Shown: in pieces, positions 1-64,000 of the stretch
How the letters are laid out: the number at the start of each line of letters is the position of its first letter
Numbering within the stretch: position 1 is the stretch's first letter
Source: Candidatus Bathyarchaeia archaeon
GTDB taxonomy: Bacteria > Patescibacteriota > Microgenomatia > PFEM01 > JAFGMK01
Direction: 5' to 3'
Length of the DNA stretch: 64,000 bases
Assembly (NCBI GenBank): GCA_035529595.1
Contig: DATKWK010000023.1
Location: 142,961 to 206,960, forward strand
Translations under genes and position numbers: made by a program
Notes under the pieces: generated by a model
The model's database searches: none
What the model was told of the DNA's origin: nothing
The model's input: the letters and a program-made list of their open reading frames with translations, nothing else

Positions 1-1
1 T

Positions 2-145
2 CTCAAGTTGAGAAAACTGAATCAGTGGCAGGAAGCCGACCAGGTGAGGAAAGAAATTGAAGAAGAGGGGTTTGTGATCGAGGATACGACCGGCGGTTAT
101 TGGTTGAAACCAATCAAGACGAAAATTATCCATTTAAAAAAATGA
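2..145 (+). CDS. cysS: Partial CDS: C-terminal end of a class I aminoacyl-tRNA synthetase, CysRS-like
   Basis: Frame 2 from the window edge reads ...ADQVRKEIEEEGFVIEDTTGGYWLKP*. This matches the conserved CysRS C-terminal motif (ADxIRDxLxxxGIxLEDTxxG). The TGA stop overlaps the next ATG as ATGA at 142-145. Confidence 0.45.
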   Translation, partial: LKLRKLNQWQEADQVRKEIEEEGFVIEDTTGGYWLKPIKTKIIHLKK

Positions 146-852
146 CCCGATTGGAGAAAATATTTATTATCTTAGTTATTCTATTGATTTTGGTTTTTAT
201 AAATCTTCTGGTTCTGGATTACCGAATTTTTCTAAGTCAAGAAAAGAGAGATTTTTTTGTTTCGCCACCGACTGACATATCGCCAATAGGGGCTTTTATT
301 ACTCCGGCTCAATCTCAATACGATTTCGAGGATAACCAGAACTGTGATTTGGGATGCCAAGTCAGGATTTCAGAAGAAGTTGCCCAAGCAATCGCGACTA
401 TTTCCGGTCGAAATCAACCGGCCGAGTTGTCAGTGAGAGAAACGGCCAAAGAAATCCCGACCTCAGTAGCCGTCCCGACTTTGACCGCCAAAACCAATTA
501 TCTGCCTTTGGGAAGCGGTTCTTCCACTATAATTCAGGATTGGACGGATGTTGCCGGTTCCGATTTTGTTTTCAATCTGGCTGACTATGGCGATCAGGCT
601 TATGCTTTTTGGCAGATAAATATCAGAGCCCAGCATGCTAATAGTCGCTGTTATGCCCGTATTTATGATGTTACTAATAAAAGAGCGGTTGATTTTTCCG
701 AGCGCTCAACCGATCAAACCTCTTATTCGCTTCAGGAGAGCGCCCGGCTAATGATTTGGGCGGGGAAAAATACTTATCGCCTACAAAGCAAATCACTAAA
801 TGGAATTAGCTGTTATTTGGAAGCACCGCGATTAATAGTGGTTAGTCACTGA
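142..852 (+). CDS. Hypothetical membrane-anchored/secreted protein
   Basis: ORF starts MTRLEKIFIILVILLILVFINLLVL, with an N-terminal TM/signal anchor. The ATG at 142 overlaps the upstream stop (ATGA), so it is preferred over the track start at 100. Confidence 0.5.
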   Translation: MTRLEKIFIILVILLILVFINLLVLDYRIFLSQEKRDFFVSPPTDISPIGAFITPAQSQYDFEDNQNCDLGCQVRISEEVAQAIATISGRNQPAELSVRETAKEIPTSVAVPTLTAKTNYLPLGSGSSTIIQDWTDVAGSDFVFNLADYGDQAYAFWQINIRAQHANSRCYARIYDVTNKRAVDFSERSTDQTSYSLQESARLMIWAGKNTYRLQSKSLNGISCYLEAPRLIVVSH

Positions 853-894
853 TAGATTGACAAAATAATATTGTTGACATAGGATGAAGGTAAT

Positions 895-1398
895 ATGGAT
901 AAAATCAAACTTTTCGGGCTGCTGCTAGTCCTCTTAGCAATTCCGGCCGGTGTTTATTTAGTCAGAAGTTCCCGTTCTACCCGGGTGGAAACCCGGGCTG
1001 CCCGAATCGAGGAAGCTTTGATTTTTACCATGCCGGCCGAATTTTATTTAAAACTGGGAGAAACGGCGGATGTTGCGGTAAAAATTGACACCGGAAAAGA
1101 AACGGTGACCGGTGTTAAAATCGTTTTAGATTTTGACCCTGACTTACTGGTACTGGCTGGCGATATAAAGGCGGGGCCGGCTTTTGATGAGTTTGTCGCC
1201 GGAGAAGACTTTGGACAAATAGTTTTAAAGGGAAAGGGACAGTTAATCGGGCAGGGAACAATTGCCACTTTGTCCTTTAAGTCAATTGAAATAGGGGAGA
1301 CCGATCTTAAAGTTAATTCTTCTTCTCTTGTTTGGGATAAATCGGAAAAAAACAATCTTTTCCGTAAAGGGGTCGGCAGCCGTATTCTGATTGAGTGA
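895..1398 (+). CDS. Hypothetical secreted protein, cohesin/Ig-like beta-sandwich candidate
   Basis: N-terminal signal/TM (LFGLLLVLLAIPAGVYLV). The remainder resembles cohesin-like domains (VKIDTGKETVTGVKIVLDFDPDLLVL...TIATLSFKSIEIGETDLKV). Confidence 0.45.
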   Translation: MDKIKLFGLLLVLLAIPAGVYLVRSSRSTRVETRAARIEEALIFTMPAEFYLKLGETADVAVKIDTGKETVTGVKIVLDFDPDLLVLAGDIKAGPAFDEFVAGEDFGQIVLKGKGQLIGQGTIATLSFKSIEIGETDLKVNSSSLVWDKSEKNNLFRKGVGSRILIE

Positions 1399-1412
1399 AC
1401 CAGATTAAACTT

Positions 1413-2744
1413 TTACTCCTCTATTTCCGGTTCCGGCAGGGTCTCTTCAACTTCAAAGAATTCAGGGGCGGTTATTCTCCTGGCAATTTCTTTGTAGAGC
1501 TCAACTAACTCATTTTTATCATTAGTTTCATAATAGAAATCCGGTCCATTTGAGATTTGCTGTAGCGTTTTCCGGCCTAAGGCCATGGTTGAACAGATGC
1601 ATTTTCCACCAGTACAATTGTCAGAACAGGAGCTGTCGCAATCTGTCTGACAGAAACTGGTACATTTACTACAATTGCAATCGGAATCGCTAACATTATT
1701 AAAGAAAATTGAAAAAATCGTATAGTCTCTCGGGTTTTCTTCACTAGGTATTGATTCTAATTTTGCGATAGTAGCTTGGTTTATAGCATCGTTGGTATTA
1801 CAGGTCCCAACCGGAAGGTTAGCTAAAGATGGGGAGTGGAAAGGGTCAAATAGAGGCAAATACACATTATCAATTTCCAAATTCATACAAGGGTTTCCGC
1901 CAGTACTGGTACAACTGACAGTAGCCGGTTGGTTGGCGATGCCGTCAGATAGAATGATAATTATCTTCTTTGTTTCTTCATCGACCTTGGTATCAAGTTC
2001 ATTTCTTGCAAGAATAAGTGCGTTTGCGGTGTTAGTATCGCCTTCGGCTTCAAGAGGTGTAATCGCATTTTTGATGTCAGAATAGGTTAATGTCAGCGGG
2101 GTAGTCACAGTCGAATCTGTCGAAAAGGTTACGGCACCAACCCGGTCTCTGCTCGGATCCAAATATTCAAGAAATTTAATTGAAGAAAATTGAGCTCTTT
2201 CCAGCGGCAGATCGATTTCTCTGGTCGCCGCACAATCAGTATCAACTTCCGGATCATGATCAACATTAAGATCAGGCCAACAATGACTATGGACAGTCTG
2301 ATCATTGCCGCCGTCATTCATACTGCCTGAGCGGTCGATGATCAGCATGACGTCAAGTGGCGGTCTGATCTGGCTGCGCTTGAAATTGGCCACCAACTTT
2401 CTTTTAACTCCTTTGATGGTGGCGGTGATTTCAATCCGGACTCCTTCGGGGGTTAGGCTGATAATTCGCCTGATTCTGGTGTCAACTTCCGGACCGCCCA
2501 GGTTATAATCGGTTTCATCAAAAGCGCTTGGCCAGTCGGAATCATCCCGTAAATGCTGGATGGTCTCGTATAAAGCGCCCTCGGCCGCAAAAAACGCGGT
2601 TTGGCTGTATCGAACTTGGGAGGCCCTTCGGGCTGCCAATATAGAATTGAGTTGCAGAGCAAGGACGATTAACGCCAGAAGAGAGGCGATGACAAAGACT
2701 AACAGTAAGTTTGCGATGCCTGTTTGAGTTTTTGATTTTTCCAT
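1413..2744 (-). CDS. Type IV pilus minor component: PilX-N-like hydrophobic N-terminus plus von Willebrand factor A domain plus Cys-rich C-terminus (tip adhesin candidate)
   Basis: N-terminus QTGIANLLLVFVIASLLALIVLAL...QTAFFAAEGALYE matches the PilX_N pattern (AFxAAEAGL). DVMLIIDRSGSM is a vWA MIDAS DxSxS motif. It is the last gene of the operon carrying three prepilins. Confidence 0.7.
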   Translation of the reverse strand: MEKSKTQTGIANLLLVFVIASLLALIVLALQLNSILAARRASQVRYSQTAFFAAEGALYETIQHLRDDSDWPSAFDETDYNLGGPEVDTRIRRIISLTPEGVRIEITATIKGVKRKLVANFKRSQIRPPLDVMLIIDRSGSMNDGGNDQTVHSHCWPDLNVDHDPEVDTDCAATREIDLPLERAQFSSIKFLEYLDPSRDRVGAVTFSTDSTVTTPLTLTYSDIKNAITPLEAEGDTNTANALILARNELDTKVDEETKKIIIILSDGIANQPATVSCTSTGGNPCMNLEIDNVYLPLFDPFHSPSLANLPVGTCNTNDAINQATIAKLESIPSEENPRDYTIFSIFFNNVSDSDCNCSKCTSFCQTDCDSSCSDNCTGGKCICSTMALGRKTLQQISNGPDFYYETNDKNELVELYKEIARRITAPEFFEVEETLPEPEIEE

Positions 2745-2752
2745 TTTTTGCT

Positions 2753-3298
2753 TTAAATAGACTGAAATTTCATCTTTCGCAGGGAAATCGTTGTCTGGTG
2801 GGCCGATGATATTTTCGGTTCTGAACCCAGATATTCAAGTTCAAGACTGATGCTTAAACACTGGACCGGCGTCTCGTCGCTGGCATCAGGCGTCTCCGAG
2901 GCAAGATTTTGAATCTCAAATCCGACTACTTTAATATCCGGACCGGAAAGAGGAGCATTATCTTTAAAAAATTGGCCATTTTCAACTTCAAAGACACGAT
3001 AGACAGTTATTGGCTCGTCGTATTCGTCAATTTGTGTTTGCTCAAGCGTCAAACTATCGAGCAGACCGTTATCACCGATTACTGCCTGATCGCTCCAATG
3101 GATTTCCTGCGTCAGTTCGTTTAAGACATAGGTTGTTGTTTCCTGAAGGGCATTTAGTTTTCGGGAAGTTGACCGGGATTTAAAGAAACTATTCAAGGCC
3201 GAAAAAAGCAGGACAATAAATATTCCCATGACACCCATAAAGATGATTATCTCTATCAGGCTAAAACCTCGCGATTTTGTAACTGCTTTTTTTGGCAT
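2753..3298 (-). CDS. Prepilin-type minor pilin/pseudopilin
   Basis: N-terminal KSRGFSLIEIIIFMGVMGIFIVLL is a class III signal-peptide motif (G|FxxxE plus hydrophobic helix). Confidence 0.75.
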   Translation of the reverse strand: MPKKAVTKSRGFSLIEIIIFMGVMGIFIVLLFSALNSFFKSRSTSRKLNALQETTTYVLNELTQEIHWSDQAVIGDNGLLDSLTLEQTQIDEYDEPITVYRVFEVENGQFFKDNAPLSGPDIKVVGFEIQNLASETPDASDETPVQCLSISLELEYLGSEPKISSAHQTTISLRKMKFQSI

Positions 3299-3807
3299 CA
3301 GATATCAGTCAGTTTAAAATTAATAAGATAAGTAAAAATTTTGACATCTTGAGTTTTTCCTTGATCATTCCAGTTAACCGTAACTGTTATCTTGAGAGTA
3401 TTAGAATCAATAATAGCACCGTTTTTATCAATATCTAAAGTGTCGTTGTCTCGACGAGCTTTTTCAAAAGCAATCTGGCGAGAAAACTTACCGGCAATCG
3501 GCAGCTCGATACCGGTCATTAATGATAGAGGCTCAGTTAACGTGGGATGATAAACCTGGCCATTATCGGCATAGTCAGCCACAAAAGTATCCCAAGCTTG
3601 TGTATCTTCAAGATTAATAATTATATTATAAGCAATTTCGAGCGCTTCCCGGGCATATTGAGCGGCTTGGATCTGGTGCCGATATCTGACTTGGGCGAAA
3701 GTTAAATTAGCCAGCGAAGAGACGAAAGGCGAAATGATTAAAGCAAAAATCGCGGTGGCGATCAGAAGCTCAATTAGAGTTTGGCCTTTGGCAGCTTTCT
3801 GTTTCAT
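3298..3807 (-). CDS. Prepilin-type minor pilin/pseudopilin
   Basis: N-terminal KGQTLIELLIATAIFALIISPF prepilin-like cleavage/methylation motif. The start overlaps the downstream gene. Confidence 0.7.
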   Translation of the reverse strand: MKQKAAKGQTLIELLIATAIFALIISPFVSSLANLTFAQVRYRHQIQAAQYAREALEIAYNIIINLEDTQAWDTFVADYADNGQVYHPTLTEPLSLMTGIELPIAGKFSRQIAFEKARRDNDTLDIDKNGAIIDSNTLKITVTVNWNDQGKTQDVKIFTYLINFKLTDI

Positions 3808-3811
3808 ACTA

Positions 3812-4282
3812 TTATTTTTTACTAGGATTAGTTCCCGCGATTAAACCACCCTGAGTGACCGTTATTTCACATCTGAACCGGCGCGACTCCAGGGTTAAGT
3901 TCAAATTAATATTGGGGGTACCGGTTACTTTAGAAAAAATAATTTCGGACTCGCCTCCGGTTGAGACAATATCAATATCCGGATGCAAATGGTAAGTTTC
4001 GGTGTTTGTCTCGGGGTCGGTATTTAAAGCATAGGTGTCGGGAGGCAAGAAACTGATTTTGTAAGCATAACCTCCGTAGGCAGCCATCGCTTTTTGCTGG
4101 GCCAATTTTAAATTATTGATGACCTTCTCTTGTTCGGTTTGTAAAATTAATTTTTCTTTGGCTCCGAGTAGATAGGGTGTAGATAAGCCTAAGAAAATAC
4201 CCAGGATCACAACGACCAAAATGGCCTCAATAAAAGTAAAGCCCTTATTTTTTGAGATGAAGACGGGGGCAGTTCTATTCAT
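3812..4282 (-). CDS. Prepilin-type minor pilin/pseudopilin (FimT/GspH-like)
   Basis: N-terminal KNKGFTFIEAILVVVILGIFLGL prepilin motif. It is the first gene of the minus-strand minor-pilin operon. Confidence 0.75.
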   Translation of the reverse strand: MNRTAPVFISKNKGFTFIEAILVVVILGIFLGLSTPYLLGAKEKLILQTEQEKVINNLKLAQQKAMAAYGGYAYKISFLPPDTYALNTDPETNTETYHLHPDIDIVSTGGESEIIFSKVTGTPNINLNLTLESRRFRCEITVTQGGLIAGTNPSKK

Positions 4283-4369
4283 TCTTATTAAATACTAGCC
4301 TAACTTGTTTAAACCTTCAAGTCCTAAACAAATTAAGCTAAAATAAGGGTCGGATTCTTAAGCAGGATT

Positions 4370-4702
4370 ATGACTTACGAACAAACATGGCGAGCAGTTA
4401 AAAAGATTCCAGCTGGAAAGGTAACTACCTACGGAGAAATTGCCCGGTTTCTAAATATTAAAGATGAGCGTATTGTCGGTTGGGCGCTTCATGCCAATAA
4501 AGATGCTGCCATTCCTTGCCATCGGGTGGTTAAAGCCGACGGTTCGCTGGCGGAAAATTATGCCTTCGGCGGGTGGCGGGAACAGAAAAGAAAACTGCTT
4601 AAAGAAGGCGTTAAATTTATCAGTTCTACCAAAGCTGATCTTTCAGCTTCTTTTTTCTATTTTAATCCCGAAACGGAAATCCCAACGATTCGGGATAGAT
4701 AG
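4370..4702 (+). CDS. MGMT-family DNA-binding domain protein (Ogt C-terminal-domain-like, active-site PCHRV retained)
   Basis: TYGEIARFL...IPCHRVVKADGSL matches the O6-alkylguanine-DNA alkyltransferase HTH region and PCHRV active-site motif. At 110 aa it is only the C-terminal domain. Confidence 0.7.
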   Translation: MTYEQTWRAVKKIPAGKVTTYGEIARFLNIKDERIVGWALHANKDAAIPCHRVVKADGSLAENYAFGGWREQKRKLLKEGVKFISSTKADLSASFFYFNPETEIPTIRDR

Positions 4703-4804
4703 TTTCAAGTTCTTTTGGGAGAGAGCTCTACTTTTAAAAGAGCACAAATTTTCAAAAAAGGAAAAGCCGAGGGCTTTCAATCCTCGGCGCTTTACTTTTG
4801 ACCT

Positions 4805-5737
4805 ATGAGGGAAAGACAAGAAAGTTGCCAGTCTTATTATTGGGGGGAGTTATTTAGTGTTTTGGAAGCGCAACAGTCAGCGGGAGAACTTTATTTGCCA
4901 CAGGGAATAGAACAGGTTAGGCTTAAAGGGGATCAGGCAGTTGTTTTGGTTCTTTCAGGCGGCGGCGCTTTGGCGCCGATCCATATTGGCGTTTGGGGAG
5001 CTTTTTTGGAAAATGGCATTCCGGTTGATTTAGTTGTCGGTACCAGTGCCGGTTCGATCGGAGCGATGGTCGTCTCACGGGTGCATAATTTAAGTCAGTG
5101 GCTGATGGCCAAAGACTGGGGAGAAACAATCGGTTGGAAAGACATAAGCCGATCGGCCATACTTCCGCAAGGCGGTTTATTTAGTTTTGAGCCTCTTAAA
5201 GACTATATTAACGATCGTCTGAAATGGGTTAAAAATAATGATCCTGATTACTCGCCCTTGCCAACAGTTTTAGTTGCCACCGAAACTACCCCCGGAAGGA
5301 AAGGAAATTTGTTTTTGGTTTGGCAACCTCCGCCGGACGGAACTTTAGGCCGGGTTATTTGGGCTTCCTGTGCGGTTCCTCTTGCAATTGAACCTTGCTG
5401 GATTGACGGCCGCCGTCTTTGCGACGGAGGCGCCGTTTTTGGCGGTAATGAACCGGTCGGTGTTGCCCGATTTCTTGCTCCCGATGCCTTGGTGATCAGT
5501 GTCAGGCTTTATGACTTTTGGCCGCTAAATTCCCCGGTTGAACCTGATTTCAGAATCGAGCCTTGTCGCGACGTGAGGAATCATCTTTATGATCAGGCTT
5601 TTTTTGATCCCGCAGATGTTCAAAGAGGCTATTTAGCCGGATTAGAAAATATTGAGGCGATCGAAGCTCTTATGGCTGCAAGAGGAATTTCTCCGGTTGT
5701 TTATCAGGGTTTTACAGAGACCGGCGGACTTGACTAA
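4805..5737 (+). CDS. Patatin-like phospholipase
   Basis: Oxyanion hole GGGALAPIHIG, nucleophile elbow GTSAGS (GxSxG) and a later DGG (CDGGAVFGG). Confidence 0.8.
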   Translation: MRERQESCQSYYWGELFSVLEAQQSAGELYLPQGIEQVRLKGDQAVVLVLSGGGALAPIHIGVWGAFLENGIPVDLVVGTSAGSIGAMVVSRVHNLSQWLMAKDWGETIGWKDISRSAILPQGGLFSFEPLKDYINDRLKWVKNNDPDYSPLPTVLVATETTPGRKGNLFLVWQPPPDGTLGRVIWASCAVPLAIEPCWIDGRRLCDGGAVFGGNEPVGVARFLAPDALVISVRLYDFWPLNSPVEPDFRIEPCRDVRNHLYDQAFFDPADVQRGYLAGLENIEAIEALMAARGISPVVYQGFTETGGLD

Positions 5738-5826
5738 TTACTTCAATTAACCAGATAATTTTTTTTAAATCTGTTTTTTAAACCAGACAGCGATCCAAAA
5801 ATTAATCTTATAGTATAATTAGAAGG

Positions 5827-6458
5827 ATGAAGGAAAAAACAGCTTCTTGGGAAGAACTGAAGCCTCTCTTTAGGCGAAGTTTAAAAGACGTTATATTCAG
5901 CGACTACTTAGAAACTTTAAGTTATATCAGGGAGTTGTATATTCCGGGGTATTCTTCTCTTGAGCTTAAAGATTTTTCCGAGGCTTTGGTATGGGCGACA
6001 GAAAACCTAGGAGCTTTTCAGGCAGCAGGTTTTATCGGTCCGGGGTTAACTATTTTACCAAAGATGGTCCAAATTCACGAATCTTGTATAAGTTTTTTAT
6101 CAATATATCAAGAAGAATTGTCAGGATGCCGACCAACCAAGTCAATTTACCGGTCGCTTTTATGCCAACCTCTCAAGAATGGCAAGTGGACATTTTGGCG
6201 CAAACTAAGTCGATTTTTGACAATATCCAAGAATTACACCAAAAATCCAAAAAATTAGTCGCTTCAGATTTTGAATTGGTAGACCTGGATCGCCGTTCAA
6301 CCACCAGGACTTTAGCTATAATCCAGACCGCGTTTTCTTCTGGCTGGGGCCGGTTTAGAGCGGAGGCAAGCGACCTCTTAACGGGACAATTATTTTTACA
6401 CTATATAAGTGCCTTGAAGTATCGATCAAGAATCTTATTCAAAAAACCCTTAGAATGA
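5827..6458 (+). pseudogene. Hypothetical protein split by a 1-nt frameshift in a T6 homopolymer (6093-6098); genuine pseudogene or homopolymer sequencing error
   Basis: Track ORFs 5827..6258 and 5991..6458 overlap. The N-part of the first and the C-part of the second look protein-like, and their opposite parts look like junk. Inserting one T in the run at 6093-6098 fuses them (...HESCISFFINISRRIVRM...). Confidence 0.4.
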
Positions 6459-6641
6459 TATAAGTTGATGCTTTAGGACGTCACTCTTAGGGTGTAAAAG
6501 TACACCTTCTTATCCGGGTTTTGCTGATCCGGTCAATTATTTTTATCATCTGCTTGGCATCTTTATCAAGAATTCTTCAGTTTTTTCTCTAATACGGTTC
6601 TGATAAGGTATAATACCCGTTTAAGCAGATTTTAAATAAGC

Positions 6642-6779
6642 TACGAGTTTCGTACTTTAATTTAAACCAGCCTATTTGTCATCCTGGAGGGTCGATACTT
6701 CGACCCGATAGGATCTCAAAACAAAAAAAGAGATTCTATCGCTGACGCTCCAGAATGACAGACAACTGCGAAACTCGTG
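6642..6779. mobile_element. 138-bp MITE-like structured element in the ABC-F 5' leader
   Basis: Terminal inverted repeats CTACGAGTTTCG (6642-6653) and CGAAACTCGTG (6769-6779), flanked by TAAG on both sides (6638-6641, 6780-6783). Nested internal stems: 6677-6689 with 6748-6760; hairpin GGGTCGA-tact-TCGACCC at 6689-6706; 6706-6717 with 6730-6741. The paralogous leader at 22297-22322 has the same flanks with a single TAAG and no element. Confidence 0.5.
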
Positions 6780-6792
6780 TAAGCGCACAATT

Positions 6793-8274
6793 ATGATTAT
6801 CGTCAAAGACTTATTTTTTTCTTTCGGCGAGAAACCTCTTTTTTGCGGGGTAGATTTTATTGTGGGAAAAGGACAAAAAGTAGGTTTGGTCGGCCCGAAT
6901 GGTTCAGGAAAAACGACGCTTTTTAGGCTTCTTAGCAGAAAAGAGATGCCGGATGGAGGAACTGTTGAGACTGTTGGTGAGGTCGTTTTAGTCCCGCAGG
7001 AAATTAAATACGATCAGGAAATGGAAGAAAGCCGTTCAATAAGAAAATACCTGGACAAAAACGACGAACATAAAGATTTTGAGCTTTTAAGACTACTCCA
7101 TTCTCTTGATCTTGATGATTTGGATCTAAAATCTTCAGCTTGGCGTTTAAGCGGTGGACAAAAGACAAAAATGGCTTTGGCTAAAGCTTTACTTGACGAG
7201 CCCGATATTCTACTACTTGACGAACCAACCAATTTTATGGATTTCAAGGGAAAAAGGTGGGTGATGAATTTTTTAAGTAAATATCCCAAAACGTTAGTTT
7301 TGGTTTCTCATGATCTCAAGTTGCTGGACGAAGCGATTGACCGGGTTTTATATATCAATCCTCAAACTCATAAGATCGAGGAGTATAAAGGAAATTACTC
7401 AAAGTTTATCAATCTTAAAGAAGAAAAAGAGGCATTGTTAAAAAGGCAGATAACGGCTGAGCAAAAACACATAAAAAGGTTGGAGGAGAGTTTAAAGATA
7501 CTTTATCGATATACTTCCAAAAAAGGAGTAAGGGCCAGAGTTATGCTGCAAAGAAGAATTGCCAGATTAAAGGAATCACTGCCTGACTTACCGCTAGAAG
7601 TCAGACGAATTAAAGTAAAATTGCCAACTCCTTTACCAACCGGAGAGCTGCCGATCCGTGCGGCCAGTATCAGTAAATCATTTGGTAAGAATGAGGTTTT
7701 TAAAAATATTAACTTTTCGGTCATGAAAGGAGAAAGGGTGGCTTTAATCGGGCCAAACGGTGTTGGCAAAAGCACTTTGATAAAAATTCTTGTCGGTGTT
7801 TTAAAGTCGGATAGGGGAAAAGTTACCAAAAACGATAACTTAAAAATCGGCTACTATTCGCAGGAGTTTGAAACTCTCGATCCGGAAAAGACACTGCTTC
7901 AGACAATTAGAAACGGATGCCATCAGGCAGAAGCATTTGCCCGGCCTTTTTTAGGACGGTTTAACTTCTTAAAAACTAAAGTATTTCAAAAAGTGAAATA
8001 TCTATCGGGTGGGGAAAAAACCCGTTTAGCAATTGCTCTGCTGGCCGGACAGGATTTTAACCTGCTTGTTCTGGACGAACCGACAACTTACCTAGATCCG
8101 CTCTCCCAAAGAATTATTTTAAATACTTTAAAAGAATACCGGGGAACGATGATTATCGTTAGCCATACCCGGGAATTTATTTCCGAGCTAAAACCAAACC
8201 GGGCTTTCTTGATGCCGGAAAATAAAATGGTTTTCTGGTCGGATGAGCTATTAGAGAAAGTAGCTGAAGTATAA
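6793..8274 (+). CDS. ABC-F family ATPase (two ABC domains, no TMD; EttA/ARE-like translation factor)
   Basis: Walker A GPNGSGKTT and GPNGVGKST. Two signature motifs LSGGQKTK and LSGGEKTR. Walker B LLLDEPTN and LVLDEPTT. Tandem nucleotide-binding domains with a linker. Confidence 0.85.
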   Translation: MIIVKDLFFSFGEKPLFCGVDFIVGKGQKVGLVGPNGSGKTTLFRLLSRKEMPDGGTVETVGEVVLVPQEIKYDQEMEESRSIRKYLDKNDEHKDFELLRLLHSLDLDDLDLKSSAWRLSGGQKTKMALAKALLDEPDILLLDEPTNFMDFKGKRWVMNFLSKYPKTLVLVSHDLKLLDEAIDRVLYINPQTHKIEEYKGNYSKFINLKEEKEALLKRQITAEQKHIKRLEESLKILYRYTSKKGVRARVMLQRRIARLKESLPDLPLEVRRIKVKLPTPLPTGELPIRAASISKSFGKNEVFKNINFSVMKGERVALIGPNGVGKSTLIKILVGVLKSDRGKVTKNDNLKIGYYSQEFETLDPEKTLLQTIRNGCHQAEAFARPFLGRFNFLKTKVFQKVKYLSGGEKTRLAIALLAGQDFNLLVLDEPTTYLDPLSQRIILNTLKEYRGTMIIVSHTREFISELKPNRAFLMPENKMVFWSDELLEKVAEV

Positions 8275-8301
8275 AACAAAACTGGCAAGCAGGAACTGTA
8301 A

Positions 8302-8796
8302 ATGAGAAAATTAAAAGATCTAAATGAGTTAAAAATAATCTCTCAAGACTTAAAAAGGAAAGGGAAAAGAATTGGCATTATCAGCGGTTGTTTTGAAATC
8401 ATCCACGCTGACTTTATCAGGTTGTTTCGCTTTGCCAAAAAACATGTTGATATCCTTGTTATTGGCTTGAATAGTGATCGAAATGTCAAACTTGCTAAAG
8501 GCGATAACCGGCCCGTTTTTAACTTTTTACAGAGAACAAAGGTTTTATCAGAGCTCGGTACAGTTGATTATATTTTTAAGATTGAAGATATTATTGAGAT
8601 CTCCCCGGAAGAGATTAATCGAATATATCGGAAGATCTATCTGGCGGTAAAGCCGGATTATATTATTACCAACGGAAAAGTTGATAAATACCTGGCAGAT
8701 AAAAAAAGGGCGATTGAAGGAAGCGATATTAAGATACTAAAGATAAGCAATAACAAACAGCCGATTTTAATTGATAAAATAATCGGCGGCAGATGA
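8302..8796 (+). CDS. Cytidylyl/adenylyltransferase-like protein (RfaE domain II / TagD-like fold) with degenerate HxGH motif
   Basis: GKRIGIISGCFEIIHADFIRL...VIGLNSD...KGDNRPV resembles the nucleotidyltransferase (GxFDxxHxGH) family, but the second His is replaced (HADF). Confidence 0.5.
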   Translation: MRKLKDLNELKIISQDLKRKGKRIGIISGCFEIIHADFIRLFRFAKKHVDILVIGLNSDRNVKLAKGDNRPVFNFLQRTKVLSELGTVDYIFKIEDIIEISPEEINRIYRKIYLAVKPDYIITNGKVDKYLADKKRAIEGSDIKILKISNNKQPILIDKIIGGR

Positions 8797-8829
8797 AGCC
8801 AATTTAAATAATGCCCAAGGGGGATTTGT

Positions 8830-9444
8830 TTATCGGATTGGTTCTAATATTTTATTACCGTATTTTTTTAAACAGTACCTTGTAGGAGCGGTTAATTTTT
8901 TCCGGAGTGCCTCGTTAATATTCATCCAAGTATGGCGGCGGCCTTCTTCCCGATCCGTTTTAATTTCAGGTTTTCCCGACAATGTTAAGATATAAAAATG
9001 ATGTCTATGACAGTCGGCGCCTCGGCGGCAGAGATCACCAACGATATCTTCTGTTGAGAAAAAAATAAGCTTATGAGTTCTGATTCCGGCTTCTTCGAAC
9101 AATTCTCTTCTGGCTGCATACTCGGGAGTTTCTTTCTCTTCGATATGTCCCGACGGGACAGTAAATCCATAGGGGTAAATTGTCCTTTCAACGAAGAGAA
9201 TTTTCTCATCCGATCGAATCACAAAAACACTGGCGCTCTCATGCCAGTATTCGCCTGTTTTCTGGTCAATCCACCATTTAAGAGCCGGGTCGATATCAAT
9301 TAAACGGTCGAAAGTTTTACCGCAACTATGGCATTTGTATAATCTTTTTTTATCTGCTATGACATCATGTATATTTTCCGAATAACAGTTTTGGCAATAA
9401 CGGTGTCTTTTATTGTCAGTCGGTAAAGGGAAAGTTATTTTCAT
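8830..9444 (-). CDS. nudC: NUDIX hydrolase with N-terminal zinc ribbon (NudC-like NADH pyrophosphatase/decapping candidate)
   Basis: CQNC...CHSCGKTF is a CxxC-x17-CxxC zinc ribbon. Nudix box GHIEEKETPEYAARRELFEEAGI (GX5EX7REUXEEXGU). Confidence 0.7.
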   Translation of the reverse strand: MKITFPLPTDNKRHRYCQNCYSENIHDVIADKKRLYKCHSCGKTFDRLIDIDPALKWWIDQKTGEYWHESASVFVIRSDEKILFVERTIYPYGFTVPSGHIEEKETPEYAARRELFEEAGIRTHKLIFFSTEDIVGDLCRRGADCHRHHFYILTLSGKPEIKTDREEGRRHTWMNINEALRKKLTAPTRYCLKKYGNKILEPIR

Positions 9445-9492
9445 AAATCTAATATTAGCAGAGAGATCGGAGTTTATTCAAGTCCTGCTATA

Positions 9493-10737
9493 ATGATTAA
9501 TAGGATGAAACAGAAAGTAACCGCTTGCAGTATACTTGCTTTATCTTTTTTGCTGATCGTTGTTGCATTAATTCAGAATTCAAATCAAAAATCGGTTTTA
9601 AGACCGGTAGTTAATAAAGAAGAGCCGACTCAAGTATCTAAGACCACCCCCACCCCTGAAGAAAAGATTCCCGCCATAATCAGTATGGTTGGTGAATTAG
9701 ATCCGTCCGGAAAATTTGCCGCGGAAATGAGTTATTTAAAAGCCTACAACGAATCAGTACCCCGTCTGTATTTAAATATTTTTGCTAGGAAACAGTTTGA
9801 GGATGCTGTTATACCTCTGGTGACCGGTTCCAACTTAAGTAGCCTGTGGTCGGTTGTTTTAGGAGATGAAAGCCAAGCTTATCTTCGGGTTTTGAACAAA
9901 TATTTTCATTATGATTCTTCCTACCGGATTAAAGGTATCCATTCTAATCATTATCATAATTTTTATGAGTGGTCGAATAAAGGAACTATATTGGCTTTTC
10001 TTCTTCCTGACGAAATTATCATGCTTTCGTTTGATTACTTGTCGGATGGTAAGTATTTTTATGAAATAAATTCGTCTAAAGAGACTGTCGTTGATTACAA
10101 AACTGCTCTTAAGGTTAAAGATTACCAGGAAATTGAAATTCCAAACATGAATTGGGAGGATCTAGCTTATAATTTTTCGATGTTTTTTTCCGGAGATGAT
10201 CGGTATCTTTACGTAATTCAGGGCGAATCTGTCTTTTTCCGTTATGATACTTTAAGAGATAAAGTTGAAGATTTAATAATTCCGGGAAAAGAAAGAGCGG
10301 CAGAATATCTCGAAATTTATCCTGTTCCCGGAAGTCCGGGGTATTCATATTGGGTCCACGGCCATTACCAAAAAAATAGCTCAGTTGTCACAAGTGACGG
10401 GACAACTGAAAAGGAATTTTCAATTCCTGATAGTAAAGGTATTGATGGTTTAGGTAAAATCCTTTTTTCTCCCGGACGTGATAAGGTTTGTCTGGAGTGG
10501 GGGGCATCAGGATATTGGGGTTATGTTGTTTATGAGTTTCCTCCTGGGCGGCTGCTCGATAGCGGCCAACAATATTCTTACTGTCGAAGGTGGCTTGATG
10601 ATAATAGACTGGTAATTATTGAAGACCCCTATCACGAAGTCGGTAGTTATTGGTTTGAACTAAATGTGGCAACCGGAGAAAAAAAGCTGCTGGATGAAGT
10701 TGGCAAAGAACACGGAGGTCTCAATCAGGCTTTATAG
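9493..10737 (+). CDS. Hypothetical secreted protein
   Basis: N-terminal signal/TM (ACSILALSFLLIVVALI). No recognisable catalytic motif, Trp/Tyr-rich, possibly beta-propeller-like. Confidence 0.5.
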   Translation: MINRMKQKVTACSILALSFLLIVVALIQNSNQKSVLRPVVNKEEPTQVSKTTPTPEEKIPAIISMVGELDPSGKFAAEMSYLKAYNESVPRLYLNIFARKQFEDAVIPLVTGSNLSSLWSVVLGDESQAYLRVLNKYFHYDSSYRIKGIHSNHYHNFYEWSNKGTILAFLLPDEIIMLSFDYLSDGKYFYEINSSKETVVDYKTALKVKDYQEIEIPNMNWEDLAYNFSMFFSGDDRYLYVIQGESVFFRYDTLRDKVEDLIIPGKERAAEYLEIYPVPGSPGYSYWVHGHYQKNSSVVTSDGTTEKEFSIPDSKGIDGLGKILFSPGRDKVCLEWGASGYWGYVVYEFPPGRLLDSGQQYSYCRRWLDDNRLVIIEDPYHEVGSYWFELNVATGEKKLLDEVGKEHGGLNQAL

Positions 10738-11148
10738 GTTTTTTAAAATCGTTATGAATTATAACTAGAATTAAATTAGCAGATTTCGTAATAAGGGGAA
10801 ATTAAATGCAAAAAAATCAGCAAGAGAATAAAGAAAGAGAGGAAGTCGAAAAGTTTAGACCTGAGCTTCTTGCAGCGCTCCATTGACTCAACATCATTAT
10901 CAAAACCCGTTTGTCCGTGAATGGAGTCTAGCCCTTGGTTGTACCCTTTTTTTTGGTGAGTTAATGATTGCACTTTTGGGATTTTGGTGCTTTAGTGCGG
11001 TCGGTTTTTATCAATCAGACTCCTTACGAACTCGGAATTTTTCAGAAAGTTCTGGGAGAGAGTGCATTCGATGATCAGGAAAAATGCTTTTCATCTGTGT
11101 TCAAGTATATCTTTTCCTGTCCAGAATTTGTATAATCGAGGTGTAAAT

Positions 11149-11550
11149 ATGAAATCAAGAATTGGACATATTTATATTTACGCTTCGGATTTAGAAAAGA
11201 GTTATCAGTTCTATAAAAAATTTCTGGGGTATTTGGACTATCGGCAAAACTTTAAGTCGAAGAAATTTTTTGCTTTCATCAAAGACGGCACCAGTATTTT
11301 TTTTGAGCAAGCTCCGAAAGATCACTTAAATGACGGTTACCATCGTCGGAGAATTGGTTTAAATCATTTAGCCTTTCGGGTTGATTCAAAAGAAGAAGTT
11401 GACCGGTTTAATAACGATTTTCTTAATGCTAATGACATAAAAACTCTTTACAATACCCCAAAGCCCTTTCCGAAATACGAGAAAGGCTATTATGCTGTTT
11501 ACTTCGAAGATCCGGACAGAATTAAACTGGAAGTTGTGTATTATCCCTAA
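11149..11550 (+). CDS. VOC (glyoxalase/bleomycin-resistance/dioxygenase) family protein
   Basis: MKSRIGHIYIYASDLEKSYQFYKKFLGY...LNHLAFRV matches the VOC fold pattern. A GAGGTG Shine-Dalgarno sits 8 nt upstream of the ATG at 11149, so the track start at 11062 is probably too long. Confidence 0.65.
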   Translation: MKSRIGHIYIYASDLEKSYQFYKKFLGYLDYRQNFKSKKFFAFIKDGTSIFFEQAPKDHLNDGYHRRRIGLNHLAFRVDSKEEVDRFNNDFLNANDIKTLYNTPKPFPKYEKGYYAVYFEDPDRIKLEVVYYP

Positions 11551-11561
11551 CTTTAAAACCC

Positions 11562-12188
11562 GTGTTAGATATCCCTGTTATGTCAGCTCCCAAAAATGCG
11601 TGTGCCTTAGCTTGCTATAGCATGACGGCAAAATATTTCTTTTCGGAAACCACTTTTGATCAAATTTTAAAGATTTCCGACTGGTCACCAAATTATGTGG
11701 CTTGGCCTTTTAAGTTTTGGAAGTGGATTATGGACCAGGGAATTAAAATTACAGATTTTGACCTGATTGACTATAAAAGGTGGCTAAATAAAGGTGTATC
11801 TGCTTTAAAATCTTCTTTAACGGAAAAAGAATTTGACTGGCTTAGGAAAAATTCCCAAGACCTTTCAATAATCGGTAAAGATCTAAAAAAGGTTGTGGAA
11901 CATCGCAATTTTACTCATAGAAGGGGAAAACCAAAATTTAGCGATTTAAAAAGTGCGGTTAAGAAAAAAAGTGTTTGTGAGGTAGTGCTGGACTCACGGA
12001 CATTAGATAAGAAAGAAGGATTTTCTTTGCATCGGGTAGTAGTAACAGGTATAAATAAGAATAAAGTTACTTTCCATGACCCGAGAGGAAATAAAACTAT
12101 AGCCGGAAGAACTGAAAGCCTTAGTCATTTTAAGAGAGCTTGGTTAGTTGCCGTATCAGATCCGGAATTATGTATTTATTCAAAATAG
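11562..12188 (+). CDS. C39-like (papain-fold) cysteine peptidase family protein
   Basis: N-terminal Cys motif NACALACYSM and C-terminal His/Asp region FSLHRVVVTGINKNKVTFHDP, typical of peptidase_C39-like domains. The true start may be M at 11580. Confidence 0.5.
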   Translation: MLDIPVMSAPKNACALACYSMTAKYFFSETTFDQILKISDWSPNYVAWPFKFWKWIMDQGIKITDFDLIDYKRWLNKGVSALKSSLTEKEFDWLRKNSQDLSIIGKDLKKVVEHRNFTHRRGKPKFSDLKSAVKKKSVCEVVLDSRTLDKKEGFSLHRVVVTGINKNKVTFHDPRGNKTIAGRTESLSHFKRAWLVAVSDPELCIYSK

Positions 12189-12230
12189 TATTTCGATTAT
12201 AATTATTGGTAAGGCTTACCACAAAAATAT

Positions 12231-13118
12231 ATGGGAAATATTCCTACAATAAGATTACTTTCAGGTAGAGAAATACCCAAATTAGGACTTGGGACTTGGG
12301 GTATTGGCGGAGGACCGACCAGGAACCAGAACAATGACGATAAAGGACAGATTAAAAGCATAAAGTATGCGATCGATAATGGTTTTACGTTTATTCGTAC
12401 CGCTCATAATTATGCAGAAGGCTATTGTGAGGAGTTAGTTGGAAAGGCAATTGAGGGTTATGCGCGTAAGAAACTATTCCTTGTTTCCTGTGCCAATCAA
12501 AAATTTGCGCTAGATAAGAAATCGATTATAGAAGTGGCGAAAGGCAGTTTAAAGAACTTAAAGATTGATTACTTTGACGTTTACCTAATTGGCGCTATTA
12601 ATCCGGAAACTTCTGTAAAATCAATTTTGGACGGCTTAGTTTATCTTAAAGAACATGGTTTGGCAAAGGACATCGGTGTTTCAAATTACAGATTGCCCGA
12701 ACTTAAGGCTTCGATTGAATATTTGGGCAAGAAAATTGTCTATAGTGAAATGCATTACAATCTTATTATCCGTGAACCAGAAATTGGCGGAACCTTAGAC
12801 TATTGTCAGCGAAAGGGAATTATTCTTAGCGCCTACCGACCATTGCAACTTGGTCAGCTTTCCAAACCCGGAATTGTGATTCTTGACCAGCTATCCAAAA
12901 AGTACAATAAATCCCAAGCTCAAATAGCTCTTAAGTGGTTGATCCAAAAAGAAGGAGTGATAACTATAACCAAGACAACAAATACCAAACATATCAGGGA
13001 AGATTTAGATGTTTTTGATTGGAATTTGGAAAAAGAGGATGTTGAGAAATTGGATAAAAATTTTCCAATTCAAGTACGCATCAGTGACTGTTCAGAGCCA
13101 AGACAGTTTAAATTTTAA
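12231..13118 (+). CDS. Aldo/keto reductase family oxidoreductase
   Basis: LGLGTWGIGG plus the AKR fold pattern (IDTAHNYAEG-like FIRTAHNYAEG). Confidence 0.8.
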   Translation: MGNIPTIRLLSGREIPKLGLGTWGIGGGPTRNQNNDDKGQIKSIKYAIDNGFTFIRTAHNYAEGYCEELVGKAIEGYARKKLFLVSCANQKFALDKKSIIEVAKGSLKNLKIDYFDVYLIGAINPETSVKSILDGLVYLKEHGLAKDIGVSNYRLPELKASIEYLGKKIVYSEMHYNLIIREPEIGGTLDYCQRKGIILSAYRPLQLGQLSKPGIVILDQLSKKYNKSQAQIALKWLIQKEGVITITKTTNTKHIREDLDVFDWNLEKEDVEKLDKNFPIQVRISDCSEPRQFKF

Positions 13119-13228
13119 TTTTATAGGTTATCGAAGGAAATAAATTAAATTTTACTTCATCATTCCGATTTAGCGGAAAACTAATGTATTAAGTGATTCA
13201 ATTCTTCTTTAAAAATTAAATTTACCCC

Positions 13229-13258
13229 TTGACAGGGTATATAAAAAGTATATACTTT
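13229..13258 (+). promoter_or_regulatory. Promoter/operator of the TA operon: TTGACA -35 (13229-13234) plus a perfect 14-bp palindrome AAAGTATATACTTT (13245-13258) over the -10 region
   Basis: The palindrome is seen directly in the sequence. RHH antitoxins autoregulate via palindromic operators. The ATG at 13265 implies a very short or leaderless 5' end. Confidence 0.5.
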
Positions 13259-13264
13259 CTATAT

Positions 13265-13555
13265 ATGAACACTGCAGTAATAAATATTAAGGTCGAGCCG
13301 AAATTAAAGGAAAAAGCGCAAGAAGTAGCGTCTGATTTGGGTTTTAGCCTAAGTTCCTTGATTAATGGTTATTTAAGGCAGTTAATAATTACTAAAACTA
13401 TTCATTTCAGTCTTCAGGATGAAGAGCCGAGCGAGTATTTAATTAAAGCGCTTCATGAATCTGAAGAACAAAGAAAAAGGGGACAGTTTAAGTCTTTTAA
13501 TAGCGCCGACGAAGCTCTGGGCTTTATCGATAAGATGATTGATGAAAAACGTTAG
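13265..13555 (+). CDS. Type II antitoxin, DinJ/RelB (ribbon-helix-helix) family
   Basis: MNTAVINIKVEPKLKEKAQEVASDLGFSLSSLINGYL is a DinJ-like RHH N-terminus. It overlaps the downstream toxin gene by 17 nt. Confidence 0.7.
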   Translation: MNTAVINIKVEPKLKEKAQEVASDLGFSLSSLINGYLRQLIITKTIHFSLQDEEPSEYLIKALHESEEQRKRGQFKSFNSADEALGFIDKMIDEKR

Positions 13556-13814
13556 AATTGATTATTCAAATCGGTTCATAAAATCCCTGAAAAAATCTCC
13601 TCGAAAAATAGAAATTGCTTTTAGAAGCCGGTTGGAATTGTATTTAACTGATCGGTACCATCCGTTACTGAATAATCATTCCTTAACGGGAAAGTATCAA
13701 GAATATCGAAGTATCAATGTTACTGGCGATTGGCGAGCCATTTTCCGAGAATTAAATGGGGGAGAAATAATCTATTTTGATTTTATTGGCACTCACAGCC
13801 AGTTATATAAGTAA
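13539..13814 (+). CDS. Type II toxin, YafQ/RelE family mRNA interferase
   Basis: The 91-aa protein has ...HPLLNNHSLTGKYQEYRSINVTGDWRAIFRE...IIYFDFIGTHSQLY, typical of YafQ/RelE. It is paired with the upstream DinJ-like gene. Confidence 0.7.
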   Translation: MMKNVRIDYSNRFIKSLKKSPRKIEIAFRSRLELYLTDRYHPLLNNHSLTGKYQEYRSINVTGDWRAIFRELNGGEIIYFDFIGTHSQLYK

Positions 13815-13908
13815 GGGTATTAGGATAACTTGGGAAAATAATTACTCCCGCTTTTCTATTGTTAGTTGTCTAGTTTATCATTAAATTTCCTGGTAAAATT
13901 AGCTCATA

Positions 13909-14730
13909 ATGAAAAAGACGATTAAGCAAATTTATTCCGAAATGGTTCAAAACGAATGGAGAAGGTTAGTAAAAGATTCTTATCATAGATTGGAGTTTGA
14001 AACCACGCTCTATTTTCTAAAAAAATATTTACCCCAAAAGGGTTTTATTCTTGACGCCGGTGGTGGGCCCGGAAGATACACGATTGAACTGGCTAAAAAA
14101 GGTTACCAGATGGTTTTAGTTGATTTGACTCCGGAACTCCTTGAAAAAGCCAGGAAAGAAATAAAGAAAGCCGGAGTTAAGAGAAACGTTAAAGCGATAG
14201 CAGAAGGAGATATCACTAATTTAGCGGATTTTAAAGATGACACTTTTGATGCCGTTTTGTGCTTAGGAGCGCCACTATCTCACGTTTCCACCGAGGAAAA
14301 ACGGAGTCAGGCAGTATCAGAGTTAGTAAGGGTTGCTAAGTCAAAAGCCCCCGTATTTATATCGGTCATTGGGCGGTTGGGAGTAGTTTCGGCCTGTGCT
14401 AGATATTGGGTTAACGAGATTGGGATGACTAAACATTTTCGGGAGATATGGAAAGGGGGAAATGACAATATTTGGAAAAAAGGATCTTATGCTCATATGT
14501 TTTTGCCGGAGGAACTAGACAGACTGGTAACCGAAAATGGAGCAGAAATAATTGAAAGGGTTGGGCTTGAAGGTTTGGTGTCAGTTTTAAGAAAAGAAAT
14601 CAATAAAATCGCCAGAAGTAATCCTCTTGCTTGGAAAAATTGGCAAGAATCACATTATAAACTTTGTACCCACCCAGCAGTTTATGCTACCAGTAGTCAC
14701 ATGCTGATTATCGGGAAAAAAAATGCCTAG
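13909..14730 (+). CDS. Class I SAM-dependent methyltransferase
   Basis: Motif I LDAGGGPGRYT and motif II VLVDLTPELL. Confidence 0.75.
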   Translation: MKKTIKQIYSEMVQNEWRRLVKDSYHRLEFETTLYFLKKYLPQKGFILDAGGGPGRYTIELAKKGYQMVLVDLTPELLEKARKEIKKAGVKRNVKAIAEGDITNLADFKDDTFDAVLCLGAPLSHVSTEEKRSQAVSELVRVAKSKAPVFISVIGRLGVVSACARYWVNEIGMTKHFREIWKGGNDNIWKKGSYAHMFLPEELDRLVTENGAEIIERVGLEGLVSVLRKEINKIARSNPLAWKNWQESHYKLCTHPAVYATSSHMLIIGKKNA

Positions 14731-14819
14731 TTGTGGGATAAAACAGACGCAATCCCGTTTTTAAACTTCAAGTTTGATCTTATATTTCCAAGCCCAAGAA
14801 AAATAGGGAAGTAGACAAA

Positions 14820-15425
14820 TTATTTTCTGGAATGTTGAATAAGCTCCTTTAAGTTTTCAATATCGTTGTCATGCTTTGTTGATTTTTCTTTAATCTCTTC
14901 GATCTCCTTAGACTCTTGTTTATTAAGTGGAATGTCGTTTTTAATTAGATAACAGATTAGAAAGAAGCCTATGGCGATTATGCTCAGTAAGCTCAAGACG
15001 GGAAGAATTGCCGAAATAACGACTTCTCTAAAGTTTCCACTCTTTAAGTTTATGATCAGGTGAAGCATAAAAAGAAAACCCACCATACAAAGAAAAATTA
15101 GAAAGGTAAATATTGCCGCATTGGCGAGTGATGTTATCTTGCTGAAAATTTGGATCTCAATTGAAACAAAGGTAAAGAGAGCAACAAATACCCCAAGGAT
15201 TTCGGTATATCTGGGAAGACTGTCTCTTACCGCTTCTTTAGCGGCTTCTTTAGCGACTTCTGTTGCGACTTCTTTGGCGGCTTCTTTTGCAGGGCCTGCA
15301 TCTTGTGCCGCAGATGAGGTTTCTTGTGCTGCTATAGAAATTTGTTGGACAGTTGGAGCGGGGTTTATTGTCGTTGGGCGGTTTGTTAGGGGAGTTTGCA
15401 AACGTTGTTTTTCTGCCCTTGGCAT
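14820..15425 (-). CDS. Hypothetical membrane protein with an AKEAAKEV-type repeat segment
   Basis: Repeat AKEAAKEVATEVAKEAAKEAV followed by 3-4 TM helices. It is translationally coupled to the upstream ORF (15426..15857). Confidence 0.45.
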   Translation of the reverse strand: MPRAEKQRLQTPLTNRPTTINPAPTVQQISIAAQETSSAAQDAGPAKEAAKEVATEVAKEAAKEAVRDSLPRYTEILGVFVALFTFVSIEIQIFSKITSLANAAIFTFLIFLCMVGFLFMLHLIINLKSGNFREVVISAILPVLSLLSIIAIGFFLICYLIKNDIPLNKQESKEIEEIKEKSTKHDNDIENLKELIQHSRK

Positions 15426-15857
15426 TTAATTCCCTTCCAGTTTGACTTCGAAAGATTCTTCTTCTTTGGCTTTTTCGCCATCCATATAAACTTGAATTTT
15501 ATAAGTTTCTTCTTTATCAAACTTCAGACCCCTAAAGTTGCTAATGTATTGGAGAGATTTGGTTTTTCCTCGTTTAGAAATCAGTTCTTTCTCTGGAGTT
15601 TTAGCAATTTCATTTCCAGTTTTCTCTTCAGTTATTATCAACTTTTGTTTATGTACACTTTCCTTATCGTCTTTTTGTTCAAACTCCCACTTGGTAACAA
15701 TGCTCATTTTGGGATGTATGGCGGGGAAACCGGGAGTTTTAATGACGTCGAATGTTTGAATAATATATAGGCCGCCCGCAGTATCAGTAAATGCGTTATC
15801 GCAGATAATGATGAACTTTAATTTCATGAGTTTAATGATAACACTTTGCGGTTTCAA
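15426..15857 (-). CDS. Hypothetical protein
   Basis: The 143-aa ORF shares a boundary with the downstream membrane protein. No recognisable motif. Confidence 0.4.
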   Translation of the reverse strand: MKPQSVIIKLMKLKFIIICDNAFTDTAGGLYIIQTFDVIKTPGFPAIHPKMSIVTKWEFEQKDDKESVHKQKLIITEEKTGNEIAKTPEKELISKRGKTKSLQYISNFRGLKFDKEETYKIQVYMDGEKAKEEESFEVKLEGN

Positions 15858-16043
15858 GAATCAAATGCCTTGGATTGAAGTTGAATATAGTTTTTCATCA
15901 CTCTTTGGGTGTAGAATATCTTTATGGCGCTTTCAGTCGGGATTCGCTTTTCAGCGCCTCATAATTTGACTTCTATTTCAAATTAACATCCCTGAAGAAA
16001 TAAAGTAATAATTTAAAAGCGACAATTAGGAAGAATTAATGAG

Positions 16044-18011
16044 TTAAAGATGAGGTTTTTTAGGTAAATATTCAAATACCTTGGTTTTTCCTTCAGTGAA
16101 CACTTCTTTTAAATAAGGATAATTAATTTTTTCGATTGTAAGAATAAAACGGACATTGGTTTTTTGCAAATTTTCTTCAGTTATATTAGTTAAAAAGATA
16201 GTTCGACCGAAGGCGGGGTTGATTATATCGGGGAATTGCATCTTTGCTATAAATTCATTGTAACTAGTTAGATGGACAGGATGGTAGCCATTAGGTGTTG
16301 TGAAACCGTAAACCATATTGACATTAACCGGAAAAACTTCTTGGTGGACGCTTAACATTTTTTGGTTGTTCATAAGTTTATCTTTGAGAAAAAGAGTGGT
16401 AGCTGTTTCAGGAAAAATTAAGTCAGGAGGTATAAAAGAATTAAACTTTTTTCCTTGATAAACCAAACTGGTGGTGTTTAGGATAATTAAAATCCAGACT
16501 AATAATTTATAATGCCAAATTAGGTATAACAAAAGAGTAATTACGCTAAGACCAGTCAATATTCCCGGGATAACTGTGTTTCGAAAAGCAATCATTCTTT
16601 GGGTGGGGTTGTCAATACCAACTAATAAATAAACAGAAAGAATTGATATGCTTAAAAAGCAAATCAATAAAAGCTTTTTCGGTTTATATTTATTATTAAC
16701 AATATTAGCTAAACCGTAACTGGAGAGAAAAGAGATGGCGACAACTGTTAGAGATAAAATTCTAGCCGGAATTAAAGACGAAAAAACAGGAATATTATAT
16801 TTGTAGAGAAATCGAGAAAAGGGCGTATCTAAAGACAAAATAAGGGAAATTAGCAAAACGGCTAGAAAAAAACGAGTCAAACGGTCTTTTAAGGAGACAA
16901 AAAAAATCAATATAATTGAAAGACAACCGCAATAAATAACAAACTCGTAATAATGATAACGGCTACCGAACCAATTCATTGTCACAGGACTACCAAAAAA
17001 ATCAGGAGCAATTGATGTTAGTATTAACTTTGGTTGAATCAAGTAAGCAGTAACGTTTTCGTCAAGTCCGATTCCTTTCCAGCGAGCGGTTAGCGGTAGT
17101 AATTTCAACCAAGGAATAAGTTGAGGCAGCGATAATATTATAAACAAACATAAGGACAAAAAAGGAAAGATTATTTTTTTTTGTTTATTTTTGACCACAA
17201 ATAAATAGAATCCAACTGCTAAAATAAGGTGATAAGCAAAAAACTGGACGAATCCGGCAAAGAAACTCATTGTTAAAGAAAAAGCTAGCAATAATAGAGA
17301 GAGTATTGGTTTTTTCTCCATTTTATTTAAGGCGAAAAGTGATAACGGAATCCACAAAAGTGTATGCATTGCTGTTCCAAATTCGACCTGGTTGAAATAG
17401 TAAGAATTGAAAGCAAATATCAAAGATCCAAAACACGAAACGGGTTTTGTAACATGAACCGATCGTAGAAATATATAAAAAAATAACCCAGCTAAAATCG
17501 GTTGGATCATGATGTAAATCGACCAAGCGGAAGAAAAATTGTTGGTTAACCAGAAAACTAAATTTAAAGGATAAAGCGCCCCAGAATGTCCGTCGGCAAG
17601 CAACGGGGTGCCTGAGAATATATATTGATTTATATTAGGTAACCGACCTTGCTTTAATTGCTTAATGATTTCTTGTTTAAATGGATAATATTGAGTTAAA
17701 GCGTCTGACAGTTCTATATTTTTAACCGGATAACCGGTTATTTTGTTCATCCAGACAACATCTTTCCACGGGTGATAATTGCCCAACAAGATATCTCCGG
17801 GAAAAGGAACCTGACCTTTAATAATTAATGGCCAGAAAGTGGTGAGTGTTGTTAAAAGTAAGAGAACAACTAATCCTAAATGCTCCTTTATTCTAATAAC
17901 GAATTTCATTAACTGATTATATATATTTTGGATATAATTAGTATATAAACATATCGATAGGGATAGTGGGAACGCAAAACTGCCCTTTGGGATTATTGCT
18001 TGTATCCCCAA
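16044..18011 (-). CDS. Large polytopic membrane protein, YfhO/ArnT-like glycosyltransferase-fold candidate
   Basis: At least 12 predicted TM segments. The N-terminal region FPGDILLGNYHPWKD resembles YfhO-family proteins. The true start may be M at 17909. Confidence 0.4.
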   Translation of the reverse strand: MGIQAIIPKGSFAFPLSLSICLYTNYIQNIYNQLMKFVIRIKEHLGLVVLLLLTTLTTFWPLIIKGQVPFPGDILLGNYHPWKDVVWMNKITGYPVKNIELSDALTQYYPFKQEIIKQLKQGRLPNINQYIFSGTPLLADGHSGALYPLNLVFWLTNNFSSAWSIYIMIQPILAGLFFYIFLRSVHVTKPVSCFGSLIFAFNSYYFNQVEFGTAMHTLLWIPLSLFALNKMEKKPILSLLLLAFSLTMSFFAGFVQFFAYHLILAVGFYLFVVKNKQKKIIFPFLSLCLFIILSLPQLIPWLKLLPLTARWKGIGLDENVTAYLIQPKLILTSIAPDFFGSPVTMNWFGSRYHYYEFVIYCGCLSIILIFFVSLKDRLTRFFLAVLLISLILSLDTPFSRFLYKYNIPVFSSLIPARILSLTVVAISFLSSYGLANIVNNKYKPKKLLLICFLSISILSVYLLVGIDNPTQRMIAFRNTVIPGILTGLSVITLLLYLIWHYKLLVWILIILNTTSLVYQGKKFNSFIPPDLIFPETATTLFLKDKLMNNQKMLSVHQEVFPVNVNMVYGFTTPNGYHPVHLTSYNEFIAKMQFPDIINPAFGRTIFLTNITEENLQKTNVRFILTIEKINYPYLKEVFTEGKTKVFEYLPKKPHL

Positions 18012-18146
18012 AACCTAAGAAGGGGAGAATTATTACCAAAAGAGATGAATTTAGAAGAATTGTTAAATCTGAAGCTCCTTTTATACCTAGATAATTTATG
18101 TGATATTTTTTAACATAAAGGTAGCTTTATTGTTATAATTTGTCCA

Positions 18147-19058
18147 ATGGGGATAGAAAAAGTCTTGGAAAATTTAGAAGAGCTTTTTAGCCGATGGGGA
18201 GTCGCCAGCTGCGATTGGGTATTTACTGCAGAATATGCTCTCAAACTTTTGGGGTATGACGTGTTGGTAAGAGAGGGGCATCTAACTATTCAGGTTAACA
18301 AGACGAAAATTCCTTGGAAAATTGGAGAAGCGCTTGAAACTCATCCCTCTGTAAATACAAAATTTTCCAAGGAATACTTGCGGTTTCAAGAAAAAACCGG
18401 TTTTGAATTTGATATGGCTCCGGTATCCTCCGAAGATTTCAAAAGAAAAGCCAAATACACTGTTTTATACACTCTTCCTAATGGAAGACAGATACGGGTA
18501 CAAACCCCCGAAGGTGGGTTGGAGGAGTTAGAAATTATACTTGCTTCATGTACCGATGAGGGCTGGGGAGCCGAAAAAGGTTTTAGAATTATGGCTTGCG
18601 TTGAAGATGAGTTGAAGGCATTGTTAAAGAAAGGAGAAATCAAGCTGGCAAAAAAGTATGAGATGTTGATTAAGAAATATAGCCGTTTTAGAAAGGCAAA
18701 GAAATTAAATGTTTCCAAAGATTTTACAAAAATAAGGGAATTCACCGGCATAGTGGCATCTAAGGGTAAGGTGAAGGGAATAGCGAACGTTATCCTTAAT
18801 CCTGAAATAACAAAGAAATTTGAGAAAGGCGAGATATTAGTTACAACCATGACTTCGCCAAAATTTACTATCTTTTATAAGAAGACCTCTGCAATTGTTA
18901 CGGACGGTGGTGGGGCACTTTGTCATGCGGCCATTGTGGCGCGAGAGATGAAAATTCCTTGTATCGTTGGCACGAAAATTGCAACCAAGGTCTTGAAAGA
19001 CGGTGATTATGTAGAGTTTGATGCGATCACGGGCACGGTAAGGAAAACGGAGAAGTGA
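18147..19058 (+). CDS. PEP-utilising-enzyme mobile (phosphohistidine swivel) domain protein with unknown N-terminal domain
   Basis: C-terminal TDGGGALCHAAIVAREMKIPCIVG matches the PEP-utilizers His domain (TDxGGxxSHAAIxARExGIPxVVG). A -35/-10 promoter (TTAACA 18108-18113 / TATAAT 18132-18137) lies upstream. Confidence 0.65.
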   Translation: MGIEKVLENLEELFSRWGVASCDWVFTAEYALKLLGYDVLVREGHLTIQVNKTKIPWKIGEALETHPSVNTKFSKEYLRFQEKTGFEFDMAPVSSEDFKRKAKYTVLYTLPNGRQIRVQTPEGGLEELEIILASCTDEGWGAEKGFRIMACVEDELKALLKKGEIKLAKKYEMLIKKYSRFRKAKKLNVSKDFTKIREFTGIVASKGKVKGIANVILNPEITKKFEKGEILVTTMTSPKFTIFYKKTSAIVTDGGGALCHAAIVAREMKIPCIVGTKIATKVLKDGDYVEFDAITGTVRKTEK

Positions 19059-19098
19059 GAAATTATTAAATTTTTTTTGAAAAAGACAATAGAAGGAA

Positions 19099-19926
19099 AT
19101 GATCCAAGAAGATCTGACAAGTAGTCAGAATGAGCCAGAAGGCGTTTTAGATGTGAAGCCTACTAATCTGCAAGAATTATTATCTAGGGGTATTATGCGA
19201 AATACAGAGGGCGCTGATTTTAGAGACACCTCAATAATTGTTTTAAGACACGCTGACGAAAGAGAAGATAGTGAGGGACGAACGATAGGAATATCGGATG
19301 AAGGAAATGCTCAAATAAGTTCTGCCGTTGGTGGAGTCGCTGCTGCATTAAGAAAGGTGGGGACTGACATTATAATAAAATTTTATTCAAGTCCTAATAA
19401 ATGGGCTGAAGTTACAGCTGGACATATGATTGAGGAGATCGAAGGCGGAATAGAAAATGGTAGTTGGCCCAGAAACGTTCGCTTGTTAAGTATCCCTGGT
19501 TCGAGACAAAAACCAAGAAAAAGACAGAAAGTCACAAGGGATATTCTCGTTGACAGGAGTGATGTAAAGAGTATTTTGGCTGAAAGAGAAAGTAGAAGAA
19601 AAGCTGGTGAAGGAGTTGAATTTAGTACTGTTCTAATTGAAAAGGACAGGCGAGGCGAATTGCAACCAGGGACCGAGGGAAGAGAATTGGTAGTCAGACG
19701 ATTGACTGAAGTTGTCGGGCGTTTACAAAAGATTAACGAAAGAATTCTCGATAAAGGTGAAAAACTGCTTTTAATACTTATTACACATAATATTTATTTT
19801 GAAGCATTTTTAGGCGAGAAAGCCGAAGGTTGTCAGGGCGTACGAATAGATTTACCTCTTAAGGCTGAGGAGAAACTAGTTCTTGTGGGTGCAAATAATA
19901 GCAGAGAGCTGGATTGGCAGGTTTGA
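19099..19926 (+). CDS. Histidine-phosphatase-fold protein (SixA/PGM branch-like, divergent)
   Basis: IIVLRHADE (RHG-like), SSPNKWAEVTA (SPxxRAxxT-like) and LILITHN (second catalytic His region). Sits 40 nt downstream of the PEP-domain gene. Confidence 0.4.
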   Translation: MIQEDLTSSQNEPEGVLDVKPTNLQELLSRGIMRNTEGADFRDTSIIVLRHADEREDSEGRTIGISDEGNAQISSAVGGVAAALRKVGTDIIIKFYSSPNKWAEVTAGHMIEEIEGGIENGSWPRNVRLLSIPGSRQKPRKRQKVTRDILVDRSDVKSILAERESRRKAGEGVEFSTVLIEKDRRGELQPGTEGRELVVRRLTEVVGRLQKINERILDKGEKLLLILITHNIYFEAFLGEKAEGCQGVRIDLPLKAEEKLVLVGANNSRELDWQV

Positions 19927-19972
19927 AATTTAGATTAAATCTGATTGTGGACTTTTACAATGGTAATCTCAT

Positions 19973-20491
19973 TTACTTTCCAAGGTGCGTTGGGGTGAAA
20001 CTGAAAGGCAAAAGAATCTTCAGCGAGGTTACAGCCAGAGGCCTGCCTTCGGGATCGACATCAATTACTAAGGCATTATCGCAATGTTCCACAGTTTCCT
20101 GTCGACAAGCACCGCAAGGAGCTGACTCTCCAGAATGGCAAACAACTAGGGCGACAACGAACTGGCGTCCATTTCCTGCTTCACCTTCGTTTATGGCTGT
20201 ATTGATAGCATTACTTTCCGCGTGTCCAGTTTGTGAATAACTCACCACTTCCGTATTCGCGCCTGCGTATATTTCTCCAGAAGAACAAAGAACGGCTGCG
20301 CCGACGGGGTAGCCAGAGTAAGGAACGTAAGCATTAGACCTAACTTCTACAGCCGCAGCAATAAGTTCCAGTAGTTTTTCTTCTCCAATCCTTTCAATCT
20401 CCGATGCTATCCACAAACGCTCTGTGTCGATTTCATCTGGGGACGGAACCTTAATTGCATCTCGAATATTTGTTAGAGACTCTATTCCCAT
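19973..20491 (-). CDS. cdd: Cytidine/deoxycytidylate deaminase family protein (small, tetrameric-Cdd-like)
   Basis: Zinc-binding HAE (GHAESNAI) and PCGACRQ motifs. LLPFSF C-terminal region. The locus looks G/C-richer than its surroundings. Confidence 0.7.
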   Translation of the reverse strand: MGIESLTNIRDAIKVPSPDEIDTERLWIASEIERIGEEKLLELIAAAVEVRSNAYVPYSGYPVGAAVLCSSGEIYAGANTEVVSYSQTGHAESNAINTAINEGEAGNGRQFVVALVVCHSGESAPCGACRQETVEHCDNALVIDVDPEGRPLAVTSLKILLPFSFTPTHLGK

Positions 20492-20556
20492 GTTTAACGC
20501 AGTACGATAATAATCATTATAAAGTTAGCTGACTTAACGGATTATATCATTATCTT

Positions 20557-21357
20557 CTATTCTATTGGGAGGTAGATTTCAAAAAATTGTAGCGTTATGT
20601 CTTGGTTCACCTCTCTATAAATCTCAAAATCTGGTATATCCTTTTTTATCTTGAGGTTGTTTAGTTTACAGTACTTTTCAAGCTCCTTCCAGAATAATGA
20701 AAGCAAACTGCCCGAGCCATTGTGGGTATAAGTTATCACCTTACCTGGGTTATATTCCATATGCTTAACTACGTCTTTATACTGTTCTTTCACTCTCATG
20801 GCTTCATTTGCTAGGACGCCTACCTTAATTCTACTTTGTTTAGGCTGATAGGTAGGGTCTTCAAATAAAGCAAGAGTTGTAAAGCTGCTACCCTTATTCT
20901 CAAACATATCTGAAAGCTCTTGACAATATTCACCAATTTTTGCATAAGGGCCTTCTTTATCTGTGTAATAGACTCCAAAAGGGGACAGAATCTTGATTTT
21001 TGGGTCAACCATGGTTCCATTTGTCTTTAAATTATTTAAAAATTTTTCAAGATTCCTTAAGTTAAACTGAAGTTCATCTATCTGTTTCTTAATGAGAGCC
21101 TTTTTGTCATTAAATAATTCAGGAAGGCTACCCCTTCGTTTCAAATAGAGTTTAATCTCATCCAAAGATACACCAAAAGTAGTTAGGAGAAGGATCATCT
21201 GATAATCAAGAACCTGTTGTTCTTTATAGTAGCGATACTTCTTACTATTTATCCGAACAGGCTTCAAGACGCCTTTTTCACCATAGAAAAGAATCGTCCT
21301 TTTGGTGGTATTGGCTAACTTGGCAAATTCTCCGGTGGTGATATAATCGTTTTTCAT
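20557..21357 (-). CDS. MerR-family transcriptional regulator with C-terminal effector-binding domain (BmrR/TipA-like)
   Basis: N-terminal HTH YITTGEFAKLANTTKRTILFYGEKGVLKPVRINSKKYRYYKEQQVLDYQMILLL. Start chosen at 21357 (MKNDY), not the track start at 21420. Confidence 0.7.
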   Translation of the reverse strand: MKNDYITTGEFAKLANTTKRTILFYGEKGVLKPVRINSKKYRYYKEQQVLDYQMILLLTTFGVSLDEIKLYLKRRGSLPELFNDKKALIKKQIDELQFNLRNLEKFLNNLKTNGTMVDPKIKILSPFGVYYTDKEGPYAKIGEYCQELSDMFENKGSSFTTLALFEDPTYQPKQSRIKVGVLANEAMRVKEQYKDVVKHMEYNPGKVITYTHNGSGSLLSLFWKELEKYCKLNNLKIKKDIPDFEIYREVNQDITLQFFEIYLPIE

Positions 21358-21365
21358 ATTGTCTA

Positions 21366-21396
21366 TTGACAATGACGTTACGTTATAGTTTATTAT
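21366..21396 (+). promoter_or_regulatory. MerR-type promoter with 19-bp spacer: TTGACA (21366-21371), 19 nt, TATTAT (21391-21396), driving the SDR gene
   Basis: The spacer length is read directly. A 19-bp spacing is the hallmark of MerR-regulated promoters, and the regulator is divergently transcribed. Confidence 0.55.
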
Positions 21397-21437
21397 CCGC
21401 TGAGAATGAAGAATTGTCAATTAAAAAGGAGGTAAAA

Positions 21438-22235
21438 ATGAAAAAAAGAAATAAAGTAGCTTTAGTTACTGGTGGAGCTTTAGGATTTAAGGATGGTGGG
21501 CCGTCGATTGGTGGAGCAATTACTATCAGATTAGCCAAAGATGGTTATAACGTAGTCGTCTTGGATTCTTGCTCGATGGGAGAAAAAACGATTGAGGTCA
21601 TTAAGAATAATGGCGGTGAAGGAGTTTTTGTAGCTGGAGATGTTGGTACCACAGTTGATATTAAGATGGCAATTGAGATAGCCAAAAAGAATTTCGGTGG
21701 CTTAAATTGCCTGGTTAATTGTGCGGCTCGTTATACTTCTGGTATGGCCAAAAATGTGGTTGAAATCTCAGAAGACGAATGGGAGAAAACCCTTCGCGTT
21801 AATCTGGGCGGCTATTTTCGGACTGCCAAATACGCAATTCCGGTGCTGCTTAAATCCGGCGGAGGAACGATTATAAATATCTCCTCTAATGCCGCTTTTA
21901 CTGCTCTGCCAGATTTTAGTATCTACTCGGTTTCGAAAGCGGCAATTAATGGCTTAACCAGATCTTTGGCAGTTGATTTTGCGCCCAAGATAAGAACTAA
22001 CGCGATTTGCCCGGGTTTTGTCAGAATAGCTAATTCGCAGAATAATCGAGGTCGAAAAGAATTGGAAGAATGGTATAACAGAATTGCTAAGCGCTACCCA
22101 ATGAAGCGAGTTTGTGAAGTCGAAGAAATTGCCAGCGTTGCTTCTTTTTTAGCAAGCGATGAGTCGTTCTATATTAACGGAACTACAATTGTCGTTGATG
22201 GTGGTTATTTGGCCGCCGACAGTCATGAATTCTGA
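21438..22235 (+). CDS. Short-chain dehydrogenase/reductase (SDR)
   Basis: VALVTGGALG Rossmann motif, NAAF and YSVSK (YxxxK) catalytic motif. A strong RBS AAAGGAGG sits 8 nt upstream of the ATG at 21438. Confidence 0.8.
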   Translation: MKKRNKVALVTGGALGFKDGGPSIGGAITIRLAKDGYNVVVLDSCSMGEKTIEVIKNNGGEGVFVAGDVGTTVDIKMAIEIAKKNFGGLNCLVNCAARYTSGMAKNVVEISEDEWEKTLRVNLGGYFRTAKYAIPVLLKSGGGTIINISSNAAFTALPDFSIYSVSKAAINGLTRSLAVDFAPKIRTNAICPGFVRIANSQNNRGRKELEEWYNRIAKRYPMKRVCEVEEIASVASFLASDESFYINGTTIVVDGGYLAADSHEF

Positions 22236-22322
22236 TTCTACATAAAGAGCGGAATGTCGTCATACCGACACCGGATTATGCCCTTTTTGAAGTTTAGGCA
22301 GATTTTAAATAAGTGCCTAACT

Positions 22323-22406
22323 ATGATTAAAGTCAAAGATTTATTTTTTTCTTTTGCGGAAAAAGCTTTTACTTTAGAATTGCTGAAAAAAGTAGCTGAG
22401 GTATAA
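22323..22406 (+). pseudogene. Remnant of a second ABC-F paralog: first about 17 codons fused directly to last about 8 codons (internal deletion of about 1.4 kb)
   Basis: ATGATTAAAGTCAAAGATTTATTTTTTTCTTTTGCGGAAAAAGC parallels the start of the 6793 gene. ...TTGCTGAAAAAAGTAGCTGAGGTATAA parallels its last codons (LLEKVAEV*). The upstream leader GCAGATTTTAAATAAG is also shared. Confidence 0.65.
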
Positions 22407-22483
22407 AGCTGCTTCAGTCTGGTTGAGAAAAGTGTTATTAACAACTTTAAGAATTTTTAGCTGACCAAGAGATTAAAAAGAAA

Positions 22484-22876
22484 ATGGATTTGCTGATTAA
22501 GGTTGGTTCGGATTATTTGGAAGTCGGACAGACACTTGATACTTTGTCCGGCGGTGAATCGCAAAGATTAAAATTGGCCAGCCGATTGCAGCGACAGGGC
22601 GAGTTTTATATTTTGGATGAACCGACTTCCGGCTTACATTTTGCCGATATTGAAAAATTATTGACCTTGTTTAACCGATTAGTTGATAACGGTAATACCG
22701 TCTTGATTGTGGAACATAATCTTGACGTGATTTAAAATGCCGATTGGCTAATTGATTTAGGACCGGAAGGAGGAGTAAATGGAGGCAGGCTTATCGCTCA
22801 GGGAACACCGGAAGATGTTAGCAAAGTAGCCGATTCTTATACCGGTCAATACTTAAATGAAACAGCTGGAAATTAA
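22484..22876 (+). pseudogene. uvrA: uvrA C-terminal fragment (about 130 aa) with in-frame TAA at 22733-22735
   Basis: [16 protein letters not shown]...[19 protein letters not shown]...[26 protein letters not shown]...GTPEDV reproduces the UvrA second ABC signature/Walker B/H-loop and C-terminus. There is no upstream approximately 800-aa portion. The stop replaces a conserved Lys. Confidence 0.7.
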
Positions 22877-22877
22877 G

Positions 22878-23443
22878 ATGCATAAAAAAATTGCTAAAAA
22901 GATCTATCTTTTGTTGGAGTTACTGGCCAAAGGCGGTAGTTCAGTGATTCTCAAAAGTAAACAAGAATATGAAATTATGACTTTAGACTTAACCACATTG
23001 GTTTTTGTTACCCGGTTTCTTCTTTGAAAAAAGAGAAAGATGAAATTACCCTTGAAGCGCGTCAAAAAGCCCTTGCTTTATATCAGCTAGACTCGAATAA
23101 TAATACTCCCTGGTGGTTTATCGGAGATATTACCAATTGGCGCGATTCCATGCTTGAAGCCTTGCCGGTTGAAGGGAAAATCGAGGACCGGGAAAAAGGC
23201 TATTGGTTGCCCCATATTCATTTTGATTTTGATACTAATTTAGTTTATGAAGATATTGAGCAAATTAGCCATCGGATTTTTAAAGGGACAAGAAAATTAA
23301 CGCCTTTGGTTTACGACGGTTTTGTTACTCAAGCCAGGTTGTGGCAAGGCGTTATTAGCGGTGTTAATATCCATTTGGATTTAGGCACGGCAGCCAGAAA
23401 CACCAGGTATGTTAGAAAGGTAATGCTAACCAAAATTAAGTAG
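22878..23443 (+). pseudogene. Hypothetical gene split by a 1-nt frameshift at a T/A homopolymer junction (about 23019-23031)
   Basis: ORF 22878..23027 (MHKKIAKKIYLLLELLAKGG...) and ORF 23024..23443 are in adjacent frames. Adding one T to CTTCTTTG fuses them (...FLLLKKEKDEI...). Function unknown. Confidence 0.35.
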
Positions 23444-23581
23444 TATTCTACGAATATCGTTTTATAATTTAGGTTTGGTTTCTTACTAACAGATTTAAGG
23501 AATGAGATAATTACTTTATAAAAAATTTCGGGTTTAGCATATCTGAAGTTTGAATTTTAACAAAAATGTTAAAATACGCTC

Positions 23582-24652
23582 ATGAGTCTTTCTGTCGGGA
23601 TAGTCGGGCTGCCGAATGCAGGTAAGTCGACTCTTTTTAATGCTCTGTTGGGGTGTCAGATTGCCGAAGTAGCCGAACGTCCCTTTACCACGATTGAGCC
23701 AAATACGGGCGTGGTTGTCATCCCTGACTCGCGTCTTGAAAGGTTAGGACAGTTGATTAAGCCCGAAAAGTTAGTGTCGGCAACTATCAAATTTATCGAT
23801 ATTGCCGGTCTAGTCAAGGGTGCTCATAAGGGAGAGGGTTTAGGTAATCAGTTTCTATCCCAGATACGATTCTGTGATGCAATTCTTCATCTGGTACGGG
23901 CCTTTTCTAATCCACGCGTTGTCCGTCCCGAAGAAAGTCTTAATCCGCTGGCGGATGCCGAAATCGTTAATTTGGAAATGGCCTTGGCTGATTTGGAAAT
24001 CGTCGAGCGAAGTTTGATCGAAGCTAAAAAAAAAGCCCGGGTTAACTCGGACATGGCAGCGTTGGTCGGGGTTCTTGAAAAAATTAAAGCCGCACTCGGT
24101 AAAGACCAGGTAACTATCAGAACTCAGTTGACAGATGAAGAAAAAGAAATAATCAAGGAGCTTAATTTGCTGACCTTAAAGCCAATGATTTATATTTTAA
24201 ATGTTGATGAGTCCGGCCGGGGGCAGGATAAGAATCTGCCTTCATCTTTTCCAGTATTAGAAATTTGTGCTGCTTTGCAAGCTGAATTAACCGGTCTTGA
24301 AAATAGTGAGAGGCAAGAATTTGCAGGTGAATTTGGTTTAGAAGAGGGAGCTTTAAACCAGCTGATAAAAGAGGCCTATCAATTGTTGGATTTGATTACT
24401 TTTTACACTATTAAGGGTGGTAAAGAAGTTCATGCTTGGCCGATTAGAAAAGGCACCAAGGCTGTTGTCGCCGCCGGGCAGGTTCATACTGACATGGCCC
24501 GAGGCTTTATCAAAGCGGAGGTTATCAATGTCGATCAATTATTATCAATCGGTAGTTGGCAAAGGAGCAAAGAATTAGGAAAACTGCAACTGCAAGGTAA
24601 AGATTACAAAGTTACCGATGGCGATGTAGTCGAATTTAAGTTCTCCAATTGA
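23582..24652 (+). CDS. ychF: Ribosome-binding ATPase YchF (Obg-like GTPase family)
   Basis: GIVGLPNAGKSTLFNALL G1 motif, NxxE-type G4 region and C-terminal TGS domain (...VHTDMARGFIKAEV...). Confidence 0.85.
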   Translation: MSLSVGIVGLPNAGKSTLFNALLGCQIAEVAERPFTTIEPNTGVVVIPDSRLERLGQLIKPEKLVSATIKFIDIAGLVKGAHKGEGLGNQFLSQIRFCDAILHLVRAFSNPRVVRPEESLNPLADAEIVNLEMALADLEIVERSLIEAKKKARVNSDMAALVGVLEKIKAALGKDQVTIRTQLTDEEKEIIKELNLLTLKPMIYILNVDESGRGQDKNLPSSFPVLEICAALQAELTGLENSERQEFAGEFGLEEGALNQLIKEAYQLLDLITFYTIKGGKEVHAWPIRKGTKAVVAAGQVHTDMARGFIKAEVINVDQLLSIGSWQRSKELGKLQLQGKDYKVTDGDVVEFKFSN

Positions 24653-24755
24653 GCTCTTTTTCGTATTTTACTTTTGTAAGCTTTGTGCTATACTCTAAAC
24701 AGTATTATCAAAGCTAAATTTAATAAATTTGGTTGTAAAAGTTAATTGAATTCAA

Positions 24756-25055
24756 ATGAAAACCTACGAATTGGTTTTGGTTTTTAACCCGGAGATAGGG
24801 GAAGACAAAATCAAACAAAATTTAGAATCGATCAATAAGACCATTGCTTCTTTGAAGGGCGAAGTAAAAAAAACAGTTGCTTGGGGGAGACGGGAATTGG
24901 CTTATTCCATCAAGAAAATTAATCAGGGAAGCTATTTTTTATTGGTTATAAACCTTCCTCCTGACGCTCCTCGCGAGATCGGAAAGAAATTAAAACTCAA
25001 CAGTGATCTGATTCGTTATTTACTCGTCAGTTGTAAAGACTTGATAGGAGGTTAA
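24756..25055 (+). CDS. rpsF: 30S ribosomal protein S6
   Basis: MKTYELVLVFNPEIGEDK...; the canonical rpsF-ssb-rpsR context. Confidence 0.85.
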   Translation: MKTYELVLVFNPEIGEDKIKQNLESINKTIASLKGEVKKTVAWGRRELAYSIKKINQGSYFLLVINLPPDAPREIGKKLKLNSDLIRYLLVSCKDLIGG

Positions 25056-25056
25056 A

Positions 25057-25641
25057 ATGGCGTCGCGTTCACTCAATCGGGTTCAGTTGATCGGGAATTT
25101 AACGCGGGATCCGGAACTTCGGTATACTCCGCAGGGGACGGCAGTTTGCACTTTTAGTTTAGCGACTAATCGAGGCTGGGTAACCGAAGGCGGTGAGAAA
25201 AAAGAGGAAACCGAGTTCCATCGGGTTGTCGCCTGGAATAAGCTGGCCGAAATTTGCGCTCAGTTTCTTTCTAAAGGTAGAAAGGTTTTTGCCGAAGGTC
25301 GTTTGCAAACACGGCAATGGACTACTCAGGATGGTTCTCCGCGACAGACAACAGAAATAGTTATTAGTGAAATGATTATTTTAGATCCAAGAAGAAAGGA
25401 ACGGGAATTGTCGGAAGATGTCTCTGTTTCTGCGCCCGAAGAGTTTCCTGTCGAATCCGGAAAAGAAGATATATCAAGGGCCGGTAAAGTCAGCAAAGGA
25501 AAAACGAGTTCTCCGCAAGTTTCCGAGCCGGTCAATGAAAAAAAGAAAAAAACAGGCGATAAAAAAGCCGCTAAAGAAGAGGGTGAACCGGAGCAGAAAG
25601 AAGATAAGGAGGCAGTCAGTGAAGACGATATTCCTTTTTAA
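25057..25641 (+). CDS. ssb: Single-stranded DNA-binding protein
   Basis: OB-fold N-terminus LNRVQLIGNLTRDPELRYTPQGTAVCTFSLATN and acidic C-terminal tail ...EDDIPF. Confidence 0.9.
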   Translation: MASRSLNRVQLIGNLTRDPELRYTPQGTAVCTFSLATNRGWVTEGGEKKEETEFHRVVAWNKLAEICAQFLSKGRKVFAEGRLQTRQWTTQDGSPRQTTEIVISEMIILDPRRKERELSEDVSVSAPEEFPVESGKEDISRAGKVSKGKTSSPQVSEPVNEKKKKTGDKKAAKEEGEPEQKEDKEAVSEDDIPF

Positions 25642-25656
25642 CCTTTTAATTGAAAA

Positions 25657-25899
25657 ATGATTAGAGCTCGAAATAGAAAAAAAGACTACCAAATTAACGA
25701 GTGCGCTTTTTGCAGTAATAAGATTGAACCTGACTATAAGGAGGCCGAGGTTTTGGGACGTTTCTTAACGGATCGAGGCAATATAATCTCTAGATCACGA
25801 AGCGGTACCTGTTCCCGGCATCAGCGGTATTTGGTGCAACAAATTAAAAGAGCACGTCATTTAGCTCTTCTTCCATTTTTGGCAAGAGTAAAAAAATAA
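25657..25899 (+). CDS. rpsR: 30S ribosomal protein S18
   Basis: ...RFLTDRGNIISRSRSGTCSRHQRYLVQQIKRARHLALLPF is a typical S18. Confidence 0.85.
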   Translation: MIRARNRKKDYQINECAFCSNKIEPDYKEAEVLGRFLTDRGNIISRSRSGTCSRHQRYLVQQIKRARHLALLPFLARVKK

Positions 25900-25905
25900 T
25901 TCCTT

Positions 25906-26730
25906 ATGGCTGCCCAAACTTTTTTTAAGAAAACTTCCTACGAATTACCCGTTGCCCTTTGGGGAAAGGTAAATTGGCGGGTAAAAAAGGATCAGTCAGT
26001 TTCCGAAGATGAAATAATTGCCAAGATTGATGAGGTGGCAAAAGAAAAAGTCGATCTGGCGAGAGTCTTTGGAATTAAGGGGAAAAAGTGTCTTAATTTG
26101 TTAGTTAAAAAGTTGGGAGAAGACGTTAATAAGGGAGAGCTGATTGCCCAAAAAAAATCAATTTTCGGATCAAAAAAAGTTTATTCTCCGATTAAAGGAA
26201 AGCTCGAATCTTTGAGCGAAGATGGACAGTTACAGATTGTCTTTTCTTCCGGGAAGGAAATAACGACCGATTTTGCCGGCAAGATAAATAAAAGTACTGA
26301 TAAGGAAATAATAATTTCATTTGAGGCTTTGGAGGCGATAGGAATTTGGGGAATCGGAAATAGAATCAGCGGTCAATTGAAGTTAATTGAAGCTGATTTA
26401 GGTAAGGAGGATGTTTTTTCGATCAAAACCGATGCTTTGGAAAGAATTTTGCTGATTAAAGGAAAAATTAGCAGAGCGTTTTGGTTTAAGGCTCTTAGTC
26501 TGGGAGCGTCGGGTGTCGTCTGCGGCAACCTTTCGAAAGGAGGATTTCGGAAACTTCTCCTTCAGCAACAATCCATAATTGAAAAGAGCCGGAAACCCAC
26601 TGTTTTTCCCTCCTTGATAGTGATGAGTAATCAAGAGATTGAAGATGCTATCTGGCAGGAATTTAAAAAGTTAGCAGGAAAAAAGGTTTTAGTAGAAGGT
26701 GAAAAATCTCGTTTGGTGATACCGATATGA
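25906..26730 (+). CDS. Hypothetical protein (occupies the position usually held by rplI)
   Basis: The 274-aa protein has no L9 signature and no recognisable motif. Confidence 0.45.
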   Translation: MAAQTFFKKTSYELPVALWGKVNWRVKKDQSVSEDEIIAKIDEVAKEKVDLARVFGIKGKKCLNLLVKKLGEDVNKGELIAQKKSIFGSKKVYSPIKGKLESLSEDGQLQIVFSSGKEITTDFAGKINKSTDKEIIISFEALEAIGIWGIGNRISGQLKLIEADLGKEDVFSIKTDALERILLIKGKISRAFWFKALSLGASGVVCGNLSKGGFRKLLLQQQSIIEKSRKPTVFPSLIVMSNQEIEDAIWQEFKKLAGKKVLVEGEKSRLVIPI

Positions 26731-27971
26731 GGATAACACTTAAACAAATCCGTAAAGCTACTTTTTTGCTGGCATTATTACTTTTAGCCGGTGGCGTCGG
26801 TTATTGGTTTGGTCAGAGCCGACAAATTTTTCAAAACGGGGATACTAAGATTCAAATAATCCGCCAGACGCCTGTTGATAAACCAACGGTTAAATTTGAT
26901 CTTTTTTGGAATGTTTGGGATCAACTTGGAGCTTCCTTTATCGATAAAGAGAAAGTTAATCCGGTAGAAATGGTTTATGGAGCAATTAGAGGAATGGTTG
27001 CTTCCCTTGGGGATCCATACACTGTTTTTTTAACTCCCGAGGAAAATTTACGGACACAAGAGGATTTGGCCGGATCATTTGGCGGTGTTGGGATTCAACT
27101 CGGTTATATTGACGATAGTTTGGCAGTAATTGCTCCTTTAAAAGATTCACCGGCAGAACAGAGCGGTGTTAGAGCTGGTGACTTGATACTGGAGATTGAC
27201 GGCAAGGGCACCGGTGAAATGACTTTACCTCAGGCTGTTGATTTAATCAGAGGACCAAAAGGCAGTAAGGTAGTCTTAAAGCTTTTTCGAAGCGAGACCT
27301 CTCTTGAAGTAGAGATAGTACGCGATACGATTACAGTCAAAAGTGTCGAAGTTGAATTCCTAGATAATTGGTGTGGCAAAGCCGATTCTTGCCCATTAGT
27401 AGCCGACTTGCAGTTAACCCGTTTTGGCGATTTAACCAATGCTGAGTGGGTAGAGGCAGTCAGGGAGATTGAAAACAATTGTCTCCTTCAACAAAAATCT
27501 TGTTTAGGCGTCGTATTTGACCTGAGAAACAACCCAGGCGGCTATTTAACCAGTTCAGTATTTATTGCTTCCGAATTCATTTCCTCAGGAACTGTAGTCC
27601 AGCAGGAAACAGCTGATGGCAAACGGCAAAGTTACTCGGTTGACCGCCCTGGAAAACTCTTAGAGATACCGCTGGTCGTTTTAGTTAATAAAGGTAGCGC
27701 CTCAGCTTCAGAAATCGTTGCCGGTTGTTTGAAAGAGTACCAGCGAGCCAAAATTATCGGTGAAACTACTTTTGGAAAAGGAACTATTCAAGAAGCTCAA
27801 GATTTTTCTGGAGGAGCTGGGCTTCACATAACAACCGCCCGCTGGTTGCTTCCCAATGGCCAGTCAATTGACGGAAAAGGTTTAGTGCCGGATGTTGAGA
27901 TAGCTTATGAGCCGGAAAGTGAAGATGATTTGCAGCTTAAAAAGGCGATTGAAGTTTTGTCTGCTTTATAG
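26727..27971 (+). CDS. ctpA: C-terminal processing peptidase, S41 family (CtpA/Prc-like)
   Basis: N-terminal TM, PDZ region and catalytic VLVNKGSASASEIVAG (S41 Ser ... Lys dyad region). Confidence 0.8.
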   Translation: MRITLKQIRKATFLLALLLLAGGVGYWFGQSRQIFQNGDTKIQIIRQTPVDKPTVKFDLFWNVWDQLGASFIDKEKVNPVEMVYGAIRGMVASLGDPYTVFLTPEENLRTQEDLAGSFGGVGIQLGYIDDSLAVIAPLKDSPAEQSGVRAGDLILEIDGKGTGEMTLPQAVDLIRGPKGSKVVLKLFRSETSLEVEIVRDTITVKSVEVEFLDNWCGKADSCPLVADLQLTRFGDLTNAEWVEAVREIENNCLLQQKSCLGVVFDLRNNPGGYLTSSVFIASEFISSGTVVQQETADGKRQSYSVDRPGKLLEIPLVVLVNKGSASASEIVAGCLKEYQRAKIIGETTFGKGTIQEAQDFSGGAGLHITTARWLLPNGQSIDGKGLVPDVEIAYEPESEDDLQLKKAIEVLSAL

Positions 27972-28003
27972 TATATTTCTTTACTTAGCTTTTAAGGACT
28001 AAG

Positions 28004-29188
28004 ATGACCAATAAAAATTCCAATCGGTATGCAACCAGATTCTTTGTTCTCACCGGGGTAATATTAATTACCAGTCTTCTTATTTTGGCCGGTGCGAGTT
28101 TAGATCGGCTATACGGCCTATCTTTTTTGGATAAATTGCTACTTCGAGTTCAGCCTTTAGGCAAAACCGTTGTTAGCCAACGGCTGGTTTATGAAGAATC
28201 CCGAGTTATCGAAGCCGTCGAAGGAGTTGGTCCTTCGGTGGTGACTGTAAATATCTCGAAAAAACAAATCATTAATCCTTTCGGTTTTGATGTTGGACCT
28301 TTTGGGTTGTTTGGACCTTCTCTTGGCGGCAGGGAAGAAAAGATTGAGCAGGGTATCGGCAGCGGTTTTGTTATCGCTAAGGATGGTTTGGTGGTTACTA
28401 ATCGCCATGTCGTTGATGACCGTGAAGCTACTTATAAAATTGTTACTACTAATGATAAGACATATGAAGTAAAGAATATCTACCGTGATCCGGTTAATGA
28501 TTTAGCGATATTAAAGATTGATGCTGACGACTTAAAACCAGTTGAATTGGGAGATTCTTCCAATCTTAAAGTCGGCCAGTTTGTAATTGCCATCGGAACA
28601 GCTTTAGGCGAATTCCGTAATACGGTTACAACCGGCGTTATATCCGGTCTTGGCCGAGGTATTACTGCCAGTTCGCCCTTTGAGGGTTACGCGGAGAGGA
28701 TTGACGATGTCATTCAAACTGATGCCGCTATTAACCCCGGTAATTCCGGTGGGCCTTTGCTTAATAGCGCTGGTCAGGTGATTGGCGTTAGTGTCGCCGT
28801 GGCGGCGCAGGGCGAAAATATCGGATTTGCCCTACCAATTAATATTGTTAAGGAGAGTTTACAGAATTTTAATCAAACAGGTAAATTTAGTCGGCCGTAT
28901 TTGGGAGTAAGTTACCGGATGATTGATCGCGATTTGGCGATTATGAATGAGGTGCCTCAGGGAGCTTATATTGTTGAGGTAATTGAAAACTCTCCGGCTG
29001 AAAAAGCGGGGCTTGAGGCTGGTGATATCTTAACCAGGATGGGTGGCCAGCTAATCAATGAAGAGGGTGGCGGATTGGCCAAAATAATTAATCAAAAAAA
29101 GGTGGGAGATCGGATAAAGGTCATTTTTTGGCGTGACGGAAAAGAGCGTGAAACTGAGGTGGTTCTGGAAGAGTTTGATAATGAATAA
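28004..29188 (+). CDS. htrA: HtrA/DegP-family serine protease with C-terminal PDZ
   Basis: TNRHVV (His), DLAILKID (Asp), GNSGGPLLN (Ser), then a PDZ. Confidence 0.85.
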   Translation: MTNKNSNRYATRFFVLTGVILITSLLILAGASLDRLYGLSFLDKLLLRVQPLGKTVVSQRLVYEESRVIEAVEGVGPSVVTVNISKKQIINPFGFDVGPFGLFGPSLGGREEKIEQGIGSGFVIAKDGLVVTNRHVVDDREATYKIVTTNDKTYEVKNIYRDPVNDLAILKIDADDLKPVELGDSSNLKVGQFVIAIGTALGEFRNTVTTGVISGLGRGITASSPFEGYAERIDDVIQTDAAINPGNSGGPLLNSAGQVIGVSVAVAAQGENIGFALPINIVKESLQNFNQTGKFSRPYLGVSYRMIDRDLAIMNEVPQGAYIVEVIENSPAEKAGLEAGDILTRMGGQLINEEGGGLAKIINQKKVGDRIKVIFWRDGKERETEVVLEEFDNE

Positions 29189-29216
29189 AACCGAAGTACT
29201 ATTAATCCCCGAAGCT

Positions 29217-29903
29217 TTATCGGGAAAAGGCTGTGAAGATTTTGTCTAGATTGCCATCCAAGATTGTCTCCAGGTTGTACCACGATTTACCGAGGCGATG
29301 ATCAGTTACCCGGCTTTGCGGAAAATTATAGGTTCTTATTTTTTCGCAACGCATCCCGCGGCCGACAGCGGAGCGTCGTAAGTTAGTAAGTTGCGATTGT
29401 CTTTTTTCTTCTTCCTTTTCCCAGAGTTTAGCTCGGAGCAGCTCTAGAGCTATCTTTCGATTTTGCTCCTGAAGTCTCTCCCGTTCGCAGGTAACTACCA
29501 GTCCTGTTGGTTTATGAATTAACCTAACGGCGGTAGAGACTTTTTGCACATTTTGCCCGCCTTGGGAAGAAGCCCGGTAAAATTGCCAATCCAAATCAAT
29601 GTTATTAATTTTGATATCCGCTTCCGGAATGATCGGCAACACGGCTACGGTAGCAGTAGAGGTATGAATTCGTCCGTATCTTTCAGTGGCGGGAACCCGC
29701 TGGACTCGGTGGACACCGGCTTCGTGTTTAAGCAGGTTATAAACTTCCGGACCACTTATACGTAAAACTTGGTCGTTGATTAGATTTGTCTTCCAACCTG
29801 TCTTTTGGGCAAACTTTAAATACATGCGCAATAAGTCAGCAGCCCAAATTTTAGCTTCATCGCCACCAGCAGCGGCTCTAATTTCAATTAGACAATTGTT
29901 CAT
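29217..29903 (-). CDS. prfA: Peptide chain release factor 1 lacking N-terminal domain 1
   Basis: PAT tripeptide (RVQRVPATERYGRIHTS) identifies RF1. GGQ motif SSQGGQNVQK. The protein begins at the domain-2 start (IEIRAAAGGDEA). Only 13 nt separate it from the upstream rpmE stop. Confidence 0.8.
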   Translation of the reverse strand: MNNCLIEIRAAAGGDEAKIWAADLLRMYLKFAQKTGWKTNLINDQVLRISGPEVYNLLKHEAGVHRVQRVPATERYGRIHTSTATVAVLPIIPEADIKINNIDLDWQFYRASSQGGQNVQKVSTAVRLIHKPTGLVVTCERERLQEQNRKIALELLRAKLWEKEEEKRQSQLTNLRRSAVGRGMRCEKIRTYNFPQSRVTDHRLGKSWYNLETILDGNLDKIFTAFSR

Positions 29904-29916
29904 GAATAAGTGGTTA

Positions 29917-30237
29917 TTAGCGGGCTGGTTTTTTAAGCATCTCTTTCAAGGTTTTCGACTTCTCATCTCCTACTTTTTCTTCCGTCTTTCTTTTTTGCTG
30001 TCTTCTTACTTTCTTTTTAACAAAGATGCTTTTTTGTGCTTTCTGGCGTTGGGTCAAGAACCGGTCAACTCTTCCCAAAGTATCTACAAATTTCATTTCC
30101 CCCGTAAAAAAAGGATGACAGGCACAACAGATATCAACCTGAATTTCCGGTTTGGTCGAACCGGTGGTAAACTGAGCGCCACAAGCACAAGTTACTTTAG
30201 CGTTGGGGTGGTATTTCGGATGGATATCTTTTTTCAT
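29917..30237 (-). CDS. rpmE: 50S ribosomal protein L31 with Lys/Arg-rich C-terminal extension
   Basis: [46 protein letters not shown], then an approximately 40-aa basic tail. Confidence 0.85.
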
Positions 30238-30259
30238 CAGTGCTTATTTTATCACGGAT

Positions 30260-31222
30260 TTAATTCGATCGCAAATCCTCAAAATATAATTCTTTCTTTT
30301 CTTTTCTAAATTCGGTTAAGAAAATGCCAATAGCGATTAAGAAAGCGCCAATTAAAAAGCCGGCGGTAACTTCTTCCTTAAGCCAAAAAAAGGCAAGAGG
30401 CGCGGCAAAAATCGGCTGCAGGTAAGTGAATAAGGTAGCTTCAGAAGCTTCAATCAGAGAAATACCCCAATTGTAAGTCGTATAAGCAATTACTGAGGAA
30501 AACAGACTCATATAAAGAATACCTGGAATTGCTTTTGGATGAATTTCGAAGAAAAGACTGGTCGGTAAAGAAACACTTCTTTGCCAATTGATTAAATCCA
30601 GGCGTTGATAAAGAAACAAAAAAGGCAGAATTAAGAGACCGGAAAAGAAAGTAATTGAAGTCAATATTAATGGTGAGAACCTAGAGGAGCTCTTTTTGAC
30701 CATGATAGAATAGGCAGCCCAGGCGATATTAGAAAAAAAAACTAAAAGATTACCGACCAAATGCTGGCGGGCCAAAAAATTACCCTGGACTAATGGTTGA
30801 AGCACCGTTATTAAAGTTCCCAGCATCGCGATCAGTAAACCAACTTTTTCCTGCACTGTGACCCGTTCTTTAAGGAAAGTTGCTCCGGCGATAACAATAA
30901 GAATTGGCGCCATGGCAACGATAATAGACGCATCGAGGGAAGTTGTTTTATCCGCGCCCCAAAAGATGAGAAGAAGCGTTACTGGACCACCAAGGATGCC
31001 GATTATTGTCAGTTTAATTAATTGAATTGAAGAAAACCTTACCTTTTTAATTGCCATAATGAATGGAATCAGAAAAATAAGGCAGACAATGGTAAACCGG
31101 TAAAATAGAAAACTCACTGGATCGATATAGGAGAGAGTATATTTAACGATTGGAGCGGCAAAACCCCATAATATGGCGGTAAGAATTAATAAGAAATAAG
31201 AAATTAATCGATTTCTTGCCAT
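30260..31222 (-). CDS. EamA/DMT-family transporter
   Basis: About 10 TM segments in two EamA-like halves. Confidence 0.7.
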   Translation of the reverse strand: MARNRLISYFLLILTAILWGFAAPIVKYTLSYIDPVSFLFYRFTIVCLIFLIPFIMAIKKVRFSSIQLIKLTIIGILGGPVTLLLIFWGADKTTSLDASIIVAMAPILIVIAGATFLKERVTVQEKVGLLIAMLGTLITVLQPLVQGNFLARQHLVGNLLVFFSNIAWAAYSIMVKKSSSRFSPLILTSITFFSGLLILPFLFLYQRLDLINWQRSVSLPTSLFFEIHPKAIPGILYMSLFSSVIAYTTYNWGISLIEASEATLFTYLQPIFAAPLAFFWLKEEVTAGFLIGAFLIAIGIFLTEFRKEKKELYFEDLRSN

Positions 31223-31320
31223 TCGAACTTCGTAATTTCTAATAGTTTAATTATTTAAAGCGTATTTTATATGACAAATATGGCATAGTCTATAGCGTTG
31301 TGATATTGGTAGAAGGGATA

Positions 31321-32547
31321 CTAAATAATATTTTTTATTTCTGAAATTAATTGCGCTTCCGGTATTGTTCTTTGATTTTTATTTTGCAGATTCTTTAAAG
31401 TAACGCAGCCTTTTTTTATTTCATCCGGGCCGATGATTAACGCTAGAGGAATTCCTTTCCGGTCAGCATATTTAAGTTGTTTGTCAAGCTTATCTTGAGG
31501 ACTACTGTAAGTATCTGTACTTATTTTTGACAGTCTTAACCTGGCGGCAACCTTCAGGGAGTAGGGCAGGGCTTCTTTACCTAATATCGCTACCAGAACT
31601 TGAGTTTCCGTTTTTATTTTAGGAAATAAGTCAAATTGGTCCATTGCCACAATCGTCCTGTCAAAACCGATGGAAAAGCCGACACCAGGAACTTTTTCTT
31701 TGGAAAATCGAGAAACTAAACTATCATATCTTTCGCAACCGGCAACAGAGCCGGCCTCAAATTCAGAAATTATTATTTCCCAAATAGTGCCAGTTGAGTA
31801 TGAAAATGAACGAGCCAATGTAGGTTTAAACTGGTAATTTTCTTCCATGTCATAGTTGTTAAGATACTTGAATATTTGTTTAAGGTTATCATTTGGCGTG
31901 TTATTTTTAACCTGATCAAGTAGTCTGATAGCTTCTTTTTTTGACAGACCTTTTTTAATCAATTCCTCGATAACACCTTTTTCACCAATTTTCTCAAGCT
32001 TATCAATTGAGGTAATCATTTGGTAGGGAATATCTTTATATAAAGCCCGATCATTAATGATGGCAATCGGTTTCTCAAAACCTAAATTCTTAAAGATATC
32101 AATGCTCAAGGCAACCGTTTCCGCATCGGCTTCGGGATTATCCAAGCCAAAAATATCGGCATCGCACTGGAGAAATTCGCGATATCTTCCTTTTTGCGGT
32201 TTTTCTGCCCGCCAAACAGTTTGAATTTGATACCTTTTAAAAGGTAAGAGGATTTTATCAGGATATTGGGCAATAACTCTGCAAGTTGGAACAGTCTGGT
32301 CGTAACGTAAGGCCACTTGACGCCCGCCTTCGTCAGTAAATTTATAAAAAAGTTTTTCGTCTTCGCCGATATTGCCGGTAAAAACAGACAGATATTCAAT
32401 TGCCGGTGTCTCTATCGGTTCATAACCCCAAAGCTTGAATGTTTTTCTGATAATATCAATGGCGTACTGCCTTTTTCTGGCTTCTTCGGGTAAAAAATCC
32501 CGAAAGCCTTTAAGAATTTGAGGCTTAATCAAATTTTGGTTTTTCAT
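31321..32547 (-). CDS. hisS: Histidyl-tRNA synthetase
   Basis: N-terminal PQILKGFRDFLPEEARKRQYAIDIIRKTFKLWGYEPIETPAIEYL, class II motifs and C-terminal anticodon-binding domain. Confidence 0.9.
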   Translation of the reverse strand: MKNQNLIKPQILKGFRDFLPEEARKRQYAIDIIRKTFKLWGYEPIETPAIEYLSVFTGNIGEDEKLFYKFTDEGGRQVALRYDQTVPTCRVIAQYPDKILLPFKRYQIQTVWRAEKPQKGRYREFLQCDADIFGLDNPEADAETVALSIDIFKNLGFEKPIAIINDRALYKDIPYQMITSIDKLEKIGEKGVIEELIKKGLSKKEAIRLLDQVKNNTPNDNLKQIFKYLNNYDMEENYQFKPTLARSFSYSTGTIWEIIISEFEAGSVAGCERYDSLVSRFSKEKVPGVGFSIGFDRTIVAMDQFDLFPKIKTETQVLVAILGKEALPYSLKVAARLRLSKISTDTYSSPQDKLDKQLKYADRKGIPLALIIGPDEIKKGCVTLKNLQNKNQRTIPEAQLISEIKNII

Positions 32548-32578
32548 AGTTTTCTATCTAAGAATGATAGCATTTATT

Positions 32579-33700
32579 TTAATTTTGTACCATCTGCTCT
32601 ATTAAACGTCTAAAAATATTTTTGGTAATCCGGATGCTTTCTGTATCAACCCATTCGTCAACTGAATGGCCGAAACCCGTTGGTCCGAAACTAATCGCCG
32701 GCACATTCCAAGCTTGATAGATTAAAGCCGATTCATAAAAACCGCCCTTGCCTAAATCTTTTCTGAACTTGACCTTTTTAGAGATAGCTCTTGTAAACTT
32801 TATAAATTCTTTTAACGTACGCTTCTGGATTAGATAAGGTTGATAGTTTAATTTAATCTTTCTCTCGCTTAGAGTAGCCTTTCTTTCTTTGGCAATGGTT
32901 TCTATTTGATTAAGTACTTTTTCCGCCGAAGCTTTGGGATTAGCCGGTCTAATATCCAAGATAAATTTTGCTATATTTGGAACAGAATTAGATTGAACTT
33001 CTATACTTCCATTATTGTTCAAGCCACCATAAAGATAACCAAGATTAGCAGTTGTTTTTCCCAATTCTCGTAAATCGTTTTTCTTAATCTTGTTTTTTAG
33101 AATTTTAAAAATTTCTACTGCTTCGCAAACAGCATTGATTCCCGTTTCCGGTTGGGAGGCATGACTGCTTTTACCAAGAATGGTAAGCTCTATTTCTATT
33201 AAACCGCGGCAGCCGTTGGTGATTTCCAGATTAGTTGGTTCCGGACAAATAACCAGTTCTGGTTTTAAGAGGTAAGTAGATAATATTTTCTTAATGCCCT
33301 TGAAATAATATTCCTCATCGCAATCAAAAATTAGGGTCAGTCCTTTTGTTTTTTTTATTTCGGAAACAGCTGAAAGGAGAGAGGCAATTCCGGCCTTCAT
33401 ATCAGCTGCTCCTAGACCGTAAAGTTTGCCGTCTTTAATTATTGGCGTAAGCATGCTCTCTTTTTTTCCGGATGGCCTAATGGTATCCATGTGGCAAACA
33501 AAAACCACTTTGGCTGGCCAGCCGTCGGTGGCAATCAAGTTATATCTGTTATTTTCAACCTTTTGTCTTTTTATTTTTAGCCATGAACAATATTTCTCTA
33601 GAAATCGATAGAGCCATTTTTGGATTGCCTGCTCATTGGTTTCTTCATTAACATACGATGGGATTCGGACTAGTTCTTGGGTAATCTTTATTTCATTCAT
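32579..33700 (-). CDS. M20-family metallopeptidase/deacylase (ArgE/DapE-like)
   Basis: VFVCHMDTI (metal-binding His/Asp) and GAADMKAGIASLL. Its ATG overlaps the stop of the upstream gene (ATGAATGA). Confidence 0.75.
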   Translation of the reverse strand: MNEIKITQELVRIPSYVNEETNEQAIQKWLYRFLEKYCSWLKIKRQKVENNRYNLIATDGWPAKVVFVCHMDTIRPSGKKESMLTPIIKDGKLYGLGAADMKAGIASLLSAVSEIKKTKGLTLIFDCDEEYYFKGIKKILSTYLLKPELVICPEPTNLEITNGCRGLIEIELTILGKSSHASQPETGINAVCEAVEIFKILKNKIKKNDLRELGKTTANLGYLYGGLNNNGSIEVQSNSVPNIAKFILDIRPANPKASAEKVLNQIETIAKERKATLSERKIKLNYQPYLIQKRTLKEFIKFTRAISKKVKFRKDLGKGGFYESALIYQAWNVPAISFGPTGFGHSVDEWVDTESIRITKNIFRRLIEQMVQN

Positions 33701-35180
33701 TTTGCTTCCTGGCGGCTAATAATTGTCCGGGCGAAAAGGGAATCTCGGGATAAGCCTCCCATTCATTTAATAAGGTCAAAAGAAGCTTTCCTGTTAGTTG
33801 ATGAGTAATAACCAAGGTTTGGTCAAGATCGGTTTCGCTTATAAATGAGACCAACCGAGACCTTATTTCTTCCCAGCTTTCTCCGCTTCCTCCATATCTT
33901 AGAGTGGGGTCGGATCTCATTTGTTTGATAGTTTGAATTCGTTCAGGAAGATTTTCTGGCCTCCGATTCCATTCTCCTTCAGCGGCGTCTTTTAGTCTTT
34001 TGTCTCTCCTGATTGTTACTCTCAACTGCTCGGCAATGATTTCGGACATTTCCCGAGTCCTTCTAAAAGGAGAGGTAATAATTTGCCTTACCCTGTAACC
34101 TGCTTGTTTGATTTCTGTGGCAGCTGCTATTGCCTGAGTTTTTCCGGTTTCGGTTAGTCCTTGACCAGGAGAGTAAGAATCAACTAAACCTAGAACATTT
34201 GCCTGGCTTTGACCATGTCTTAATATTAAGCATTCAGGTGTAGTCTTGATTTCTTGAGAAGGATTTAGCTCGATGGTCATTTTTCTGGCAATAATCTTAT
34301 CAAGTGAAGTTAGAGCAGTCGGAACTTCGCTTACAAAAATAGCCCGGTAGTCTTTTTCTGGATCGAAAAGAGGATTAAAATAAGTGGCAATTTTGATTGT
34401 TCCTCCAAGGGCAGTTTGAGGATTATCATCTATCCCGGCAAAAAGAGGCCAATTTTTGGCTTCCCTAACCACGCGAGTGGCAACAAAATCACAGCCCTTT
34501 TGTTGGCAAGCTTGAAAAAATTCTCTCATCAGTAAGAGTCCCAAACTCTTTCCTTGCCAATCTTGGGCAACGCCGACGCCGTCATAATAGGCGCATTTTC
34601 CTGGTAAATTCACCACAAGTTCTTGACCTTCTTTGGTCAGTTCAAACCGGTCGTTTTGATCAGTGCCTACGACACCAGGGGCAAACTTATTTCTGATTAG
34701 ACTCTCCATCCCGTTTTCGGCCTCCAGGCCATAGCCAATAGCGTAACCGATTAGATCAGAAAAAGGCTGGAGAGAAAGTGGGTTGGCCAAAAGAATGAAA
34801 ATCCGGTCAGGTGGTGGCTGATTGATACTCAGATATCTAGTCACTTCGTCGGCGACTACTGCGGAGGTATACCTGGCTGATTTATCTTTTAATTGATTTA
34901 AACGGTTATAAGGTGGAGATTCTTGAAAGAGGGGAATAAGAAGCTGAGCGCCGTAGTTGGTGATTAGTCGTTGAATCAGGGGGTTATCTGTGTCTGTAGG
35001 AAAGAAAACCCCGTCGGTTAATCGATAAACTTCCATAGGTAATATCCCACCCCGTTGAGTACGGGCATTTAACTCAAGCCGGCAGTTTCCAATTCTGGTT
35101 TCCAAGGAGAGATTGGCTATTTTATCTCTTTCTTCTGCTGACACCTTAGCTCCTTTCGATGGAATCAACGATCGTGGCAT
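33693..35180 (-). CDS. Fusion protein: GNAT-like acetyltransferase region plus C-terminal histidine-phosphatase (PGM-family) domain
   Basis: QGKSLGLLLMREFFQACQQKGCDFVATRV (GNAT motif A-like Q/RxxGxG/A). C-terminal ILRHGQSQAN, ITSPFRRTREMSE and VITHQL (RHG / second His of the histidine phosphatase fold). Confidence 0.5.
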   Translation of the reverse strand: MPRSLIPSKGAKVSAEERDKIANLSLETRIGNCRLELNARTQRGGILPMEVYRLTDGVFFPTDTDNPLIQRLITNYGAQLLIPLFQESPPYNRLNQLKDKSARYTSAVVADEVTRYLSINQPPPDRIFILLANPLSLQPFSDLIGYAIGYGLEAENGMESLIRNKFAPGVVGTDQNDRFELTKEGQELVVNLPGKCAYYDGVGVAQDWQGKSLGLLLMREFFQACQQKGCDFVATRVVREAKNWPLFAGIDDNPQTALGGTIKIATYFNPLFDPEKDYRAIFVSEVPTALTSLDKIIARKMTIELNPSQEIKTTPECLILRHGQSQANVLGLVDSYSPGQGLTETGKTQAIAAATEIKQAGYRVRQIITSPFRRTREMSEIIAEQLRVTIRRDKRLKDAAEGEWNRRPENLPERIQTIKQMRSDPTLRYGGSGESWEEIRSRLVSFISETDLDQTLVITHQLTGKLLLTLLNEWEAYPEIPFSPGQLLAARKQNE

Positions 35181-36369
35181 AGCAATTAAATTTCTCCAAC
35201 ATTAGTTTAGTTATTTGAACCATTTTTTGAGCGATTTTTTTCTGTTTTTTTTTATCTTGGCTGAACTCGATAAGCTTTGAGATATAGAAAGGATCATCGT
35301 AGGCAATCGGAAAACAGGTTCCTAGCTTTTGGGCTTGTTCAAGACCCTGATCTTCGTTCATGAAGCCTGTTGGAACGATACTGGTGACAAAAGGTTTAGC
35401 GATAAGATATAACTCCGCACTATTATCACACAGGCTAGCTCGGCAAATGTTGATATCAGCGGCCTTTTTTAAAAGGAGATCAATCTCAAGATCAACAAAA
35501 GGGGAGGGGCGACTGAAAGCCCTCACTTTTTGGCATTGGTCCAAAACCGGCTGGGCCATTTTTTGAACTCCTTCAAGCATATAGACGAGACTTTTACCTT
35601 TAAAATTTGTTTCTAGGCCAGCGATCAATCGGGTGATAAAGCTTAAAGTTTGTCCTTGGCCTTTGCTAGAAAGAAAGCCGTTTTGACTCCGACCGTATTC
35701 GTCTTGATAGTTGCGATTATTGGGACAAATATTGAAAGGGTTAACGTACTCATCGTTAATGTTAAGAAAGACTAAAAGATCGTATTGAAGATTTTTTATT
35801 TCGGGATAGTAGGGAAATAGTTTTTGACGAGCTTTTTTAATTGACATTTTTCTAATTTCCTTAACTGTTTTGAGTTGTCGTTGAGGATAAGGCTGAGCGC
35901 AGACCGCAATATTGCTCATCTCTTTGACTTTAGAATATTTAAGAGGGAAAGGAGTAAGGATGATATAAGAATTGGCTTTTTGGTAGACTTCGCCGATGTA
36001 GCGGCTGGGGAATTTTTCGAAGCTTAAAGGAGTGGAATATTCGCAAATAGCATAGGGAATTCCTTTTCTGAAGGCATAATAAGAGCCGTAGGTTCTGGGG
36101 CTAAAAGAGATCAAGTAATCAAAACTAATTTGAGAAAGGATTTTTTCGCACTTTAGATAAATTGCTTGATCTGATTCGGCTGGTTTTCTTTGAATGACAA
36201 GATTGGGTCTCAAGTTGAGGTCATTTAGTTTATACATATAGAGAGATTCGGAGGCAATGATTGGTTGATAACCGGACTCCTTTAAGCCCTGATAGAGCCA
36301 GAAAATAGTTTTTGAACTGCCGCGGCCACCCACAAAACCAGTAAAAAAGAGAATTTTTTTCTTGTTCAT
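35146..36369 (-). CDS. GT-B-fold glycosyltransferase-like protein (MGT/MurG-like pattern)
   Basis: N-terminal ILFFTGFVGGRGSS and C-terminal PFVTSIVPTGFMNEDQGLEQAQKLGTCF resemble the GT1/GT28 donor-binding region. Confidence 0.4.
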   Translation of the reverse strand: MNKKKILFFTGFVGGRGSSKTIFWLYQGLKESGYQPIIASESLYMYKLNDLNLRPNLVIQRKPAESDQAIYLKCEKILSQISFDYLISFSPRTYGSYYAFRKGIPYAICEYSTPLSFEKFPSRYIGEVYQKANSYIILTPFPLKYSKVKEMSNIAVCAQPYPQRQLKTVKEIRKMSIKKARQKLFPYYPEIKNLQYDLLVFLNINDEYVNPFNICPNNRNYQDEYGRSQNGFLSSKGQGQTLSFITRLIAGLETNFKGKSLVYMLEGVQKMAQPVLDQCQKVRAFSRPSPFVDLEIDLLLKKAADINICRASLCDNSAELYLIAKPFVTSIVPTGFMNEDQGLEQAQKLGTCFPIAYDDPFYISKLIEFSQDKKKQKKIAQKMVQITKLMLEKFNCYATIVDSIERS

Positions 36370-37916
36370 CTTTCTCCTTTTGTGTTGAAACCAGCTAAAT
36401 AATTTAAAACGTTAAAAAAGTTTCTTCCTGGATCTTGGTAGGTCATTTGAAAAATTTCACTAGCTTTCTGGCAGGATTGGCGAGCATATCTCGGATCCTG
36501 GATCATCCAGGCGATCACTTTAGCTAGAAGTGGAGGAGGGTCATTATAGCGGAAATTCCATTGAGTGGAAAATTCGTTGATGACTGAATCAATCGTATCT
36601 ACACCCATGTAACCAAACCCAGGAATAGTAAATAAAATTTGGGGAATGTCTGGAAGAATGGCCACTTCAGCTGAAGCGTTGGTTTCGGAGGTGCGGTTAA
36701 TAATTAATTGGCTTAGTTTATAAACAGCCAGGAGAACTGTTTGGGGAAGTTCAGGTTTGGGAACAATTAATATCCCTGACGTGGTTGGGTTTTGGTCAGG
36801 AGTAAATACCCCTTCGATTTTTTTTGATAATAGAAATTCAATAGCTTCGGCAGGTAAGACCAAGTTAATGGACCGACCAATTTGTCTTGAGGCCTCCAGG
36901 ACCCCCAGGGCTAAAGTCTGGGTGCCGGCCAGAATGCTTTGGAATTGCTCTGGGGTTAACCATTTACCGACGTTTTCTTGATTCCAATAATCGCCACAGG
37001 CAGGGCAAACAACATTAGGATTGCCATTGCTCAAGATATCAAGGCCGTAGGCTTGGATTAGTCTTCTCGCCTCTGAGACAGTAAGACCTTTATAGAAGTC
37101 TTGAAGTCGCTGAATGTAATCAGGGGTGAAGTTTTGAGCAACCGTTAGGCGTTTGAGCCCTGGGTAGGCTTGGAGACGATCGGCCTCGGCCGTAGGGGGA
37201 CATGGTAGCCAGTTGACACAAGCGGCAAAGGTTTCCAAGCCTTGATTGGGCAGGCCGGCATAGGCAGGGGGAAAGAATCGATCAAGAGGACGGCCGTTGA
37301 TATCTAAGTTCCAAGAGGGATTATCATAGTCGGGGACACAGCTGTCTTGATAGACAAATCTTCCTGCAAGCTCTGGACAGTTAAGTTCACGCTTAATTCT
37401 TAAAATTGCCTTTGCAGCTGCGAGGGGTGATTGGGCGGTATAGCCAGTGGCCAGATAGAAAATACGCTCAATTTTTTGCTCTGCCAGTTGTTTGGTGGCT
37501 TGATAAACAGCTGTCTCGATTGGTTGGAAACTAGCGGGGATTGAATTATCAGTCGGTTCTCCGATTTCTATATTAGGGGTAGTTACCAGATAGCCGGTAA
37601 GTTCTGGAACGACAAAACGAGGAACCGTTAAACTTCTTGAAACTCTTAAAAGAGGGATCATCTGGATTTGGGCGGTTTGCTCGGCCCAAGCGGAATTATT
37701 TATTGCCCAGGTAGTTGGTCCACCACCGGCACAAGTGGCTGGATTTATTTCAACAATTGCCTGAGCTGGTTTTCCGCGGATGCCTCTAGGGTATTGGCCT
37801 TCGGCAATGTCGTTAGGATTAATTAACTCTGGCCGAGGACACTGCTTGCTTGCTGCATAGTCAATAATCTCTCTAATTTCTCTTACTTGTTCATTATTTG
37901 GTAGTCTTTCGGTCAT
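36366..37916 (-). CDS. Hypothetical 516-aa protein, first gene of the G/C-richer cassette
   Basis: No recognisable motif apart from a CPACGDYW Cys pair. It overlaps the next gene by 4 nt. Confidence 0.45.
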   Translation of the reverse strand: MTERLPNNEQVREIREIIDYAASKQCPRPELINPNDIAEGQYPRGIRGKPAQAIVEINPATCAGGGPTTWAINNSAWAEQTAQIQMIPLLRVSRSLTVPRFVVPELTGYLVTTPNIEIGEPTDNSIPASFQPIETAVYQATKQLAEQKIERIFYLATGYTAQSPLAAAKAILRIKRELNCPELAGRFVYQDSCVPDYDNPSWNLDINGRPLDRFFPPAYAGLPNQGLETFAACVNWLPCPPTAEADRLQAYPGLKRLTVAQNFTPDYIQRLQDFYKGLTVSEARRLIQAYGLDILSNGNPNVVCPACGDYWNQENVGKWLTPEQFQSILAGTQTLALGVLEASRQIGRSINLVLPAEAIEFLLSKKIEGVFTPDQNPTTSGILIVPKPELPQTVLLAVYKLSQLIINRTSETNASAEVAILPDIPQILFTIPGFGYMGVDTIDSVINEFSTQWNFRYNDPPPLLAKVIAWMIQDPRYARQSCQKASEIFQMTYQDPGRNFFNVLNYLAGFNTKGER

Positions 37917-37957
37917 ATTTTTCCTTTCTGATCGGCAGTTGAAATTTTTTAACCATT

Positions 37958-37980
37958 AAAAAACCCCGCCTAAAGCGGGG
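37958..37980 (-). terminator. Rho-independent terminator (minus strand): CCCCGC-ctaaa-GCGGGG stem followed by U6
   Basis: Hairpin 37964-37980 with an A6 tract (plus strand) at 37958-37963. It is part of a larger three-hairpin dyad region (37958..38040) between the YerC-like gene and the cassette. Confidence 0.6.
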
Positions 37981-38142
37981 TAAAGAACAGACTTCAAGGT
38001 TTTTTATTACCAAAAACCTTTACCCCGCTTGGCGGGGTGATGATGATTGGCTGGGTTAATGTTATTCATTTTCATATTCAATTTAAAACATGTTACCGTA
38101 GTAATACGATACTATATCACAAAAAATAAATTTGTCAATAGA

Positions 38143-38448
38143 TCATTTTTTAGAAGAATCAGAAAGACGGTTGAGGATTAGTTTGTAACCTCCCAAGCCA
38201 TGCCTAAGCCAATGAGCCACCCGGGTAACCGTAGTAGTTGAAACTTTACAATGTTTGGCGATTTTTTCATAAGAAAACTTCCTTTGGTGTAAAAGTTTAG
38301 CGATTTGAAATCGGGAAGAAGAATCGTCAATTTCTTTAATGGTTAAAAGATCCCGAAAAAAAAGACAGGCTTCGCTTAAATTTTTCAAATTTAAGATTGC
38401 CTCAAATAATTCTTTCGTTTCTTTTGAAGGATAGCGTTTTTCTTTCAC
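38143..38448 (-). CDS. TrpR-like YerC/YecD-family DNA-binding protein
   Basis: The 101-aa protein has ...YEKIAKHCKVSTTTVTRVAHWLRHG, the HTH of the YerC/YecD family. Confidence 0.6.
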   Translation of the reverse strand: MKEKRYPSKETKELFEAILNLKNLSEACLFFRDLLTIKEIDDSSSRFQIAKLLHQRKFSYEKIAKHCKVSTTTVTRVAHWLRHGLGGYKLILNRLSDSSKK

Positions 38449-38485
38449 TGACTTCTTAACTTAAACTTAGCACGCGAATACGTGA

Positions 38486-39223
38486 TTAGTCAATTGCTTT
38501 CTCTTCCGGAGTAGGGGAGATTTCTTTAGTCGTTAAGAGAAAGACAAGTTTAGCTTCAATCTTTTCATCGTTAATCAGGCCAGTAACTACTACTAAGTCA
38601 TTTTCCTCAAGCATCTCTTTTCCAATGGTTTCATTTTTCTCGTTTACCTTCTGGACTATTTGGCTATTTTTTGACCAATTGACTTGCCATTCTTCATTTC
38701 TTTGGAGTGTTTGTAAAATGAAGCCTGTTTTTTCAATTTGAGTAATTTGTCCTATAACTGCAATCCGGTTTTCTTGTTTTGGTTTGTCGGCAATAACTAC
38801 TCTTTTAGTCAGAAGCTTTTCCGGAGTGTCACTATAGCCCATAGTGATTATAAAGCTGCCGATCTCTAAATCTTCAAAAACAAGTTTCTTTTTATTCTGA
38901 TCAACAATTAAAGTTTCGCTGTCAACAGTCGCAGTTCTTTTGCCTTGGAAGGTTTGAAGAACAATGGTTTGATTAAAAAGGTCGGTTACTTCCCCGAAAA
39001 AAGCCTTTTTCTTGTCCTGCAGCGGTTCAGTTTCAGCTTTTATCTTTTCCTGGACTTCCTTTCGTATTTGTTCTGAAATTGGGTCCTTGGTAGGCTCAGG
39101 CGACTCATTTTGGTTAGTCGGCAGTGTTCCTACCTGGGCTGCCGCTCGTTCGGCGGGCCACATAACAAGTAATAATAAACAGCATAAAATCAAATATTTA
39201 TATTTGAAAATTTGTTGTTTCAT
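38486..39223 (-). CDS. Hypothetical secreted protein
   Basis: Signal peptide LILCCLLLLVMWPAERAAAQ. Confidence 0.45.
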   Translation of the reverse strand: MKQQIFKYKYLILCCLLLLVMWPAERAAAQVGTLPTNQNESPEPTKDPISEQIRKEVQEKIKAETEPLQDKKKAFFGEVTDLFNQTIVLQTFQGKRTATVDSETLIVDQNKKKLVFEDLEIGSFIITMGYSDTPEKLLTKRVVIADKPKQENRIAVIGQITQIEKTGFILQTLQRNEEWQVNWSKNSQIVQKVNEKNETIGKEMLEENDLVVVTGLINDEKIEAKLVFLLTTKEISPTPEEKAID

Positions 39224-39654
39224 ATTTCTGCAGTTGAATAAACTACGTTTATAGTTTTTTCTACTTCGTTGCCTTTTTGATCAAAGGCTTTAACAATAAT
39301 TTCGTTGGCGCCACCATTTAAGGTTATTGTGGTTTCAAAATTACCATCCTGATTGGCTTCAAGGATCCTTTCTCCGTCTTCGTAAAAGATAACGACAATT
39401 GCCTCAGGTAAAGTAGTACCGCGGAGGTTAATTTCCTCTTCTTTGATAATTGAGTTTTCTTCGGGATAGCTAATCTCCAAAGTTAGAGCCGGAGGGGTTG
39501 GTGTGGGAGTATTTTGAGGAGTTGGCGTTGCTACTAGAATGACAGTTGGGATGGGTTTTTCTTGGAGCGATCGATTGGCCGACCAAATGCCAAAGGTAAT
39601 GATCAATCCTAAGCCGAAACCAAGCACTATGGCGATAATAACTTCTTTTCGCAT
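39220..39654 (-). CDS. Hypothetical secreted/membrane-anchored protein (Ig-like)
   Basis: N-terminal TM, Pro/Thr linker PTPQNTPTPTPP and a beta-rich C-terminus. Confidence 0.45.
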   Translation of the reverse strand: MRKEVIIAIVLGFGLGLIITFGIWSANRSLQEKPIPTVILVATPTPQNTPTPTPPALTLEISYPEENSIIKEEEINLRGTTLPEAIVVIFYEDGERILEANQDGNFETTITLNGGANEIIVKAFDQKGNEVEKTINVVYSTAEI

Positions 39655-39818
39655 CGTTTTAGACTAGATAAAAAAACCATTTAAGAGATTTTTCCGTACT
39701 ATAGCTGAAAATTTGCTTCTTGTCAAGGCAATTGGGGTAAAAAAAGGTGCTTGCCTAAACTTGATAACTTGATTATACTTTAGACTGATGCGACCATTAG
39801 TTCAAAGGGAGGTTATAA

Positions 39819-40472
39819 ATGGAAATCAGTTATCTGGGTCATTCGAGTTTCAGGATAAGGACTAAAAAAGCGATAATGGTTACTGATCCTTACGATCCGG
39901 CTACGGGATTGATTATGCCCAAGGTCCAAGCCGATATTATCATTATTAGTCATTCTCATCACGATCACAATTATGTTGAGGCGATAGCAGGAACCGAAGG
40001 CCATCCGGAGCCTTTTATTATTACCGGCCCTGGCGAATACGAAGTAAGTCAGGTATTTATTTTAGGAATGCCTACCTTTCATGATAGTGTTAAAGGTGAA
40101 AAAAGGGGCAAAAACACGATTTATCTGATTCTGGCCGATGGATTAAGAATTTGTCATTTAGGCGATTTAGGTCATCTTCTTACCGATAAACAGCTTGAAG
40201 AACTTGGCGATATTGATGTGCTATTTATTCCAGTGGGAGGGAAATATACTTTGGGGCCTCAGAAGGCAACCGAAGTTATTAATCAAGTCGAGCCTAAGAT
40301 CGTAATTCCGATGCATTATCAAGTACCAAGTCTTAAGATGGATTTGGCGCCGGTTGAAAAATTTATCAATGAGTTAGGACTCGAAATAAAGCAACCAGTT
40401 AATAAACTTTCTCTCAAAGCGGGATATTTACCGGAAGAACGAGAAATAGTAGTTATGGAAAGTAAGATCTAA
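39819..40472 (+). CDS. MBL-fold metallo-hydrolase
   Basis: HSHHDH metal-binding motif (IIIISHSHHDHNY). Confidence 0.75.
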   Translation: MEISYLGHSSFRIRTKKAIMVTDPYDPATGLIMPKVQADIIIISHSHHDHNYVEAIAGTEGHPEPFIITGPGEYEVSQVFILGMPTFHDSVKGEKRGKNTIYLILADGLRICHLGDLGHLLTDKQLEELGDIDVLFIPVGGKYTLGPQKATEVINQVEPKIVIPMHYQVPSLKMDLAPVEKFINELGLEIKQPVNKLSLKAGYLPEEREIVVMESKI

Positions 40473-40533
40473 CAATTGAAGCTCAAATCGGTTTTCTGGC
40501 CTGTTTGTGCTTTTGATGGTTGGTTAATAAACT

Positions 40534-41847
40534 TTGGCTAATATTAAAATTCCCCCACATAACTTAGAGACAGAACAATCAATTTTAGGCGCGATTCTGA
40601 TTGATAAAGACGCGATTGTTTCTGTGGCTGAATTTTTGCGTCCCCAACACTTCTATAGCGAATCGCATCAAGTTATCTTTGAGGCAGCACTGGACCTCTA
40701 CGAAGAAAGAAAACCGATTGATATTGTCACTTTGTCTGAAAAGCTTAGAAAGAAGAGGAATTTAACTAAAATCGGGGGTCGGTCTTATCTGGCAGAGCTT
40801 GCAGAAAAAGTACCGACTGCGGCTAATATTGAAAGCTATGGAAAGATCGTCAAAGACGATTACATTAAAAGAGCGTTAATTTCAACCGCGGGAGAAATTG
40901 CCGAACGTGCTTTTGATGAGTCTTCAGAGGCGGATCAGGTAATGGATCTGGCAGAGCAGGCAATATTTTCTCTTTCCCAAAGGCATATGAGGCAGGCGTT
41001 TATTGCGGTAAAGGAAGCGCTGGCTGATTCCTTTGATCGGCTGGATGAGCTTCATAAGAAAGCCGGCGGCCTCCGGGGAATTCCTACCGGGTTTAAAGAT
41101 TTGGACGATACCTTAGCCGGTTTTCAGCCCTCAAATTTAATAATTCTTGCTGCCAGGCCAGGAATAGGAAAGACAGCTTTAGTCCTGAATATGGCTCAAC
41201 ATATCGCGGTTAACGAGCAGATACCAGTTGGCTTTTTTTCATTGGAGATGAGTAAAGAGGAGCTAGTTGACCGACTCCTAATAGGGCAGGCTGACATTGA
41301 TGCTTGGCGTTTAAAAACTGGTCGTTTGGAGGAGGAAGACTTTACTAAGCTTTCAGAGGCAATGGGAGTTTTGGCAGAAAGCCCTCTTTTTGTAGACGAT
41401 ACGCCGGCACTCTCGGTATTGGAAATGAGAACTAAGGCGAGACGTCTCGTCGCTGAGCACAATGCTAAATTTATAATCGTTGATTATTTGCAGTTAGCGC
41501 GAAGCCGTTCTCTTGAAAACCGAGTGCAGGAAGTTTCCGAAATCTCTCAAGGTTTGAAAAATTTGGCGCGCGAACTTAAAATTCCGGTGTTGGCTTGTTC
41601 GCAGCTTTCACGCGCAGTCGAACAGCGCGGATCTAAAAAACCACAATTGGCAGACCTACGCGAATCGGGAGCCATCGAACAAGATGCAGATGTAGTTATG
41701 TTTCTCTGGCGGTCGGATGAGGAGGTGCCCGAGAGTATGCAGCTTTCGATTTCCAAACACAGAAACGGCCCCTTAAGGGAAATTAATCTTTATTGGAAAG
41801 GGGATCGGATTCGCTTCTTTGGGGTGGAGAAGAGAAAAGAAAAGTAG
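40534..41847 (+). CDS. dnaB: Replicative DNA helicase DnaB
   Basis: N-terminal PPHNLETEQSILGAILID and Walker A AARPGIGKTALVLNMA. Normal length, no intein. Confidence 0.9.
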   Translation: MANIKIPPHNLETEQSILGAILIDKDAIVSVAEFLRPQHFYSESHQVIFEAALDLYEERKPIDIVTLSEKLRKKRNLTKIGGRSYLAELAEKVPTAANIESYGKIVKDDYIKRALISTAGEIAERAFDESSEADQVMDLAEQAIFSLSQRHMRQAFIAVKEALADSFDRLDELHKKAGGLRGIPTGFKDLDDTLAGFQPSNLIILAARPGIGKTALVLNMAQHIAVNEQIPVGFFSLEMSKEELVDRLLIGQADIDAWRLKTGRLEEEDFTKLSEAMGVLAESPLFVDDTPALSVLEMRTKARRLVAEHNAKFIIVDYLQLARSRSLENRVQEVSEISQGLKNLARELKIPVLACSQLSRAVEQRGSKKPQLADLRESGAIEQDADVVMFLWRSDEEVPESMQLSISKHRNGPLREINLYWKGDRIRFFGVEKRKEK

Positions 41848-41869
41848 CTTCTGAAGCTGATGATATTAA

Positions 41870-41878
41870 TGCTATAAT
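41870..41878 (+). promoter_or_regulatory. Extended -10 element TGcTATAAT directly upstream of the tRNA-Leu
   Basis: TGCTATAAT ends 12 nt before tRNA position 1. No strong -35. Confidence 0.4.
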
Positions 41879-41889
41879 CGGGCTGATTT

Positions 41890-41975
41890 GCCGGGGTGCT
41901 GGAATCGGTAGACAGGCTGGTCTCAAAAACCAGTGGTCCGAAAAGACCGTGCGGGTTCGAGTCCCGCCCTCGGCA
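41890..41975 (+). tRNA. tRNA-Leu (anticodon CAA), class II with long variable arm; CCA not encoded
   Basis: Folded manually. Acceptor GCCGGGG/CCTCGGC (one G-U). D-stem CTG/CAG with a GG-containing loop. Anticodon stem CTGGT/ACCAG with loop CTCAAAA. Variable arm GGTC-cgaaaa-GACC. T-arm GCGGG-TTCGAGT-CCCGC. Discriminator A. Confidence 0.85.
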
Positions 41976-42004
41976 CTAAGAGAAGCGTTGTCTAAGGTAA
42001 AAAA

Positions 42005-42958
42005 ATGACCGAAGAATCACTAAATAGAGAAATACAAAGGCAGCATTTGGATGAATTATGCCGGTTCATTAATCAATCAAACGAGCAAATTGAACAGGCC
42101 GGTTATACAGAAACAATTGCTTCCCAGGTTGATAATTATATGTTTGATTCTGATCTACCCGAAGGCACAGCGAGATTTGATGCCTTGTTAGCAACATATA
42201 GACAGAGGGCTAATGCTGGTTATAAATACGAAGTGTTTGAGATAACAATTAATGAAGAAAGGGGACAAAACGAACAATTGTTTTGGAGACGATTTGCGGA
42301 AAGTGTTGGTATGCCACTAGAAGAACTAACTAGAAAATCTTATTTATACAATGATGTACAACTTTATTTTGATCGAAACCCAGCAAACAGGATAATTTTT
42401 TTAAGAGGAGTCCATTATTTATCGGGTCAACTTCAGGCCGAGTTAAGGACAGTAATTGATGCCCCGTCTTTTAATAGAGATGCCTTAGCAAGATATTTCG
42501 CTTTAGGATCAGGACAGATTTTACATAGTCTCGATTGGCAGGGTTCGCCTTTTTGGAATGTTTTCGTCAAAGAGGAAGAAGGGAGAAGTGGTATGTTCAA
42601 AAGAGAAGTTAGTAATGAGGTTATTGCTGCTTTTCGCAGAGCAATAAATGATTTAAGGACCGCTGATTCTGCGACAGTAGCTTTACCCTCGGGGAGAGGA
42701 AAGACAACTTTTGTAGACTACCTCTTACGTCGGCATTTATCTTCTGATGTTATTTATATAAGCATGCAGGGGATAGTGGACGAGACTGGGCAAGCAGTTG
42801 ATGAAGAAAAACTAAGACATCTGCCAAGCAATAGAGAGGCAGGGATAGTTTTTATAGATGAAGCACAGCTTTTAGCGGACCGACAAAAAGATGAGCTTAG
42901 GTCACGTTTTGGTAAAGTGACCTTCTTGGAAACTACTGATTTCAGGTCGATAAAATAA
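42005..42958 (+). CDS. Hypothetical protein with C-terminal minimal P-loop NTPase module
   Basis: Walker A LPSGRGKTTF and Walker B IVFIDEAQLL (hhhhDEaQ, as in the AAA_14/archaeal-ATPase style). The protein ends about 35 aa after Walker B. The 200-aa N-terminal domain is unknown. It lies immediately 3' of the tRNA-Leu. Confidence 0.5.
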   Translation: MTEESLNREIQRQHLDELCRFINQSNEQIEQAGYTETIASQVDNYMFDSDLPEGTARFDALLATYRQRANAGYKYEVFEITINEERGQNEQLFWRRFAESVGMPLEELTRKSYLYNDVQLYFDRNPANRIIFLRGVHYLSGQLQAELRTVIDAPSFNRDALARYFALGSGQILHSLDWQGSPFWNVFVKEEEGRSGMFKREVSNEVIAAFRRAINDLRTADSATVALPSGRGKTTFVDYLLRRHLSSDVIYISMQGIVDETGQAVDEEKLRHLPSNREAGIVFIDEAQLLADRQKDELRSRFGKVTFLETTDFRSIK

Positions 42959-42967
42959 TATCTTGTT

Positions 42968-43408
42968 TTAAAATAAGACTAAAAAAATGATGAGACTGAC
43001 AAGTATAACCTGTGGTAGCAAACCCCAAAAAATGCTCGGACTGTTCCGGTGGACGACTTTACTGTGAAAGTAATTCAATTTAGGAAAAAGGTTCAAGTCC
43101 AAAAAGATCATCGGTACCTCCAGAAAATCAGGAAGAAGACTCACTCCGACGCCATGCCAGAGAAGAGGGGAGAATTTCTTTCTGAATTGAAAAAGATAAA
43201 AGACGCTGATAAGAGTCGCAATTCCATCCGCAAGAGCCAACAAAAATATTTTAAGATGGCTTTGCTGTTTAATGTTATACCCGAGATCCCAGTGAGGAAT
43301 AAAATCGCTTAAATAATGACTAATAAGGACCAGGGGTAAAGAAAATAGAGGATTTTTTATTTTCGTGACCAGGATAGCTCCGGTTAAACTATGAGTAGTC
43401 AAAAGCAT
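42968..43408 (-). CDS. Hypothetical small membrane protein
   Basis: 4-5 TM segments, no motif. Confidence 0.4.
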   Translation of the reverse strand: MLLTTHSLTGAILVTKIKNPLFSLPLVLISHYLSDFIPHWDLGYNIKQQSHLKIFLLALADGIATLISVFYLFQFRKKFSPLLWHGVGVSLLPDFLEVPMIFLDLNLFPKLNYFHSKVVHRNSPSIFWGLLPQVILVSLIIFLVLF

Positions 43409-43473
43409 AGACTTAATGATATTAAAAAGAACATCTCTTTTAAAGGGAGAAAATTTGTAGTATCATTTTCTTT

Positions 43474-44322
43474 ATGTTACCGATTCTTTTTAAAATAGGC
43501 GAATTTAGTTTTTCTTCGCTCGGTTTATCGTTAGCCCTGGCCTTTTTAGTCTGTTTTTTTATCATCTGGCGCCGGCTAAGAGAAGCTAATCTTAATGAAG
43601 AAAAAATCGTTGACGCTTTTCTTTTTTCAGTTATCGGTGCAATTATTATGTCACGAGCTTTCTATATCCTTCTTAGCTGGCCAACTTTTAAATTTAACTT
43701 GATTAAATGGTTATATTTTAATTACTTCCCCGGTTTTACATTTACAGGCGCTTTAGTAGGTTTTTTGCTTAGTTTCTATTTCTTCTCTCGTAGGCAGAAG
43801 TGGAATTTTTACAAAGTTGCCGATGAACTCATTTTTGGCTTACTTCCTTTCGCCATGGTAACGGAACTGGGTATTTTCCTTGATGGCAGCGATCTAGGCG
43901 CAGAAACTGGTATGCCCTGGGGTCTTTTCTTCCCGGGGGACATGGTTAGACGCCATCCGGTGAGCCTTTTTAAGTCGCTTTTATTTCTTTCCCTTTGGGT
44001 TTATTTCCTCAGGATTGAGAGAATCTGGCGTAGTTGGAATTGGTACCGGAGTCATAAGGAAGGTTTCATCTTGATTAATTTTGTCATTTTTACTTCCGTC
44101 TTTAAATTAGCGCTTGCTTTTTTAAAACCAATTGGCTTATACTCGGTTTTGGTAGAGAAGGTTGGCAGTTTGTCCCTTCTGGTGATGGGAATTATTTGGC
44201 TTTATATGCGTTCGGGAAGAGACATTAGCGAGGATTTAGGCTTCACCAAAAAAATATCAATTCTTAAAGATAGATTTAAGAATAGAAAGGAAAATATCCA
44301 TGGAAAAAACAAAGGTAGTTAA
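43474..44322 (+). CDS. lgt: Prolipoprotein diacylglyceryl transferase-like (Lgt-like, divergent)
   Basis: Lgt-like topology and a HPVSLFKS segment aligned to the Lgt HPxQLYE signature. The His of the FHGG region is not conserved. Confidence 0.45.
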   Translation: MLPILFKIGEFSFSSLGLSLALAFLVCFFIIWRRLREANLNEEKIVDAFLFSVIGAIIMSRAFYILLSWPTFKFNLIKWLYFNYFPGFTFTGALVGFLLSFYFFSRRQKWNFYKVADELIFGLLPFAMVTELGIFLDGSDLGAETGMPWGLFFPGDMVRRHPVSLFKSLLFLSLWVYFLRIERIWRSWNWYRSHKEGFILINFVIFTSVFKLALAFLKPIGLYSVLVEKVGSLSLLVMGIIWLYMRSGRDISEDLGFTKKISILKDRFKNRKENIHGKNKGS

Positions 44323-44677
44323 ATTTCCGATGACAATATTGGGACCGATTAGGGATTTTTTGTCCAGGAAAGAAAAAAAACTTATTAAAAGGAAAAAAAC
44401 TTTAACAAAAGAAGATCCGTTTACCGATGTTTCAAGATTGGCCGACAACGCCGCTCCAGATACCGAAGCAGCTGAACAGACCAGTCATGCGCGTGTTTCA
44501 GCTATGAAAAGAGAGTTAGATCGAAACCTGATTCAGGTCAGAAAGGCCTTAACTCGTCTGAAATTAGGTAAATACGGTATTTGTGAGAAGTGCGGCCAGA
44601 TGATCGATACCGAAAGATTAATGATCCGTCCGGAAGCGACGACTTGCGTTAAGTGCGAAACGAAAAAAGAAGCTTAA
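44300..44677 (+). CDS. DksA/TraR-family C4 zinc-finger protein
   Basis: C-terminal CEKCGQMIDTERLMIRPEATTCVKC with four Cys. Confidence 0.7.
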   Translation: MEKTKVVKFPMTILGPIRDFLSRKEKKLIKRKKTLTKEDPFTDVSRLADNAAPDTEAAEQTSHARVSAMKRELDRNLIQVRKALTRLKLGKYGICEKCGQMIDTERLMIRPEATTCVKCETKKEA

Positions 44678-44695
44678 AAGGAGTTTGGATCGGAA

Positions 44696-45454
44696 GTGAT
44701 ACGGCTGGCCCTTCAAATTACTCCCAAAATTATTTACGAAGACGATTTTCTTCTTATCGTCGATAAACCATCGAATTTAATAGTTAATCGGTTCGGTAGT
44801 GTCCAAACCGGGAATCTTCAAGATTGGATAGAAAAGAGAGTTAAATTAGTAAGCCAAAATCAGAGGACCGGTTTTATGAGAAGAAGTGGCTTGGTTCACC
44901 GTCTAGATAAAGAAACATCCGGCTTGGTAATTGTTGCCAAGAGAGAGGAGGCATTTACGGATCTTCAGTCTCAGTTTAAAAAGAGGACTGTCCAAAAAGA
45001 ATACTTAGCTCTTGTTCATGGAATCCCTGATCCGCCGAAAGGTCAGATTATTCTTCCAATTGCCAGAAACCCTGTTAATAGGCACAGATTTGGTGTTTTT
45101 CTCAATGGAAGAGAAGCCGAAACTAATTATCAAAGCACGAAAAATTATGTTATGAAATTTGGCCGTCAGACAAGGTATTACTCTTTATTGAAGCTTTATC
45201 CAAAAACTGGTCGAACGCACCAACTGCGTGTCCATTTAAAATTCGCAAACTATCCTATTGTCGCGGATTCTCTCTATGCTGGCCGGAAAACTTATCGCGA
45301 AGATAAACGCTGGTGTCCTCGGCTTTTCTTACACGCCAGTCGGATTTCTTTCATTCATCCTAAAGATAGACAAGCAATGACCTTTTCTGATCCGACCCCA
45401 TCTGATCTAGCTAACGCTTTAGAAAAATTAGAAGTACTCAAAAAAAGTTTTTAA
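44696..45454 (+). CDS. RluA-family pseudouridine synthase
   Basis: Catalytic motif LVHRLDKETSGLVIVAK and RTHQLRVHL. Confidence 0.8.
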   Translation: MIRLALQITPKIIYEDDFLLIVDKPSNLIVNRFGSVQTGNLQDWIEKRVKLVSQNQRTGFMRRSGLVHRLDKETSGLVIVAKREEAFTDLQSQFKKRTVQKEYLALVHGIPDPPKGQIILPIARNPVNRHRFGVFLNGREAETNYQSTKNYVMKFGRQTRYYSLLKLYPKTGRTHQLRVHLKFANYPIVADSLYAGRKTYREDKRWCPRLFLHASRISFIHPKDRQAMTFSDPTPSDLANALEKLEVLKKSF

Positions 45455-45465
45455 GGACATGTTTA

Positions 45466-46449
45466 ATGGGAACAGGTTACTCATATCAAAGAACAAAAAA
45501 AAAGAGGCAGGAAAAACAAAGGCGGGATTTGGTTTATGTGATTGGCATGTTATTGGTTCTGATCGCCTTAATCGGTTCCGGGTTTAGGCTGTATAAATTT
45601 TTCACCACTCGTCAATTACCGAGAAAGGGACAGATTATTATCGGTTTTGAGAGTTTGCCCTTGGCTATCGTTTCATTTGTACCTAGCCAGAAGACACTCG
45701 TTTTTCTTCTCATTCCTGAAAGAACTTTAATAGACGCCGTTCACGGTTACGGCCAGTATCGGGTTGAGGCTTTTAACGAATTAGAAAGAATAAATGAAGA
45801 GTCTTTTCTTTTATCAGAAAGTCTGATCTATCAACTTGGTCTGCCGATTGACGGTTGGGTAAAAAGTGCTCCACCTTTGCCGGCACAACTGGCGGCACGT
45901 GAACTTAAAAAATGGTATCGCCGGGCAATTTGGACGGCTTTCAAAAAGGAGTCTGAAACCAATTTGGCAGCTTTCGACTTAGCCAAAATCTGGTGGTTTG
46001 TTTATGCCGTTAGAAACGCTGATGTGAAAGTCATTTCTTTGGAACAGGAAAAAAGCTTGGATGAAGCTATTTTCCCTGACGGCAGTCTTTTCTATAAAGT
46101 TGATCAGGAAAAAGGTGATTTACTACTCAAAAAATACTTTATCGATGATGAAATTAAGAAAGAAAAACTAACGATCGGTGTTGCCAACGCAACGAATTCC
46201 CCTGGTTTAGCCAAAAAAATTGGTCGGATAATTAATAACTTCGGAGGCACGCTAGTTAAATTAGGAGACTGGTCGCAAAATTTGAATGGATGTGAAATTA
46301 GAGTTAAATCAACAAACGGGGGTTATACTTCTGAAAAACTAGCGCGCGTTTTGGATTGTCCTATCAGAGAAGGGGATTTCGGATCTTTTATGGTTGATGT
46401 TTTGGTTGTTGTCGGCCAGGATTTTTGTGAGAAGGTTAGCTGTGAATAA
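45466..46449 (+). CDS. LytR-CpsA-Psr (LCP)-like protein with LytR_C-type C-terminal domain
   Basis: N-terminal TM. The C-terminus KLTIGVANATNSPGLAKKIGRIINNFGG resembles the LytR C-terminal domain. The core LCP motifs are divergent. Confidence 0.45.
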   Translation: MGTGYSYQRTKKKRQEKQRRDLVYVIGMLLVLIALIGSGFRLYKFFTTRQLPRKGQIIIGFESLPLAIVSFVPSQKTLVFLLIPERTLIDAVHGYGQYRVEAFNELERINEESFLLSESLIYQLGLPIDGWVKSAPPLPAQLAARELKKWYRRAIWTAFKKESETNLAAFDLAKIWWFVYAVRNADVKVISLEQEKSLDEAIFPDGSLFYKVDQEKGDLLLKKYFIDDEIKKEKLTIGVANATNSPGLAKKIGRIINNFGGTLVKLGDWSQNLNGCEIRVKSTNGGYTSEKLARVLDCPIREGDFGSFMVDVLVVVGQDFCEKVSCE

Positions 46450-46461
46450 AAGTAGCCTTTT

Positions 46462-47193
46462 TTACCTCCAGTCCTGTTGATCCTCTTCTGTCGGCTCCTC
46501 TTCGCCGGTCGGTGTCATTTCCGGTCTTTCTTCGTAGATTTTTTTCGGAGAAAGATAGGGGCTGTAATCTACTCCCAAGGTAGGGAAGGAAGTAACATCT
46601 TTATATTTTTTACCTCTTCTTAATTCTCTAATAAAGATCTGTAAATTATCCTTATCAACTCCTTTAATCCAGGCTCTGTATTTGTTACCGCCTTTGATGA
46701 GTCTCAGAAGCCGAAAGGAGACGTCATCAGGCAAAGTACCAAGATAGCGGTTATTATCACTCCGCACTGAGATAAATCTTTTTTTTACATCCAGCTTAAC
46801 TAATTCACCGCAGGATAGGTTGGCTAAAGTTTTGGGAGAAGCAAGTCTGACAAGAGAGATAACTTTGGTTTTACCTGCTTCTTCAAGAAAAAGTGAAGAC
46901 ACCTTTTTAAGGGGGATTTTACGGATCGGTTGCTTTTCCTGAATAATCGTTAGTCTTGCCAGGTTTTTGTTGGCGATCAAATTATATTTATCAAAAGTTA
47001 GAACCCGTTTATAAGTAGTTTTTGCCTGTTTGATTTTGCCTACTTCAGCGTAGGCCCAAGCCAGTCGGTTTAAAGCACTGATATTCTTAGGACTTAGCCG
47101 TATAATTGCTTGATTATACCTTATTGCTTGTTGCCAATCTTCACAACCAGCAGCCCTGATTGCTTCTTTTTCTAATGTTTCGGCCGTTTTCAT
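46462..47193 (-). CDS. TPR-repeat protein with acidic C-terminal tail
   Basis: TPR-like helices (AWAYAEVGKIKQAKTTYKRVL...) and a C-terminal EEEPTEEDQQDW. Confidence 0.6.
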   Translation of the reverse strand: MKTAETLEKEAIRAAGCEDWQQAIRYNQAIIRLSPKNISALNRLAWAYAEVGKIKQAKTTYKRVLTFDKYNLIANKNLARLTIIQEKQPIRKIPLKKVSSLFLEEAGKTKVISLVRLASPKTLANLSCGELVKLDVKKRFISVRSDNNRYLGTLPDDVSFRLLRLIKGGNKYRAWIKGVDKDNLQIFIRELRRGKKYKDVTSFPTLGVDYSPYLSPKKIYEERPEMTPTGEEEPTEEDQQDWR

Positions 47194-47291
47194 TAAGGCA
47201 TAACATATAATTTTGGACTGGGCTTGTCAAGCATAGAATTGTAAAACAGCTGCTGACTTATGCTAAAATAGCTCTTAGGAGGTGTTAGTTT

Positions 47292-48029
47292 ATGTCAGGT
47301 CATTCAAAATGGAGTACAATAAAGCATCAAAAAGAAGCGCAGGATCAAAAGCGGGGGTTGGTTTTTACCAAATTGAGTCGGGCAATTGCCATTGCCGTTC
47401 GCAAGGGGGGCTCTCCTGATCCAGAGACGAATTTTATTCTCCGGTTGGCAATCGAAAAAGCAAGGTCGGCCAATATGCCGAAGGAAAATATTAAAAAGGC
47501 AATCGAACGGGGTAGCGGTGGAGGAGAAGGAACCGTACAAATCTTGAAGGAGGCTGTTTATGAGGGGTTTGGCCCGGAGCAAGTAGGAATAATCATCGAG
47601 ACCTTAACCGACAATACGAATCGAACTGTTTCCGAATTAAAGAAAATATTCGAAACAAAAGGGGGGAGTCTGGCATCTCCCGGTTCCGTTGCCTATTTAT
47701 TTAATAAAGCTGGTTTTCTAATTGTTGAAAAAGTAGGTAATTCTGAAAATCAGCTGTTAAAGCTGATTGATCTGGGAGCCGAAGACGTAGAGGAAATTCA
47801 AAACGGAATTGGGGTATATGTCCAACCAGATCAGTTGGCTCATTTTAAAGAGATGCTCGTCAATTCCGGCTTTAAGGTAAGGGAAATGGAGATGGTAATG
47901 AGACCAAAAGCTCCGATTGTAATTAAGGATAAAAAGGTGTCAGAAAAACTTCTGGCTTTGATGGATGCCCTAAACGAGCACGATAACGTTCAAAAAGTTT
48001 GGGTGAATTTCAATATTGGTATTGGTTAG
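47292..48029 (+). CDS. yebC: YebC/PmpR-family transcriptional regulator
   Basis: MSGHSKWSTIKHQKEAQDQKRGLVFTKLSRAI... Confidence 0.85.
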   Translation: MSGHSKWSTIKHQKEAQDQKRGLVFTKLSRAIAIAVRKGGSPDPETNFILRLAIEKARSANMPKENIKKAIERGSGGGEGTVQILKEAVYEGFGPEQVGIIIETLTDNTNRTVSELKKIFETKGGSLASPGSVAYLFNKAGFLIVEKVGNSENQLLKLIDLGAEDVEEIQNGIGVYVQPDQLAHFKEMLVNSGFKVREMEMVMRPKAPIVIKDKKVSEKLLALMDALNEHDNVQKVWVNFNIGIG

Positions 48030-48065
48030 TAATAAGATCTTGGGGGCAGTCGTAAGATAGGATAA

Positions 48066-48845
48066 TTGGATTCTATGTCGAAAAGAAAAAAAATTATCGC
48101 TACGTCTTTGCTGTTGTCGATAGGTCTAGTTCTTATTCAGACGCGGATTATTCACCAGCGTTACTTGGCAATTCTGATTTTGAGTATATTAAGTTGGCTC
48201 CTCTCGGCTTGGACTCTCAGAGAAGGGTTGAAAGGGATTGGCTGGTTAACTGTTCTTATGCTTCCCTGTCTTTTTACGGCTAGTATAGGCTTGTTTTATT
48301 TTCTTTTACCGGCTCAGTTGGTGGCCCGGATTCCCATTATTATTCTTTATGCTCTGGGGATATATATTCTTTTACTAACCGAGAACATTTTTTCAATCGC
48401 CAGCTTTCGCAATATTCAACTGCTCCGTTCTGCTCAGGCTACTGGTTTTCTTCTGACTCTAATTACCGCGTTTTTCCTATTCGATACTGCTTTTTCTTTC
48501 AGACTTGATCCATGGGCAAACTTTATCGTAATATTAATCATCACTTTTTTTCTAGCACTGCAAGCTCTCTGGTCGGTTAGTCTTGAGGGAAAGGTTACTT
48601 TTAAATTAATTTATACCAGTTTAGTGGCTGCTCTAGTTTTGAGTGAAATTGGCCTGGTAGTTTCTTTCTGGCCGATGGCAATTCCTACCAGTTCGCTCTT
48701 CCTGATTACTGTTTTATATATTCTTCTTGGTTTAATCCAAAGCAAGTTTCAGGAAAAGCTCTTTAGAAATACAGTTAAAGAATATCTTTACGTTGGCATG
48801 GCGGTCTTTGTAATGGTTTGTTTAACTACTAAATGGGGCGGCTAA
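48066..48845 (+). CDS. Hypothetical polytopic membrane protein
   Basis: About 7 TM segments, no motif. Confidence 0.45.
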   Translation: MDSMSKRKKIIATSLLLSIGLVLIQTRIIHQRYLAILILSILSWLLSAWTLREGLKGIGWLTVLMLPCLFTASIGLFYFLLPAQLVARIPIIILYALGIYILLLTENIFSIASFRNIQLLRSAQATGFLLTLITAFFLFDTAFSFRLDPWANFIVILIITFFLALQALWSVSLEGKVTFKLIYTSLVAALVLSEIGLVVSFWPMAIPTSSLFLITVLYILLGLIQSKFQEKLFRNTVKEYLYVGMAVFVMVCLTTKWGG

Positions 48846-49945
48846 AAAAAGATAAAGGAGGCGAAGAGAAGGGGAGTAGCTAGTGTTATCCTATAATATA
48901 TTCTATTATATCTTTTCACGAACCCAATCCATAGTTTTCACGAACAGCAGATTAAAGGCAAGACCGCCAGAAGATATTTGACCATGGGCATGTAGCTAAC
49001 TTAAGATAAAATCAATATAAAAGCACTCATATTTATTAAGCCTCCTCTCTTCAAGCGGAGGTATCCAAAATCGATATAAAATTAATATTAAATTAGCCTC
49101 ATAATATTACAAGATTGCCCAATCATAGCCCCTTTTTCGTGATATATATTGATATAGTTTAAGAAAAGCTTGTGGAAAAGTAAATGCCGCTTGAAAAGAA
49201 CTTACCTGATTAAAACAAAGAACTAGTTTGCAGACAGTCATGCTATTATGTTTTCTTTTTAAGAAATGGTCCCTATTTCTCCGGACATAGCTTTCTGGTA
49301 AATTTTTAAATAAGACACCAGCTAACCTTTAACACCATGTCGTACAATGTAACTTTTGCGACGTTGGTAGAAAGTAATTGTCGGGGAGGGACTTTTTAGA
49401 AATTTATTATAAAATAAATTGAACAAAATAAAATCTAGAAATAGATAATACTGAATAAGCTTTTGATAAAGATTTCTCTATTATGTGAACATCTTATGAT
49501 TATAATAATAATTACTTTTTAGGCAGACGATACTTCTCCGTTCTTTGTCGGTATCCCCTGGTAATTTTTTGGTTAATCAATGACAATTTTTTATGTTTGT
49601 GTCAATTAATATGATCACTTAATCGGGTAGACTCCTAAACAGGCTTTAAAATGGCTCTAGGCGGCTCGTTCTATTTAAAAGTGATATGGGTTTAAAAAAG
49701 TTTATTTATTTACCGCCATTTTATCCTTTATTACTTATGTCGCACAATATTGACATTAAAATTGTTTTAGATTATGATGTTTATGTAATAAGCAAGACGG
49801 ATGTAAATCATATTTAACCACGGATATTAAATTACAATTAATATATTATGGTTGGAAAGAGTTTATCCTAACATGAAAATTATAGGCCTATTCCCCTACT
49901 TCACTATAGGATTAATTCGGGACCAGAAAAGAAATTTCTTCTTCG

Positions 49946-50899
49946 ATGAAAGAAAAAAAAGACTTGAATCAATTAATTGAAGAGTTCTTGGAACACTTGG
50001 AAGTTGAAAAAAACGCTTCTAGGCTGACAATTAGAAATTATCGCCACTATCTTGGTCGTCTTTTAACTTGGATTGGAAAGAATTTTCCCGGAACTCAAAT
50101 CGATCAGCTTGATCTGGAAATAATTCAGAAATATAGGGTATATTTAGCCCGATATATAGGCAAAAATGGCGAAAGCTTGGCGCTTGTCACTCAGGGCTAT
50201 CATGTGATAGCTTTGCGCTCTTTTCTTAAGTGGCTTCTTAAAAATGATTATAAGACGCTTACTCCAGAGAAAATAGACTTACCTAAGACGCGTTCTAGGT
50301 CATTAAAGTTCTTAACTTTGGAGCAAATCGAAAGCTTACTGGCTCAACCTGCAATCTCGACTATTCGCGGCTTAAGAAATAAGGCAATCTTGGAAATAAT
50401 GTTTTCTACAGGACTACGGGTGTCTGAGGTGGTTAGACTTGACCGTGATCAAGTGAACCTAAAGACACGGGAATTTGGAATAGTCGGTAAGGGCGGCAAG
50501 GCGCGCGTGGTTTTTTTATCTTACCGGGTTGTCAAGTGGCTGACTCGATATCTATCTCAAAGGAAAGACGATTTGAAGCCATTATTTATTAATCACCAAA
50601 AAAAATATGAGGTTGATAAGATTGCCGATCGAAAAACTGATAAGAACGTCAGACTAGGCGTTAGATCGATCCAGCGGTTGGTCAAAAGATATGCTAGGAA
50701 AGCTAAGCTGCCGATTGAAGTAACCCCTCATGTTATCCGTCACTCTTTTGCTACCGATCTGCTTATAGCTGGCGCAGATCTAAGATCGGTTCAAGAGATG
50801 CTTGGACACCAAAATATATCTACGACTCAAATTTATACCCACGTTACTAATCGGCAACTTCGCCAGGTCCACGATGCGTTTCACCGAAAAGGCAGTTAG
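49946..50899 (+). CDS. Tyrosine recombinase, XerC/XerD family
   Basis: Catalytic R (GLRVSE), HxxR (HVIRHSFAT) and Y (TTQIYTHV). A promoter-like TTGACA-17-TATGAT sits at 49752-49780. Confidence 0.85.
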   Translation: MKEKKDLNQLIEEFLEHLEVEKNASRLTIRNYRHYLGRLLTWIGKNFPGTQIDQLDLEIIQKYRVYLARYIGKNGESLALVTQGYHVIALRSFLKWLLKNDYKTLTPEKIDLPKTRSRSLKFLTLEQIESLLAQPAISTIRGLRNKAILEIMFSTGLRVSEVVRLDRDQVNLKTREFGIVGKGGKARVVFLSYRVVKWLTRYLSQRKDDLKPLFINHQKKYEVDKIADRKTDKNVRLGVRSIQRLVKRYARKAKLPIEVTPHVIRHSFATDLLIAGADLRSVQEMLGHQNISTTQIYTHVTNRQLRQVHDAFHRKGS

Positions 50900-51252
50900 C
50901 GCAGGATCGAAGCCTCCGCTGTCTATATGGCTTCGAGCCCAAATAATTTTAGGATCGCCATTTTCTGACAGAAAACCGTTTCGGTTAAGGGGAATTTCTT
51001 GGGGAGAAAACCTATAAAAGCGTAACAAAAAATCGGTTTGATAAAGATGGTGCTCGCGTACCAAAGAACTTGCCGGTCTTTGCGCCAATGGCGTATCGGG
51101 TACCGGCCGAAAAGCAGAATAAAAAATTCTTTTCAAGCCGAAATTTTTCGGTAAAGGTTCACAGCTTAATATTACCCGAATAAATACCGAAGTGTCAAGT
51201 AAGTCTTAAAACCGATATTCTTAGCTTTCTATCGATAATTCCTTATCTGTCT

Positions 51253-53832
51253 TTATAGACAAGTGGCGGCGGCAACAGTGTCTTCAGCTTTAGAGAAGCG
51301 CATCAGAATGACTCCCTGAGTGTCACGTCCCAATCGAGGGATATTTTTAACGGGAAGCTTAATTACTTGGGCCTTTTTACTAGTTAGAATTAACTGTCTT
51401 GAATGTTGGGTTACCAACTGAGCAAGAACTACTTTGCCGGTTTTATCGGTGATATTGGCAACCTTTACTCCGACACCGCCGCGTTTTTGAATCGGGTACT
51501 GGGATAAGGGCGTTCTTTTACCCAAACCTCTTTCACTAACCGTGAGGATATCGCGGAAGTATTTCCGTCGACGATCTTTGGGTTTTTTGGCTTCGGCGGA
51601 AAAAGTCTCCATGCTGACGACGTAATCATTTTTCTTCAGACGAATACCTTTTACTCCCATGGTGTCTCTTCCCATCGGTCGGGCGTCACTCTCCTTAAAG
51701 CGGATTGACTTACCGTCATACGAAACAAGAAGTATATAGTCTTGGCCACTGGTTGCTTTAGCCCAGCAAAGCTGATCGTTTTCCCGTAGTTTAATTGCAA
51801 TCAGACCGGAAGAACGAATATGGGCAAAACTATCAATCGGAGTCTTTTTTACTATACCCTTGTGAGTAGCCGTGAAGATATATTTCTTCTGACTATTCTT
51901 AGTTAAAGGCAATACTGTCTGAATCAGTTCCCCCTGATCGATATTGATAAGATTAATGATCGCATGACCCTTAGCTTGACGGATGCCTTCGGCAATTTCC
52001 CAGGCAGGTAGAGTAAAAACCCGTCCGTGGTTGGTAAAGAAAAGGATCAAATCGTGAGTATTGCAGGTTAAGAAGTGAGCAATTTCATCCGCTTCTTTAG
52101 TGGTCATGCCGGTAACTCCCTTGCCTCCTCTTCTCTGGCTTCGATAGGTATTGACCGGTAATCTTTTTATATAACCGGTTTTAGTGATCGTAATCAGGCA
52201 TTCCTCGGCGGGGACTAGGTCTTCTTCGGAGAAATTCTCAATTTTCTGAGGAAAAACCAGTGTTTTTCGCTCATCGCCATAAGTTTTCTTAATTTCTTCA
52301 AGCTCTTGAAAGATAACTTCTAGTATTTTTTCCGGATGAACCAAGAGAGTGGTAAGACGATCAATGAGTTTCTTAACTTCCTCGTATTCATCCTCGATTT
52401 TCTTTCTTTCCAGCGCTGCCAACCTTCTCAGTTGCATTTCAAGAATCGCCTCGGCCTGAATCTCAGTCAGGGAGAATTTCTTCATTAAGTTTAAGCGGGC
52501 AGCATCGGCGTCGCGAGACTTCTTAATGGTTTCGATTACCTCATCTAAATTATCAAGAGCGATTTTTAACCCTTCCAAGATATGAGCCCGTTTCTTGGCG
52601 GCTCGGAGATCAAAAAAAGTCCGCTTGGTGATCACTTGTTGACGGTGATGAATAAACTCCATCAAAATCTGTCTCAGCGTCAGGAGACGGGGAACACCAT
52701 TGACCAAGGCAACTATATTAGCCGGATAAGTAATTTGCAGTTGGGTATGTTTATAAAGTTTGTTGATGATTACTTTAGGCTTGGCAATCTTTTTTAATTC
52801 AAGCACGATTCGCAAACCGCGGCGATCTGATTCATCTCTCAAATCGGCAATACCCTTGATTTTCTTATCCTTGATTAAAGAGGCAATCTTGGTAATCAGG
52901 ATTGCTTTGTTAACCTGATACGGAATCTCTGAAATAATGATATCCAGTCTATCTTTATTTGTTTCTTCAATTGAGGTTTTACCGCGGGTTAAGATTCTTC
53001 CCTTACCGGTTGTATAGGTTCTGGTGATTTCTTCTTGATCATAAATTAAGCCGCCGGTTGGGAAGTCAGGGCCTTTGATAAATTTTATCAGGTCTTCAGT
53101 TACAGCTTCGGTTTCAAAGGCCGGAGGGCGTGGTGGTCTGAGATTTTTCTTCCCGGATAAGAGATCAATTTTTTCGATTTCGAATTTTTCCTCACCAGCC
53201 GAGACAATAACCCGACCCTTTTTGATCATGAAGTGAAGGGCGTCAATGACTTCCACCAGATTATGAGGGGGAATTTTGGTAGCCATGCCCACAGCAATTC
53301 CATCCGATCCCATCAGTAAGAGATTAGGTATTTTGGCGGGTAACCATACGGGCTCTTTCAGGCTTCCGTCAAAATTATCCCGGAATTCGACTGTTTCTTT
53401 ATCCAAATCGGACAGCAGCTCATCACTAATCTTAGCCATTTTAGCCTCGGTGTAACGCATAGCTGCCGGAGGATCATCATCAATCGAACCGAAGTTACCT
53501 TGACCGATAACGAGCGGATAGCGCATGGAGAAGTCTTGTGCCAGTCGAACCAGAGCCTGATAAATCGGTCCATCACCATGGGGGTGGTACTTACCCATTG
53601 TTTCGCCAACGATCTTGGCTGACTTTGCGAACTTGCTCTTATGGGTTAGTCCCATTTCTTTCATGGCAAACAGTATGCGGCGGTGGACTGGCTTTAGGCC
53701 ATCGCGAACGTCGGGTAAGGCACGGGAGACAATCACGCTCATCGCATAGTCCAGATAGGACTTTTTCATTTCACGGGTAATTTCTGCCGGAATGATTTTG
53801 CCAATTTGGCCCATAGATTTTGCTAAAAACAA
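51253..53832 (-). CDS. gyrA: DNA gyrase subunit A
   Basis: N-terminal ...[30 protein letters not shown], active-site region ...[10 protein letters not shown] and C-terminal beta-pinwheel repeats. Confidence 0.95.
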
Positions 53833-53848
53833 ATAGCGCCGGTTAGGC

Positions 53849-54337
53849 TTAACCTTTAGCCGCTCTCTCTAAGCCTTTATTAATTTCTCTTTCTGCCTCT
53901 TGCCGGGAGCGCCAATTTTTAAGTTTGACCCATTTATTTTTTTCCAGGTCCTTGTAGTGCTCAAAAAAGTTTTTTACCTTTTCCTTGGTACTGTCGTCAA
54001 GATCGTCGATGTTTTGGATTTTGCCTAAGAGCGGATCGACTTTAATATCAGGAACCATCAAAATTTTTGTATCAATCCCCTCCTCATCTTCCATTTCCAA
54101 TAATCCTATGACTTGGCAGCTCATTAGGCAACCCGGATAAACTGATTTAGAAGCGAGAACAACCGCATCCAGCGGGTCTTTATCTTCCCCAATTGTTCCG
54201 GGAATAAAGCCGTAGTTGAAGGGAAAATACATTGCTCCGTGTAAAAAACGGTCGACTCGCAATTGTTTGGCTTTTTTATCGAATTCATATTTAACTAAGC
54301 CGCCTTTGGATATTTCAATAAAAATATCGAGTTTCAT
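53849..54337 (-). CDS. ppa: Inorganic pyrophosphatase (family I)
   Basis: EISKGGLVKYEFD...DPLDAVVL core motifs. Sits between gyrB and gyrA. Confidence 0.85.
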   Translation of the reverse strand: MKLDIFIEISKGGLVKYEFDKKAKQLRVDRFLHGAMYFPFNYGFIPGTIGEDKDPLDAVVLASKSVYPGCLMSCQVIGLLEMEDEEGIDTKILMVPDIKVDPLLGKIQNIDDLDDSTKEKVKNFFEHYKDLEKNKWVKLKNWRSRQEAEREINKGLERAAKG

Positions 54338-54355
54338 ATGTGCCTCCTTGATTTG

Positions 54356-56329
<1,974 letters not shown>

Positions 56330-56417
56330 TTATTTAATGCCTGCGTGCAAAAAAGGAACGCAAAAAGAAACGGCTATAGTATTTATAGCCTCGTAATGGC
56401 ATTATATCGGGTTATCA

Positions 56418-56435
56418 TGACAGTTGCAACTGTCA
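56418..56435. promoter_or_regulatory. Perfect 18-bp palindrome TGACAGTTGCAACTGTCA in the gyrB upstream region
   Basis: Read directly. It lies about 90 nt upstream of the gyrB start. A second 7-bp-stem hairpin GGCTATA-gtatt-TATAGCC is at 56372-56390. Confidence 0.4.
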
Positions 56436-56506
56436 ATTCGGTCGGGGTGTTTTAAGGCCGTTTTTGTCGGCGCACAAATTTCTTACCCGGTCAATTTAAT
56501 TTAGCA

Positions 56507-57238
56507 TCATGCATTTTCAATAGTCGGGTAGGCAATAAGTAGGTTTTCGATGAGTAATTTCGGGTTGACATGGTTGTTTAAATATTGCCGAGCTCTCTGC
56601 AGTAAATTAATGATTTTTATTATTTCGTGGAACTTAAGATTCGCAAACGGAAGCATTTGTTTGTCGGTCAATATCCGCTGACGGATTATTTGACGCCAAA
56701 CATGAAGTTGAATATCAACAAAGCCGATTGCTGTTTCCTTTGATTTAGCGATTTTTTCGGCATACAAAAGTCTTCTGCCCGGTCTCATTTCCAAAATCAT
56801 CTTGGTGACCTCGAATTGTTTTTCGATCTCCCCTGCCCCGTAGACGGAGCCGGACTCGACAGGTAATTTAATAATCTCGCAGCGGGAATTGATCGTTTTT
56901 AGAAGTAGATCCTGGTTACGGTTAGTTAAAATTATAATCGAGCTGGCTGGTGGTTCCTCTAGAGTTTTTAAAAGCGCATTTTGAGCGGCGATGGTCAATT
57001 TTTCTGCGTTAATTATCAAGGCGAATTTATGTTTAAGCTGGAAGGGCTTCAGTTGAAGCTGTTTTTTGAGTTGGCGAACCTGGGATATTTTTATCGAATC
57101 AGTTTCCTGGAGAAGAAAAATGTCCGGGTTTTGGAATTGGTCATTGAAGTCCTTATCTTCAATTTTTCTAATAAGGTCAGTAGCTCTTTTTAATCGGATC
57201 TGATCGTTGCCGCCGGTAATCAAAAATGAATGACTCAT
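56507..57238 (-). CDS. holB: DNA polymerase III delta-prime subunit-like
   Basis: ALLKTLEEPP hallmark and AAA+-like fold with a degenerate Walker A (FLITGGNDQ). Confidence 0.7.
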   Translation of the reverse strand: MSHSFLITGGNDQIRLKRATDLIRKIEDKDFNDQFQNPDIFLLQETDSIKISQVRQLKKQLQLKPFQLKHKFALIINAEKLTIAAQNALLKTLEEPPASSIIILTNRNQDLLLKTINSRCEIIKLPVESGSVYGAGEIEKQFEVTKMILEMRPGRRLLYAEKIAKSKETAIGFVDIQLHVWRQIIRQRILTDKQMLPFANLKFHEIIKIINLLQRARQYLNNHVNPKLLIENLLIAYPTIENA

Positions 57239-57324
57239 GATCAGCTTTGGTGATTATTGTTATTTTTTTTCAATTTCAACTCTCATTGACATTTTACCAC
57301 AGGAGAGGTTAAGATGAATTAGGA

Positions 57325-59061
57325 ATGAATAAACTGCCCACACAGGCTGCTCATAATATTTATACTTCTCTTGAGGACGTGTTAGTCGCCCATCAAGTAT
57401 TGACGCGTGAAGAAATTAATGGGATTAAGCTTGAAAGTGTATCTACGGGGAAAAGTGTCGAAGAAATTGTCACCGAGAGAAAACTAGTTAATCCGGAGGA
57501 ATTAGCCAAAGCCCAAAGCGCTTTTTACAATATTGCCTACATTAATTTAAGCGAGGTCGGAGTTTCGCCGACCGCCCTTAATTTAATTCCCCGGCCAGTG
57601 GCGGAAAACTTTACTCTTGTTCCCTTTGAATACAATCCTTCATCTAATGAACTGTCGGTGGCGATGGCAGAGCCTCTTGATCTCAATGCCATCAAGTTCA
57701 TCGAAAAGAAATCACGGGCGAAAATCATTCCCTATATGGCGACAACTGAGGCGATCCGAAAGGCAATCGAGGAAAGATATGCTCAAAGTTTAGCTACGGA
57801 AGTAAAAGCGGCTTTGAAACGATCAAGCCTCGGAGCCGAAAAAGAGGCAGAAGCGATTGATATTTCTCAGCTAGGTAACATCATCCGGGAGGCGCCGATT
57901 GCTAAAATTGTAGCCACGGTTTTAGAATTTGCAGTTAAATCAAGAGCCTCAGATGTTCATATTGAACCTCAGGAAGAAAAGACGCGCGTGCGTTATCGAA
58001 TTGACGGTATTCTTCATGAGAAACTGGTTTTACCCAGAAGTCTTCATGAAGCAATGGTCTCACGGATAAAAATTCTGTCAGAGATGAAAATTGATGAAAA
58101 GAGAATCCCTCAGGACGGTCGGTTTACTTTTAAAGTAGATAGCCGGATAGTTGATCTTCGTGTTTCTTGTCTACCGACAGTCCATGGAGAGAAGATTGTG
58201 ATGAGGTTACTTAAAAAAGGTGGTGGGGTTATTGATTTACCGGAATTGGGCTTAAGAGGACGGGCTCTGAAGAATTTAGAAGACGCGATTTTGAGACCTC
58301 ACGGAATAATTGTTGTCTGCGGTCCTACTGGTTCAGGGAAAACAACTACTTTGTATTCGGTTATTTCACGGATAAACTCAAGTCGGGTCAATATCTTAAC
58401 TTTAGAAGATCCGGTTGAGTATGAAATTCCGGGAGTTAATCAGGTTCAAGTTAATCGGGCCGCCGGTTTAAGTTTTGCTTCGGGTTTGCGGAGCTTTCTG
58501 CGCCAAGATCCGAATGTTATTATGGTCGGTGAAATTCGCGATGAAGAAACGACGGAGTTAGCTGTGCAGGCAGCTTTAACCGGACACTTAGTCTTTTCAA
58601 CTCTGCATACCAGCAACGCTTCGGGTGCATTACCTCGGCTTCTCGATTTAGGCGGCGAACCGTTTTTACTGGCCTCCTCAATTACCTGTATCTTAGGCCA
58701 AAGAGTTGGCCGTCGGATTTGTATCGATTGTAAAGAGACATATGACGCTTCAGCTGAAGTAGTGGCCAACATTAGGAGCGTTTTAGGCAGCTTATATAAA
58801 GGAGGCAATAAACTTAAGCTCTATCGGGGTAAGGGCTGTCCGGTTTGCAATAACACCGGCTATATGGAAAGAGTCGGTATTTTTGAAGTTTTGCCGGTCT
58901 CGGAAAAAATAGGCCGCCTGATTTTGGAGAGGGCTTCGGCGGCGGAGATAGAAAAACAAGCTGTGGAAGAAGGAATGATTACCATGAAACAGGATGGCTA
59001 CTTGAAAGTCATCGAAGGACTTTCTACCATGGAGGAGATTCTTCGGGTAGCCGAAGCGTAA
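57325..59061 (+). CDS. pilB: Type IV pilus assembly ATPase PilB (GspE family)
   Basis: N-terminal GSPII_E_N-like repeats, Walker A VCGPTGSGKTTT, a tetracysteine motif (CIDCKETY...CPVCNNTGY) and His-box. Confidence 0.85.
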   Translation: MNKLPTQAAHNIYTSLEDVLVAHQVLTREEINGIKLESVSTGKSVEEIVTERKLVNPEELAKAQSAFYNIAYINLSEVGVSPTALNLIPRPVAENFTLVPFEYNPSSNELSVAMAEPLDLNAIKFIEKKSRAKIIPYMATTEAIRKAIEERYAQSLATEVKAALKRSSLGAEKEAEAIDISQLGNIIREAPIAKIVATVLEFAVKSRASDVHIEPQEEKTRVRYRIDGILHEKLVLPRSLHEAMVSRIKILSEMKIDEKRIPQDGRFTFKVDSRIVDLRVSCLPTVHGEKIVMRLLKKGGGVIDLPELGLRGRALKNLEDAILRPHGIIVVCGPTGSGKTTTLYSVISRINSSRVNILTLEDPVEYEIPGVNQVQVNRAAGLSFASGLRSFLRQDPNVIMVGEIRDEETTELAVQAALTGHLVFSTLHTSNASGALPRLLDLGGEPFLLASSITCILGQRVGRRICIDCKETYDASAEVVANIRSVLGSLYKGGNKLKLYRGKGCPVCNNTGYMERVGIFEVLPVSEKIGRLILERASAAEIEKQAVEEGMITMKQDGYLKVIEGLSTMEEILRVAEA

Positions 59062-59100
59062 GTTAAGATTAATAATCTTAGTCTTAGAAAAGGAGTATTT

Positions 59101-60162
59101 ATGACGGCTGAAGAGCTGCTAGAAATTGCTTATAAAGAAAAAGCCTCAGATTTGCACTTGATAGTTGGCGTACCGCCGATTTTAAGAATTGAGGGCTTGA
59201 TTATTTCGGTTTCCAATGAGGAGCCTCTGACAGCGGAACGAAGTAAAGATTTAGTCTTTTCTCTTCTGGCGGAGGAACAGAAGGAAACCTTTCTGGTAAA
59301 TAAAGAGATTGACTTTTCCGTTACTTATCAAGATCTGGCCCGTTTTCGGGTCAATGCTTACTACGAGAGAGGCCATATTTCGGCTTCCCTGAGATTGATT
59401 CCCAATAAAATTCCTACGATTGATGAGCTAATGTTACCTTCAATTTGCCACGAATTTGCCAAACTGAAACAAGGTTTTGTTTTGATTACCGGGCCGACCG
59501 GGCACGGAAAGTCAACAACGCTGGCGGCGATCATTCAGGAGGTTAATGAAACTCGGCGAGAGCATATCGTAACTATCGAAGACCCGATTGAATATGTCCA
59601 TCCTCACAGTAAGTCGATAATCACCCAAAGGGAATTGCGGGCAGACACCCATTCCTGGGAAATTGCGCTTCGATCTGTTTTAAGAGAAGATCCCAATATC
59701 GTTTTAATTGGTGAAATGCGGGATTACGAGACTATTTCGGCGGCTTTGACCATTGCCGAGACCGGGCATTTAGTTTTTGCTACTCTTCATACGAATTCAG
59801 CTGCGCAAACAATTGATAGAATTGTAGACGTGTTTCCACCCCACCAACAGCAACAAGTGAAAACTCAACTTTCCTTTACCCTAGAGGCAATTCTTTCCCA
59901 GCGCTTGGTGCCTTCTTTAGAGAAGAGAAGAATTGTCGCCAGCGAAATCTTGATTGCCAACCCGGCTGTTAGAAACTCTATTCGGGAGGGGCAAACCCAC
60001 TTGATTGATAACGTTATCCAAACATCGGCTGAACTAGGAATGCTTTCCTTGGAAAATGACTTGGCCAGATTGGTTAAAGAAGGAAAGATCAGCTACGAGC
60101 AGGCAAAAGCATTTGCCATCAGGCCGGAAGAATTAACCCGGCGGATTGGACGGGTTCGGTAA
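59101..60162 (+). CDS. pilT: Type IV pilus retraction ATPase PilT
   Basis: About 350 aa, Walker A GPTGHGKSTT and the PilT-type signature ASDLHL...RxR. Confidence 0.85.
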   Translation: MTAEELLEIAYKEKASDLHLIVGVPPILRIEGLIISVSNEEPLTAERSKDLVFSLLAEEQKETFLVNKEIDFSVTYQDLARFRVNAYYERGHISASLRLIPNKIPTIDELMLPSICHEFAKLKQGFVLITGPTGHGKSTTLAAIIQEVNETRREHIVTIEDPIEYVHPHSKSIITQRELRADTHSWEIALRSVLREDPNIVLIGEMRDYETISAALTIAETGHLVFATLHTNSAAQTIDRIVDVFPPHQQQQVKTQLSFTLEAILSQRLVPSLEKRRIVASEILIANPAVRNSIREGQTHLIDNVIQTSAELGMLSLENDLARLVKEGKISYEQAKAFAIRPEELTRRIGRVR

Positions 60163-60182
60163 TTTAATTTACAGACTGATTT

Positions 60183-61391
60183 ATGCTCAAATTTAATTAC
60201 TATGTCAAGGACAAACAGGGAAATCCCAAAAAAGGGATCGTCGAGGCGATAGGTCAGACCCAAGCGGCACAGATCTTGAGGGAACGGGGTTTAATCGTAA
60301 TTTCCCTGCAAACAAGAACCGAAGGTATAATTTCCTTCTTCAAGAGAAAATTTTTAAGCCGGGTCGGGCTTAATGAAGTCGTTAATTTTACCCGTCAACT
60401 GTCGACGATGATTAATGCCGGTTTAGTGATTACTGATGCCTTAACGATTCTTAGAACGCAAACGGAAAACCTTAACATGGCTTCAATAATCGACTCGATT
60501 CAAAAAGATATCGAAGGCGGGAGTAGTTTTTCTAAGGCGCTCGAAAAAAACCCAGCGATTTTTGATCCGGTATATGTCGCTTTGGTTCGGGCCGGAGAAA
60601 CAGCCGGTGTTCTTGATAAAATCCTGAATCGATTAGCCGATAACTTAGAAAAAAGGCGTGAATTTGTCAATAAAATAAAAAGCGCTATGGTTTATCCTAT
60701 AATCATCGTTGGTGGTATGGTGGTCGTTGGCGCCATCATGATGATTTTTGTGATCCCCAAACTGTTGGATCTTTATCAGGAGTTTGAGGCCAATCTACCG
60801 CTGGCGACGATTATTTTAATGTCACTTTCTAATTTCTTAAGCAAATTCTGGTGGTTAGTAATAATTGTTATCCTTGCTGTTGTCTGGCTAATTAAAGCGG
60901 TGGCGAAAACTGAAGCCGGCAAGTTGAAAATCGATGCGTTTTTTTTCTCATTGCCAGTGGTTGGCCGTATGAGAAAAGCGATGATGTTAACCGAGTTTAC
61001 CAGGACCTTAGGGCTCTTAATCGGCAGCGGGGTTCTGGTAGTAGACGCTTTAAATGTCTCATTAGGAGCGATGACGAGTGCTTTATATCGGAAATCGATC
61101 AGCGACGCATCAAGCGATGTTGAAAAAGGCACTGCTTTAGCTGTTTCCTTAGCCCGAACCGAGGTTTTTCCTCCCCTTTTACCGCAGATGATTTCAGTTG
61201 GTGAGGAAACAGGCAAGCTGGATGAAGTCCTTTTAAAAATTGCCGGTTACTTTGAGGGGGAAACGGAGATGGCTATCTCTGGTCTGACAACGGCGATCGA
61301 ACCGTTAGTGATGATTATTCTTGGTTTGGGTGTCGGTTTCCTGATTGTGGCGGTTATCATGCCGATTTACAATCTGACCAGTCAGTTTTAA
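60183..61391 (+). CDS. pilC: Type IV pilus platform protein PilC (GspF family)
   Basis: Two T2SSF-type repeats with 3 TM segments. Confidence 0.85.
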   Translation: MLKFNYYVKDKQGNPKKGIVEAIGQTQAAQILRERGLIVISLQTRTEGIISFFKRKFLSRVGLNEVVNFTRQLSTMINAGLVITDALTILRTQTENLNMASIIDSIQKDIEGGSSFSKALEKNPAIFDPVYVALVRAGETAGVLDKILNRLADNLEKRREFVNKIKSAMVYPIIIVGGMVVVGAIMMIFVIPKLLDLYQEFEANLPLATIILMSLSNFLSKFWWLVIIVILAVVWLIKAVAKTEAGKLKIDAFFFSLPVVGRMRKAMMLTEFTRTLGLLIGSGVLVVDALNVSLGAMTSALYRKSISDASSDVEKGTALAVSLARTEVFPPLLPQMISVGEETGKLDEVLLKIAGYFEGETEMAISGLTTAIEPLVMIILGLGVGFLIVAVIMPIYNLTSQF

Positions 61392-61503
61392 ATATCCAAG
61401 CGGTTCTACCCTTGACAAATGATTTCTAAGTATGAAATGATTGGTTATAAATCATTGGCTTCTTTCTTTATTGTCTAACTGAAAGGAGGTGACAAGAAGG
61501 AAA

Positions 61504-62031
61504 ATGCGAAAAACAACAGGTTTTACTTTAATTGAGATGTTGATTGTTATTGCTGTCATCGGTATTCTGGCGGTGGCAGTTTTGTCGGCGATTAACCCGA
61601 TCGAGCAGATGAGAAAAGCCCGGGATACCCGGCGCCGGAGTAATGCAGCCGAACTATTAAATGCCCTGGAGAGGTATTATGCAACTAATGAAGATTATGG
61701 TACGGCTTATATCGTGGGTGATGGAGCTGATTGTGCAACCGCGATTGCAGAAGGAAATCAAGTAAGTGGCGCAGATGACTTGGTTGATTTGATTTCTTCC
61801 AACGAACTAAAGTCAGAATTCGAAGACAGAATCGATACTGCTGGCGATGAACTATATAGTGCGATCGACGAAGTCGGCGGAACTGATTTAGTGACAGTTT
61901 GCTATCAGATTGAGTCAATGGCGAATATAACAAAATATGGTGAAGGACCAGCTCCTAATTGCTGCATCGAGGGAGGAGCTGCCTGTGCCGGTGATGGAAC
62001 AGCCGTAACTTACGTTTGTTTACCCGAATGA
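61504..62031 (+). CDS. pilA: Type IV (major) pilin
   Basis: MRKTTG|FTLIEMLIVIAVIGILAV prepilin signal. Strong RBS AAGGAGG upstream. Cys-rich C-terminal region. The track start at 61489 is probably too long. Confidence 0.8.
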   Translation: MRKTTGFTLIEMLIVIAVIGILAVAVLSAINPIEQMRKARDTRRRSNAAELLNALERYYATNEDYGTAYIVGDGADCATAIAEGNQVSGADDLVDLISSNELKSEFEDRIDTAGDELYSAIDEVGGTDLVTVCYQIESMANITKYGEGPAPNCCIEGGAACAGDGTAVTYVCLPE

Positions 62032-62061
62032 TGTCGGATAATTCCGGTTCTTCAAGCTAAA

Positions 62062-62089
62062 ATGGGATTTTGCGATCGCAAAATCCCAT
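62062..62089 (+). terminator. Perfect 28-bp palindrome ATGGGATTTTGCGA|TCGCAAAATCCCAT between pilA and pilD (terminator/attenuator candidate)
   Basis: Read directly. Follows the pilin stop by about 30 nt. The downstream U-tract is weak (cttatta). Confidence 0.45.
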
Positions 62090-62109
62090 CTTATTATGGA
62101 AGGAAAAAA

Positions 62110-62921
62110 TGGATAGTTTCTTTGGTCTTTTTCTTTTCCTTTTAAGTTTAGCCGTCGGCAGTTTTTTGAATGTGGTTGTCTACCGGTTAAATAACCCTGA
62201 CTCGGTTCCGAATCGAAAGAGAAAAGATTCCGGGATTTTTTTCCTTCTGGGTGGTCGATCTTTTTGCGATAAATGTCGGCATCAGTTAAGCTGGTCAGAT
62301 AATATTCCCCTGATTTCTTTTATCGTTTTAAAAAGGAAATGTCGTTATTGCCGAAAGCCGATTTCTTGGCAGTATCCCCTGGTGGAATTGGCTACCGCTG
62401 TTTGGTCGATTATTATTTATAACTGGGTAAAACTGAAATTTGGGATTAATCTACCCGTTCTCGGTTATTATTTATTTATCAGCTATTGCCTGATTGCCCT
62501 TTTCGTTTCTGACCTCCTTTACCAGACGCTTCCCGACCCAGTCTCTTACTTGGCAATTTTAATTACCGGGGTTCATCAATTGATTAACTGGCACTTAGCT
62601 TCTCTTTTGGCGACTCTCGGGGCCGCTGCCTTCTTTTTATTTCTGCACGTGGTTACTAAAGGTAAGGGCATGGCAATTGGCGATGCCAAGCTGGTTTTTC
62701 TTTTGGGCCTATTCTTGGGTTGGCCGGTCTTAGCCATCGGACTCTATCTGGCTTTCTTGACAGGGGCAGTCATCGGAGTCATACTCATTTTAGCCGGCCG
62801 GGCAAAGTTGGGTAAGCCGATACCTTTCGGGCCTTTTTTGATCGCTAGTGCCTGGTTGGCGTTATTTACTGCCAAGGAGATTATCGCCCTTTACTTGTCC
62901 GGTTTTTGGCTCAAGACATGA
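62110..62921 (+). CDS. pilD: Prepilin peptidase PilD (A24 family)
   Basis: CDKC...CRYC zinc-binding tetracysteine, catalytic-Asp-containing GMAIGDAKLVF. Start chosen at MDSFFGLFLFLL. Confidence 0.85.
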
Positions 62922-63418
62922 TGATCAAAAAATCTGTCAGATTGACAAGGAGCGAGATAGTTACCATCATTCTGACATTGATTATGGTGACGGCGGTTTC
63001 GTGGTTCAATTTGGAAAAAAGCCGCCGGCTTCAGCGAGACTTAAGTCGTAAAACCGATCTTGATCGAATAATCAAAGCTATGGGGTATTATTATCAGGTT
63101 TATAATTCATATCCTGCAAGTTCGGATAATTACAAAATCTCAGCTTGCGGCTCCGAGGGTAAAAGCGAATGTATTGCGAATCAGAAGTGGGAAGACGGGG
63201 AGGTTATTTATCTTGATTATTTACCGGTAGATCCCAAGACCTTCATTGATTCCCGTTGGCCGGATTACGGTTATCGGGCGGAGGCTACGGGCAGTTCGTT
63301 TTGGCTTTGGGCGTATCTGGAGAACGGAGAGGATTCAGATATTATTTCCGCTCAAGAGAAATGTCCCGGGAATTGGCAGAAAAACCAGTATGTTGTCTGT
63401 AAAACCGCAACCCAGTAA
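62906..63418 (+). CDS. Pilin-like protein with non-canonical leader
   Basis: Hydrophobic N-terminal helix SEIVTIILTLIMVTAV plus pilin-type alpha1 region (...DLDRIIKAMGYYYQVYNSYP) like the neighbouring pilins. Lacks a clear G|FxxxE. Confidence 0.5.
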   Translation: MAQDMMIKKSVRLTRSEIVTIILTLIMVTAVSWFNLEKSRRLQRDLSRKTDLDRIIKAMGYYYQVYNSYPASSDNYKISACGSEGKSECIANQKWEDGEVIYLDYLPVDPKTFIDSRWPDYGYRAEATGSSFWLWAYLENGEDSDIISAQEKCPGNWQKNQYVVCKTATQ

Positions 63419-63451
63419 TTTGCTTTAGTAAGCAAATTTGCTATAGTTAAA

Positions 63452-63967
63452 ATGATGGATAAAAATACATCCCTAAATAAATATTCGCGCTGGCAGGGAT
63501 TTTCAATGGTTGAATTGCTGATTGCGAGCTTCATTCTGGTTATTCTTATGGGTGCGGCAATGACTTTTATCAATCCCTCGACCCAACTTAAAAAAGCCCG
63601 GGATACAAAACGAAAACAGCATCTTAACCAGTATCGTATTGCGCTCGAGACTTACTCAGCGGCAAATAATAGTACTTATCCTATTCATGAGACCGCTGTC
63701 AGAGCCGACAGTCTGCCTGCAGAAGACGATCTCTGCGACGATTTGACCGGTCGATCTCCTCAGGTGGATTTCATAGAATCTTGCCCCGGCGACCCTCTTA
63801 ATACTTCCCCGTACCAGTACTCTTATCAATCCGATGAAAGCGGTTACGAAATGGCTCTTTATGCGAGATTGGAAATCGGAAACTATTGGGCTGTCTGTGG
63901 GAATGGTCAAACCGGTGAAGTCGGCGATTTGGTCGCTGTTTTAGTTTATTGTAGTCTGTCCGGTTAA
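63452..63967 (+). CDS. Type IV pilin
   Basis: Prepilin signal ...RWQG|FSMVELLIASFILVIL with an 18-aa leader, pilin alpha1 region ...LNQYRIALETYSAANNSTYP and C-terminal Cys. Confidence 0.75.
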   Translation: MMDKNTSLNKYSRWQGFSMVELLIASFILVILMGAAMTFINPSTQLKKARDTKRKQHLNQYRIALETYSAANNSTYPIHETAVRADSLPAEDDLCDDLTGRSPQVDFIESCPGDPLNTSPYQYSYQSDESGYEMALYARLEIGNYWAVCGNGQTGEVGDLVAVLVYCSLSG

Positions 63968-64000
63968 GGGGGTTTATTTCATATGGACAATTTAAAAAAC

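Follow-up and report, generated by a model that had tools for sequence, protein, structure and literature searches.

In Sir3, and likewise in certain subunits of ORC and of clamp loaders, degenerate AAA+ modules bind partners; the initiator-clade ATPases ORC/Cdc6 and MuB assemble on DNA. Clamp loaders normally include degenerate AAA+ subunits that do not bind ATP, and one of the NSF rings has little activity and a mainly structural role. The AAA+ clade of the initiators also includes the helicase loaders DnaC and DnaI.

We analysed a 64-kb stretch of a Patescibacteria (Microgenomates-type) chromosome, referred to below as the window, and followed up a gene on the 3' side of its tRNA-Leu(CAA) that encodes a protein of 317 residues, X317. 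The identical protein is present in independent assemblies. The sequence features listed by a first-pass annotation (the tRNA, the 317-aa ORF with its Walker motifs, the membrane ORF and lgt) were all present, apart from its description of the N-terminal region. That annotation read the locus as an accessory or defence module integrated at the tRNA. Our results agreed with the accessory status of the gene and disagreed with the module, the integration, the defence role and the novel N-terminal domain. The coordinates of all features are collected in Table 1.

Table 1. Features of the X317 locus, in positions of the window.
Feature	Position	Strand	Basis
tRNA-Leu(CAA)	41890-41976	+	ARAGORN; Rfam RF00005 at 55.3 bits
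X317 CDS, 317-aa two-module ATPase	42005-42958	+	ORF; family alignment
N-terminal module, residues 1-199	42005-42601	+	Pfam AAA_22, AF2, Foldseek
Degenerate Walker-B strand IIFLRGVHYL, residues 130-139	42392-42421	+	Family profile vs RFC small subunit
Family signature SPFWNVF, residues 181-187	42545-42565	+	Invariant S181, N185, F187
C-terminal module, residues 200-317	42602-42955	+	Pfam AAA, PHROG, AF2 secondary structure
Walker A SGRGKTT, residues 229-235	42689-42709	+	G232, K233 invariant in family
Walker B VFIDEAQLL, residues 282-290	42848-42874	+	D285, E286, Q288, L290 invariant
Strand 4 KVTFLETT, residues 304-311	42914-42937	+	Alignment; AF2 strand 305-310
146-aa polytopic membrane ORF	42968-43408	-	Four hydrophobic segments
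lgt	43474-44322		Pfam LGT, E = 4e-23

The two modules of X317

The N-terminal 200 residues had been described as matching nothing obvious. Pfam AAA_22 (PF13401), the top Pfam match of X317, reached 29.4 bits (cut-off 27) over residues 64-156, and was matched in six of the nine X317 family members. The match spans profile positions 24-111 only, past the P-loop, and the residues there carry no P-loop. The AF2 model of residues 1-199 (pLDDT 79, pTM 0.74), which like the full-length model was built on a 9-sequence alignment, showed a complete five-strand core of the AAA+ alpha/beta type. The best Foldseek matches of this N-module were the Sir3 AAA+ domain, MuB, Cdc6 and ORC subunits, with TM scores of 0.5-0.57 at probability 1.0 and alignments covering 160-190 columns. 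What had been taken for a novel domain resolves, by Pfam and Foldseek, as a degenerate AAA+ core.

The P-loop position of the N-module is occupied by FDSDLPEG (residues 47-54). Further along, the Walker-B acidic pair has been replaced by R-G in the strand IIFLRGVHYL, where the family profile aligns with the Walker B region of the RFC small subunit (IIFLDEADAL..Q.ALRR). L139 at the end of this degenerate strand is invariant, and a conserved Q..LR helix comes next, with the invariant R148, an N-module residue considered as a possible arginine finger. Judged by motif order, the signature SPFWNVF would occupy the site of the SRC/SRF arginine-finger motif of clamp-loader/ORC-type AAA+ proteins, with proline replacing the arginine. 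Its motifs and its predicted structure lead us to read the N-module as an AAA+ core of the ORC/Cdc6/Sir3/MuB type without catalytic activity, in which Walker A, the acidic Walker B residues and the SRC-like arginine are all lost.

The C-module begins with helix 0 and strand 1, followed by the P-loop; strand 2, strand 3 with Walker B, and strand 4 come next, after which the protein ends. Pfam AAA matched residues 228-295 at 25.1 bits (cut-off 21.2), and the PHROG clamp-loader family 168 matched residues 205-300 with E = 1.3e-3. Both motifs named by the first-pass annotation were found as it had given them, SGRGKTT as Walker A and VFIDEAQLL as Walker B, and they provide the AAA+ hallmark of Walker A (GxxxxGK[ST]) and Walker B (hhhhDE) on a P-loop core, with residues that are invariant in the family. 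In strand 4, K304 is invariant, and most aligned family members have T or N after FLE at the tip of the strand, a candidate sensor 1. In the AF2 model, X317 ends 7 residues past strand 4 of the C-module, and both strand 5 and a C-terminal helical lid with sensor 2 are absent. The N-module likewise has no lid in the model and leads directly into helix 0 of the C-module. The motifs and the model together point to the C-module as a live, truncated AAA+ core.

The full-length AF2 model (pLDDT 81) gave the two-module AAA+ proteins ClpA, p97 and NSF as its top PDB fold matches, followed by MuB and ORC. Sequence searches of the PDB with X317 returned P-loop-level noise only, and the NCBIfam, PHROGs and PADLOC libraries gave no specific match. 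An internal duplication was also considered as the origin of the two modules and is not claimed here: aligning the N half to the C half with hhalign gave no significant match (E = 0.15), in a register that conflicts with the fold-based one. We suggest that the annotation of X317 should read two-module ATPase with a degenerate and a live AAA+ module, and that its description as P-loop protein plus novel N-domain be dropped.

Compared with ORC/Cdc6 and the Orc1-derived Sir3 (PDB 1fnn, 2v1u and 3te6), the N-module of X317 shares the alpha/beta core at TM 0.51-0.57 and probability 1.0. The nucleotide-binding motifs are lost in Sir3 as they are in the N-module, which is therefore presumably a binding surface. 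However, the N-module has neither the helical lid nor the winged-helix DNA-binding domain of these proteins, identity is about 10%, and the N-module is followed in the same chain by a second P-loop core, which is live. MuB (PDB 8xvb) ranked second among the fold matches of the N-module and ninth among those of the whole protein, and X317 scores above the AAA_22 gathering score, but the AAA_22 match falls on the module without a P-loop and a transposase partner is absent. The best fold matches of the full-length protein, ClpA, ClpB/Hsp104, p97/Cdc48 and NSF (E = 3e-5 to 1e-3), have tandem AAA+ cores in common with X317. Their TM scores to X317 were only 0.2-0.34, and X317 is less than half their size, lacks their lids, pore-loop regions and N-domains, and has its dead module first. 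Clamp loaders (the RFC small subunit and the bacterial delta and delta-prime subunits) share the pattern hhhhDEa..L....Q..LR with both X317 modules, and X317 matched RFC (2chg) and PHROG family 168 weakly (E = 1e-3 to 1), but it has no lid or collar domains.

The variable slot beside tRNA-Leu(CAA)

ARAGORN found tRNA-Leu(CAA) as the single tRNA of the window, and Rfam found no other RNA family there. X317 starts 28 nt 3' of this tRNA, and since such a spacer is too short for a separate promoter, the two are probably carried on one transcript. Upstream, dnaB lies on the same strand 157 nt from X317, with the tRNA alone between them.

We used tblastn and the family HMM to look for X317 in 160 DnaB-anchored loci from related Patescibacteria and found it in none. 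In the 18 relatives with a syntenic arrangement, tRNA-Leu(CAA) was always found between dnaB and the membrane gene, in either orientation. The content of the interval between dnaB and the membrane gene varied widely, with about 20 unrelated families over the 18 loci and one locus in which it was empty. Between a same-strand tRNA and the membrane gene, L005 has no gene, L010 an alpha/beta hydrolase and L011 a 159-aa orphan. The slot, whose left edge is the tRNA, is rich in orphan genes and homing endonucleases, and in 9 of the 18 relatives it contains efp, a gene found nowhere in this 64-kb window. Because X317 is absent from all the loci compared and the content of the slot varies, X317 is a lineage-restricted accessory gene of this chromosome, in agreement with the accessory status first proposed for it. 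The closest relatives compared share 60-68% DnaB identity, and none above 68% was present in genome or metagenome collections, so that a recent gain is not separable from an ancient gain followed by loss.

The membrane protein encoded next to X317 showed a different distribution. The first-pass annotation had grouped it with the ATPase as one module, but its family comprises at least 1118 clusters, and its homologues adjoin lgt in L001, L005, L010-L012 and L024, while in L004 and L006 they lie close to lgt but are separated from it by one further gene. The invariant residues of the family are H6, H31, H39, W40, D94 and E97. None of nine members examined had any Pfam match, and a guessed YdjM-like assignment was not confirmed. 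As the family is widespread and is paired with lgt where X317 is absent, its gene belongs to the Microgenomates core, in a divergent pair with lgt, and the membrane protein should not be annotated as a module partner of X317.

An integrated island at the tRNA would be expected to show other marks. Neither the 22-mer nor the 17-mer from the tRNA 3' end recurred anywhere in the window at up to 3 mismatches, and no terminal repeats were found around X317. The only repeat nearby is an exact 11-nt match, CTAAGAGAAGC, with copies at 41976 and 43576. It was rejected as an island boundary: about 8 chance matches are expected in 8 kb, the repeat lies outside the tRNA, and its second copy falls within the conserved lgt coding sequence. 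No recombinase was found between 41.9 and 49.9 kb. The sole tyrosine recombinase (49946-50899) has a counterpart with 56-58% identity in the matching downstream neighbourhood of three relatives (L001, L008 and L009), beside gyrA in the latter two, and because of this synteny it was assigned as an Xer-type housekeeping gene and rejected as an island integrase. The GC content of X317 is 0.39 against 0.33-0.49 in the adjoining sequence, and its codon-usage score gave z = 0.06 among 60 window genes; the composition of X317 is native, not foreign. The proposed integration at the tRNA thus found no att-like repeat, nearby integrase or foreign composition in its favour. Our search of the literature on tRNA islands in Patescibacteria returned no relevant report.

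Distribution and contexts of the X317 family

An exhaustive HMMER search of 1.84 billion representative proteins returned an X317 family of 8 clusters at E <= 1e-3, and word-indexed protein searches returned 1 and 3 matches. The family is very rare; it is far too rare for a core replication factor. Members of the X317 type are about 310 aa long, with two AAA+-type alpha/beta cores in tandem. Of nine aligned members, eight have full-length ORFs of 306-317 aa, at 24-35% identity to the window protein, and the catalytic Walker residues are all invariant across the alignment. Two members, P0008 and P0009, are kept at one locus in two diverged genomes and share 83% amino acid identity with a dN/dS of 0.40, while the neighbouring HAD hydrolase is only 70% identical. 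This points to functional constraint, although a dN/dS of this size indicates only moderate constraint.

Family genes stand alone, with neighbours that vary except in one closely related pair, and no partner gene was conserved in any of the contexts. In three of the seven contexts a tRNA gene abuts the family member at 35 nt or less: tRNA-Leu in the window, tRNA-Ile in L087 and tRNA-Val/Asp in L088. The rough expectation for such adjacency is 8-10%, which gives an estimated binomial p of about 0.01-0.03 for a small sample and a test picked post hoc. The identity, orientation and side of the tRNA differ among the three adjacent contexts, and the other four contexts have no tRNA nearby. A view of X317 purely as a random accessory gene does not account for this recurrent adjacency.

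Possible functions of X317

We favour, with moderate confidence, a reading in which X317 is a lineage-restricted accessory gene in a variable tRNA slot, whose product combines a dead and a live AAA+ module in tandem and works as an ATP-gated switch. By analogy with the degenerate and initiator-type AAA+ proteins described above, a binding or assembly switch appears the most likely function. ATP would bind the single live site in the C-module, which would make X317 a switch and no motor. Binding of ATP would alter the packing of the C-module against the dead N-module or against a second copy of the protein, and the dead N-module would offer a binding surface to a partner, which could be a nucleic acid or a protein. 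The switch mechanism is drawn from AAA+ analogy; no conserved gene partner links the X317 family to any process.

The first-pass annotation had suggested an anti-phage component, and X317 might be a single-gene anti-phage or abortive-infection ATPase brought horizontally to a tRNA-adjacent hotspot. The patchy and rare distribution, the hypervariable slot with its orphans and homing endonucleases, and the tRNA genes beside three of the seven family members would suit such a gene. There is also a weak STAND-type likeness: Pfam nSTAND3 matched at E = 0.034, and the fold matches included MalT and an NLR. However, PADLOC yielded two marginal matches in total, each in only one of the nine members; the best PADLOC-DB 2.0 match, PDC-M26B, covered 73 residues at 15.5 bits (E = 7e-4). 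X317 consists of two ATPase cores only, with no effector or sensor domain, and no defence genes were found near family members, the one exception being a BrnT/BrnA pair in L089, at a distance of about 7.4 kb. No homologues were found in collections of phages, plasmids and viral contigs, codon usage is native and an att repeat is absent, and P0008 and P0009 have been retained at their common locus. We consider a defence role unlikely.

A second explanation, which we regard as quite unlikely, traces X317 to a mobile element: it would be a target-selection ATPase like MuB, TniB or IstB that stayed behind beside the tRNA as a relict or was domesticated there. The rank of AAA_22 as the top sequence match, the high places of the MuB filament structure among the fold matches and the repeated proximity to tRNA genes in the family are consistent with this origin. 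However, no transposase or integrase adjoins any family member, the module that resembles MuB is the dead one, composition is native and terminal repeats are absent. The two-module layout is not known in MuB, TniB or IstB.

The adjoining tRNA itself could be the object of X317, through a role in its processing, repair or surveillance. The excess of close tRNA neighbours over the rough expectation points in this direction, as does the probable common transcript implied by the 28-nt spacer. The variation in tRNA identity, orientation and side, the four contexts that have no tRNA nearby, and a fold that among the fold matches is unlike any known tRNA enzyme argue against it, and the contexts are few, with the test chosen after the data had been seen. 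A tRNA-linked role is decidedly unlikely.

We also considered a replication accessory factor acting on the neighbouring DnaB as a loader of the DnaC/DnaI kind. X317 lies downstream of dnaB on the same strand, its fold is of the initiator (ORC/Cdc6) type, and DnaC and DnaI fall in the initiator clade, as noted above. However, the linkage to dnaB is found in this window alone among the family contexts, all other members being away from dnaB, and dnaB occurs without X317 in all 160 relatives. Neither DnaC, DnaI nor DnaA appeared among the PDB sequence and fold matches, and this explanation is very improbable. A decaying or non-functional ORF, for which the moderate dN/dS and the truncated, lid-less C-module might speak, is extremely improbable given the full-length ORFs in eight of nine diverged members, the invariant catalytic Walker residues and a C-module truncation that is family-wide and no lesion specific to this copy.

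A further possibility, which we rate as unlikely, is that the X317 family forms a class not described before: small two-module AAA+ pseudo-dimers without lids, each with a dead ORC-like core and a minimal live core, found so far mainly in small Patescibacteria-type genomes and perhaps preferring the sides of tRNA genes. If this were true, such a preference would point to a self-contained single-gene cassette that targets tRNA flanks with no recognisable integrase, or to a factor working on tRNA transcripts. If the dead/live arrangement is confirmed, the X317 family would be a compact natural pair of AAA+ modules that could aid the study of how a pseudo-ATPase controls a single active site. For the organism, the comparison with relatives means that small symbiont-type genomes keep a hotspot of gene turnover beside a tRNA even without visible marks of classical integration.

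Gene order around tRNA-Leu(CAA) and the source of the contig

The tRNA, the adjacent 317-aa ATPase ORF (X317) and its Walker A (SGRGKTT, residues 229-235) and Walker B (VFIDEAQLL, residues 282-290) motifs were all confirmed where the first-pass annotation had listed them. X317 and the 146-aa ORF of a small membrane protein are convergent, with 9 nt between the X317 stop codon and the end of the 146-aa ORF. Beyond lgt lie dksA-like, rluD-like and lytR_C-like genes.

The nearest DnaB proteins in a search of 185,579 species genomes and JGI metagenomes were 60-68% identical and came from Microgenomates-type Patescibacteria (Levybacteria, Shapirobacteria, Woesebacteria and others), whose gene order matches that of the window. 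Since DnaB similarity and synteny are both of Patescibacteria type, the label 'Candidatus Bathyarchaeia archaeon', given at NCBI to the identical protein, is probably a binning or labelling error. Several related MAGs among L001-L025 that are labelled 'uncultured Gammaproteobacteria' are probably mislabelled bins too.

Features of the window and neighbours of X317-family genes in other loci
Locus	Feature	Position	Strand	Details
Window	dnaB	40534-41847		upstream of tRNA-Leu; Pfam DnaB + DnaB_C, E = 1e-97
Window	tRNA-Leu(CAA)	41890-41976	+	ARAGORN, Rfam; sole tRNA of window
Window	tRNA-Leu to X317	41890-42005		tRNA upstream of X317
Window	X317 (317-aa ORF)	42005-42958	+	start 28 nt past tRNA-Leu
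Window	membrane protein (146-aa ORF)	42968-43408	-	four hydrophobic segments
Window	lgt	43474-44322		divergent from membrane gene; Pfam LGT, 4e-23
Window	tyrosine recombinase	49946-50899		Phage_integrase, E = 6e-42; only one in window; 8 kb from tRNA
L081	neighbours			MFS transporter
L087	neighbours			contig end, then tRNA-Ile
L087	X317-family gene and tRNA junction	989-1097		tRNA-Ile downstream of X317-family gene
L088	neighbours			thrS-infC-rpmI-rplT on one side; two tRNAs + miaB-like gene on the other
L088	X317-family gene and tRNA junction	10925-11084		tRNA-Val overlaps 3' end of X317-family gene; tRNAs Val/Asp
L089	neighbours			giant proteins + nuclease
L090	neighbours			methyltransferase + Na/Ca exchanger

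A variable slot between dnaB and a core membrane gene

X317 had been proposed to form a module with the membrane protein, and the gene order of relatives refutes this. Homologues of the 146-aa protein adjoined lgt in the same position and orientation as in the window in related loci L001, L005, L010, L011, L012 and L024 and in several metagenome contigs, and one extra gene separated the two in L004 and L006; X317 was in none of these loci or contigs. The 146-aa gene is a core gene without a link to X317. A profile search placed its product in a family of at least 1118 clusters, all annotated as hypothetical and all from Microgenomates-type bacteria, with no Pfam match for any of 9 members. Residues H6, H31, H39, W40, D94 and E97 are invariant, which suggests a candidate metal site. 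Its genes are always divergent from lgt. In some assemblies of this genome the gene callers overlook the 146-aa gene and annotate an opposite-strand ORF of 82 aa in its place.

Comparison with relatives bore out the accessory status of X317, which was detected in none of 160 DnaB-anchored loci by tblastn and the family HMM (the sequence searched, 2.28 Mb, comprised the window and all 173 loci fetched); an alternative role for X317 is that of a DnaB-linked factor. Among loci L001-L024 and L093-L155, 18 retain both dnaB and the membrane gene, and each of the 18 has tRNA-Leu(CAA) in the space separating them, in either orientation. The tRNA keeps its place but is flipped in about half of these relatives, which implies repeated small inversions. 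Apart from the tRNA, the interval spans 0.46-3.6 kb, with about 20 unrelated families of proteins represented in it. The only ordinary genes that recur there are efp, in 9 loci, and an M17-type aminopeptidase, in 3; a LAGLIDADG-type ORF and a DnaB intein/extein segment recur in 2 loci each, and the rest comprises many orphans plus an alpha/beta hydrolase. In loci whose tRNA points the same way as in the window, L005 has no gene in the 24 nt up to the membrane gene, L010 has an alpha/beta hydrolase in this space and L011 a 159-aa orphan; in the window the space is taken by X317. The slot beside the tRNA is variable, and X317 is an accessory occupant of it.

The commonest occupant of the interval, efp, adjoins the membrane gene on its upstream side in 9 of the 18 relatives and was not detectable anywhere in the 64-kb window, so in this genome it has moved elsewhere. 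LAGLIDADG-type ORFs adjoin tRNA-Leu(CAA) in L002 and L113. The DnaB match is split in some relatives (L113, about 7180-8580; L155; L023; L029) by an ORF ending in DnaB C-terminal extein sequence, a pattern that points to DnaB inteins in these lineages; the window dnaB has no intein.

No support was found for the integrated island that the first-pass annotation had suspected, neither as an att-like repeat, nor as foreign composition, nor as an island integrase. The 3' end of tRNA-Leu is not repeated in the window. An 11-nt exact repeat (CTAAGAGAAGC, 41976-41986 and 43576-43586) was judged to be due to chance, with one copy beginning at the final base of the called tRNA and the other lying inside the conserved lgt coding region. 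The GC content of X317 was unremarkable and its codon usage exactly typical (z = 0.06 among 60 window genes). The tyrosine recombinase was rejected as island integrase: 56-58% identical genes occur in the same downstream neighbourhood in L001, L008 and L009, beside gyrA in the latter two, so it is an Xer-type housekeeping gene. Every gene from the membrane protein to the recombinase is syntenic with relatives. Just upstream of the recombinase, in an otherwise compact genome, lies a 1.1-kb AT-rich non-coding stretch (48846-49945, GC about 0.30) with no Rfam match, no ORF above 44 aa and only trivial tandem repeats.

A defence ATPase and a relict transposition ATPase are alternative readings of X317. 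PADLOC returned only marginal matches on the X317 family, each in single members, and no X317 homologue was found in 50,697 phage records, 72,556 plasmids or IMG/VR contigs. X317 is no demonstrable island, and no available test supported a defence system. What stands of the original interpretation is the accessory gene in a variable tRNA-side slot; the island, the defence system and the link to the membrane protein do not.

Sequence family and predicted fold of X317

Searched exhaustively with HMMER, 1.84 billion cluster representatives yielded 8 clusters at E <= 1e-3, with 24-35% identity to X317; seven have lengths of 306-317 aa and one of 470 aa. A word-indexed search added one further member, P0009. 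Invariant residues in the family alignment were L139, R148, S181, N185 and F187 in the N half and L217, L227, P228, G232, K233, F236, D285, E286, Q288, L290 and K304 in the C half. The N-terminal domain had been said to match nothing obvious, which was wrong: Pfam AAA_22 scored above threshold on residues 64-156, covering only profile positions 24-111, that is, past the P-loop, and the fold matches were to AAA+ proteins. It does not resolve into a housekeeping family. Pfam AAA scored above threshold on residues 228-295, spanning Walker A to Walker B.

AlphaFold2 modelled the full-length protein with pLDDT 81 and pTM 0.63 (9-sequence alignment) and residues 1-199 alone with pLDDT 79 and pTM 0.74. 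Five strands with intervening helices make up the modelled N part, whose closest PDB matches were the Sir3 AAA+-like domain, MuB, Cdc6 and many ORC subunits (TM 0.5-0.57, 160-190 columns, probability 1.0). The full model was closest to two-module AAA+ proteins (ClpA, p97, NSF and ClpB), then to MuB and ORC, with TM of only 0.2-0.34 because these targets are much larger and their modules are packed differently. A viral structure library gave only generic two-lobed P-loop proteins.

We read residues 1-199 of the model as a complete AAA+ core in which all catalytic motifs are dead. FDSDLPEG stands at the P-loop position, RG takes the place of DE in Walker B, and the SRC-like motif is SP(F/L)xNxF, with the arginine missing. 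In the family profile, the N-half strand IIFL-RG-VHYL...Q..LR aligns with the RFC small subunit Walker B region IIFLDEADAL..Q.ALRR, and the acidic pair is absent from this strand of X317. Residues 200-317 would, by their motifs, form a live core, ordered as helix 0, strand 1, P-loop, strand 2, Walker B, strand 4 (tip T or N) and end, without strand 5 or a lid. An hhalign test for internal duplication in X317 was not significant, and we make no claim on the origin of the two modules.

Family contexts and proposed mechanism

Contexts of X317-family genes varied between lineages and no partner gene was conserved family-wide. L081 shares an assembly with L023, from a Patescibacteria genome whose DnaB is 57% identical, and the X317 homologue there lies far from dnaB. 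A tRNA gene lay within 35 nt of the family gene in three of seven contexts, with differing geometries. Set against a rough background of 8-10% (these loci carry roughly one tRNA every 25 kb), this gives a binomial p of about 0.01-0.03 in a post hoc test on a tiny sample, and we treat it as a lead rather than a finding; a tRNA-linked factor is a further alternative.

Another alternative is a decaying ORF. Family members P0008 and P0009 occupy one shared locus in two genomes; their ATPases are 83% identical with dN/dS = 0.40 and the adjoining HAD hydrolases 70% identical, which together indicate vertical retention under moderate purifying selection.

Beyond the motifs, fold class, rarity and genomic behaviour established for the X317 family, we infer a mechanism. 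The protein would combine a minimal core, which holds the only live nucleotide site, with a dead ORC/Sir3-like core, and would have no lid, pore loops or extra domains. Such an arrangement speaks against a translocating motor and in favour of a switch for binding or assembly that is gated by nucleotide; the interaction surface of this switch would be the dead module. X317 is likely co-transcribed with tRNA-Leu, because the 28-nt gap between them is too short for a promoter of its own and none was predicted there. The novelty of the X317 family is small: among the AAA+ ATPases it represents a new architectural variant.
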